Below are positions 1 to 52,229 of a DNA stretch of 52,229 nucleotides, piece by piece. Positions within the stretch are counted from its first letter, which is position 1. Every line of letters begins with the position of its first letter. The position numbers were made by a program, and so were the translations under genes. The notes beneath the pieces were generated by a model. The model was given only the letters and a program-made list of their open reading frames with translations, was not told the origin of the DNA and made no database searches. The stretch is from Ministeria vibrans ATCC 50519. Its lineage: Eukaryota > Protista > Filasterea. The stretch covers positions 1 through 52,229 of the forward strand of contig CALSCP010002206.1 of the NCBI GenBank assembly GCA_943704425.1, given 5' to 3'.

Positions 1-66
1 AACCACTTTTTTTTTTTTTTTTTTTTTGGAATCGCGTGACTCGCTCCACTGAGGCCGCTGGTGTAC

Positions 67-228
67 CTGGGACGTCAGGAAGACATTGTAGACCATGTAG
101 TTGGAGCCCTTGATGGTCGTGTGGTTGTGCCAGGAGTACGTGGGATCAGGTTTGTTCACATAGTCATCCAGAGGCGCTGCAGCCACCGCCGCAACGCACA
201 CTGCCAGTGCAACAATGAAGTACTTCAT
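67..228 (-). CDS. Exon 1 of a secreted AprA/PqaA-like (PhoPQ-activated pathogenicity-related family) protein; the gene continues off the left edge
   Basis: The reverse strand reads MKYFIVALAVCVAAVAAAPLDDYVNKPDPTYSWHNHTTIKGSNYMVYNVFLTSQ, then a GT donor at 66. A signal peptide followed by LDDYVNKPDPxY...LTSQ is the typical N-terminus of this family. Not in the ORF track. Confidence 0.75.
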
Positions 229-409
229 TCTCGCAGACTCTTAACAAAATGTGACTGAGCAACGATTTACAGTACTAAATGAATTTAGTTTCCAATGAAT
301 AAGTCCAAATATTTTAACTTTTTTCTTTTCTCACTCCCACATTTCTACTCTCAACACACATACACGCACACACATACATACACAGCCCACGCCAATCCCT
401 CCTCGCAGC
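229..409. promoter_or_regulatory. Probable bidirectional promoter between the AprA/PqaA-like gene and SMC1
   Basis: Divergent ATGs at 228 (-) and 410 (+) are separated by only 181 bp of AT-rich and CA-rich sequence. Confidence 0.5.
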
Positions 410-1107
410 ATGGGCAAACTCCGCAAAATCATCCTGCACGACTTCAAGTCGTATCAGGGTCGCCAAGAAATCGGCCCCTTCTTCGACTTCACCAGCGTCA
501 TTGGCCCCAACGGTGCAGGTGAGTATGCACGCACGCATGCAGCGCACGCAGGGTCGCATTCTCGTCGCACAACAAACGATTCTCATCGAAAAAACCAACT
601 TGAAACGAGTTTTGTGCCGACCCGACATTACACTATCCCGTCGCCCAACTACTCATGTCTTGCTCCCCACCTCCCTGAGCAATCTGCATAACACGATGGG
701 TGGCGCGAGCGGACACGCTTTATGTGTTGTTTGTGTCCGTTTTGCCAACGCGCGAACGACACGCCAAAAAGCGTCAAGCGCGCCAAAACATCAAGTTTTG
801 TGTGTCGTCGCGAATCGACTCGCTTCTGACTGGGCGTTTACTCTCTCTAGGCAAATCCAACCTTATGGACGCCATTAGCTTTGTGCTTGGTGTGCAAACC
901 CGCGACCTGCGCGGTACGCAGCTGCGTGACTTGATTCACGGCGCAAACACCGACGCACCTCAAAAGAAGCGTGCCAGCGTCATTGCCGTCTACGAGGACG
1001 ACAGTGGCAACGAGATTCTCTTTACTCGTTCCATTTCAGGCGCCAGCGGCACTTCCGAGTACAAGGTGAGCGCGATTTTTTGATTTTTGAAACCCTTATT
1101 TTTTTTG

Positions 1108-1151
<44 letters not shown>

Positions 1152-4100
1152 CAGGTCGACGACGATGTTGTCTCCAAAGAACAGTACGATGCCATGCTCA
1201 AAAGTCATGGCATCATTGTCAAGGCACGCAACTTCCTCGTGTTCCAAGGCGACGTCGAGGCCATTTCGCAAAAGTCACCCAAAGATTTGACGCGTCTCAT
1301 TGAACAGGTAAAAACACTTTCGTCTGGACGTTTTTCTCAGCTCTTTTTTTCTAATAGATCTGCGGCTCGGATCGTCTGCGTGAAGAGTATGAAGAGGCTC
1401 GTCTAGCAATGGAACGCGCCGAAGACCTGACGCACACAACGTTCCAGAAGAAGAAGGGCATCACAGCAGAGCAGCGTCAGGTATGAAACCGGTCCTTTTT
1501 TTTTGCAACGCACGTTTCATTGACCTCCTTGCATCTAGTACAAAGAGCAAAAGGAGGAGGCCGAGCGTTTTCGCGATCTCTTGCAAGAGCGTATGGACAT
1601 TCGTGCACAACACATTCTCTGGCAGTTGTTTCAAACTGAACAAGAAATGTCAAAGGTGAAGAAAAAAAAAACATTTTCAAGGTACGAAATAGTACGCCGT
1701 GTTAATTTTTTTTTTCTTTGTACAGTCCACCGAGTCGGTTCAGGCGAACACCAAGGTCTTGAAGAAGCTCCAGGGCGAACAGAAGACGCTCAACACAGCA
1801 CTGACTACTAAACGACAACAGCTCGCGGCACTCAAGCTCGACAGTGCCAAGGCCGAGAAGGTAAAAAAAACACGGAAGATGTCTCGAGCTGTCTCCTCTT
1901 ACTCCCTCGTTTTTTATTTTTTTTTGTTTTTGTTTTTGTGACAATTAGAAAGCCAAAGAGAAGGAGTCTGAGCTGAACAAGCAGCGTCCCAAGTACATCA
2001 CGCTCAAGGAACAAAAGAGCCACATTGCGTCGCGCATTGAGACCGCCAAGAAACAGGTGAGAAAGAGAAAAAAATAATTCATTTTGATTTTTGTCTTCTC
2101 AAAATTCTCCACTCTCCCCACATGAAGATGACCAAATGTCAAACGGACCACGATATGCACACAGCCGAAGTGCGCGAGCTTCAGAAGGAACTCGAAGATG
2201 TACGCGAAAAAAAATAACAAAACCAAACAACAAAAAACAAATCAAATCAAATCAAATCAAATCAAATCAAATCAAAACAAATCAAATCAAATCAAATCAA
2301 ATCAAAACAAAACAAATCATATCAAATCAAATCAAACAAAACAAAACAAAACAAAACAAAACAAAACAAAACAAAACAAAACAAAACAAAACCTACAAAA
2401 ACAATATTTTTGCGCGTCTTTGACATATTTATTTTATTAGGTCACCAATGCGGCGGAGCAATACGAGAAGCGCATTGCCGAGGACAGCAAGCAACGAGGC
2501 AGCGACTTGTTGCTGGAGGAATCGCAAATGGGCGAGTACCGACAGTTGAAGGAGAAGAGCATGACGGAGACGGTACAGGTGCGTCGCGAGGTGGACCGTG
2601 CCAATCAGCAGCAGCAAGACGATCAGGATCAGCTGAGCGAACTGCAGGCGCGCGTTGCTGAGATGGATGCGCGTGGTCGTCGTCTCGACGAACTCGACGC
2701 CCAACTCAAGGTGCGACGCGACAAGTTGCAGACAGTGTTGGACGCCAACGTGAAGCAGTGCAACGACTCGCGCACCAAGTTCAACGATCTTGTCAGTTCG
2801 GTGAAGCGCGCCAACGAACGTCACACCGAACTCACCGAGTTGCTCACGGGTGTTAATGAGAAGATTCGCGAGGCGCGTGCTGACCGCCAGCAGTCGCGTC
2901 GCGAACTCGAGTCGGCCGAAACTCTCAAGTCGCTCATGCGTTTGTTTCCGGGCGCCGTCCACGGCAAGCTCGTCAACTTGTGCAAGCCATCGCATCGCAA
3001 GTATCAGACGGCGCTTGGAGTGATCCTTGGCGGCGAACTCGATGCGGTCGTGGTGGACACGGAGAAGACGGCACGCGACTGCATTCAGTACATGAAGGAA
3101 AAGCGCTCGGGCACGCTCACATTCATTCCGCTCGACACCATTCGAGTGCGTCCCGTCAAGGAGTCGTTGCGCAACCTGGGCGGCACGGCCAAGCTTGTCG
3201 TGGACACGGTCATCATTGATGCGGCCTACAAAAAGGCGCTTCTCTACGCCTGTGGCAACGCCGTCGTGTGCGAGAAGCTCGAGGAGGCGCGCCACATTGC
3301 CTTTGACGGTCGCGAGCGTGTCAAGACGGTGACCCTCGACGGTACCATTATCCACAAGAGTGGCCTTATTACGGGCGGCATGGCGTCGGGCAGTGGTAGC
3401 GGTGGCTCGGCGTCGCGATGGGACGAGCGCGAGGTGGAAGAGATCAAGAAGCAACGCGATCACTACCAGAAGGAACTGCAGACGGTGGTGAAGGAGCAGC
3501 GCAAGGCGGCCGACCAACAAATGCTCGAGTCGCAGGTGAACGGTTTGCAGACGCGCATCAACAATGTCAAGGGCGACCTCAAGGTGACCACCGAGAAGAT
3601 GGCCGCCAATGAACGCGAGCGTCAGGAGCTCGCCGCGCAAAAGGCCAAGGTGCAGCCGGACCTCGAACGACTCCAGCGTGGTCTCGATGCACACGTCGCC
3701 GAGCTGGCGCAGCGCACGGAGCGCATGCACGCCCTTGAGGATACTGTCTTTCGTGACTTTTGCACGGAGATTGGCGTTGCCAACATTCGCGAGTACGAGG
3801 AGAAGCAATTCAACGAGGCGCAGGAGCGCGCCAAGCGACGTCTCGAGCTGTCCCACCAAATTACACGCTTGCGCAACCAGCTCGAGTATGAGTCGAAGCG
3901 CGACACCGAGGCTCCGCTCAAGAAGCTCGAGGAGCACGTGCGCAGCGACACGGCGGCGCTGGCGAAGCTAACCAAGGACGAGAAGGCGTGCAACAAGGTG
4001 CTTGAGGAGAGCGAGGCAGAGCTCACCAAGCTGCGCGAAACGGTCAATGGTTGTCGCAAGCGCCTGGAGGCACTCGAGACGGACGCTAAGGTGCTCAAGA

Positions 4101-4638
4101 AGGACATGGTTGCCAAGACCAAGGAGGTGGAGACACTGCAGAAGCAAATGACAGCGACCGAGACGGAGCTGGATCAGTTGCGCGAGCGCCGTCATTCGCT
4201 CTTCAAGACGTGCAAGGTGGACGAGATCAAGGTGCCGCTGAAGCGAGGGTCGCTCGACGACGTGGTTGCGGCGGGTGCTGACGAGACTCTTGCGGCCGAG
4301 ACCATGCCTGATTCGCTTGACACGCAACAGGCGCGCGACATGTACCGGCGCGAGTCGGCCATTGTGTTGGACTACAGTTCGTTGAGCAACGAGGTGCGTG
4401 GCGTGGTTGAGGCCGGTGACGTCGAGGATCTCAATGCACAGTTCCTCACCAAACTCAAAACCATCACGGCCGACATTGAACGTATGGCGCCCAACATGCG
4501 TGCCAACGAGCGACTCGACGATGTCAAGGCGCGTCTCAAGAGCACCGAAACCGAGTTTGAGAAGGCTCGCAACGACGCCCGCACCGCCTCCGAGCGATTC
4601 AATCAGATCAAGAAGGAGAGGTATCAGAAAAGAAAAGA

Positions 4639-4728
<90 letters not shown>

Positions 4729-4840
4729 NNNNNNNNNNNNNNNNNNNNNNNNNNNNNNNNNNNNNNNNNNNNNNNNNNNNNNNNNNNNNNNNNNNNNNNN
4801 NNNNNNNNNNNNNNNNNNNNNNNNNNNNNNNNNNNNNNNN

Positions 4841-4898
<58 letters not shown>

Positions 4899-5728
4899 GG
4901 AGAAAGCAAAAAGAAAGCAGCAATGGAGTTTAGTATAATTATTATTGTTTATTAATTTCGGTACCTGTCTTTGTTTTTTTTTGTTTTTTTTTTCTTTGCT
5001 TGCTAGGTCGGATCTGTTCAATGGTGCATTTGAGCACATTGCCAGTACCATTGCTGAGGTGTATAAGGATTTGACGACGACTTCCAAGGAGACTATTGGT
5101 GGTCAAGCGTATCTCACGCTCGAGAGACAAGAGGTTGGTGCTGCAAAAAAAAGGAAGACGTTCTTATTTAGTTTTCTTTTGTGCTGTAGGAGCCCTATCT
5201 GCATGGTGTGGTGTACAACGTGAGTCCACCCAAGAAGCGATTTCGTGACATGGATCAGTTGTCCGGAGGTGAAAAGACTGTGGCTGCGCTGGCGCTTCTC
5301 TTTGCCATTCATAGGTACAGTCTTGCTTAGCGAGTTCAGCTCGCACACAAAAATATTTACTTATTACTAATAATAATATTACGTCTCGATGGTATATTGT
5401 AGTTACCAACCAGCACCATTTTTTGTGCTTGACGAAATTGATGCGGCTCTCGACAATGCCAACGTCAACTTGGTACACACTCATCAATGCAAACGTGAAC
5501 ATGCGCTCACTAGGTTGCAAAATTTCTCATTCATCATAGGTTGCCAACTACATTCGTCGACGAACCGGTCGTAACTTTCAGTGCATTGTGATTTCGCTCA
5601 AGGACACGTTCTACGAGAAGGCCGAGGGTCTCGTGGGGATCTACCGTGACCAAAAAACCGACTGCAGTCACACACTCACCTTTGACTTGTCGGCCTATCC
5701 CGAGACCGAAGAAGCCGCTCAATGCTGA
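410..5728 (+). CDS. SMC1: Structural maintenance of chromosomes protein 1 (cohesin subunit), multi-exon
   Basis: N-terminus FKSYQG and Walker A GPNGAG|[13 protein letters not shown] split by intron 519-850. Long coiled coils. Hinge [13 protein letters not shown]...TFIPLD...[18 protein letters not shown]-terminal [29 protein letters not shown] and [16 protein letters not shown] at 5726-5728. Confidence 0.96.
2218..2400. repeat. Intronic (CAAAT)n/(CAAAA)n pentanucleotide microsatellite
   Basis: Directly visible tandem array inside an SMC1 intron. Confidence 0.9.
4646..4893. repeat. (AG)n microsatellite in an SMC1 intron, interrupted by an assembly gap
   Basis: AG repeats flank the N run at 4729-4840. 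Confidence 0.9.
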
Positions 5729-5793
5729 AGCTTTTTTTTTCCCCTCTTTCATTATACAGCAACTTGTTTTTTGTTTTGTTATTACATTGATTC

Positions 5794-8700
5794 TCAGAGG
5801 ATCACACACACTTTGGATTCTTCTGGGTCGCCCTTTGGAGGACTGTTGACAGAACCGAGGGGTGGCAGGGGCACACGATCACCTCGCTCGACAGGAGGCT
5901 CGCCGAAGCGAGTGTCACTGTTGCACACAATAAGATGTGTCATGGTCACGTTGGGGAGCGTATCAACGAGCTGTTCCGTTTCAGTTACGGGTGTTTCGCT
6001 GAAGGAGAGTCGTGTTGAAAAGGGAAAGCCCTAAAAAAAAAAACAAAAAAAAAAAAAAAAAAAAAAAAAAAATAGTGACAAAGTGATGGAGAAATAAACA
6101 AGGCAAGGAGACACACACACAAAATTAGGCGAGGAGGTTTTTAGGAGATCGAATAATCGTTCACGTACCAGTGGACGAGTGTCGGGGTAGCGCATGCCCT
6201 TTGCACCACAAAAGCTGAGCGAGCCACAGTGAGTGCGAGCGTTCAGAGTGTCGATGGCGTTGTCGGTGAAAAAGATAAAAAGTCGGTAGTGGGAGCCGGG
6301 ACGAGTGCCACGCGGCAGGAGCAAGTTTGGAGGCAAACCACACTCACAGAAGCCTGGCGAGACGGTAACGCTGTGCTCCTGTTGGTCAAGCTGATCTTGA
6401 GGACGACGGCGAATCACGGAGGAGTGACGGTCGCGGCGTGAGAAGACGGTGTGCGAGGCGCCCGCAGGAATGTCAACGCGACACTTGTCCATTTCGATCC
6501 AGGCGAGACGATCGTTGGTCTGGTGGAGGAGCGCGAGGAAGAGACGCGCTGTCAAGGAAAGTGGCAGAGCAAGGTCGGAGGCGCCGGGAACGCGGGCGAC
6601 ACGGACGTGCCAAACAAAAGGATCGTGATCAAGGTGCGCAATTTCGAGTTCGCGTTGGGGTTCGCCCAAGGTGGTGTGGAGGACATCCGAGGCAAAGTCG
6701 TTGCGCGCCCAGTCGTCGGTGTCGTTGTTCCATGCGTCGAAACCTTCGGGTGGAGCAATATTGCTGGTGGAGAGCACAATGAGATCACGGGGGCGCACGG
6801 TGACAGGAGGACGCAAACCTGGAATGGAGTCGAGATCGAGGGGTGGCAGAGTGTGATTGACAAGGCGTGCGCCAAAAGTATCAATGTGTTTGTGCCAGCG
6901 CCAGAAGATGGGATCACGCAGAGCGGTGCGAGTGGAAAGCATTGCTCCACCAAAGAGGTTGTGACCGTGGTTGTGGAGATTGCCGTAGAGGGCGCGCCAG
7001 CGGGAGACGGATGGCTCGAGGACATTGCCGAGGAGATTTGCAGTGATAGGTGCACTGTCGTATGGAACACGACCAATGATGCCCGTGTCGATGCTGTGGT
7101 GAAGAGCATCGCGCCACTGTCGCAACTGAATGATGTGAGTGGGAGAGAAGGCGAACCCTTTGGGGCGGGGTCGCATGCGACGGTTGAGACGGTGCTGGTA
7201 GAAGAGATCGCCAAGATGGAGACCGTCAGTGTCGGTCTCATGGTAGTCCCAGGGCACGACGGGGCCCAGGCCGCACGCGAGGCGTTCGCAGTCGTAACGC
7301 GCGAGCATTTGCTGGTGCATGTAAAGAAAAAACTCGCCTTTGCGCTCAAGATGAGGTGCATCTTCTTCGGCACGTGAGCCATACACAATGTGCCAGTGCA
7401 TATGGTGCCAGTTGAGACCCGCATCGCAGCGGTAGTAGTCGACATCCTGCTCGAGAGGCGCCTGTGGATTGGGCGGCGAGCGGCTCAATAGAGCCCCACG
7501 ACCCAACGCGCGCTCTTCCTCGGTGAGCGGACGAGGCTCGGGCAGCGCAAGGCCGCTTGCGCGAGCCTCTGTCGACGACATGATGAATTTGTTGACGGCG
7601 TGCTGAACGAGAGCGGCATTGCGCACCCGTCCTGTGACAAGCAGGGACAGTGCATACTCTAGCCCGGCGCGAGCACTCCCGCCCGTCACAGCCGCATTTG
7701 CAATTGCTCGCTCGAGTGCGAGTGCACGGTCCAATTGTACATCGTCAAACTCACTAAACGCGCCGCTCTCACTGTCCTCGACCTTCGACGACTCATCATC
7801 GTCCTCCTCCTCATCAAAGAACGTCTGGAAGATCTCGTCGACTACTTTGTGTAGACTTTCAGCACTCGCAGACTCGTCCATGAGTTCCCCGCTCTGGAGC
7901 ATTGTGAGAAACTGCTTGCGAAGGGTTACCAGAGAGGCGTCGGGCACACCATGGACAAGACCAAGCTGAGCAAGAGGCCCGTCGACTGGGTGATCGCTGA
8001 CGTGGCCAGCGCTCGATGCAAGGCGGATCAGTTGCGCCGACTGTTGACTCTGCGCGAGTGGCTCCTCAACGTGAGTGGCGCTTGTAGTTGATGTCTCGCT
8101 GTCGTTTGCGAGTGCAATAAGATGCAGGATTTTAAGACGTTGGAGTGAGAGCTGAGCGTAGAGAAGAGCGCGCACGGGAGCCCAATGGTCGTGGGAAATG
8201 AGCGAGAGAGCATCATTGACAAGAGAGAGTGCGCGCATAAGTGACTCTGCGTCCAGAAGTGCTGGCGCATGTGCAGATGTGTGTAAATCAGAGGTTGCAC
8301 TGGTGGATGTGCGGCGGGAGTGGTGAGTGGAATGACGGAGTGGAGAAGAGAGCGCGTTCGCGAGGATGAGAGCAAAGTAGACTGCGTGTGTGCGTGTGGT
8401 GAGATCCGATGTGGTGGCAATGGAGTAGAGGAGAGCGCGAGCGGGTTCGAAGGAGGGCGCAGGAGAACCAGCAAGCGCTATGAACTCGCCTGTTTGAGTA
8501 TCATAAGAGGGCACAGATGATAATGAAGAAGAAGAAGAAACGGTGGGGAAGAGCGGATGGGGGTCTGCAGATGCGACGGTGACTATGGCGGGTTCGGGGG
8601 TGACGAGGGTCCCCTGTGGAGTGTGGAGGGCCACGGTGATGCGGTACGTGCCTGGGGCGGCAAAGTAGAAGCCATGAGCGCCGTACGAGAGTGGTAGGAG

Positions 8701-10557
8701 CACCGAGTGACGGTTTGCGCCCGACTGGATGGCAGACGGTGTGGCGGCTTTGAGACGCAGTGGCTGCTGAGCGACACTGCTCTCAATCATCGACTCGAAG
8801 CGCACTGTGTTGGTGGTGGTGGTGGAATTTGAAGTCCGGTCTTCATCGTCATTGTTGTTGTTGTTGGTGGTGGTGGTGGTAGTGGTGGAGTTAATGTTGG
8901 GAATGTGTGTGATGAGGATGACGAGGGAGTCGTCGTTGAGCGAAGGAACTGAAGGCAGATCGAGCGCATGTCGAGTGTGTGTGTTGCGCACGCGCAGACT
9001 CAGTAGGATGGGCTCGCCTTGAGCGCACGGAGACACGGGAGCACGAAGACGAAGTTGAGCACGATGGGAGAGAGACGGGGAGGGCGGGGGAAGAATCGGG
9101 GGCAGGGATGAAGTAGTGGCGTCGGCAGCCCAGGTAGAGGCGGGCGCTCCTGGCTGGAGCCAAGCACGACGGCCGTGGCGCAGAAAGCGCAGTTCGGCGG
9201 GGGCGAATTGCCATTGAAAGTCGGTGAAGAAGGCGCCGGGCGTGTGACGTTGCTGATCGTAGCGCCAGGGGTAGTTCATGAAAGTGAGTTGAGTTGAGGC
9301 CGGCTGCGCCATCGCATTGTGGGTCTTGTGAGGGCTCCACGAGTGCTGCAGGTTGAGTGTGTGGCCGAGTTCGTGGACAAATGTGTGGAGCAGGTGGCGT
9401 CGGGCCATGTCTGTCTCGAGGGTTGTGTAAGGGGTGTTGCCGTCGCGTGTGACGCGGTGAGCGGCACGCAGGAGAGGGTGGTCGAGAAAAATGGCAAAGC
9501 CGAGACGGCGTTTGTTGTCGAACATTGTGCCGGCGATCCGTGCGTTGCGATGGCGCGACGCGAGCAACGCCCACACGTGCCATTGCGAGTCGTTGAAGAG
9601 CACGTCGGCTGCACTAGTAGTAGTACTAGTAGTAGTGTGTCCCTCGGTGCGAGCAGTGGTGGTGTTGTGGCCGACTTGGCGCTGCACGGTCACTGCGCCA
9701 GTCTTAATGCGCGAGTGAAAGTGCTCGAGCATTGACTGATGCAGCTCGGCGTCGGTCCAGTCTGAGGTGGGATCGGGGTCTTCGAGCGAGTTGCAGTGCT
9801 CTGTGTCGATAACCAGGTCGATACCTGCAGCGGCCAGCACGTCTTGCACCCCAAGTGTGGTGTGGTGGCGACCTGAGGTGGACGTTGCCCAGGGCAACTC
9901 GAGCGGAAGGTGCGCATCGTGATCGACTTCGAGAAGAATTCGACGGAAAAAGGGACTTTTAAAGCGGCAGTGCCACTCGGTGGAGGTACCATTGCCAGCC
10001 GACGTAAAGATGGCGGTGGCACGGCCGCTTGCGGCGGCAGGCGCAAACGAGAGCGTCAAGAGACCGAGGGGCGCGTAGGCAGCGTCAATCAATGCCGCGT
10101 CGCCACTCAAGAGAGCCTGATCGCCATCTTCGAGCGCGTAGCACTGACCCATCACAATACCATTGGCGGGTGCGTAGGGCGGCAAAGCGGGCGCGGGCTG
10201 CACTGCGCTATCACGACGCGCAAAAGGAACAATCCACGATGTGGGGGGCGACGAGGGTGTACTCAGGACGTCGGCGCTCATCATAAATAGCGGTGCGGAC
10301 GCAACGCCAGCGCCCAAAGACGCATGCTGGATGGTGTCCACGTCGACACGCAGTATTATGAGCTGGCCGTCGTCAGACTCGCCGTGATAGACGCCCGAGA
10401 GGGAAGACGACGACGCGGTTGCTAGGCGACCGCGTTGTTGTTGCGTTGCCAGCGACGACGACGATCGTCCAGCCTTTGCAGGTTGACGCTTCTCTTTAAG
10501 TGTCGACATTTGGCGGGTTGCCAACGGGACTGAGGTTGACGGAGAAGAGGACGACAT
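5794..10557 (-). CDS. ~1541-aa fusion of a metzincin-like zinc metallopeptidase and an arthropod-type hemocyanin/prophenoloxidase (type-3 copper) module, ending in a CaaX box
   Basis: Exon 10557-6169, GT-AG intron 6168-6031, exon 6030-5794. Protease: HELGHTLNLQH (HExxHxxxxxH) and a Met-turn-like FMNYP. CuA: LNWHHMHWH and RKGEFFLYMHQQMLARYDCERL. CuB: YGNLHNHGHN and LRDPIFWRWHKHID. Hemocyanin_C-like: WIEMDK, FCECGLPPNLLLPRG, SFCG..YPDTRPL|GFPF. Ends ...EESKVCVIL*. Confidence 0.88.
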
Positions 10558-10559
10558 TC

Positions 10560-10611
10560 AATAACAATGATAAATAATAATAATAATAATAAATTAATAA
10601 TAATAATAATA

Positions 10612-10653
<42 letters not shown>

Positions 10654-10670
10654 TTAATTATTATTACTCG
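10560..10670. repeat. (TAA)n/(TTA)n microsatellite upstream of the prophenoloxidase-like gene
   Basis: Directly visible. Confidence 0.85.
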
Positions 10671-10929
10671 TCGTATTATGAAAAATTCAATAATAATGGT
10701 AAATTATTTGGAAAAAATTCTAGCTAGTGATCTGTGAGAGGGAAAAAGTGCCGCAGTGCAAACGTCCCGTTGACTGCATAGTCTGTCCTGTGATTCCGTT
10801 TAAATTATAGTTATCCGACAAACTCAAACGATGCATAATGCGTCAGTGATCGCCCACTGATAATAAATTAGTGAATAATAATTATTATAATTATTATATT
10901 TTTATTGTGCTTGTGCTCATGAAACAAAA

Positions 10930-13900
10930 CTACACCCCACTGCCATCACGAAACAACAGAATGTCGCCATCGTTGCGCGTCTCGTCCCAGTCATTCCAGA
11001 TGCGCCCCACTAGCAGCCCTTGCCACCTGTTCTTCATCCGACGACACAGCTCCACCGCACTAATCACCGTCTCGCCAGGACGGAACGCCTTCTTCTGCGC
11101 TCCAAGTGCCTCCACCAGCATCCGCGTCATCTGCGTCTCGTCATTCCATGCAAATGCCGACGCGCTGTTCAGTGAGCTGGCCATCATCTGTCGCGCATAG
11201 CCCGGCACGGGCTTGACACTCGCGCGCATCGTCAGGTCCCCATCCGCACTCACCAGTGCCCCCGAATTGCAGAAGTCACACACCACCAGAATGTTGCATC
11301 CGCGCCAGTGGGCCTGCTCCTGTAACACCCCCGCCAGTGTCTTCAAACTAAACCCCGACACAAGATCGTCGATCCAGCGTGCGTCGCTGAGAATCAGTCC
11401 ACGGCTTCGGTCCTCCGCACCATGCCCAATCAGGTGGACCACCAGCAACGACGCCTTGGACTTGCCACACGTCGCGCTGAGCTTCGCTGCAGCCTCCGCA
11501 ATAGTATCCATGGTGACTCTCGCAGTGGTGACTTGGTCTGTGACCGTCTCGACAGCAAACTTGCGGTCCTCCCACAGTGTCTTGAGCTTCGACACACTCT
11601 TAAGAACACCAGGTAAATCAGGACAGTTCGCCAACTGCAGGTTGCTTGACGATTGGTACCGACTCACACCCACAATCAGTGCAGCTGCGTGCGTGTACGC
11701 CGATGTTCCTCCAGCACCTACAAAGAAAACATAAACAATTGTCAGATTTAAACTGAATAATATTTCAGATTTGACCTGCTTGATTGCACCACCACAGCTC
11801 AAGACGTTCGTTGCACTGTCGTTCGCCAGCGTGTCCCATCAACTCCAGATTCACCCGCCCCACCTCACGGTGCTCCTCAGGTGCCCCCGCCACATGCTCA
11901 GCCTCAAACAACGGTCGCGTCGGGTCAAACGGGTGCGCTGGCACGACCACTGCTCTCCCTCCACGCCATCCCCACCGCAGCGACACAGTCGACGAGCACA
12001 CCCGCTCAATCAGCGCATCCACCGTGTCACGCACATTCTCCGCAGGTGTGTCCGCATACAGTTCCACACGCACAAACGCCTCGCCCGTGTTCAGTCGCAG
12101 TCGCACCGGCACCATCCCATTGCCCTTCATCAGAAGCACATTCGTGCACCGCTGAGTCGCTTGGATCGCCGCATTCCCCACACTCTCCCGCCACAGTGCA
12201 ACCACCAGCAAGTGGAAAGTCGCCAGTGACACCGGCAACACCGCACCACCCACCATCTGGTACAGGAACAACTGCGCCGGTCGATCAACAGCTTGCTCGA
12301 CAAACGGTGCGTCGTCGGGCAGCAGCATCGGCACAAGAAGTCGGTCGTCGTGTCGGAACACCAGACTCAGGTGCTCAAGGGTGCGCAGGAACGCCGCAGG
12401 ATCAACCACGTCGGCACCCGCCAACAGTGGCTGTGTCTTGGCCAGTGGTGCAGCTGCCTCCCACACAAGCCACTGTGCCACGTCAAATGGGAATCCGGCT
12501 TCGGGACGTTGTCGTGTCGCGTCCAAAGCAGTCAACAGACGCACGGTGCGATTGAGATCCTTTGCACACCCTGCCTCCTCCACCTGCGCCAGCATTCCGC
12601 GCGCCCGCTCGCTCTTCGCCCGTCCCCATCGTGCCATCACCACCGAACACAGCAGTTCAAGCGCCGCAATCAGTCGAGGCACATCAAACACAACCATGTC
12701 GGAGTCAGCGAGCGTCGCACGGTCCACACGACTCACCAGAATGTCCGCAGAGTTCTCCAGGTACGGAATCACTCCATCGTGCAGTGCCGTCGTGTCGGGC
12801 ATCAGGTCGCCCAGTGTGATCTGTGGCGCGTCGTTGAGCTCGAGTGTTGGCAACTCACGCACTGGGCACATCAGCTGGACGTTGCCCATCCGCGCCCATC
12901 GTCCAATCAGGTCCTGTGCACACACATACTCAAGCGGCACAGGTCGTGGACGCACCGCCGAGTGCAGTGCCGTGCTGACCGCAGCGAGTCCCAGGCCCTT
13001 GGCACTGCCCACCTGGAAGAAGGGCACACTCGGTGTCGATGGCGGTCGGATGAGGTGCGGCCCAAGCACAGGCACAACGAGACGACGCATCTCGCGCGCC
13101 ACCAGTTGCAGCAGATCGCACGGAACGGTGTCGTCAGTGAACGTGTCGATGTGTGTGCCCACAATGAGAACGCGAAAGTGCGATGACTGCGTGGTGGGCA
13201 CTTGGTGCGCGATGAGGTGCGCCCATTTCGACACCGTGTCGTACTGGCGTTGAGCCGCAAGAAGACCACTAGCCATGGCGGACAGGTCAAAGACGACGAC
13301 GTAGACGGACTCGTTGCCCATGAACAGTGCAGGAAGCGAGTCAAACATCGACTCACCTAAACACATCAACGAGAACGGATGTCAGAAGAAGAAAAAGAAA
13401 TAGATTGGGCTTTGTGCAATATACGAACCTGCAAAGTCAAACGAGTCCATGTCAACGTGCTCTTCGCGCAGTTCCGTCTCCAGCACAGACTGCACAATCT
13501 CGAGGGTGTCTGATGTGGCAGCGATGGTGGGTGTGGGCGTTGGTGGTGGTGGAGAGGGAGCGACACTGGGTGTAGGGGGTGAAAGGTTCGACACAGTCTT
13601 CTTCACTTCGGTTGATGGTCCTGCCTCGTCAGTTGAATCGACGTCGTCGTGTTTCTCCTCTGCGATATCCTCCTCTTCCTCCACCGTCTCCATTGCCACC
13701 ATGCGCTCGCCAATGAGACTGGCCAAATGAAACTCCTCCTGCGGCACCGCCTTGAAGTAGCCCGTCTCGCCATCAAAGACTATTCGCATGCGGTGCATTC
13801 GAGTGGCGACTGAGCGGTCGTCTTTGCCGGGCAGTGTATCGTCTTGCAGTGCCGCAAGCAGTGCTGTCTTGCCTGCCTCGGTTGCACCCAGAAACAGCAG

Positions 13901-15522
13901 TTTGATCGAGTGCGAGATGACACACCCGCGTGCCATTGCCGAAAGGAACGCCTTCTTGTGACTCGACTCAGTGGGCAGCTCACTAAAACAACAATATAGA
14001 GAAACGGGATAGGTAATTGTGTGTGAAGGAAATGATTGTTGTTGTGTGTGCTGAGTGTACGGAATGAGGTCAGTGATGGGAAAGTGCTCTGTGGTGTTGT
14101 CTGTAAAGTGCACGATGAGTGTTTGGTGGTCCGTTGAGAATTCCAGTTTGCAGAGTGTTCTACAGAGTAAAACAATAATAAGAAAGAAATTTGTTTTGAC
14201 GTTCATACTTTGAGTTGAGTTTCAGAGGAAATGAGTTGATCTGCAGTCCCTTTGCAATGGTCCACACTTTGATTGTCGTGTCGTGCGATCCACTGAAGAG
14301 TGTTGTGCCGTCAGATGAAAAGTGGACTGTTTTGACATAACTACGAGTGAAATGTGTGAAAAGGGAATTGAATAGACTGACGTCATACTGTGAATGTTCA
14401 GTGAAAGTGAAGAGACACTCTCCCGTCTGACTGTCCCACACTTTCACTGTCTTGTCGTATGATCCACTCACTATTGTAGTTCCGTCGGGTGAGAATTCGG
14501 CTGATGTGACGCGACTGAAATCAAAAGAAGAGTCAAAATGATTTTGGAGTTCCTTTCGTATTACTCTGAGTGTCCAGTGAATGTGCGGATTATCTTTCCA
14601 GTGTCAAACCAATGCAGTGCAATGGTTTTGTCAGTTGAAGCAGTGAGCACTTGTTTGCCATCAAATGAAAATGAAATGGAGTTGATGTAATCCCTAAACG
14701 AAACAGAAACAGGAATGAGACTCAAAGGAATATGAAGAAATGTTCTTACGAATGAGCACGCTCAAAGGATCGCACAAACTGTGCAGAGTGAGTGTCCCAC
14801 ACACTCAGTCCATACTTCTTTTGTCCAAGAATGTGCAATCCATTGGGGGAAAATGACACTGCACATTGAAAACTGGAAAAGATATTCAACAAATGAAATC
14901 ACACTTCAAATGACAATCACTTACAATGGTTCGCATTGAATGGTGTGTTCGCACAGTCCACTCACAAGTGACCACACTCGAATGGTTTTGTCATCTGAAC
15001 CACTCAGTGCTTTGGTTCCATCAGAGGAAATGTCCACTGAATTAACCCACCTATCAAACGGAAATCAGTCCAATGGCACTCATTGCAAATGGTAAATCGT
15101 ACTTTGAATGTCCTTCCAGAATGAACAGACACGTTCCAGTGCGAATATCCCACACTCGGACTGTCTGGTCAAACGATCCACTCACTATCTTCGTTCCATC
15201 AGACGACACTTTGAGAGACGGCACCCCGCTGAAAACACACTCAAGTCAGAAAACAATCCACAAACATACCCAATTCTTACTTTGTGTGTCCTTTGAGTCT
15301 CTTGACGCATTTCTGCTCAGTGAGTGACCACAGCACAATCTCCTTCACCACTGAAGCAAAGACCACATCCCCCCTCACTGTCAGACTATAAACATCGTTC
15401 TTGTCCTTCACCGTCGCAATGGAGTGCGCAATGTGCTGTGTTCCCTCTTCGCACTTCCGAAAGAGCGCAACTTCATTCTTATGCACAAATGCGACTGTCT
15501 TTCCCTTCTGAGCAAATGCCAT
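10930..15522 (-). CDS. ~1341-aa Roco-family protein: WD40 repeats, Roc GTPase, COR-like region and caspase-like (peptidase C14) domain
   Basis: Exons 15522-15281, 15228-15103, 15050-14925, 14872-14750, 14693-14565, 14514-14389, 14340-14209, 14159-14061, 13982-13429, 13356-11776, 11717-10930 give 4026 nt in one frame with all GT-AG introns. WD40: [46 protein letters not shown]. Roc: [17 protein letters not shown]|[19 protein letters not shown]14-like: [28 protein letters not shown]. The 5' end could extend further upstream. Confidence 0.85.
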
Positions 15523-15735
15523 GTTCTACGACACGAGAGAGAGGAGTGAGGAGTGACAACTGGATCACAGCAAACAGAGGCACACACACAAGGGAACGTG
15601 GTTCTATGAGGCCTCAGCGATCAACTGAGTGCCAACCAATGAGAACTCTCTGTCTCTCCACTCAAAGTCCCTTTCAAACAAACCAAAACAAACTGACTCA
15701 CAAACAACGACTGATCAAACAACGAGAGCGCATCA

Positions 15736-15969
15736 TCGGAAGAGTTGCGCAGACGACACAAACAAGTCCAAATGTTGGTCGAACACACAAACGACGCCAT
15801 TGCGACCCCCACAGGACGACACACACGCTGTGCCATGCATCACCATACACTCCACTCTGCAATGCAATGCAAAGCGAGCCACTTGCGTCGGAAGAATTGC
15901 GCAGACGACACAAACAAGTCCAAATGTTGGTCGAACACACAAACGACGCCATTGCGACCCCCACAGGAC
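15736..15969. repeat. 82-bp direct repeat (15736-15817 and 15888-15969), one mismatch
   Basis: tcggaaga(g/a)ttgcgcagacgacacaaacaagtccaaatgttggtcgaacacacaaacgacgccattgcgacccccacaggac occurs twice, 152 bp apart. Confidence 0.9.
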
Positions 15970-17236
15970 ACATTCCGTGAATCTCGCCAGCACACACGCC
16001 ACTACACACCAATCCACCACACCACATGCGCAACAGTGCAGCACAGGTAAGTGTTCTCACAAGAGATAAGACAAACCAATTTTCCCTTTCGTCCCAAAGT
16101 GAGTCGACAACGCAAAAAAAAAAACGTAAACCCCATTGACGTTCCTTCACTCCCCCTTCATCAGATGATACCCGAAGTTCTTTTCAGCGTGACGGAACAG
16201 TTCACTATCAACGGATTGACGTGCTTCTTGGTCAAATTGTGTGCTTGAATTTTGAAATTTGAATAATATTAAATTTTTAGTCGATTGCCGACTGACACCA
16301 CGATCAATCAGGGACACATTCATCAGACGAACAAGACCGCTGCCTCAGCTCTAATGTTAATTTATTGTTAAATGCATATTGGATATTGTAGTTACTACTA
16401 GTACTTAGTAGCACTGGAAGTTCTCTTTTAAAATGGGTTCATTTTCGGTTGAGTTTCCGTCTTACTTTTTATTCAGTAGTTTGGACGGAACGTGTGACTC
16501 AAATTCGACTCAACGAACTATTCTGCCGCCCGCAAAAACCACCTTCCCGCTGCCCAAGACGACCCCCCCCGCGCCGCCCTAGACACGAGCCACCGACCTA
16601 CTGACGCAATAGTAGTCCAGGGACTGAACGGATGATTTGATCAACCAGTTTCGAAAAAGTTTCTTTTGGTATAAAGTTCTGCCTTTTTTTTTTTTTTTTT
16701 TTTTTTTTGTGTTCCNNNGGAATGAGGTTAAGTAGGCGTGCTACAGATTAAATATTAATTGTTGAGGGAAAAGATTTTTCTCACAAGCGATAAAAACGCA
16801 CAATGGAAAGAAATGCGGCGCAACGCGGTGCAGCAGGGACCACTGTGGCTCCACCGTCTGCGCAGCGGCTGCAGCAGTGCAGGAAACGCCCAATTGGCGT
16901 CGCTGGCAGATTCGTGTTGGCGACACGCTCTGCGTTGTGCCCTTCCTGCGCCCTTTCCGGGCCTGCTTGCGCGCGGTGCGCCGGGATCGGGGGTTTTTAT
17001 CACGAATGCGGCGGAGGTCGCGGAAAGAAACGTGCAAGAGAGAGTTCCGTGACAGTTTTAAATGTAGCAAGAAGATAATTATTTTTTTTCTGTATCATCT
17101 TCCGACAGTTTTTTTTTCTTTTTTTTTCTGGTTCTGGAAATCCGCAGTTAACCACGACGGCAGTTCGCGCGGGTGCCAAGGGCAAGAAAACGCAGTGACT
17201 GTGTGAGGGAGGGCGACGAGTGAGGCGCAAGGGAGG

Positions 17237-18229
17237 ATGAATGAGGAGCAGAAGGGTTTCGCGGAAGAGAGAACTCCGTCGCGGTCTCCGTCGCCGTCGT
17301 CGGACGACGCGAACGAAGGCAACGGGGAGGAGCGGCAGGAGGACACGCGAGAGACGCGTCTGTCGGCGAAGGAGCGTCTGTGGCGCCAGCGATTTTCAGA
17401 GCTGCTTGCCTTTCGTGACTTGTTCAACTCGGTGAGTCCACCGCAGCGGTGGGAGCACAATCGAGCGATGGGCACGTGGGTGGATACGCAGAGACAACGG
17501 TACAGGTCGGGGGCACTGACGCGCATTCGAAAGCGACGGCTCGACGCGATTGGGTTCTCATGGAAAGGCAGCGGTGTGCGGTGCACGCTGAGTCTGGTGG
17601 AAGGCGCACAACTCACGCCCACGACCTTCTCTGAGGCGCGGCGGCGTGGTTGTGAGTTTGTGGGTCCCGAGGGCATTGAGGCGTCGCGCGAGGTTGACCA
17701 GAATTGGCCAACCACCGAGACGGGTGTGGGCGGCGCAGGGCAACTTCGGGGCGAGGGAGGCGAAGAGCAACGCCGGAAGTCAACGCGCACCGTCAAGCGC
17801 ACGAGCCAGGTTGAAGAGAGCCGATATGCCTTTGACGAAGATGAAGAGTGGGAGGAGTACATTGGTGAGCGACACACGCAGCGCCCGGCCAATGGCAGCG
17901 GCGAACCGAGCGGCGCCAAGAGACAGCGCGTCAAGGCCAAGGCTTCTACTGGCGACGAGCAACAAAGGAGCGAGAAGCAGAGCAATGGGGCACGACGAGC
18001 GCCCGACGAGCCGCCAAACACACCAGTGGGCATGTGTCCGACCCGAGCTCCCGCCGGTCGACGGCATTCAGCAGCGGATCCGCCGTCGCTCGTCTCGGAG
18101 CAATATTTTGATGTTCGTGCGACGCACTCGCTTCCACAGCGCCCCAAGTCAACTCCCGTCCTTGACATGTACGTGTTCCCTGCTTCAACCCCTCCGCCAC
18201 CGTCTGTGATCCTGGAGGTTCACTGGTGA
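17237..18229 (+). CDS. Helicase-associated (HA) domain protein with a long disordered C-terminus
   Basis: WRQRFSELLAFRDLFNSVSPPQRWEHNRAMGTWVDTQRQRYRSGALTRIRKRRLDAIGFSW matches the HA-domain pattern W..F.EL..F..LG.WV..QR..R..L..IGF.W. Gene boundaries are uncertain. Confidence 0.75.
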   Translation: MNEEQKGFAEERTPSRSPSPSSDDANEGNGEERQEDTRETRLSAKERLWRQRFSELLAFRDLFNSVSPPQRWEHNRAMGTWVDTQRQRYRSGALTRIRKRRLDAIGFSWKGSGVRCTLSLVEGAQLTPTTFSEARRRGCEFVGPEGIEASREVDQNWPTTETGVGGAGQLRGEGGEEQRRKSTRTVKRTSQVEESRYAFDEDEEWEEYIGERHTQRPANGSGEPSGAKRQRVKAKASTGDEQQRSEKQSNGARRAPDEPPNTPVGMCPTRAPAGRRHSAADPPSLVSEQYFDVRATHSLPQRPKSTPVLDMYVFPASTPPPPSVILEVHW

Positions 18230-18987
18230 GAGGAAACGCACGAGAATGAGAAAGAGAGAGAAAGATAAGAGAGTGAGAGTTTTTTTTTTTTTGTAATTAT
18301 ATTGTACCACATGAATGAGTTGTTAAGAGAGACTACAGTGCGCCGAAGAGAATGTAGATGTATGTAGAGGGGAAGATACGGGCGGGGTGAGGCGGTAAAG
18401 CAGCGCACGGACCCGATAAGAAGCGTATCTTTCCCAAACGTATGTGAGTAGGAGAACCCTTAGGGGCTCAAGAGACACCGCTGGGACTGCTGAGCAGAGC
18501 AAGGGATGGAAGGGAGCCGACAGGGGTTGGGATACATGAGATGGGCGAGTGGCAGGAGTCAACAAGATTGCAATAACTTAAAGCAGTGTATTTATTATTA
18601 TTTTTACACATTATTCAGTCGACACAGAGCTGCAGAGGACGCCAGATTGTACAAACAGTAATCAGTATAGCTGAGTGGAGAGTGATTAAACAGCAGCTGG
18701 CAGCCAGTAAAAATCTCACAGTCGGACGTCCTTTGTGTGTTCTCACGAAAACGTAACAATTTCTCATTTCATGGTCGTGATCGGTTGAATTTTAATCATT
18801 ACTTTTTTTTCCCTTTGTATGCCGACTGAAGTGCTTTTCAACTTTCACACCCCCACTGCATTCAGCGAGCCTGGTTAAATCCTCCACGCGTGACCCGAGC
18901 GACAAGACACGCCGCACATTCGACCCTCACAACCCACACACGTCTTCTCAGGGTCGACCTCACAAAGGAACCCTTTTCAACCGCAAA

Positions 18988-19167
18988 ATGAACACTCCGC
19001 ACCCCTGCTGTGCCCAGTGCCACCGCCGCTGCACGCCCCAGGTGCGCGACATCTACCTCGGCCACGAGCGTATCTTCTGCACCTTCCCTTGCTTTGCGCG
19101 CTTTTCCAACAAGAGCAAAAGGATGACGTCGCTCGACCGCGACTCTGGAATTGAAATCTCCGACGAG
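18988..19167 (+). CDS. Small FCS-like (FLZ/TRASH-type) zinc finger protein, exon 1
   Basis: CAQC-x18-FCTFPC with DIYLGHERIFC, resembling the FLZ pattern Cx2Cx17-19FCSx2C. GT donor at 19168 and a candidate acceptor at 19409 lead to a short second exon. Confidence 0.5.
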
Positions 19168-19675
19168 GTAGGCCCCTACGGCTCCCGCCGACGTTGTAGA
19201 CTTGTAGCTGTGCGTATTATAAATATCTTTTAAGGGAAAGACGGTCAGAGAGAGACGTTCTTTCTTTTTTGGGATGAGATGAAATGTGATTGCGAAATCG
19301 ACCGAATCGACATAATAATCTTCTTTTTTTCTTTGAATCGACATAATAATAATCTTCTTTTTTTCTGAAATAATAATCTTCTTCTTTTTTTCTTTTTCTT
19401 CCTCTGTAGGAGAGTAAAAAAGAACCGTTTATATGGCCCTACTTATGGGATAAACAAACACAATTGACGAAAATGACACGGATGGAGCACAATCGGCTCA
19501 TTTTGGCGAATTGAACAGAAAATGTAATAATAATTTTATTACAATAATAAATTATTATTATGATTAATATTAGTATACAATTGGCGACAATGAGCACAAT
19601 CGGCTCATTTTGGCTCGGTATTAGTCAATGGCAGAAGATGTATATACAATTATAGTGATATTTAATAATATTATG

Positions 19676-20910
19676 TTATTCAAGCGGGTTCGACGGATCT
19701 GGCTGGGACGGAGAGAGAGTAATGGACGAGGCCCACGGCGGAATGGAAGGAGAGTAATGAACAAGGACGACGTCGAGGGGAGCGTGGCGGTGAAAGGAGA
19801 GGGCGTGCTGGATGGCATCACGAATCCACTCGAGACGGTTGCCAAAGACACCGCCACCAAGGGCGGTCAGATACACCGAAACACGACGCCTGAGCTGGAG
19901 ACTGCGCAGTTCGGCCACTGCAAGAGTGGCACGGTATGCAGCAACAAGAATGAGACGCGCAAAGGGAGCAAACTCATCGGCGGACGTGGTGGCATGGGCA
20001 TACGCCACTGGGAGAGCGCTGCAGAAGCACTGCGTGACACGGTGTGTGTGTGGCGGTGCCACCTGTGTGCTATAGTGCACGGCAATACGACACCGCTGCA
20101 CAACCAGCTCGGGCAGCTCGGGGTTCTCTACCAGTAGCGCTGTCACCTTGTTCAGACCTCCCTTGACCGGGAGACAGTATCCATTTTGCATTCGCCACAC
20201 TCTGCACGAACAATCTCTTTTCTTTTCAGTGTCGTCTTCGCATTGTTGTTCTCATACCGCGGGTGCGACGAAGTGGGATCATTTCCAAAAAGATCGCCGA
20301 CGTCTTTCAGCGTGTCGATTTGCGTCGTGTGCTGGCCCTGGCCACCATAGACAAGGTAGTTGCGGAAGACGGTCGCGGCAGGGGCTGCCAGAGCACACGC
20401 TGGGCCCTGGGTGTGGTCGCACGCGTACCGCGCGACTCCATGTGCAGGCGTGACCGTGGGCGCGACCATCTCCAAGGCACTACGCGCAAGCAGTGAGTGC
20501 CCCAGATCAAATGGCACATCGTATCATTTTTCTCACTTGAACTGACTGGCAACTTGAAAGACTGCGTCTGCACTGCTCGGATCGCGTATCAACGCACCCA
20601 CATCGGTATCCACCCGATGAGAAAAGGTCAATCCTCCCCCCAGAGGACTTGCAGCGCTCGCTGTGGCGTCCCGAGGGCCGTCAGAGCCACAAACATGAAC
20701 TTGCGTGGTTGAGCACTCCAGTTGTTTCACCTTTGCGCGCAATTCACTCAAAGACGGCGTCTCAAATTCGCCCAGGTACTGTCGCGGCCACTCGCTCGTA
20801 GGACACTCAAGGTACCCATCGGCGCTCACAGAAAAGTGCGATCGGTTCTTCTCAAAATCTTTCGATTCTGTAAATCCAAAAGTGTGCTTGAACCACTTCA
20901 TCTGAAACAT
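19676..20910 (-). CDS. Conserved 'FQVASQFN' family protein, probably macrodomain-like
   Basis: Three exons (introns 20536-20480 and 20257-20202) give WFKHTFGF.E, FQVASQFN|ALEM, YACDHTQGPACA, FRNY, MQNGY, VTQCFCSALP, AAYRATL and LTALGGGVFGN. The GGGVFGN loop resembles the macrodomain diphosphate-binding loop (inference). Confidence 0.7.
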
Positions 20911-21105
20911 GTGTGAGGAGTCACTTAGCAACTGCAACCCGATGGCATCAATTATATCAAAGAAGAAGAAAGAAAGTATACCACTTCTGCGACAAAAATA
21001 AAGATACAATAATAATTATTATTATTATTAATTATTTGCAAAATTAATCATACTTATAATAAGAATAAATTATAATAATAATTAATTATTTGTTATTGAA
21101 ATTTC

Positions 21106-24100
21106 TCACTCCTCATCCTCATCGGAATTGGAAAAAATGTCTTCGCGACTGCTGAGAGGTACTCGATGATCATGGAAACTCTCCAAGAGATCGCCGTCGA
21201 TGGCAGCGCGATCATCGCGACGTCGCTCGTTGACACGCGCCCGCACACTGCGCATTGCTTCGACGCTGGATGTGCGCTGCAAGAACCGACTGGCTCGTTG
21301 CGCGCGCAAAGCTTCCGTCGCGCGCGAGTCTCGTTCGCTCACAAAAAATGCCTCTTCTTCGCGCAACACATCGTGCTCATCGGTTGTGCGCACTCGACGT
21401 TGCTCACTGCGAATGTGCTCCGTGAGACTTGTCAATGCTCCCTCTGCGGCACCCAAACACGCCTCGTCCGGTGTGGTCGGACGAACCCCACTCTCATTCA
21501 GCTCACGCCGCACCTCACGCCACACTTGGCCCACTTTCACATCGAGATACCGTTCAATCACCACCATCTTAATACGTTCGCGCGCACTCAGTGTCGCCAA
21601 GGCCGCCACTTGTGCGTCCACCAGCAACATCACTAGCCCGTACACTTTGCAGCGCACATTGTCATTCACATCACTCACAGCCCCGCAGTATCTCACATCA
21701 CTCGCTAGCGGATTGTCCGTGTCCTCCCTCACACATCCATAGTCATCAACCTATGCAACGTCAAAATAAGATTAAAAAAAAAAACAGATCGCATTCGCTC
21801 AACATATATTCGTACAGTCACTCCAAGACGCTCCTCTTCCGCACACCAAATGGCAATGAGCAGCGATAGCGAGCCTCTTGCAGTCGCATTTGTACTGGTA
21901 TAATTAGTGCTCGAAATGGTGCTGCGCCACTCGGTGAGGTGCTCGAGAGCAGTGTGGTTGCGCGAGCACAAGTCAAGCAAAAGACCCAACAGGAGACTGT
22001 GCAGAAAAGAGGGCGCACGGTCGAGCACGTCGAGCAGACGAAACACTCCCGAGTGCGCCAGAAAGGCTCCTTCTAGTGGTGCATTTGAACTAGGGTGTGC
22101 CAGAGCACTCCAGACACAATCAGTGGCCGCCAAAAGCACATCGTCGTAGCCCAAGTGACTTTCGCACTGCGTTGTGTCGTACCACACAAACACACTGATC
22201 ACCTGCATTCCATTCGCCCGTCCGAATCGCTCCGAGTGCCCCCACGAGTGTCGACACAGTGCACTCAGTACCATCAGGGCATCGCAGCGCAGTGACACCC
22301 GCTCAGCCCTCACCAGTGTCGCCCTATTTCTCGTCATATCACGAGTACGACTGAGTAACGTCTCGGTTGTTTCACCTTTTTCCTTTCGCATTGCTTTCAG
22401 CTGAACTCGCTCTCGCTCTCCCTTTGCCTCGTCCTCGTCCAATTCACGCTCCAGCAGTCCCACCAGCAACTCAATTGCCCCGTACTCTCCCAAATCCTCT
22501 CGTACCAAATGGCGCACCGCCCGATCAGACGCACTGCCGCCATGATCAGCAGCCATTGAAGTGGTATCCAAATCCGCGTCGGCGTCAGCGTCATGATCAC
22601 TTGCCACCGCCAACAGCAGACGTAAGGAGCCGCGCAACACGCCCAGCGCATACGCCGACGTCGATCCACCCGTGTCCATGAGACAGCGACTGAGCAGCGA
22701 TATCACCCGCGCATTCCCTCTCGCGCGCACATACGCGCCAAGGCAGAGCGGGCACAGCTGTGCAAGCAACGCTAGTGACTGCCTCTGCACCTCCTCACAC
22801 TGCACACGCGACCACATGACAACGCCACGATGACTGGGTGTCTTATCTGTCTCTGTCGCCTTGTTGTAATAGTGCGCAGTCGCCTGTGTGAGCAGATGCG
22901 CTATGAGCGCGCTATCACTGACGATTGTGAGTGCAGTCAGATCACGTGCAAGCACCAGAATAAAACTGTAGAGCAACTGCAAAAACTCGTAGTCGGTGCG
23001 ATCGTTTGTGAGGGGTAGTCGTGCAACACTGAGTGACGGCTGATGGTGTGGTGGTGGCACTGAGAAAGTGCCGTCGACGTCGACGGAGCTGGGTGTGATT
23101 GTGTCGCGCTGATAGAACGCAAACACAAGGTTGATGGCATCGGCAAGCCAGCCGGTGCGGACAATCTCGCTTGAGAGCGCGCGATCGCGTGCCAATTGGG
23201 TGGCAATAACGAGCAATTCGTTGCGCTGTTCGCGGTCGTGCGAGCTCACTGCGAAACGCACTGACTCGCGAAACGCCTGTGTTAGATCACCAATGCTCTC
23301 GTGGAAGTGCGACGCACTCGAGCGATTCTCGGCAATGCGCCAGAGCAACGCTGTCAGTGCAAAAGACTCTTGCGCGACGACAAGCGAGTGGGCTTGTGGT
23401 GAGGTGTGCGCGAGAGTGGCGTCGCGCAGCCACACAACGAGAGCGTGAATCAGTAGGCGATCGTGCACGAGCGCTTCGCGTGTCTGCTCGCACATAGATT
23501 CAGCCAGCATCATGGCCAAGTGCAGTGGTGAGAGACGACGTTGGCGGTTGGGCGCGCGCACGAGCATAAGCGAGACGGAGTCAGCAAGCGACGCAGGCAA
23601 CAAGGGTTGCATCACATCGACAAGGGCGACAAGTCGCGCGAGGCCGTCGCACACATCGTCTACAAGAGCGTCACACACGGCGCCAAGCATGGCCAGCTCG
23701 CTTGCAAAAAGTGCAACGCTACGTGCATACTGATCGCGCTCACTTGCTGTCTGCGGCACCAGCTTGGCACACAGCAGCTGCGCCAGTCCGCGCAACGGCT
23801 CAATGTAAGCCTTGGCAGCGCCGCTCTCTTCGTGGCTCATCTCAAGACGCTCACGACAAGCGCGTACAATCAAAGCGAGCGTTGAGGCGTGCTCCACGCT
23901 CAGAAAAGTGCCTACAGTATAAAATTTTTGTGTGGCTCGCCTTTTTCCCTCTCTCACCTTTGCGGACGAGGTTTCGAATGGCTGCAGCATGTCGTTCGAA
24001 CATGTTGGCGGAATGACGGTCCTGGAGGACATCAAGGACGGCCGTAGGGGCGAGTGCGTTTGCGGAGTCCAAGTCGGGCGTTGGTTGCGATGGCAACGGC

Positions 24101-24152
24101 TGAGTGTAATATATAAAAATGGGGGAAGAAAAGAGGGCGAGAGAACGAGCAT
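21106..24152 (-). CDS. CFAP69: Cilia- and flagella-associated protein 69 (armadillo-like)
   Basis: VLDVLQDRHSANMFERH..RK|GTFL, DCVWSAL..EGAFLAHSGVFRLLDVL..LLLDLC..HLTEWR, LLIAIWCAEEERLGV and YLDVKVGQVWREVRREL..GVRPTTPD are CFAP69 signatures. Introns at 23957-23912 and 21815-21751, and probably 24146-24100. Confidence 0.85.
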
Positions 24153-24186
24153 GAGCGGGGGGATATTGCGTTTTTGGAGTTGAATA

Positions 24187-24346
24187 ATAAGTTCATGCAG
24201 AACGGAGGTGGGGTACTTTTAATCGAACAGACATGAATAATAAAGTAAAGATGACTGGCGATGATTTAGTTGTTATTCATGTCTATTCGCTTAAAAGTAC
24301 GCCGTACGCCACCTCCGTAAATAGGCTCCGTTCTGCATCAACTTAT
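24187..24346. repeat. Imperfect inverted repeat (foldback/MITE-like hairpin)
   Basis: The left arm ataagttcatgcagaacggaggtggggtacttttaatcgaacagacatgaataa pairs with the right arm ttattcatgtctattcgcttaaaagtac..gccacctccgt..tccgttctgcatcaacttat, which has two short insertions. Confidence 0.75.
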
Positions 24347-25436
24347 ATCTTATTATGAAAATATTATCCAACAATACTTCAACTTTATACTCTTATCATA
24401 TCGCATTGTTCATGGTAAAATTGTGAAATATTCTCGACCAGTTGCCAGTTGACCCAAATGACCAGCAGGGAATTCGAAGCAGCCCTTTTATCCCCCCAAT
24501 GATCTTATTGATTCAGACTCAAGAGAATATTTTGCGATCAAAGAGACGATTTCTGAGTTTTGATCATGAGTGCTGCGGCGCTTCTGCAGTTCTGCCTCCG
24601 TGTCGCACTTTTTTTTTCACACCAGATCTCTCTCACTGAAAAATTCGACACGACTACCACCGCTACAGTAAGCTGCATACATTTTGGGCAAGTGAACGGG
24701 ACGTACTTTCTCTACGGCGAATGGTACGGCGACGGCGCCTACGNNNNNNNNNNGGGGGGGGTGACGGGTGTGTGGGTCAGGCGGTCCGCATGGGATCTAC
24801 GGTTATGGCTGCGGGAAATAACTAACACCACACAGTAATAACTTTGCTGCTCGCAAACAAAATATCGGAGCGTATTTGCGTGTGTCGTGTGCTTCCAGAG
24901 CTTGAAAATAGTGTTAGGGTGCCGGTGATGGTGGTGGGGGCGGCGGTGAGGGGAAGTGACTGTATTTTGTCTCCCTATTCCAGACGAGTCTCGCCGCTCG
25001 ACCCAATACCTAATTTATGCACATTACGCAATTCTCGACTGTCGAAAATATTTCGGTCGAGTTTCGACTTTCGACAAACTTATAGACAAATCATAAAAAT
25101 TACCTGCCTAGGCCCTACGGTGTCAGACTATCTCGAACGCCTATAATGAGTTCTTGCTCCGGTAAGCAGACAAGTGGATTTAGTGACAGCTCATCTCTTT
25201 TCACCCTCAAAATTCTTCTCAAGTGTGCGACGATTGTCATGCGGGTCCACTGTTGAACGATTCGACCAGCCTTTCCGAACTTATCGAAGACATGATTGAC
25301 GTTATTTGGTGCGAATACTTAGTTTTGTACTTTCATCAGCTTGTGAGCTATACGACCGGCGTGAGAGTATGTCGGTTAAATTGAATTGTTTCAAATTTGT
25401 TTCGTTTCTTCATCCGGTTTGTTTATTTAAAAACAT

Positions 25437-26176
25437 ATGAGTGGCAGTCGCTGTTTATTGTTGTGTAAACTGAGTTGTTATGATTGCCCGCTTCTTCCGT
25501 CTCTCTTATTTCTTTATTCTTTCTTTGAATATTTTTCGTTTTACCCCTTGTGCTTGTTGTGATGTGATTATAATTATTCTAATAATAATTATTATACACT
25601 GGGTCTTGTTCTTCTTCTTCTGTGAATGTTCACACACACGACGTATTATAAATTATTCTCGTCTTCATTTATTCCTATTATTAACTTTTTATTCTTCCCT
25701 CTTTTAGCAAATCTTGCAATTATAAGTTGGAAGAAAAGCATAAGTTCCAGGTGGGAACTATCCGAGGCAGAGATTTTGGAGCGCATGAGTCGGTTGCTCT
25801 GTGGAAGGAAGGAGGGCCCATTTTCACAGTGGAATTGGGATTTACTAGGGCGGAGAATGGAAAATTGCACATCGCGCCTTTTTCCAAACAACTTCCGCCT
25901 GAGGCTGCCTCCAAAGTCAAGTGTTTGGGGACAATCCGGGGCTCAGTGTCTGACGTGATTGCATCCGCCATTAGGACCATGCAGAGTATGGGAACGTATA
26001 TGAAAGGCATAACCGACTGCCAAGCATTCTCCAAGCGCTTTGTCAACAACGAATGTGGGCTGCGGTATGGTCGCCTCACCGACGGTGGCAAGACAATTGT
26101 CGGAGTGCTCACTGTTGTTGGTATCGGCGTGCTTGCTATTCTCGCTGCCGTGCTTAAGCCGCGAAATGGCCGCTGA
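25437..26176 (+). CDS. Small permuted papain-like (PPPDE/LRAT-like) protein with a C-terminal transmembrane helix
   Basis: His in GAHESVAL precedes Y-x5-DCQAF, the His-before-Cys order of permuted NlpC/P60 enzymes. Hydrophobic tail IVGVLTVVGIGVLAILAAVL is followed by basic residues. Candidate exon 1 (25437-25498) joins in phase to 25708. Confidence 0.55.
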
Positions 26177-26456
26177 AAGTTTCAGACCCGACAATAATTT
26201 ATGAAAAAGAAAAAGAATACAGCCAAGGGAGTTCGAAGAAATGTGCCTATGTAGGGATAGTTTCAGTTTTTTTTAAGAAAGTGAATGAAAGACTTTGTCT
26301 CGAACTATTATTGTTGGTGGACGTTGTGTTTTCTTGTTTACAATAATAATTTATATTCCATCGCGCATGTACACTCGCCCAGCTGGCTACTATCGCTACC
26401 AAATCAAACAGGTTTGGTCAATTAACGCTAGAATAAAGAATAATTATTATACACAA

Positions 26457-27759
26457 TCATGTTTTTACCTTTGAAGGAAGAGCTTCGAAGAGGGGCTTGT
26501 CCGTTTCGCTGAGTAAGTGCGCCAGAGTCGTGCGGTCTTTAGTGACTTTGACAACATTCTTGATAGGTGGTAGCACATTAACCGTTGTAGCTGTTGTAGA
26601 CTTGGCATTTGACGATAATGTCGATGTATGTGTGATGCGGACGTGTGGTTGTGTTTCGCGCGCTTGTGGTAAGCGACGTGCATCGACGGACACGACGGCC
26701 AGCACTCGTCCATGCGAGTCGTGTGTGTAGGTTCCACTCCCTTGGAAGGTGTCTCCCTCGCGATACGTTGTCGCTCGGCTTGCGCGTGCAATTTCGGCGA
26801 GTTCGCGGTGGTGTGCGCGTCGCTGGGCGAGACTCTCGCATCGTTGTTGAGGCTTCCTACCTTGCGGCTCTTCTGTTGGTTTCTATATTATATCAATGTG
26901 TTCATAATAAAAAAAACGAAATTGTGAGAAGGTAACGGTGCAACATTAAGTCGAACCTCAAGCTCATCAGAGACCGAGTCCTTACAATTAGCTCTCCTAG
27001 TGAGCAATGGCTGTCTTATAATTGTTGTAGTTGTCTCAACCACACTCGCGGTCGATTGTTCCTCGAGCTCGGACTCGGAGTCTTCGGACTCGGGCTCAAA
27101 CAGTATGACATCGTCCTCTCTTGATTTAAACTCCAATGCGCTCATAATCTGATCGTCCGCGGCCGGCGCCACCAGTGGAGACTTTGCGCGCCTATCAGTG
27201 CGAGTCGACAGCGAAATCGCTCCGCGAGCCCACACATCGATGTCGGAAGGAAGTGGTTCTGCAATACACATATTTATACACATAATAATAATAATTATTA
27301 TAAATATTGACCATGGCTAATAGCCATAGACTCGTCTCATGATCGACACACCTTCATCTTCCGCCCAGCTGCAGGTTGAAGAGTCATTCGGCGCTTCTCC
27401 TGGATCCAGTGTGAGAAATTCAACCTGAGATGGAAAAACAACGTTGTCAATGGCAACCGTCTCTAAAACGGCCTCTTGTTGACCACGTTCAACTGCCTAC
27501 ATCAATGACACACATGGCAGCAGCCAAGGCTTCGCGAGCAGCAACCATAGGCGCCTACAATGCCTCAGTTGAAGGGAAAATCGATGTTTTGTCGTCGTCT
27601 AACCTCTCGCTTCAATTGCAATTCGACCACTCGATGTGCCGCCTCGTTGAGGATCTCCTCGAGAAGTTCGCTGACTATGTCGGCGCCATCCTCTCGATGC
27701 TCCATCGCCTCCCACAAGTCCCCGGCAAGCCGACCGCCGACAATGCGCTGCGCCATCAA
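26457..27759 (-). CDS. C2orf81-like (DUF4639) protein
   Basis: The spliced product has W.AM..REDGADIVSELLEEIL, APMVAAREAL..ID|VEFL.LDPGE, WAEDE|EPLPSDIDVWARGAI and YTHDSHGRVLAV..DARRLP, matching conserved C2orf81 blocks. Introns include 27603-27555 and 27500-27425. Confidence 0.7.
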
Positions 27760-27911
27760 TCCCTCACGCTTTGACGACTCTTTTCACTTTTGCACTCCAA
27801 TCGCAACAATCACCAGTCAAGTGAGTTAGTAGTGGAGGGTGTCTCAAAAGAGTAGAATAAAAAATTAAAAACGAATGAATTAATTACTTTTTTTTTTCTC
27901 TCAATCTTTTC

Positions 27912-29611
27912 ATGAAATTAAGACAGAGACAACCGGCAACGAGTGCACGGAGAAGATTGCGAATAGATTCGCGAGACGGAGACGTAAGTCGACACAAATT
28001 GACAGAAGAGCTGAAAATTGAATTGAGCGTTTGATTTGTGTCACACTTTGCAAAGGAGCTTATCTGTGGAATCTGCCTGGCCCACATCACGCTACGCGGG
28101 GTCCTACCGACATGTGATCATCTGGTACGGATGTGGGGAGGCAAGAGCTGCGTTGAATCGACGTGTGTGCTGTGTTCTGTGTAGTATTGTGTGCAGTGCA
28201 TTGAGGAATGGAGCAAAGTGTCCAACACCTGTCCGCTGTGCAAGTACCGCTTCCGCGTCATCATCGAGCGCCACGTGGACACTGCCTGTGCGGCCGATCA
28301 CAAGGATCGCAAGATCCGTGTGGCCGATGTCTACCCGGACACGGACGACGAGGAGAGCTGGACGGCGGGTCAGCAGGAGTCGCTGGACTCGGCTGTGCAC
28401 GATTCGTACGACTATGACGATCCCTTCATTGATGACGAGGCACTGCCGCCTCATGGAAACGGCGACGATGAAGAAGAAGAAGAAGAAGAAGAAGAAGAAG
28501 AAGAGAAGGAGGAGGAGGAGAAGGAGGAGGCAGACAGCGACAGTGTGGATTTTGAGGACGACATCGGCTTTCGTCTGCCAAGAGGAAAGAGAACAAGGCA
28601 AAAAGAGAAGAAGAGAAAGCGGCAGATTGTTGAAGACAGCGACGAGTCTCCACTAAAAGGATCGACCAATCTCGCAGCACAACTCAGTAGTTTCGCCTAT
28701 GACCAGAAACGACCAAAGCACACGCTCTCCTCCTCTCCCGAACGCCTCTCAACACCTCCCCCACCAGTTCGCTCTACATCAACCTCCCCTGTACGCCACC
28801 TTGCCACCTGCCTCTCGTCCCCGTCCTCGCGCGGCCGTCACTCCCGTCGCTCGCGCCCTCGTCCGCCACCTCCGCACGTCGTCTCGCCCAACGGCACGAC
28901 CTGGAACACTGTGTCACGCAGGACACAATCGCCATGTACCAAACCAACTTGCACGAGCACACGCACCAACAACAACGACGACAACAACAGCACCGACGGC
29001 CATCATGAGCCACACTCAGTTTCTCCACGCGTCACCGGCATGTTCGATGTCTTCCGTCGAAACCGCCAACGCCTCGCACAACATCAACACCACAGCACCA
29101 CCACATCATCATCTGCCATCTACAGTGTCCCTCCATCACCACCATCCTCGCACCACTCTATCTCTCCTCCCCCCACCACCACCACCACGACAGATCTTGA
29201 CCAAATCCAGTCGGTCAGTGAGTCTCCGTCCGTCCCGTTCCGTTCCCGTTCCTTCCGCTCATCCGCCGCCCATCCTCCACCGCTGCATTCTCCATCCGCG
29301 CCCAACCCAATGGAGCGCATTCATCGTCGTCAGATTGCCATTTCAATCGCAGAGTCTCTTTGTGAAGAATCTGGATTGGACGAGTCGTTTCTGCCCAAAC
29401 GAATTGCAACTCAAGTAAGAGAAATGGAGAGAGAGAGAAACAAAGTGATAGAGAGAGACGTATTCACTCACTCTAATATCAATAGTTTATGCAACAAATG
29501 AGCGCGAGTGAGAATGCACAACAAACGTGGAATGAGCGCAGAACGCGCATTCGGTCGCTCGTGCGAGATGCAAAGGAGGAGACAGAGCAAGATGAACTTA
29601 ACTTGTTATGA
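27912..29611 (+). CDS. RING-finger (C3HC4) protein with an acidic tract and a Pro/Ser-rich disordered region
   Basis: Spliced CGIC..CDHL|YCVQCIEEWSKVSNTCPLCK, similar to the PHRF1/SCAF11-type RING. YDYDDPFIDD motif and poly-Glu run. Last exon stops at 29609-29611. Confidence 0.8.
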
Positions 29612-29678
29612 GTGAGTTGAAAGAGATGCACAGACGAACAGAAATGTAATATTGGTTGTACAGAAATCAATAATAATG

Positions 29679-31840
29679 TTAAAAGCCGATTGGGTCCATT
29701 GAGTCCTTTGAGACGTACGCGAGTACCTTGAAACGACCGCCCATGTGCTCCGGATGGACTAAGCGCTCACATGCGCTGATAATCTCACGCGCCTTGTCGT
29801 CTGGCTGCTTCTCAAGAAGACGCTCAAGTCGATGCGCAATTCCCAACTGAGCAAATAGCCAGGGAGAGAGAAACAAAGTGGTAGAGAAAATAATAAGTGA
29901 GGGATAGATAATTAGAAGAGAGAGTGTGTGAGTGAGTGAGTAAATGAATTTTGTGTATGTATGTGTGTGTGAATACGGTTTGGAGGAAGATTCCTTGATC
30001 AACTGGCCCCTTGACAGTGACGCCATTGGTTTGCCCAACACGACTCAAAAGCGAGAAGTCAACGTCCGCCGTGATGTCAGCCTCGCCGGGTGCAGACAGC
30101 AGAGCGTGACTTGCGTGGTTCTTCATTGCCTACGTATATATGTTTAAGTGAGTGAATAAGAATAGTCATTGATAAATATAGGAGTGTGATTGAGACAGAA
30201 GTGTATGAACAGAATTGAAGCATTGTAAGTGGTTCTGCAAGAATGTGAGTGAGATTGTGCTAAAATAAAATTGCAATATTGAGTGCGACAAACAAAGGGA
30301 GACAGACAGACATACACACACACACATATATATAATTATTATTAAGGAGTGAGAGACATAATTTTCACACAAGTTGTTACGCGTAGAGTTGGTCGATGGG
30401 CTGTCCATGACCCATAGTCCACAATGAGTGCGGCGGAGTCTCTCGTGCTCCCAATGCGCTGTGCAACCCCTCGTGCCATCTTCTCGCTCTCTATCGACAT
30501 TTCAACTGCGTCATCAACTGAAAATTCAATGTTTTGTTCCGTCAAGTGCGGAAGTCGCTCCTACACCAATCATTAATAACTTTTCGCTTTTTTTCTTTTC
30601 TTTTTTTCGCAACCATCCAACAATTTTGTTTGTACCTTCAGAAAGTAATCAAGAGCGTCAGTCCGACGCGCAGACACAACAAACCGCAAGGCATCCCCCG
30701 TCGTATTGGCAGAATCGGATGAGACTGACGGTGAGACTGACGGGGTTGTGCGGTCAATGAGCATTTCTCGCCATCCGTACTCCCTTGTCAGCTTAAACAT
30801 GTGATAGGGCAGCGCATCAAACAGTTCGTGGGCAGTGATGTACTCAGTTTCACCTAGAAGCATGAGTAATAGAATGTATTGGTTTTTGTTGTGTGTTTGT
30901 TTTGTGCTTTGTCGCGTTTCCTTTCGCTTGGCATATCCTATCTTGTACACCTACTTACCCGCTGGAACATCTTGAAGTTGACGGTACCACGAGACGGGCA
31001 TGTGTGCGTATTTGCTTGTGGTGGTGAACACACTGTCTCTGTCCGTTGCATTGTGTTTCTACCAAACGAGTGAAGATGAGTTTTATAACAATAATATAAA
31101 TGTAACTATGACAAACTTTGCCTTACCTCTCTGAGCTCCGCTCCTTCCGCACCACACAGTTTCTCGCATTGGGCGCCTACAGAGAATGAATACACATATA
31201 TGTTCAGTTCGTTAAGTCACAGTCCATTTTTCTCAATTACAACTCGTTTCATTAGCTCACCTTGCAAATGGTCACTTGTCTCTACCAGATGAAAAGAACT
31301 GATGGACGCCAAAGGTGGGAATTTCGCAATGGACTGAGAGGAAAACCAAAAGATGATCACAGTCACTCTCACTCATTCTCTGTGGCTCTCTCTGCCGTAC
31401 GCGCATCATGTCTTGCGCAAGCGATCCTCGGCCAGGGCCTACTTCAATCCACGCTATCTTGTTCGCGGGGCGGCCAAGGGCGTCCCAGCGCGCAATGTAC
31501 CACACGGCGAGGAGCTGCGAGAGAGGAGACGGATCGCGTTACACTATTGCGCTCAGGAGACTGTTCGATCGCTGCACACCTCGCCAAACACCTGGGACAT
31601 CTCGGGGGAGGTGATGAAGTCCCCCTTGGCACCAAATACAGGCATGCGGGAGTAGTAGCCAAAGAAGGGATGGGTGAGACACGTCGACATGTACTTGGCA
31701 ATGGTCATCGGGCCATTGCTGCTGATCTCAGACAGAATATGCGGCAGCAGAGCCGACGGAAGCTGCGCTTCACTGCTTAGACACCGTGCAAGGCATGCGC
31801 GGCCAAGAGACGCTGATCGCGCCAGTGAGTGAAGCAGCAT
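29679..31840 (-). CDS. NDUFAF7: Mitochondrial protein arginine methyltransferase NDUFAF7/MidA (complex I assembly), multi-exon
   Basis: GPMTIAKYM..CLTHPFFGYY..FGAKGDFITSPEMSQVFGE, IEVGPGRGSL, AHELFDALP, ALIVDYG, PGEADITADVDF and MGGRFKVL. Arg/Ser/Leu-rich N-terminus typical of a presequence. Confidence 0.93.
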
Positions 31841-32094
31841 GAATAAAACTATAAAAGTGATAATCATTCATCACACGAGAATCCATTATTCACCTCATAT
31901 ATACCAAACGATCAACTATAAGTTGCAGTTTATGGCGGGAACACCTTTACCCCTTGCATTTGTTTGTCTCATTTCTGTTTTATATTCAATCTTTTGTTGG
32001 ACTCTGGTTTGACTTTTGATCGTTGAAAATGTAATGAACAGTTTCAACTTTCAAAACTTTCAAAATAATTACACTAGTGTCGACTCATTTGACG

Positions 32095-33321
<1,227 letters not shown>

Positions 33322-33664
33322 ATACAACGAGTATGTTCTCTCTCCTTTTGCCCTTTCAATCCCCCTTTCTCACAAAGGGAATGCCGATTTTTTCCACTTC
33401 AGTTGTTTACAGATAATAGTGTTAATTAAGAAAAATAAATAGAGAATCGGGAGCTGTAATGTCAAAACAAGACTATTCACAAAACTGTGTGTGTGAAACA
33501 AATACTTAATGTCCCGAAAGAAACCCATAGTCCCACTGACACACCCATGACTCATGCGAATAATGAAACCCTGTACACGACAGTCTCCGGCGCACCATTG
33601 CGGCGCCTCTCAGGAGATTATTATTCTTATGATCACAATAATAATAATAATTATTATTATTATT

Positions 33665-34774
33665 ATGAGTATAGTTCTTCGATCTTTCATTAACTTCCCA
33701 ATAAACATATTTTTGACTCGAGACTCCTACGATTTTCTCACTTCCATGCTTCCTCGTCTTCCTCTCCCCTCGTTGACGGATGTTCTGGCTCGCTACGCCA
33801 AGGTAGATTGTGTGAACGGGAAATGAATATGAATACAACTCACTACTGTTTTGCTATTTTTTGCGACTGCATTTGCCTCAGAGTGTCCGCCCGCTCGTCA
33901 GCGACCTGGAGTACACGCGCACGCTGGCAGCAATCAAGACGTTCCCGGAGCAGGCGGCCGACCTGGTCGCACTGCTGGAGCAGCGGCAGCGCAAGACAGC
34001 AAACTGGCTCAGCGACTGGTGGGTCGAGCACGGCTATCTGCGCCCTCGCGCCGCCACGCCCTTCTACGTCAGTGCTGCCATCAGCTTTCCTCCAAGTAAT
34101 GCGCGCCCTCCCATCGCATGAAACAGCGAACGAATATTTTTTCTTTTCATATGAAACGTATTGTGTCTCTTTATGTGTTGTGGTGTGTGTTCCTTTGCAG
34201 ACAACGACGGACAGCTGCTCCGTGCTGCGCGCATTCTCCAACGCAGTCTCATGTACCGTCAAAAGATCCTTGATCGGGCTATTCCCCAGGAGAGGGCTGG
34301 CAAAGATTTGCTCTCCATGGACCAATACGGTAGATCAACCATAGTCACAACTTATTCACGATGCGACTCACACTCTCTTTTAGATCGTCTTTTTGGCGCC
34401 AGTCGTATTGCTCGACCCACCTGTGACACTTTTAGTGTTCTTGAACCTGATCAGTCGCGCCATGTGTGTGTGATGAGCCGCGGAAATTTCTTCACCTTCA
34501 ATCCCTTCGACTCAAACGGCCAAGTCAGCATCGTCTTATCCCGTTCTCATTATACTCATACATAATTCGTGTCTTTTGTCAGATCACGTCAATCACAACC
34601 CTGCTCAACACACTGCGTCGTATTCAAAGCGAGTCCACCTACGACCCCATTGCGTCCCACATTGGTCTCATGGGTGCAACAGAGCGCAATGAATGGGCTC
34701 AAAACAGAGCTCTTTTGGAAAGTTTCCCCGAAAACCGGTACTGTGTTTGGTTCCATATCTATTTATCATATGTC

Positions 34775-34850
<76 letters not shown>

Positions 34851-36961
34851 TAGTGTTTGAGGTGGAAGAAAAGCAGCAAAGAGAATGAGCGTCATTGTTT
34901 TTTTTTGATTTTTTTTGTTGGTGGAATAGGCAAATTCTGAAGTCGATTGACAGTGCGTTGCTCGTGATGTGTCTGGATGAACAGACGCCCACTGATGCAT
35001 CAGACGGTCTCAAGCAGTGGCTGTGTGGCAATGGCATTGAGTCGGCGGGAAACCGCTGGTTTGACAAAATTAACGTAAGTGATACCTTGACCCTTTTTTA
35101 ACTAGGGTGCAGCTTTATTCCTAACCCTATTGACAGGTGTAACCCTAACCCTATGTCTAATGCGCAGGTGATTGTGGCCGCCAATGGCGATGCTGGCATG
35201 TGGGTTGAACACACTGGCATTGATGGTCCTGCTCTTCAGTCCTGGATCGATTTTGTCGAAGTACAAACTCAAAAACACAATCCTCACTCTGACTTATCTC
35301 TCATTTTTGTTGTTCTTCTTTTTGTCTGTTATTCTCTCTTTCTTAGACTCAATCAAACGACTCCGATCGAACAGACGATTCATCTGAGCCAATCAATGTC
35401 ACTTCTCACAAATGGTCAAAAGAGTCCCTTTCTGCCATTGAAGCTCCACTCAACAAAGCAAAAGATTACATTGAGTCCGAAACAAATCGATTAAATGTAC
35501 TAACAACAACACCACCACCATCACCACCACCACTACCACCACACACACAATGCTTTTTTACTAATAATTATTTGTTTAGGTTCGATCAGTTCTTTTACCC
35601 TACAACAAAAACACAATCAAACAGTGGAAAATGTCTCCAGACGCATTTATGCAAATTATGCTACAATATTCGTATTACAAGTAAGTCAGAGGGGCGAAAA
35701 AAGACCTTTTATTTTTGTTTTATTTGTTTATTTTTGTATTAATTTGTGATTAATTTTGTGTCTTTTTTTCACTGTTCGTGTTGTGTGTCTCTAATCCTGT
35801 GTGTTTCCGTTCTTCAGTTGTTATCACTTACTCCAACTTCCTCTCTCTCTCTCTCTCTTTGTCTGTCTATAAATGTCACACTGACTGACAATATCTTTTT
35901 GTCACGCTGACCCACTTTCTCTTCTCTCTTTCTTTTTCTCCATGTGCGTTTCAGATTGCACAATGAGCCCACTGCAGTCTATGAAACCGCTTCCACTCGT
36001 CGTTTCCACACTGGTCGCACTGAAACCATTCGCAGTTGCACTACCGAAGTACCAACAACTTTTGATGAAACGTTTGTGTCTTTTGCATTAATTATTTGTG
36101 TGTCTTAGGCGAAGGAGTTTTGCATTGCCATGGCAAAACACAGTTCGAATGAATCAGAATATCCCAATCTGATTAATCTCCTCAAAAAAGTAAGAGTCAG
36201 AGAATTCATTTTAACATGAAACAAATGTGTGTGGTTTAGGCGACTAATCGACACTCTGAACTGACTCGCGACTGTTCATTGGGCGAAGGAATTGATCGCT
36301 TCTTTATGGGCATCCAAATTCTGCGCTCGCAAATTGATCCAAACCGCACAATTGATTTGTTTGCTGACGCGGCCTTTGACAAAACGCGCACGTTTAATCT
36401 TTCGACAAGTCAGGTATGGTCAGACTGTAGATTGAGTTATTTGAGTGAGATAGATTGAGCGATATTGATTATTGATTGATATTGAGTGAGATATATTGAG
36501 TTGAGTAGAATAGATCGAGCGAGAATGATTATTAAATTTTTGATTAATATTGAGTGAGATAGGTCGAGCGGGAATGAGTATTGATTGATAATGATTATTG
36601 ATTGATATTGAGTGAGATGGATCGAGCGAGAATGATTATGGATTGATATTGAGTGAGATAGATTGAGCGAGAATGATTATTGATTGATATTGAGTGAAAT
36701 CGATTGAATGGTTGGGGGTTTTCTCAGGTTCCCTCGCCGTTGGACTGTGCGTGTGGGTTTGCACCGGGCACTCCGTCTGGCTATGGCATCTGCTACAACC
36801 TGGACGGGTCTAAGGGAAAGGGAACGCGTGTGACTCTGTCGACGTGGAGCGACGCACAGCCCATTGGCACTGCGACAGCCGATGTGGAGCGCATGGCCAC
36901 CCAGTTGGCCGACTCCTTCCGTGAGGCTGCCCGTCTCTTTCCAGTCAAGGCCAATCTATGA
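33665..36961 (+). CDS. Carnitine O-acyltransferase (choline/carnitine acyltransferase family) with a PTS1-like C-terminus
   Basis: LPRLPLPSL, NWLSDWW, SMDQY, NRWFDK, catalytic EHTGIDG, SPDAFMQ, YETASTRRFHTGRTETIRS (TET, carnitine type), GEGIDR, LSTSQ and GYGICY. Ends KANL*. The start codon is uncertain. Confidence 0.9.
34777..34849. repeat. (GT)n microsatellite in an intron
   Basis: Directly visible. Confidence 0.9.
36428..36707. repeat. Degenerate ~40-50 bp intronic minisatellite
   Basis: A unit resembling gattgatattgagtgagatagat(t/c)gagcgagaatgattatt recurs several times in the last intron of the carnitine acyltransferase. Confidence 0.75.
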
Positions 36962-37240
36962 TAGTGATGATTTCTCAAATAATAATAATAATAATAATAA
37001 TATTACTATTATTATTTTGGAATTTTAATCGTAAACCATATTTCCATCCTGTCAGGACTTTTGCATATTGTTTCGTACAAACTAGAAAATATATTTTTTA
37101 GTCATGGTGCAAGCGCCGACTAAGCGCCGCTCTTCCGCAGAGTATAAAAGCAAAAAATATTCAATTATTTCAACCACTTTTTTTTACTTTTACTTTCACC
37201 CCCAATCACCAAACCGCGTCACTCCCACTCTTTAAAACCT

Positions 37241-39191
37241 ATGGACTTTGTTCGATCAGCCGTCGGCCACTTCTCTGGCTCGTCCAGCGCCACCACGTCT
37301 CTCCCTCGAAATGCTCCGCTTGAGATCAAAGAGAGTGAAGATCAACGCAAGGAAACCCAAAACGTAAGCAACGCGAACAACTCCGACGTTCCTTCGCCTT
37401 CAATCCCGCACCAATTGATCGTTTGTATGTCTTCATGGTGTTATTTGGAGCAATATCTCTCTGTGCGGTTTGTTGTACAATCCCAAAAAAGAGTTTGTAC
37501 CAAAAAACCGCCAAGTCTAAAATGTCTTTCCTCGTCTCTTTCCTGACACTTTCGTTGCATGCACACCCCTTACGCAACACGTTAAATCCACTACAGGCCA
37601 CATTACTGCGCTTTACCGTCAAATATTTACGAAATTGTAAAATGTGTCAAAATCTGTCGACCACTCACCAATCTATCTCTCTCACGGCTCTACTGCGCCG
37701 CATTTCACTCCACTCTACCACACACTCTCATCTACACTATAACAAACACCTATACACACGACATGAGACTCCGCATACGCGCGCATCGTTCCACACGGGT
37801 GCTGTAGAGTGTCTTCTGCCTCACTGACTTTCATCCCCTCCTCCTCCTCGCCTCTCCCTTCTCCCTCTCCAATCCGTCCATTCCAAACGTTCAACCCACT
37901 TACCATCTAACTCCTCTCTCTTTCCTTTCAGCTCAACGTGACCAAACTCGAGTACCCCATTTCTCGTCTGCTCGATCGTCTGCTCAAGTCCAACATTGAC
38001 TTTCATCCCAACGCCGGCGGCATCTCCAACCATTATTCCATGACGATGCTTGCCCTGTGTGGTCTGGGCGCCGACGACGACGATCTGCTTGCCTTTCACG
38101 AAGGACATCGATCCAACCGCACTCCTCTGTCGATTCTGCCCGTCAAGGAAGTGATCATCTCGCAGGAAAACTTTGAGCGGTTCCACAGCGACCGCGACTG
38201 TCTCATTCCCTACCGTGCCTTCTTTTCTGCCGAACTCAAGCGGCTTGGTCGTGCCGAGACCTTACGCCAGTACCTTCCGCGCCTGCTTTGCGGTCAGTAC
38301 AAGGGTCTGTTCCATCCGACCATTCGTGTCGCGTTTGCACTGCTCCACCCTCACTCATTCGAGCTCGTCGAGGCTCTCTCGTACTTTGCCATTCGCACCG
38401 AAGAGCCCTATGAGAATGCGCATAAGGACTGGGCGCGCATGATCAGCAGTGAGGCGAGCGCACCCGACGCAGAGTCATCTGTGTCTCCCACACACATCTG
38501 GACCGCATTGCGCACACTGTACAACTCGCCCGTCGATGGTGAACCCCTCCGCCGCATTGTCGCCACCAACTACGGTCGTACCTTTGGTACCGTCGAGGCG
38601 CTCATGCGCAACGCCCAACTGCGCTCGCTTGTTCACGACAGCTGTGCCTACGACCCCTCCAGCCCCTTTACAGCTCTCGCGCGACTGGCCATGCAACTCT
38701 ATGTTCACAAGGGCGCCCTCACCACTCTCCATGCCGTCACGGGCGTTCAGGCTCTTATCGACCTTGCGGTCTGTGTTGATCCCGCTGTGGCCCTTGCCAG
38801 TGCCAAAATGGTAATAGTTAACATTATTAATAATAATGATAATAATAATAATATTATTATGAAAATATTATAGTATTAATAATATTATTATTAATATTAA
38901 TCGTATTGTTTATTGTAGTACTTTTTGTGGCTCTCTGCACTGTACATTGAAAAGGGTGCTCCTGATCTGTCGGGCATTGGCGCTCAGCCAAACACAGCAC
39001 AACAAGGAGACGAAAAGAACAACACGGATGAAAAGGAAGAGTGGGCGAGTGTGAAGGAGCGCACTCTGCGCTCACGACACGTTCATGTGATCAAAATGGT
39101 CTTTACGTGCGCCGAACTCAATCGCAGAGCACCTGACCCCATCTATCTGCAACTTTGTCGCGCTATTTCTCTTCGTGACTATCCTTGGTGA
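37241..39191 (+). CDS. Questin oxidase-like (DUF4243 / AflY-HypA family) oxidoreductase
   Basis: GGISNHYSMTMLALCGLGA, GLFHPTIRVAFAL, ELVEALSY, LHAVTG and HVHVIKM give the conserved His motifs of this family. Exons 37241-37363, 37932-38810 and 38919-39191. Confidence 0.78.
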
Positions 39192-39581
39192 TCGACCCTG
39201 TCACGGACTGAAAGGCACACTCCAGAAAGAAGTGCCAATCTTACTATGCATCAGTTTCTTTTCTAATAAGGCTTTGTCGAAATTAATAATGAATAAAAAT
39301 AATAATAATAATAATAATTATTATTATTATTATAAATAATTATTATTAAAATTTTATTATTAAATTTTTATTTTTATTATTAGTGTTGACCCTCCTACCT
39401 ACTAATAATAATCATTTCGTCTTCGGTCTTTGGTAGTTACAAGTTACGCGAGTAAGAAGAAAGTAATCGCGTTCATGATAGTTTCTTTCTCTTCTGGTTG
39501 TGATCGTGGCTCTTTCAAAAGCACAAACAAAAGCTAGACGTTTTATAGGATAAAGTACACAAAGCAAAACAGAAAGAATTA

Positions 39582-46198
<6,617 letters not shown>

Positions 46199-46830
46199 NN
46201 NNNNNNNNNNNNNNNNNNNNNNNNNNNNNNNNNNNNNNNNNNNNNNNNNNNNNNNNNNNNNNNNNNNNNNNNNNNNNNNNNNNNNNNNNNNNNNNNNNNN
46301 NNNNNNNNNNNNNNNNNNNNNNNNNNNNNNNNNNNNNNNNNNNNNNNNNNNNNNNNNNNNNNNNNNNNNNNNNNNNNNNNNNNNNNNNNNNNNNNNNNNN
46401 NNNNNNNNNNNNNNNNNNNNNNNNNNNNNNNNNNNNNNNNNNNNNNNNNNNNNNNNNNNNNNNNNNNNNNNNNNNNNNNNNNNNNNNNNNNNNNNNNNNN
46501 NNNNNNNNNNNNNNNNNNNNNNNNNNNNNNNNNNNNNNNNNNNNNNNNNNNNNNNNNNNNNNNNNNNNNNNNNNNNNNNNNNNNNNNNNNNNNNNNNNNN
46601 NNNNNNNNNNNNNNNNNNNNNNNNNNNNNNNNNNNNNNNNNNNNNNNNNNNNNNNNNNNNNNNNNNNNNNNNNNNNNNNNNNNNNNNNNNNNNNNNNNNN
46701 NNNNNNNNNNNNNNNNNNNNNNNNNNNNNNNNNNNNNNNNNNNNNNNNNNNNNNNNNNNNNNNNNNNNNNNNNNNNNNNNNNNNNNNNNNNNNNNNNNNN
46801 NNNNNNNNNNNNNNNNNNNNNNNNNNNNNN
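46199..46830. other. Assembly gap
   Basis: Run of N. Confidence 0.99.
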
Positions 46831-47468
46831 TGTTTCAGTTTCCACCGAGAGCTTGCAGCCTTGCGTCGAGATCGGCCATCCGCACCTCAAGTGCCTGAAC
46901 AATCTCGGACAGTTTCTGTTCAGTGACAACAGCACTGTCATGAATACAGAGTGGCGTTGTTGAGGGTGGAGACAGAACGTCCAAGGGAGGGAATAAACAA
47001 CAGGTCACCTTGGTCAAAGACCTTGCTCAGAACCAGTGTTGTGAACTTGTGATGACCGCTGTGTGAGTTGTGTCCACTTTTGGTCGTGTCACAGAATGAT
47101 GAACTCACTGAACACAGAATGAGGACGATAATCGTCATTCATTCAACACAAAGTGATTGAAGTGTCCGTGCCCTGCTGAGGCTTGTAGCCCGTCTGTGCC
47201 AGCGAATTGATCTTATTCACTGCCATAGAGACCCTGAACGCCTGCAACTAAGACAGCAATTTGGGGAGGGCCGAGATGAGCTTGATCGGACGGTAGATGG
47301 ACGCACCCCACGTTTATAAACAATATAATATTTTAATATTTATTTTTATCCACCTCCACTACAAAAGTTTTTTCGGCTATCCTCTGTCTTCTTTATTTTT
47401 ATTTTTGCTAATTCGCTTCCTCCGACCTGCTAGACAAGCGCTTCAGTTTGTCTTAGTTTGTTGAAAGA

Positions 47469-48781
47469 ATGGGAAATTTTTTTTCGTCTAAGAAAAATTC
47501 TCAAGAAACCCCCAGTTCTGCCAAGCAGTCTCAAGGTTCATCTCGTCACCAAGATGTTACGGCATTTGACCAGACTGCACCGTACCGATCGGGCGCTGGT
47601 GCCTCAGACAACTCTCAACACGACACGATGAGTGTAAAGTCGAGGACGAAACTCTCCGAAAAACCTGTTACGCAAAGTCTGCAACCGACACCGTCAACGC
47701 CAGCAGAGCCGCCCAACTCCAATGCAATATCCTTAGTGCAGCAGCAGCAACCGACAGCGCCGGAGACCACGAGCGATACTCAGACGGAGTTTTCTCAAGA
47801 TCCTTCTTCTTACAGGGTAGCCGAAGGTTACGCCATCGGCTGGATCGAGAACTCACACGCACAAGCAGGAAACAATCAATACCTCAATGTGGCGACATTT
47901 GAGTCGGCAGAGATGCCTTTGGGTACGTCTTTTCAGACGAGAAAATTTTTCCATTAAATATTCTTTTTTTCCCCGTAGCGCCCATGTCGCTCATGACAGT
48001 CACGTATGCTGGCATTCCGGAGTGCTTGGGGCGATTGCGGGCCGCACATGCCTACATTCAATCGTCTTTGATGCCTGCTTGGATTGATGCAATGGAGGAT
48101 GAGTGCGAGTCGAATAATCGTTTCCGAAACGACTCGTCCGGTGCCGATTTCTCACTTTGGCTCGCTAGAACGGTACATTGTCTCGTATCTGTTTGCCAAT
48201 TTTATGCCGCCACGAAAGAGAAAGAATTTCGCAACCAAGTCCCTTGGGCAACACAGTCCACAGAGACAGTTGGTCTCCTCCCAGAGGTGTTTGCACAGCA
48301 CAGCATTCAGGAGATTTATGGCGTTGAAATCGACAACAAAATGTCCGACACGCTCACGGATGATCTCATGCAACTATTTGAAAAAAAACGCAAGTGGGTC
48401 CAGAACAACCTCTCCGACAAGGAGCGTGGGCTCTGCAAGAACATTCTCACCATTACTTACTACATGGAGGTTCTCATGCGTGTGAGCCTCCCGCGTCAAC
48501 ACTTTGGCCTTCAGAGTGTAGGGCGTACCGTTCCCTTTGTGGTACATATCAAAAAAACATACCTTCTTCCCTATGCATATCTATTTATCCGACGTATTCT
48601 CATCCATTGGTTGTGTATCCCTTTTCTTGCGCCCCTCCCCTCAGAATGACGCCCACATCGATCTGAACAGCCAGCGCCCACCCCCTTCCTTTTCCCTCGT
48701 TCGGACAATCTACCCGTCTCTCTGCTACGTTGCCAACTCCGAAGTTCTTCTGCGCGCTTTTGTCTTTCGTCATACAGAATA
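47469..48781 (+). CDS. Hypothetical protein with an N-myristoylation motif
   Basis: Starts MGNFFSSKK (MGxxxS). Consecutive ORF blocks 47469-47957 and 47984-48649 and a final block ending at TAA ~48781 are separated by GT-AG-like gaps. No family recognised. Confidence 0.55.
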
Positions 48782-49730
48782 AAAAATAGAAGAAAGATAG
48801 AATTACTCCGTAATAAAACAGAGAACTGTAAAACAAGACAAATAGTATTTCAATACTTTGACATTGAGGCAAAAATGTCCCAAAATAAGTTCATAGACCT
48901 GAAAGTCTCTCAAACTGCCTTTGATATGCCTTCATGTGTTGTTCTTTGTGTTGTATTGTCTGACAAATTCTCTTTTTCTTAAATTTTAATCTTTCAAGAC
49001 TCGAGTTAGTCAAAGTCTCAAAGACACTTTTTTTTTCTTTCGTGTTTAGTAAGTACCTTTGGTAGTAATTGACACGTGCCTCGAGTTCTTCACTACTCAC
49101 AGTGGGATATTTTTTGAAAATATTTTTCCCTTTGTTCGTCTCGTCTGAGATTAAAAAAATGGGACTTGCTGCAGTAGCTGTATCCATCTATCTGCTGCTG
49201 AGTACTGACAGTGCCACTATTACTATGTTGGTTTGGTTGACGCTCAGGGGGGGTGAGAGTTTCGAAGCGGCAGTGAAGCGGCAGTTTTTCTCTTCGTCCC
49301 AATAGAAAAAAAAAAAAAAAAACGACCCCCCACCTCACCCCCTGAAGCCTTTGATCGAGAGATAGAGTCTCTTGAAAGGATTCAAATTTATTACATTCGC
49401 AAGTTGTTTCGTGGCATCCTTCTGTCCCCAATATCGCAAGGGGACGAGCGTAACAAAATTTTCTCTCTTGGGGTTTTCCGAACCCTTCAATATGGCTCTT
49501 CAACGTCGTCCGCCGGGCCTTTTGGCTTCTTGCATAGTCACTTGTTGTTTTGTTGATCTACGACGGCCGGAAACACCTCTACTCTGCCTGCTCTATTCTC
49601 GAAGAAAGAAGCAAAAACTTACGCTCTCGTTTGGGTCACTCTTTCGACCGTCGACTAAAACAAAACTCCTCACTTTTGTAAATTGTACGTACTGAGTACT
49701 CCTTCTCATACCCACAGGCATCTAAACATC

Positions 49731-52229
49731 ATGGCAACCAAGAAAAGATCACTCGTCGGCGGAGTATCGGTATTTCAGCCCCCCACCGACAGAGGCCCAG
49801 TCGTTTTTGGAAAACGTGGGGATGACAAAGATACCTTCTCGGACTACAAATACGCGGTGGGGTTGGACCTGGGTACCACTCGTTCAGCTGGTAAGCTATG
49901 GATTTTTTTCTTCTTTTTTTTCGACTTTTCAAATTTCTTGGGAATAATAGAAGAATAATAATAATTTTGTTTCGCATTATGTTTTTTGTTGACCTTGAGC
50001 TCTCTTCTTTCTTCTTATTCTTCTTCTTCAATCTTTTCTTATCTCTATTATTGTTTTTCTTTCCTATTTACATTATATGAAATATGTTCAACGTCACCTG
50101 AACTTCATTTTTCCCCAAGCTGCCTTTGCCATTGTACCCCGAAACGGCGACCCACAAGCCAACGACTTTTTTACTGTGCCGGCAGCAAAGCTACGCGAAG
50201 ACTTCGAGACCTCAAAAGATCTCAAACACCCAACTATTGTTTGTCTGAAGGTAACAGCGACACTCTACTTTAGATATACGTCTTTATTGTTACGATTTTC
50301 ATTATGACAGTAGTGAATAATATTATCTCGATTCTCTATTGTTTTATTTTCTTCGCAGATTGGCAAGGGTGGAAAGGATCTCAAAGCTCTGACGGAGATG
50401 TACCTGATCAACGAGAGCGCTCCAGACGCAAAGCAAGAGCAGAAAACAAAGCTGAAAGCCAGATTGAGCGACGATAAACGCATGAGCATCGGATCAACGC
50501 AGTACCGTCGAATCATGGAGAAACTGGTGGAGGCCGATGATGACGACAAGAAAGGCAACGAAGCTCAGGGCGCTGACACTTTTGTTGCAGCCGACTTCAA
50601 AATGCATCTGGACCTCCGCACGCGTCAACAGGAGAAATCGGAACGCGTTTTGATGATCTCCACGGAGATGATTGAGCTTCCGTGTTGCCGGAGTGACTCG
50701 CCACCTCTACAAATATCGCTTTTGGACCTCAACGCACTGTACATCCGCTACGTTGCCGAGGTAGCATTCGACGCGCTCTGTGAAGCCGCAAAGTCACAGT
50801 GCAAGCCCATCCCTGAATCTCTCACAGATTGCACTTGGTCCGTGACGGTTCCGGTAACTCCAGCCTATATCCGCGTCTTATTTCCTCACCGCTCAAATGC
50901 CCCTTTCACATTCTGAGTAGGCAATTTTCCGAGACCAGGCGCGCATGTTCATGCGTCAAGCCGCGACACGTGCCGGTCTATTGAGCAACGATTCATCAAA
51001 ACTGCGCATCTGCCTCGAACCCGAGGGTGCAGGTAAATTAATAACACCTAAATTCTGTCATAATTATATAGTATTACAGACTAATTTATTATGATTCTTC
51101 TTTTGATCAGGACTCGATTGCTTTGCACACATTGCTTATAATGAGGGCCGTGAAGATTTTCTCTCCAAGGACGAGAGCGTCATTGTCGGTACAACCCATC
51201 TTGGAAATCATTATACCATTATTTTTTACCTTCTTTTCATACGTCTTAGTTGATCTTGGAGGTGGCACAGCGGATATCTCAGTCCAAAAAGTTGAAACGT
51301 ACTCGAAGAAAACACAGGTCGTTCAGTTTTCGGAGGCCCACCCGCCCACTGGCGGTCCGTGGGGCGGCCGTCTTGTCAACTACGCGTTTGAAGACCGCGT
51401 CTTGCGACCTTTTCTTGGAAAGGAGAAGTTTGCGGAGTACAAGAGATCGCCACTTCGGTTCCTCTTCATGCAGCCCTTTGAGCGGATGAAGACGGTATTC
51501 ACAATACTTTTCTAATGATCAATAATTTTTTGTGTGAATGTGCAAGTTTACCCGCTTTTATATACGCTTTGCCCAACCCTACGCACATCTCACCTGCTAT
51601 AATGTCGTGAAACACTCTTCTCTCAATCTGTAGGCCTTTTCTGGAGAGGAGTCGGTCACATTCGATGCGTTGGATATTGCCGGGGAGTTCAATGTCGACG
51701 AGTCAAGTGAACCGCTCCCTGACGGCGTTACGTACACATCGAGAAATTCGAAGCGCGGTCCCAAAAAGAATTTTAACCTCTCGGCACAATTCATGTCGTC
51801 GCTGTTTGAAACGGCGTTGACATCGATTATCGACCACCTCGCGTCTCTTCTGACCGGTCCTAACCCCCCCGTCACAGTGAAAGCGGCGTTTGTTGTCGGT
51901 GGAATGAGTGCCAACCCGTACGTGAACACGCGACTCGGCCGGTTTTTTGAGACGTCATTGCCCAAGGTCCGCTTCTACTGCCCAGATGGCAAGTGCCACA
52001 TGGCGATTGCGCTTGGAGCCGCTAGATTTGGCCTTGACGAGGGCGAGGGCTCTTTTGGTGCGCGCATCGCCCGAGCCTCGTACGGACCCGGTGTGTACAA
52101 CCGCGCCGATCCTGCCAATCCTCTATTCAACCCGATCGTGTTTAAGGGCCAGAGCTTGAAGGTACAATTTACGAACCCCCATAATTAATGTTTTAGTTGA
52201 GCGCCAAGTTTGAAACGAGAATGATTATT
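49731..52229 (+). CDS. HSPA12-like divergent Hsp70, truncated at the window end
   Basis: AVGLDLGTTRS, WSVTVP|AIFRDQARMFMRQAA..AGL, ICLEPEGA, VDLGGGTADI, GGPWGG, FVVGGMSANPY and AIALGAARFG. The WxxTVP and GGxWG motifs are typical of the Hsp70-12 subfamily. Confidence 0.85.

What the first reader, a model, noticed from the sequence alone, without database searches (positions are those of the whole stretch)
5794..10557. Metzincin-like peptidase fused to an arthropod-type prophenoloxidase/hemocyanin: possible self-activating phenoloxidase
Seen: a single uninterrupted exon carries HELGHTLNLQH plus FMNYP (about 9270-9375) and a full hemocyanin M and C module (about 7470-6169). All six copper histidines are present, as are the Glu in LGNVLEPS and the Asn after the first CuB His. 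No signal peptide is evident. Known: that Glu/Asn pair is associated with monophenolase activity in type-3 copper enzymes, and proPOs normally need a separate activating protease. I do not recognise this fusion. Inference: the protease may activate the oxidase in cis.
Basis: partly seen in the sequence, partly recalled or inferred. Interest (0 to 1): 0.85.

Follow-up and report, generated by a model that had tools for sequence, protein, structure and literature searches.

The report
Metzincin protease fused to prophenoloxidase
A real two-exon gene in a marine single-celled relative of animals joins a zinc protease with intact catalytic residues to a complete arthropod-type copper phenoloxidase; sea squirts and acorn worms carry the same unannotated fusion, so the oxidase may be switched on by its own protease.

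Summary
On the minus strand, exon 1 (10557-6169), a GT..AG intron (6168-6031) and exon 2 (6030-5794) encode 1541 aa.

- **N-terminal module, residues ~70-895.** It belongs to an uncharacterised ~700-aa cytosolic bacterial family with no Pfam model. It contains a metzincin-fold catalytic domain (Z 11 to adamalysin II). The motif HExxHxxNxxH and the MNY Met-turn are invariant.
- **C-terminal unit, residues 896-1463 plus exon 2.** It is a full three-domain arthropod-type hemocyanin/prophenoloxidase (Z 34 to Limulus hemocyanin II). All six copper histidines and the domain-I plug Phe (F937, Limulus Phe49) are present.
- **Loop between them.** An acidic, low-confidence loop (912-933) lies just before the plug.

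The fusion is not unique. The same architecture is found in Ciona, Clavelina, Styela, Ptychodera and several marine metagenome eukaryote contigs, all labelled 'uncharacterized'. Trees of both halves put the window protein as sister to these, which points to one old fusion. Bacteria independently fused a subtilisin (S8) to the same oxidase.

Activation in cis is plausible but untested. RNA covers only parts of the oxidase half. The Glu/Asn pair is also present in oxygen-carrying hemocyanins, so it does not indicate monophenolase activity. I found no paper describing the architecture. Other notes in this scan cover the same stretch.

The parts
5794..10557 (-). Whole gene, start codon to stop codon; 1541 aa after splicing
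   Evidence: ORF and translation; splice; single copy in the 29.7-Mb assembly
6169..10557 (-). Exon 1, residues 1-1463
   Evidence: Uninterrupted frame; colinear with 13 homologues of 1225-1546 aa
6031..6168 (-). Intron, GT..AG, with a long T-run before the acceptor
   Evidence: Sequence read. The frame and the conserved G(F/Y)PF motif resume exactly at 6030
5794..6030 (-). Exon 2: 78 aa plus stop. It holds the end of hemocyanin domain III and a short tail ending in CVIL (CaaX-like, nt 5808-5797)
   Evidence: Aligns to Ptychodera P0179 residues 1284-1338, E 1e-5. An RNA-type contig covers 5838-6017
9961..10350 (-). N-terminal beta-rich domain of the N-module, residues ~70-199. It starts with the family motif SGxY...L.L.VD
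   Evidence: Local phmmer matches to family members over residues ~170-285. Family consensus. AF2 strands at model residues 16-65
9151..9960 (-). Metzincin-fold catalytic domain, residues ~200-469
   Evidence: VIA-align: adamalysin II 1dth Z 11.0 (174 aa, rmsd 4.2). ADAMTS-5, TACE, archaemetzincin and ulilysin give Z 9.5-10.9. Weak Pfam M10 and Reprolysin_4 hits
9343..9375 (-). Zinc-binding motif HELGHTLNLQH (H395, E396, H399, H405)
   Evidence: The three His are invariant in 80 family members and E396 is nearly so. All four are invariant in 14 fusion proteins. Tunicates have the canonical G at position 8
9268..9282 (-). Met-turn region FMNYP (M427, N428)
   Evidence: M and N are nearly invariant in the family and invariant in the fusions
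8569..9096 (-). Beta-sandwich domain, residues ~488-663, with a Thr/Asn-rich low-complexity insert
   Evidence: AF2 models. VIA-align Z 8-9.3 to transglutaminase C-barrels, the AsaP1 prodomain and the BsuPI inhibitor; fold level only
7873..8499 (-). Helical repeat domain, residues ~687-895 (TPR-like; weak matches)
   Evidence: AF2 helices. Z about 8-9 to TPR proteins, below what is convincing for helical folds
7456..7872 (-). Hemocyanin domain I, residues ~896-1034. It includes the acidic low-confidence loop 912-933 (nt 7824-7759) and the FSEF plug motif 934-937 (nt 7758-7747)
   Evidence: The family profile aligns to Limulus hemocyanin II from residue 25, and F937 aligns with Phe49. Model residues 633-1200 align to 1lla residues 2-596. 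pLDDT is 50-58 over the loop and 89 after it
6877..7455 (-). Hemocyanin domain II (copper domain), residues 1035-1227. CuA ligands are H1052, H1056, H1081; CuB ligands are H1195, H1199, H1222
   Evidence: Pfam PF00372, E 6.7e-31. The histidines are invariant
6169..6639 (-). Hemocyanin domain III (Ig-like), residues 1307-1463, continuing into exon 2. It has the conserved Cys pairs C1404/C1406 and C1444/C1450
   Evidence: Pfam PF03723, E 2.1e-11; PDB alignments

Best explanation
**Shown**
- This is a genuine single gene of a holozoan-like marine protist. It encodes a cytosolic 1541-aa protein.
- The first ~900 residues are an N-module made of a beta domain, a metzincin-fold zinc peptidase, a beta-sandwich and a helical repeat. 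The module is homologous to an uncharacterised ~700-aa cytosolic bacterial family.
- The rest is a complete arthropod-type (beta-subclass) hemocyanin/prophenoloxidase unit with domains I-III.
- The architecture is old and conserved. It occurs in tunicates, a hemichordate and other marine eukaryote contigs.

**Inferred mechanism**
- The oxidase is made latent. Its dicopper site is covered by domain I through the conserved Phe937, the equivalent of Limulus Phe49.
- The fused peptidase controls its release. The most likely route is a cut in or near the exposed acidic loop 912-933, just upstream of the plug. I infer that this loop is positionally equivalent to the loop that carries the activating cleavage site in insect proPO.
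- The cut could be made in cis or between neighbouring subunits of an oligomer.
- The freed oxidase would then oxidise phenols to quinones for defence or cross-linking.
- The CVIL end, found only in this organism, would tether the protein to a membrane by prenylation.
For: - **One gene.** A 1508-codon frame plus a spliced 78-aa exon whose product aligns with homologues.
- **Native to the contig.** GC matches the neighbouring coding regions. The same contig holds intron-bearing eukaryotic genes, including a 10-repeat cadherin.
- **Peptidase.** Metzincin fold at Z 9.5-11 over ~175 residues; the top 16 matches are all metzincins. HExxHxxNxxH and the Met-turn are conserved in 80 relatives and invariant in 14 fusions.
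- **Oxidase.** Z 34.0 to Limulus hemocyanin II (479 aa, rmsd 2.9, chain residues 2-596) and Z 31.9 to Manduca proPO. The six His, E1181 and N1196 are invariant. F937 aligns to Limulus Phe49. PMC7828413 describes Phe49 as controlling access of phenolic substrates.
- **Loop.** pLDDT is 50-58 over residues 914-933 and 89 from the FSEF motif onward.
- **Conserved architecture.** Ptychodera, Ciona, Clavelina, Styela and nine metagenome proteins carry both halves.
- **Phylogeny.** In the hemocyanin tree the 15 rows of the fusion clade group together (SH-aLRT 97), with the window protein as their sister. The N-module tree gives the same placement for the window protein relative to the hemichordate and metagenome members; the tunicate rows fell below that tree's inclusion thresholds.
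- **Convergence.** Bacteria independently built Peptidase_S8 + Hemocyanin_M + Hemocyanin_C, with the same domain order and the plug motif retained.
- **Cytosolic.** 0 of 142 family members has a hydrophobic N-terminus.
Against: - No cleavage, protease activity or oxidase activity has been shown for any member.
- I could not inspect model coordinates, so I do not know whether loop 912-933 can reach the peptidase cleft. pTM is only 0.69.
- The loop sequence is not conserved between this protein and the animal homologues.
- In bacteria the N-module family is never next to a hemocyanin gene (0 of 80 loci). It often follows a small conserved partner gene instead, so its ancestral substrate is something else.
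- RNA evidence covers only 5838-6017 and 6982-7234. There is none for the protease half.
- The trees are quick searches rooted at the midpoint. The window protein sits on a long branch with deviant composition.
Confidence: 0.5

Rival explanations
1. The protein is bifunctional but uncoupled. The peptidase cuts other substrates, as its bacterial relatives presumably do. The oxidase is unlocked by something else, such as lipids, a conformational change or another protease. On this reading the fusion only co-localises two effectors.
For: Bacterial relatives work without any hemocyanin nearby and have their own small partner gene. The loop before the plug is not conserved in sequence. Hemichordates also have N-module gene models without the oxidase (P0001-P0003).
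Against: Two unrelated protease types were fused in the same order to the same oxidase in distant lineages. Both halves appear to have been inherited together since before the split between this protist and animals. Both facts are easier to explain by functional coupling.
Confidence: 0.28
2. The N-module is a regulatory or sensor scaffold whose peptidase no longer cuts. It holds the oxidase closed until a ligand binds the helical or beta-sandwich domains.
For: There are large non-catalytic domains of unknown role (beta-sandwich, helical repeat). Position 8 of the zinc motif is N instead of the canonical G in most members.
Against: The three zinc histidines are invariant, and the catalytic Glu and the Met-turn are nearly invariant, in 80 relatives; all are invariant in 14 fusions. 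That is the pattern of an active enzyme. Tunicate members keep the canonical G.
Confidence: 0.1
3. The hemocyanin unit is not a phenoloxidase here. It could be an oxygen binder or store, or catalyse other chemistry, like the hemocyanin-fold enzyme AsqI of fungal quinolone synthesis.
For: AsqI is a strong structural match, Z 28.
Against: All six copper ligands are invariant. The clade lies among putative oxidases of chytrids, bacteria and tunicates rather than with arthropod oxygen carriers. A cytosolic protein of a single cell has little need for an oxygen carrier (inference).
Confidence: 0.09
4. Artefact: two adjacent genes, or foreign DNA, were read as one gene.
For: RNA contigs cover only the oxidase half.
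Against: There is no stop in 1508 codons. Thirteen homologues from other organisms are colinear over both halves. DNA contigs of several independent runs carry the stretch unchanged. The contig carries typical eukaryotic genes.
Confidence: 0.03

Closest known systems
[quoted passage not shown]
   Same: All three domains I-III, six copper histidines, the domain-I plug Phe, the conserved Cys pairs in domain III and the absence of a signal peptide. Beta-subclass members are already known from amoebozoans, fungi, a sponge, a hemichordate and tunicates (PMC3658974).
   Different: About 900 extra residues, including a zinc peptidase, precede domain I. No clip-protease-type Arg-Phe site is evident. 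The sequence lies in a separate clade from arthropod proteins. This organism's copy has a CaaX-like end.
Metzincin clan of zinc endopeptidases (adamalysin/ADAM, archaemetzincin, ulilysin)
   Same: The fold (Z 9.5-11), the HExxHxxxxxH zinc site and a Met-turn.
   Different: Asn replaces the usual Gly at motif position 8, except in tunicates. It is cytosolic. It is embedded between a beta domain, a beta-sandwich and a helical repeat. Scores are below the threshold of every Pfam and NCBIfam peptidase family.
Uncharacterised ~700-aa bacterial family (e.g. Echinicola vietnamensis Echvi_3014, Sinorhizobium medicae GOD90_20285)
   Same: Colinear homology over residues ~170-750 with the same invariant residues.
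   Different: The bacterial proteins stand alone. They often sit behind a small conserved gene of ~100 aa. They are never beside a hemocyanin gene in 80 loci.
Bacterial Peptidase_S8-hemocyanin fusions (e.g. Leisingera sp. D0M16 'S8 family serine peptidase', 1234 aa)
   Same: A protease lies N-terminal to a plug-bearing Hemocyanin_M + Hemocyanin_C unit in one polypeptide.
   Different: The protease is a serine protease, not a zinc peptidase. It is an independent fusion in a separate clade. It is also uncharacterised.
Latent plant and fungal polyphenol oxidases that are unlocked by removal of a shielding domain
   Same: The logic is the same: a plug residue from a neighbouring domain keeps a type-3 copper site closed until proteolysis. 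This rests on my own knowledge and was not tested here.
   Different: Those enzymes are alpha-subclass. Their shield is C-terminal and they carry no protease domain.

Membership tests
Arthropod-type hemocyanin superfamily (beta-subclass type-3 copper) | Hemocyanin_M copper domain above Pfam's threshold | tested here: met
   PF00372: 107.9 bits against a cut-off of 20.8
Arthropod-type hemocyanin superfamily (beta-subclass type-3 copper) | Six copper-binding histidines in the CuA and CuB sites | tested here: met
   H1052, H1056, H1081, H1195, H1199 and H1222 align with the Limulus ligand positions and are invariant in 14 homologues
Arthropod-type hemocyanin superfamily (beta-subclass type-3 copper) | Ig-like domain III (Hemocyanin_C) | tested here: met
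   PF03723: 44.1 bits against a cut-off of 26.4. It continues into exon 2
Arthropod-type hemocyanin superfamily (beta-subclass type-3 copper) | Helical domain I with the plug Phe | tested here: met
   Pfam Hemocyanin_N was not detected. However, the profile aligns from Limulus residue 25 with F937 on Phe49, and the model aligns to chain residues 2-596 at Z 34
Arthropod prophenoloxidase (zymogen of the clip-protease cascade) | Activating Arg-Phe cleavage site in the N-terminal loop, cut by a clip-domain serine protease | tested here: not met
   The equivalent loop 912-933 is acidic and has no Arg-Phe. The position of the insect site is from my own knowledge
Arthropod prophenoloxidase (zymogen of the clip-protease cascade) | Phenol-oxidising activity after activation | not testable with these tools
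   Needs an enzyme assay
Metzincin clan (MA(M)) | HExxHxxGxxH/D zinc motif | tested here: met
   HELGHTLNLQH has all three His and the Glu, but Asn in place of Gly. Tunicate homologues have Gly
Metzincin clan (MA(M)) | Conserved Met-turn below the zinc site | tested here: met
   M427 in FMNYP is nearly invariant in 80 relatives and invariant in the fusions. Its position under the zinc could not be checked without coordinates
Metzincin clan (MA(M)) | Metzincin fold | tested here: met
   Z 11.0 to 1dth over 174 aa. The top 16 matches are all metzincins
Peptidase families M10 (matrixin) and M12B (reprolysin) | Score above the family's curated threshold | tested here: not met
   M10: 15.7 bits against 24. 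Reprolysin_4: 14.8 bits against 22. NCBIfam archaemetzincin: 13.2 bits against 145
Known anti-phage defence proteins (PADLOC) | Match to any PADLOC model | tested here: not met
   No hit for the N-module or for five bacterial relatives

The most novel reading that the evidence does not exclude
This is a self-contained protease-prophenoloxidase zymogen that arose once before animals diverged from their unicellular relatives. It still operates in tunicates and hemichordates, where oxidase activation has been attributed to separate serine proteases. On this reading the fused metzincin is the built-in activator, and bacteria reached the same solution with a subtilisin.
Probability: 0.3. Interest if true: 0.8.

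Novelty: new variant of a known kind. Interest (0 to 1): 0.62.

Why it matters
Phenoloxidases are central to invertebrate immunity, wound sealing and pigment formation. How they are kept silent and then switched on is known in detail only for arthropods, where a separate serine-protease cascade does it.

A conserved single-chain protease-oxidase in a unicellular relative of animals, in sea squirts and in acorn worms would offer a much simpler activation route that one recombinant protein could test. A 2017 review of ascidian immunity assumes activation by serine proteases (PMC5465252), so that view may need revisiting.

The finding also gives a first functional handle on a widespread bacterial family of cytosolic metzincin-like proteins that has no annotation.

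Tried and rejected
- **Word-indexed search, residues 200-1000.** It found nothing. The exhaustive HMMER search was needed to find the family.
- **NCBIfam and PADLOC.** Neither gave a usable hit for the N-module.
- **Foldseek on the 681-residue model.** It gave only weak whole-chain matches to Akkermansia O-glycopeptidases and GH3 enzymes. The domain-level answer came from VIA-align.
- **Rosetta-stone test in bacteria.** No hemocyanin homologue lies within 10 kb of 80 bacterial N-module genes. The small conserved partner gene found there has no counterpart in the fusion proteins.
- **Calls that failed.** Searching the Echinicola and Sinorhizobium genomes for hemocyanin failed because those loci are not in the genome collection.
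- **RNA support.** Only one RNA-type run (X15) held pieces. None spans the intron or the protease half.
- **Algal origin.** Rejected: there is no LHC gene in the assembly.
- **Species name.** Not obtained. The best named SMC1 relative is Capsaspora at 40% identity.
- **Literature.** Searches for the fusion found nothing.
- **Joined exon model.** The joined exon 1 + exon 2 protein was built only inside local scripts, for coordinates, local phmmer and the trees. All database, family and structure tools received exon 1 or exon 2 by reference. Folding or searching the joined model was left out.
Full report
**Gene model**

The minus strand carries an open frame of 1508 codons from the ATG at 10557 to 6031. 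Similarity to hemocyanins stops after residue 1463, where the DNA reads CTG|GTACGT. After a T-rich stretch and an AG at 6031, the frame resumes with GFPF. Joining 6169 to 6030 keeps the frame and gives 1541 aa ending in CVIL, with the stop at 5796-5794. The translation of exon 2 aligns to Ptychodera protein P0179 at residues 1284-1338, directly after its Hemocyanin_C domain (E 1e-5). The homologues have G-Y-P-F at exactly this point. Upstream of the ATG lies AT-rich (ATT)n spacer, and then the end of the neighbouring gene at about 10930.

GC of the gene (0.57-0.59) matches other coding stretches of the window. The gene is single-copy in the 29.7-Mb assembly.

**Transcription**

No listed holder is on record as RNA. 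Of the four runs laid, two (X3, X4) behave as DNA and are identical to the window. One poly(A)-bearing, RNA-type run (X15) has identical contigs at 5838-6017 (exon 2) and 6982-7234 (copper domain). It has none over the protease half or across the intron, where a T-run was skipped by the tool. Transcription of the oxidase half is therefore likely. A single transcript is not shown by reads. It rests on the uninterrupted frame and on colinear homologues.

**C-terminal half**

- Pfam gives Hemocyanin_M at residues 1035-1227 (E 6.7e-31) and Hemocyanin_C at 1307-1463 (E 2.1e-11).
- phmmer against PDB sequences gives scorpion and Limulus hemocyanins and insect prophenoloxidases at E 1e-46 to 1e-32.
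- A profile of 14 fusion proteins aligns to Limulus hemocyanin II from chain residue 25 to 606. The motif F-S-x-F-x-x-x-H-L lies on F46-S-C-F49-H-P-D-H-L, so F937 of the window protein corresponds to Phe49.
- PMC7828413 describes Phe49 of domain 1 as a conserved residue thought to govern oxygen affinity and the access of phenolic substrates.
- An AlphaFold2 model of residues 264-1463 has mean pLDDT 78.4 and pTM 0.69. Its residues 633-1200 (protein 896-1463) superpose on Limulus hemocyanin II residues 2-596 (Z 34.0, rmsd 2.9 Å, 479 aligned, 31% identity) and on Manduca prophenoloxidase (Z 31.9).

All three hemocyanin domains are therefore present. The six copper histidines, E1181, N1196 and the domain-III cysteines are invariant in the 14 fusion proteins. 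E1181 and N1196 are matched by the same residues in the oxygen-carrying Limulus and scorpion proteins, so they cannot be read as a mark of monophenolase activity.

**N-terminal half**

Pfam gives only sub-threshold hits to Peptidase_M10 and Reprolysin_4 around HELGH.

An exhaustive HMMER search of 1.84 billion representatives with residues 1-1000 found 500 relatives at E ≤ 0.001. Most are 650-790 aa long. The named ones are 'hypothetical protein' or 'uncharacterized protein' of Echinicola vietnamensis, Sinorhizobium medicae and three hemichordates. A pattern scan of species genomes confirmed 213 bacterial relatives. They come from Acidobacteriota, Chloroflexota, Actinomycetota, Alphaproteobacteria, Planctomycetota and Bacteroidota.

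Homology is colinear over residues ~170-750. In an 80-sequence alignment, H395, H399, H405 and H461 are invariant. E396, N402, M427 and N428 are nearly so. This gives the family motif HExGHxxNLxH followed by MNY.

The AlphaFold2 model of residues 150-830 has pLDDT 80.1 and pTM 0.86.

- Model residues 51-320 match adamalysin II (Z 11.0, 174 aa, rmsd 4.2), ADAMTS-5, TACE, archaemetzincins and ulilysin (Z 9.5-10.9). The top 16 matches are all metzincins.
- Model residues 339-514 form a beta-sandwich (Z 8-9).
- Model residues 516-681 are helical, with only weak TPR-like matches.

None of 142 relatives with a Met start has a hydrophobic N-terminus, and the window protein has no transmembrane-like stretch. 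The module is thus a cytosolic metzincin-like peptidase of a family that is in neither Pfam, NCBIfam nor PADLOC.

**The junction**

The helical repeat ends at about residue 895. The first helix of hemocyanin domain I follows (899-911). Next comes an acidic loop without predicted structure (912-933; pLDDT 50-58). The confident FSEF plug motif at 934-937 follows it. By the structural alignment, this loop lies where chelicerate hemocyanins have their loop before Phe49. From my own knowledge, insect prophenoloxidases have their activating Arg-Phe cleavage site in that region.

**The same architecture elsewhere**

I searched the hemocyanin part among long proteins. Proteins of 1225-1546 aa came back from Ptychodera flava, Ciona intestinalis, Clavelina lepadiformis and Styela clava, and from nine clusters on ENA metagenome contigs of up to 3.2 Mb. 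All carry the N-module with an HExxHxxxxxH motif. Tunicates have the canonical Gly at position 8. All are colinear with the window protein at 28-32% identity.

One metagenome contig has a RIG-I-like helicase with a CARD region next door, so it is likely animal DNA.

These homologues have a further ~200-aa C-terminal domain that the window protein lacks. None ends in a CaaX box.

- **Hemocyanin tree.** The 15 rows of the fusion clade form one group (SH-aLRT 97), with the window protein as sister to the rest (97). They are apart from arthropod hemocyanins and from the bacterial proteins. One of these rows, P0178, is a truncated model that lacks the catalytic domain.
- **N-module tree.** The window, hemichordate and metagenome proteins group together (88) within bacterial diversity, and the window protein is again sister to the others. 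The tunicate rows fell below the inclusion thresholds.

Both trees are quick searches rooted at the midpoint, and the window protein has a long branch. They fit a single old fusion inherited together but do not prove it.

**Organism**

- The contig also carries a cadherin ORF with at least ten repeats, an SMC1 fragment, a CFAP69-like gene and a Roc-plus-caspase gene.
- The best named SMC1 relative is Capsaspora at 40% identity.
- There is no LHC gene in the assembly.
- The DNA recurs in seawater, algae-culture and biofilm metagenomes.

I read this as a marine, heterotrophic, holozoan-like protist. I could not name the species.

**Independent fusion in bacteria**

Four bacterial proteins of 1158-1234 aa combine Peptidase_S8 (221-538), Hemocyanin_M and Hemocyanin_C in the same order. 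They include Leisingera sp. D0M16 and a Chloroflexi MAG. They form their own clade (SH-aLRT 100). They keep the plug motif, preceded by basic residues, as in RRFSQFD.

**Bacterial context of the N-module**

No hemocyanin homologue lies within 10 kb of 80 bacterial N-module genes. In 18 of about 42 taxonomically diverse loci a small protein lies beside the gene on the same strand, mostly 10-214 bp upstream. Its core is about 100 aa and it has no Pfam match. An HMM of it finds nothing in the fusion proteins. The ancestral job of the peptidase is therefore unrelated to hemocyanin.

**Literature**

Aguilera et al. 2013 (PMC3658974) define the cytosolic beta-subclass. They list members from amoebozoans, fungi, a sponge, Saccoglossus, Ciona and arthropods. 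They found none in Monosiga or Capsaspora and do not mention a protease domain. A 2017 review of tunicate immunity assumes that ascidian proPO is activated by serine proteases (PMC5465252). A 2022 paper on ascidian oxidases likewise mentions no such fusion (PMC9395347). Seven full-text searches found no description of a metzincin-hemocyanin or subtilisin-hemocyanin fusion. The library does not hold most subscription journals. The original CinPO paper was not read, so I could not check whether the CinPO cDNAs are parts of the Ciona fusion gene.

**Reading**

- **Shown:** the gene, its domains, the intact catalytic and copper sites, the plug Phe, the disordered acidic loop, the conserved architecture and the convergent bacterial fusion.
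- **Inferred:** the peptidase unlocks the oxidase by cutting at or near that loop, in cis or between subunits.

The main rival is that the two activities are merely co-delivered.

Read laying received 5001 letters. The spliced protein was assembled only in local scripts.

Noticed in passing
window 5700-5781 (+ strand): An RNA-type contig of 2106 nt ends at 5781 and runs into a poly(A) tail that is not in the genome. A convergent plus-strand gene therefore ends only 13 nt from the stop codon of the fusion gene (5794-5796). The two 3' UTRs must overlap.
   Followed up: partly
window 10930-14206 (- strand): The gene directly upstream has a Roc-like GTPase piece (ORF 13382-14206) and a Peptidase_C14 caspase-like domain (ORF 10930-11802). 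Another note of this scan proposes a link with the oxidase gene. I did not test that link.
   Followed up: no
window 5797-5808 (- strand): The spliced protein ends in CVIL, a CaaX-type prenylation signal. None of the 13 homologues ends this way. They carry an extra ~200-aa C-terminal domain instead.
   Followed up: partly
window 40788-46097 (- strand): A 1769-codon ORF has at least ten cadherin repeats (Pfam E 5.7e-122). This is a marker of holozoan affinity for the organism.
   Followed up: partly
window 10560-10700 and 6031-6082: There is a long (ATT)n/(AAT)n microsatellite in the spacer upstream of the start codon. A T-run of about 50 nt fills the 3' part of the intron. Both break short-read contigs.
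   Followed up: no
L043:9359-9808, L010:9573-9908, L021:1747-2064 and other bacterial loci: In diverse bacteria the ~700-aa metzincin-like gene has a same-strand neighbour gene, mostly 10-214 bp upstream. It encodes a small protein with a conserved core (L-Q-E/D-G-F ... V-N-G) and no Pfam match. It could be a substrate, an inhibitor or a partner.
   Followed up: partly
P0190, P0191, P0184, P0186 (bacterial proteins): Bacteria have uncharacterised fusions of Peptidase_S8 with Hemocyanin_M and Hemocyanin_C. The plug motif is preceded by Arg-Arg. They look like self-contained subtilisin-phenoloxidase zymogens.
   Followed up: partly
P0001, P0002, P0003 (hemichordate proteins): Saccoglossus, Glandiceps and Ptychodera also have gene models of 514-700 aa with only the N-module. 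These nest beside the Ptychodera fusion in the tree. They may be truncated models or secondarily split genes.
   Followed up: no
L001:11726-13792 and 15356-15676: In a metagenome contig the fusion gene lies next to a RIG-I-like helicase (with the RIG-I C-terminal domain) and a weak CARD hit. This suggests the contig comes from an animal.
   Followed up: no

Follow-up and report, generated by a model that had tools for sequence, protein, structure and literature searches.

The window, a stretch of 52,229 nucleotides from Ministeria vibrans ATCC 50519, contains on its minus strand a gene at 15522..10930 that was read from the sequence as 11 exons separated by 10 GT-AG introns of 52–78 nt with consistent phases. 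The product predicted from this exon model consists of 1341 amino acids. Searches and structure predictions were run exon by exon. The segment 10930-13982, to which an earlier note on this DNA had assigned a Roco GTPase with a caspase-like output, corresponds exactly to the last three exons (13982..13429, 13356..11776, and 11717..10930). The features of the gene are listed below in the order of transcription.

15281..15522, minus strand: exon 1, 242 nt, with the ATG at 15522-15520 and an end in phase 2; putative N-terminal start of the β-propeller
15228..15103, minus strand: exon 2, phase 2 to phase 2; one WD40 blade
15050..14925, minus strand: exon 3, phase 2 to phase 2; one WD40 blade
14872..14750, minus strand: exon 4, phase 2 to phase 2; one WD40 blade, without a Pfam match
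14693..14565, minus strand: exon 5, phase 2 to phase 2; one WD40 blade
14514..14389, minus strand: exon 6, phase 2 to phase 2; one WD40 blade
14340..14209, minus strand: exon 7, phase 2 to phase 2; one WD40 blade
14159..14061, minus strand: exon 8, phase 2 to phase 2; without a Pfam match
13429..13982, minus strand: exon 9; N-terminal half of the Roc GTPase
13357..13428, minus strand: intron 9, 72 nt, GT-AG, phase 1; takes out an in-frame TGA at 13384-13382
12962..13356, minus strand: exon 10, first part; C-terminal half of Roc
11776..12961, minus strand: exon 10, second part; COR-A and COR-B (exon residues approximately 132–526)
11718..11775, minus strand: intron 10, 58 nt, GT-AG, phase 1; separates COR from the protease
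10930..11717, minus strand: exon 11; Peptidase_C14 domain of 261 amino acids and the TAG stop

Pfam searches of the individual exons indicated the presence of WD40 repeats in the N-terminal region. Five single-repeat exons matched the WD40 family (PF00400) at 34.8, 31.2, 29.3, 44.0, and 31.6 bits, all above the cut-off of 27 bits. The same searches found no PF00400 match in exons 4 and 8, and the β-propeller matches of exon 1 were weak. Copies of exon 1 were 90% identical on C2434 and 25–36% identical upstream of other paralogs. We infer that exons 1–8 encode a propeller of approximately seven to eight blades. A STAND domain (NB-ARC or NACHT) was absent from the Pfam results for every exon of the gene.

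The GTPase is divided between exons 9 and 10. Exon 9 contains the P-loop (G1) GATEAGKT at 13888..13865 and the G3 motif DFAG at 13438..13429, in which intron 9 splits the Gly codon, and Thr60 of this exon is probably switch I. The exon 9/10 junction reads through a stretch of 11 residues as in Roc switch II, and exon 10 continues with G4 (THID, 13159..13148) and G5 (SAK, 13006..12998); the Roc motifs G1, G3, G4, and G5 are thus intact. Furthermore, G32, A36, G37, K38, D182, F183, and A184 of exon 9 were invariant in 14 paralogs, as were V115, G116, and S117 of exon 10 among the paralogs. In addition to intron 9, Roc is split by an acidic and Pro-rich low-complexity insert between strands β2 and β3 (approximately 13714..13487), which comprises about 70–110 amino acids and is hypervariable among the paralogs. 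Pfam Roc (PF08477) was the best or co-best GTPase family for the exons and the paralog open frames, yet its scores of 15.6–20.7 bits were below the cut-off of 27 bits: exon 9 matched positions 1–41 of the model at 15.6–19.9 bits, and the part of the paralogs equivalent to exon 10 matched positions 56–119 at 19 bits. When a sequence profile (A2) was compared with PDB sequences, the only match was the LRRK2 Roc domain 9c76_A (E 0.4), with VIVGTHxD against VILVGTHLD.

The second part of exon 10 was identified by structure. No match to Pfam COR was obtained on single exons or paralog open frames; this result and the low Roc scores were ascribed to strong sequence divergence. Exon 10 contains a COR motif consisting of separate stretches of 13 and 16 residues. 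Its AlphaFold2 model showed pLDDT values of roughly 70–95 (10-residue blocks) over residues 140–526, and values below 50 for the C-terminal half of Roc modelled alone. In a Foldseek search with this model, the top 33 matches were all Roco, LRRK1, or LRRK2, with a best E of 2e-6. VIA-align gave Z scores of 14.3 to Chlorobium tepidum RocCOR (3dpu_B, 291 residues aligned), 13.7 to the C. tepidum COR alone (3dpt_A, 281/298 residues), and 8–10 to LRRK1/LRRK2, with Roco proteins in all of the top 31 rows. Hence, the exon that the earlier note had termed COR-like was confirmed as COR by structure, without Pfam support. Since the C-terminal half of Roc and COR share one exon, COR lies directly C-terminal of Roc. 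A word search with the COR exon yielded eight unnamed metagenomic matches.

Exon 11 matched Peptidase_C14 (PF00656) at 29.7 bits, above the cut-off of 21.4 bits. Its AlphaFold2 model had a pLDDT of 88.9 and a pTM of 0.91. Comparison of the model with the PDB gave 254 matches with E<=0.001; all 36 of those listed had the caspase fold, and they included 3bij, MALT1, caspase-8/9, and Yca1 at identities of 12–15%. The lack of a caspase fold had been named as evidence against the original reading, and the model adopts this fold. The intact His-Gly and D-x-C dyad described from the sequence was likewise borne out. IGHG lies at 11430-11419 with the catalytic His98 at 11424-11422, and DFCNSG lies at 11277-11260 with Asp147 at 11277-11275 and Cys149 at 11271-11269.

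The C14 domain might instead be a non-catalytic pseudoprotease that serves as a scaffold or dimerisation module, as the paralog L004 has DCGNGG for DFCNSG and a Ser occupies one acidic S1 position. However, in 29 sequences G97, H98, G99, and D147 were invariant and C149 was at least 90% conserved, and the conservation of His98 and Cys149 held across sequences down to 25% identity. In the model, both residues occupy canonical sites, G-H98-G following strand β3 (90–96) and C149 following strand β4 (141–147). With a Ka/Ks of 0.30 for this exon as well, we consider the loss of catalysis very improbable and regard the domain as a putative active protease.

The relatives of exon 11 were investigated by several searches. 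The A1 profile matched Arabidopsis metacaspase-4 (E 6.7e-6), with GHG and DFCNSG against HYSGHG and DSCHSG, and the nearest ESM Atlas clusters were bacterial Peptidase_C14 families. A single-sequence phmmer search of the PDB with the C14 exon gave nothing meaningful. A search of 1.84 billion representatives with the same exon returned 17 matches, the closest of which were short ORF fragments, mostly metagenomic among those looked up; no close bacterial relative was detectable in this set. A pattern scan of metagenomes revealed one distant locus, L038. The QACxG pentapeptide of animal caspases (C14A) is absent: the active site is DFCNSG, which keeps the invariant Asp two residues before Cys and has N in place of the metacaspase H (C-N-S-G). 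Judged from these sequence features, the protease is closest to metacaspases/orthocaspases and bacterial C14, not to animal-type caspases.

As in metacaspases and MALT1, an invariant Asp precedes the catalytic Cys by two residues, which suggests that P1 would be Arg or Lys rather than Asp. In the alignment with metacaspase-4, the near-invariant Ser40 stands opposite its first S1 Asp (ELRGCVNDV), and a Ser at one of the two acidic S1 positions counts against a settled P1 specificity. Metacaspases are typically monomeric and are activated by Ca2+ or autoprocessing. Dimerisation need therefore not be the mode of activation of a metacaspase/orthocaspase-like protease, and proximity-induced activation is uncertain.

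The phase-1 intron that had been placed at 11775-11718 proved exact. The donor reads GCA G|GT CAA, its GT lying at 11775-11774; in the acceptor, TTTGTAG|GT GCT, the AG occupies 11719-11718, and G(11776) joined to GT(11717-11716) forms a Gly codon. In the unspliced frame, COR is followed by a TGA at 11767-11765 inside intron 10. This in-frame stop, 9 nt into the proposed intron, would also suit two genes, namely a WD40-Roc-COR gene ending at TGA 11765 and an independent small C14 gene. Such an arrangement has an almost negligible chance in our estimation. The C14 exon lacks a start codon that could be used: no ATG precedes strand β1, and its first Met comes after that strand. In addition, the two exons are merely 58 nt apart. 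The same GT-AG phase-1 intron recurs in paralogs: it is present with two substitutions in the C894 duplicate, and C2822 has a COR-C14 intron of the same phase and position. In a metagenomic relative (P0009/L037), the COR-C14 junction lies in one uninterrupted frame without an intron, with a COR-B motif upstream; the hhalign match of the A2 profile to P0009 was weak (E 0.04, probability 1.3%) and was used only for this colinear COR-B motif. At approximately 30 loci, COR and C14 exons keep this order on a common strand, mostly about 60–110 nt apart (up to about 320 nt). Moreover, the Ka/Ks values against the C894 duplicate (COR, 0.19; C14, 0.30) indicated purifying selection on both exons. The recurring intron, the intron-free metagenomic relative, the lack of a C14 start codon, and the purifying selection support the reading that COR and C14 are encoded as one protein, joined by a conserved phase-1 intron whose splicing is supported by comparison.

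Two long open frames, of C985 and C2822, were considered as intron-free fusions and rejected, as they contain in-frame GT-AG introns without stops inside. Further support for one protein comes from the metagenomic contig L040, where gene calls place a putative WD40 gene first, then a COR-like gene (the query protein), and 57 nt beyond it a gene of 272 aa.

The gene had previously been treated as a single one; in fact, its 29.7-Mb genome harbours at least 30 colinear Roc-COR-C14 genes, this one included. The family includes recent duplicates under purifying selection and a few pseudogenes. Nearly all members carry C14, some have no C14 exon found after COR, and some possess TPR accessory modules; NB-ARC was observed only in an open frame adjoining the paralog C2822. 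Identity among the paralogs was 25–36% in the N-terminal exons versus 45–65% in the core, and identity between copies was patchwork in a gene-conversion-like manner.

As read from the exon model, the gene encodes one chain that carries a WD40 propeller, a Roc GTPase, and COR and ends in a clan-CD C14 protease domain whose His/Cys dyad is intact. In the model proposed here, which we consider reasonably likely, this chain works as a sensor, switch, and effector in cell death or defence. The propeller would recognise a ligand or, alternatively, a self protein that is guarded or modified. As is the case for C. tepidum Roco and LRRK2, both the nucleotide state of Roc-COR and the dimer or oligomer state mediated by COR would then shift upon binding. 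This change may free the C14 domains or bring them together, leading to substrate cleavage. The analogy to bacterial AP-GTPase-COR-caspase conflict proteins and to NLR/Apaf-1 plus caspase systems makes a defence response or the death of the cell the likely output. The architecture and the family expansion suggest an immune or cell-death role, and the earlier notion of a GTP-switched protease, or one-chain apoptosome, may apply.

The same architecture could also serve a regulatory or signalling protease, similar to the MALT1 paracaspase or to metacaspases that act in development or proteostasis; localisation or timing would then be the task of the Roco module. MALT1 is among the best structural matches of exon 11, and those eukaryotic Rocos that have been characterised, such as LRRK2 and Dictyostelium GbpC, function in signalling and trafficking, not immunity (PMC4104024; general knowledge). 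However, at least 30 paralogs are more typical of conflict receptor repertoires than of housekeeping signalling, the N-terminal exons are far more diverged than the core, and the family shows patchwork identity and pseudogenes, with TPR or NB-ARC neighbours accompanying some of its members. Hence, a signalling protease appears rather unlikely. The one-repeat-per-symmetric-exon WD40 organisation and the patchwork identity also recall, from general knowledge, the fungal NWD/HET-E loci, and the family might accordingly, as fungal HET/NLR WD40 proteins do, mediate self/non-self recognition (allorecognition or incompatibility) among cells of one species instead of pathogen defence. As no feature sets such a function apart from pathogen sensing, we give it only a slight chance.

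Returning to the sensor-switch-effector model, we tentatively suggest, at somewhat less than even confidence, that the family constitutes an immune or death repertoire of at least 30 genes built on a Roco GTPase rather than a STAND ATPase. In this repertoire, Roc-COR would directly control the attached metacaspase-like protease, and the system would either descend from bacterial AP-GTPase conflict systems or have arisen by independent assembly. What Roc-COR controls is a long-standing question that has been studied almost solely via the LRRK2 kinase. A Roco with a protease output allows Roc-COR switching to be assayed directly and with a simple readout, as cleavage or its absence, or as death or survival of yeast. 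If the model is true, the gene would represent a GTP-driven equivalent of the apoptosome or inflammasome within one chain, and the logic of sensor, NTPase switch, and caspase-fold effector known from apoptosomes, inflammasomes, and bacterial conflict systems would extend to eukaryotic GTPase-based receptors. It would also have implications for the way in which bacterial parts gave rise to the machineries of cell death and immunity. In addition, the WD40 sensor with one repeat per exon and the patchwork identity suggest a testable route of repertoire diversification.

A Roc-COR-caspase architecture has a bacterial precedent and is thus not unprecedented. In bacterial AP-GTPase (Roc)-COR proteins, caspase is one of at least 24 C-terminal effector types (Kaur, Iyer, Burroughs, Aravind 2021, eLife 10:e70394; PMC8195603). 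These proteins occur as many paralogs per genome and have a predicted counter-invader or cell-death role, the predictions being themselves computational (PMC8195603). Like the present gene, they unite a repeat sensor, Roc, and COR with a C-terminal effector in a single chain and have multiple paralogs. In contrast to their N-terminal LRRs, the present gene is eukaryotic, has introns, and combines a WD40 propeller with a large low-complexity Roc insert. A search of the literature did not find a paper on a eukaryotic Roco-C14 family.

The Roc-COR tandem is shared with the eukaryotic Rocos (LRRK1/LRRK2, DAPK1, MFHAS1, and Dictyostelium Roco1-11) and with C. tepidum Roco, the structural reference, and the G4 motif THxD is common to LRRK2 and the present gene. 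Unlike the known eukaryotic Rocos, the present gene has no kinase, death domain, or LRR, and its output is a C14 protease. LRRK2 and some Dictyostelium Rocos likewise contain WD40 repeats (PMC11378527), but those of the present gene are N-terminal and not C-terminal. In brown algae and other SAR, LRR-ROCO candidate immune receptors include a "group 3" in which the C-terminus carries a peptidase domain, IPR009003 (Front Plant Sci 2024, PMC11378527). These ROCOs are likewise expanded in a non-animal eukaryote, possess repeat exons suited to shuffling, and were proposed to be immune receptors, some with a C-terminal peptidase (PMC11378527). They combine an LRR sensor with the IPR009003 peptidase, whereas the present family has a WD40 sensor (in this gene) and C14 in nearly every member. 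We take IPR009003 to be the trypsin-like serine-protease superfamily, not C14.

Metacaspases and orthocaspases (C14B), such as Arabidopsis metacaspase-4 (6w8s), yeast Yca1 (4f6o), and Geobacter GSU0716 (3bij), are the best relatives of exon 11 in sequence and structure. They have the Asp of L-x-G-C-x-N-D, whereas the present domain has Ser and is fused to a Roco module; a metacaspase prodomain or type I/II features are not visible in it. Finally, the STAND platforms (the Apaf-1/caspase-9 apoptosome, NLR inflammasomes, fungal NLRs, and bacterial NACHT/NB-ARC-caspase fusions) share the logic of a repeat sensor, an NTP switch, and a caspase-fold effector, and Apaf-1 also has a WD40 sensor. They use a STAND ATPase switch and a CARD-recruited protease, whereas a Ras-like GTPase with COR and a protease in the same chain are predicted here. 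By analogy, the present gene resembles the STAND platforms in its apparent working logic but is outside their family.

The gene lies on the minus strand and was read from the sequence as 11 exons running from the ATG at 15522 to the TAG at 10932-10930, and all searches of the gene model were run exon by exon.

Exons of the gene, with forward-strand positions (sequence reading)
15522..15281, minus strand, exon 1, WD40 propeller
15228..15103, minus strand, exon 2, WD40 propeller
15050..14925, minus strand, exon 3, WD40 propeller
14872..14750, minus strand, exon 4, WD40 propeller
14693..14565, minus strand, exon 5, WD40 propeller
14514..14389, minus strand, exon 6, WD40 propeller
14340..14209, minus strand, exon 7, WD40 propeller
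14159..14061, minus strand, exon 8, WD40 propeller
13982..13429, minus strand, exon 9, first half of Roc
13356..11776, minus strand, exon 10, second half of Roc, then COR
11717..10930, minus strand, exon 11, C14 domain

All 10 introns are of the GT-AG type and 52-78 nt long, and their phases fit together, introns 1-8 being in phase 2 and the last two in phase 1. The exons add up to 4026 coding nt, which corresponds to 1341 codons plus the stop. Reading the sequence showed that the earlier note had correctly placed the last intron (11775..11718, phase 1, GCA G/GT...AG/GT GCT) and the two protease motifs, IGHG lying at 11430-11419 and DFCNSG at 11277-11260. Approximately 370 nt downstream, on the same strand, a 1508-aa open frame (6031-10557) carries Hemocyanin_M (107.9 bits), Hemocyanin_C, and tyrosinase domains, preceded by an HExxH motif (HELGHTLNLQH) with weak metzincin matches.

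The WD40 family (PF00400) was detected above its cut-off of 27 bits in five of the six single-repeat exons (29.3-44.0 bits). The Roc GTPase proposed in the earlier note was recovered with intact motifs. Exon 9 contains the P-loop GATEAGKT, a probable switch I Thr, and DFAG, with G32, A36, G37, K38, and D182-F-A invariant among paralogs, and the start of exon 10 contains G4 (THID) and G5 (SAK). Pfam Roc was the best family for both halves, each below the cut-off (15.6-20.7 bits against 27), and the LRRK2 Roc domain was the only PDB-sequence match of the paralog profile, aligned over VGTHLD with an E-value of 0.4. Between strands beta2 and beta3, Roc contains a low-complexity acidic/Pro-rich insert (13487-13714, minus strand). 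Its position was kept in 14 of 14 aligned paralogs, in which it is 70-110 aa long, hypervariable in sequence, and rich in Ser/Thr/Pro or in acidic residues; it could serve as a linker, either regulated or disordered, or be modified.

The COR-like label given by the earlier note was borne out by structure, without any match to Pfam COR in the rest of exon 10. An AlphaFold2 model built from 18 paralogs had block-mean pLDDT values of roughly 70-95 over residues 140-526. The top 33 Foldseek matches of this model were all Roco proteins (E-values down to 2e-6), in the order C. tepidum LRR-Roc-COR, RocCOR, and COR, then LRRK1 and LRRK2. VIA-align gave Z-scores of 14.3 to 3dpu_B and 13.7 to 3dpt_A, an isolated COR domain (alignment over 281 of 298 residues), whereas the next unrelated folds reached at most 6.6 over short segments only. 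Hence, the identification as COR was confirmed.

Exon 11 matched Peptidase_C14 with 29.7 bits (cut-off 21.4), and its predicted fold (pLDDT 88.9, pTM 0.91) found GSU0716, MALT1, caspases-8, -9, -3, and -7, and the metacaspase Yca1 as the best PDB matches, so that the C-terminal domain does adopt a caspase fold in the model. The catalytic residues occupy canonical positions, His98 after strand 90-96 and Cys149 after strand 141-147. Among 29 sequences with identities down to 25%, G97-H98-G99 and D147 were invariant and C149 was at least 90% conserved. The caspase-like protease of the earlier note was thus upheld in fold, family, and intact His/Cys dyad, and needed correction in type: the domain is metacaspase/orthocaspase-like rather than an animal caspase, because the family profile lines the conserved residues up with HYSGHG and DSCHSG in Arabidopsis metacaspase-4 (E-value 6.7e-6), the closest clusters in the ESM Atlas are Peptidase_C14 families of bacteria, and the active site is DFCNSG, not the QACxG of animal caspases. 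The invariant Asp before the Cys (D147), which corresponds to an S1 residue of metacaspases and MALT1, tentatively points to Arg or Lys as the predicted P1 residue; the second acidic S1 position aligns with Ser.

Five comparative arguments agree that the WD40, Roc-COR, and C14 parts would form one protein rather than two. In the organism's own genome (29.7 Mb, 2860 contigs), approximately 40 loci matched exon 10, approximately 40 matched exon 11, and at least 35 matched exon 9. The Roc, COR, and C14 parts were colinear on the same strand at approximately 30 loci, with gaps mostly of about 60-110 nt and up to about 320 nt. The COR/C14 intron has an identical position and phase in the duplicate on contig C894, with two substitutions in 58 nt, and again in the paralog on contig C2822. 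In the metagenomic relative P0009 (contig L037), the COR-B motif (FLVPCTLPDEA...VPVGLFHQLVVRLL), a WW motif, and the C14 domain stand in one unbroken frame, and the linker is as long as the splice would make it. On a second metagenomic contig, L040, gene calling gives the order WD40, COR-like (the query protein), and then, after 57 nt, a gene of 272 aa, the flanking genes being taken as called. Exon 11 has no Met before strand beta1. Comparison with the C894 duplicate (Ks 0.084-0.093, Ka 0.016-0.028) gave Ka/Ks values of 0.19 for COR and 0.30 for C14; both have therefore been maintained as coding exons under purifying selection.

In the Roc-COR-C14 core, most paralogs of this expanded family share 45-65% identity; exon 1, where detectable at all, reaches only 25-36%. 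WD40 exons were found upstream of at least the paralog on C2659, and probably also on C985. The long open frames on C985 and C2822 were considered as intron-free genes and rejected, as they contain in-frame introns without stops inside. Compared with positions 10933-15522 of the window, the paralog at C2434:6661-11256 is 90% identical in exon 1, 98% in the N-terminal half of Roc and the C-terminal part of COR, and only 70% in C14, and for that at C894:82752-85080 the identity is 97% in COR and 94% in C14. Such patchiness points to gene conversion between paralogs or to an exchange of exons. A C14 exon was not found within 1.5 kb downstream of COR in the Roc-COR loci on C986 and C491, nor was a C14 match to the Roc-COR locus on C437 found in genome-wide searches; these three may have alternative C-terminal outputs. 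On C491, the stretch L015:3135-3542 codes for a helical segment that weakly matches a coiled-coil family (DUF7365). The loci on C85, C2586, and C1352 look like pseudogenes. On C2371 (L034:4916-9217, plus strand), a long TPR_12/TPR_10 array (436 bits) comes after the COR region, and beyond it lie another COR-B-like piece and a C14 exon. On C2822, a 958-aa open frame (L033:1558-4431, plus strand) stops approximately 40 nt short of the Roc exon of a same-strand Roc-COR-C14 paralog. This frame scores 20.7 bits for a Roc-like P-loop region and 34.9 bits for NB-ARC, the latter above the cut-off, and also carries DUF7779; either it is an NLR-like neighbour or it belongs to a single giant double-NTPase gene.

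Outside its own genome, the family was nearly invisible in the collections searched, from which records of that genome may be missing. The C14 exon had 17 matches among 1.84 billion representatives and the COR exon had 8 among 5.8 billion clusters in the searched length range, nearly all of them unnamed short ORFs of metagenome or run assemblies. The three contigs traced for these external relatives, L037, L039, and L040, all come from one ENA metagenome assembly series (SCHR19-1_SAMN094060xx_METAG), and L039 shares 96% identity with the COR exon of the window, so that those samples contain the same or a sister organism. L037 carries a frameshift at 1348-1360, exactly at the catalytic Cys codon (after ADF, CNSGSL goes on in another frame), which means either an assembly error or a pseudogene. 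The fish protein XP_033992442.1 (Trematomus bernacchii, 2552 aa) contains 19 stretches resembling C14-exon residues 56-81 at approximately 50% identity; a coincidence due to repeats or low complexity, or else contamination, may account for this.

The architecture read by the earlier note is supported, and a sensor-switch-protease mechanism is plausible for it. The WD40 propeller would sense a ligand, and Roc-COR would respond by changing its nucleotide state and its dimer or oligomer state, as happens in C. tepidum Roco and LRRK2. The attached C14 domain would thereby be activated and would cleave substrates, with a defence or death response as the result. The link from COR dimerisation to protease activation is the weakest step, because metacaspase-type enzymes often act as monomers.

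Roco-caspase logic has already been published, for bacteria only and computationally only: Kaur et al. 2021 (PMC8195603) described bacterial LRR-AP-GTPase(Roc)-COR proteins in which at least 24 domains, caspase, trypsin, and TIR among them, occupy the C-terminal slot; one genome may contain up to 11 paralogs. ROCOs that end in a peptidase domain (IPR009003) have also been reported from brown algae and other SAR lineages, as candidate immune receptors (PMC11378527). Reviews of eukaryotic Rocos name kinase, death, CARD, TIR, LRR, TPR, and WD40 domains, the caspase fold being absent (PMC4104024), and our literature search found no paper describing a eukaryotic Roc-COR-C14 protein. The gene product is proposed to work like an NLR or apoptosome, yet it is not a STAND protein. 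Judged by its domain matches and models, it is both a real Roco and a real C14 peptidase, a Roco protein with a new sensor-effector combination and an unusually large family, in a eukaryote.
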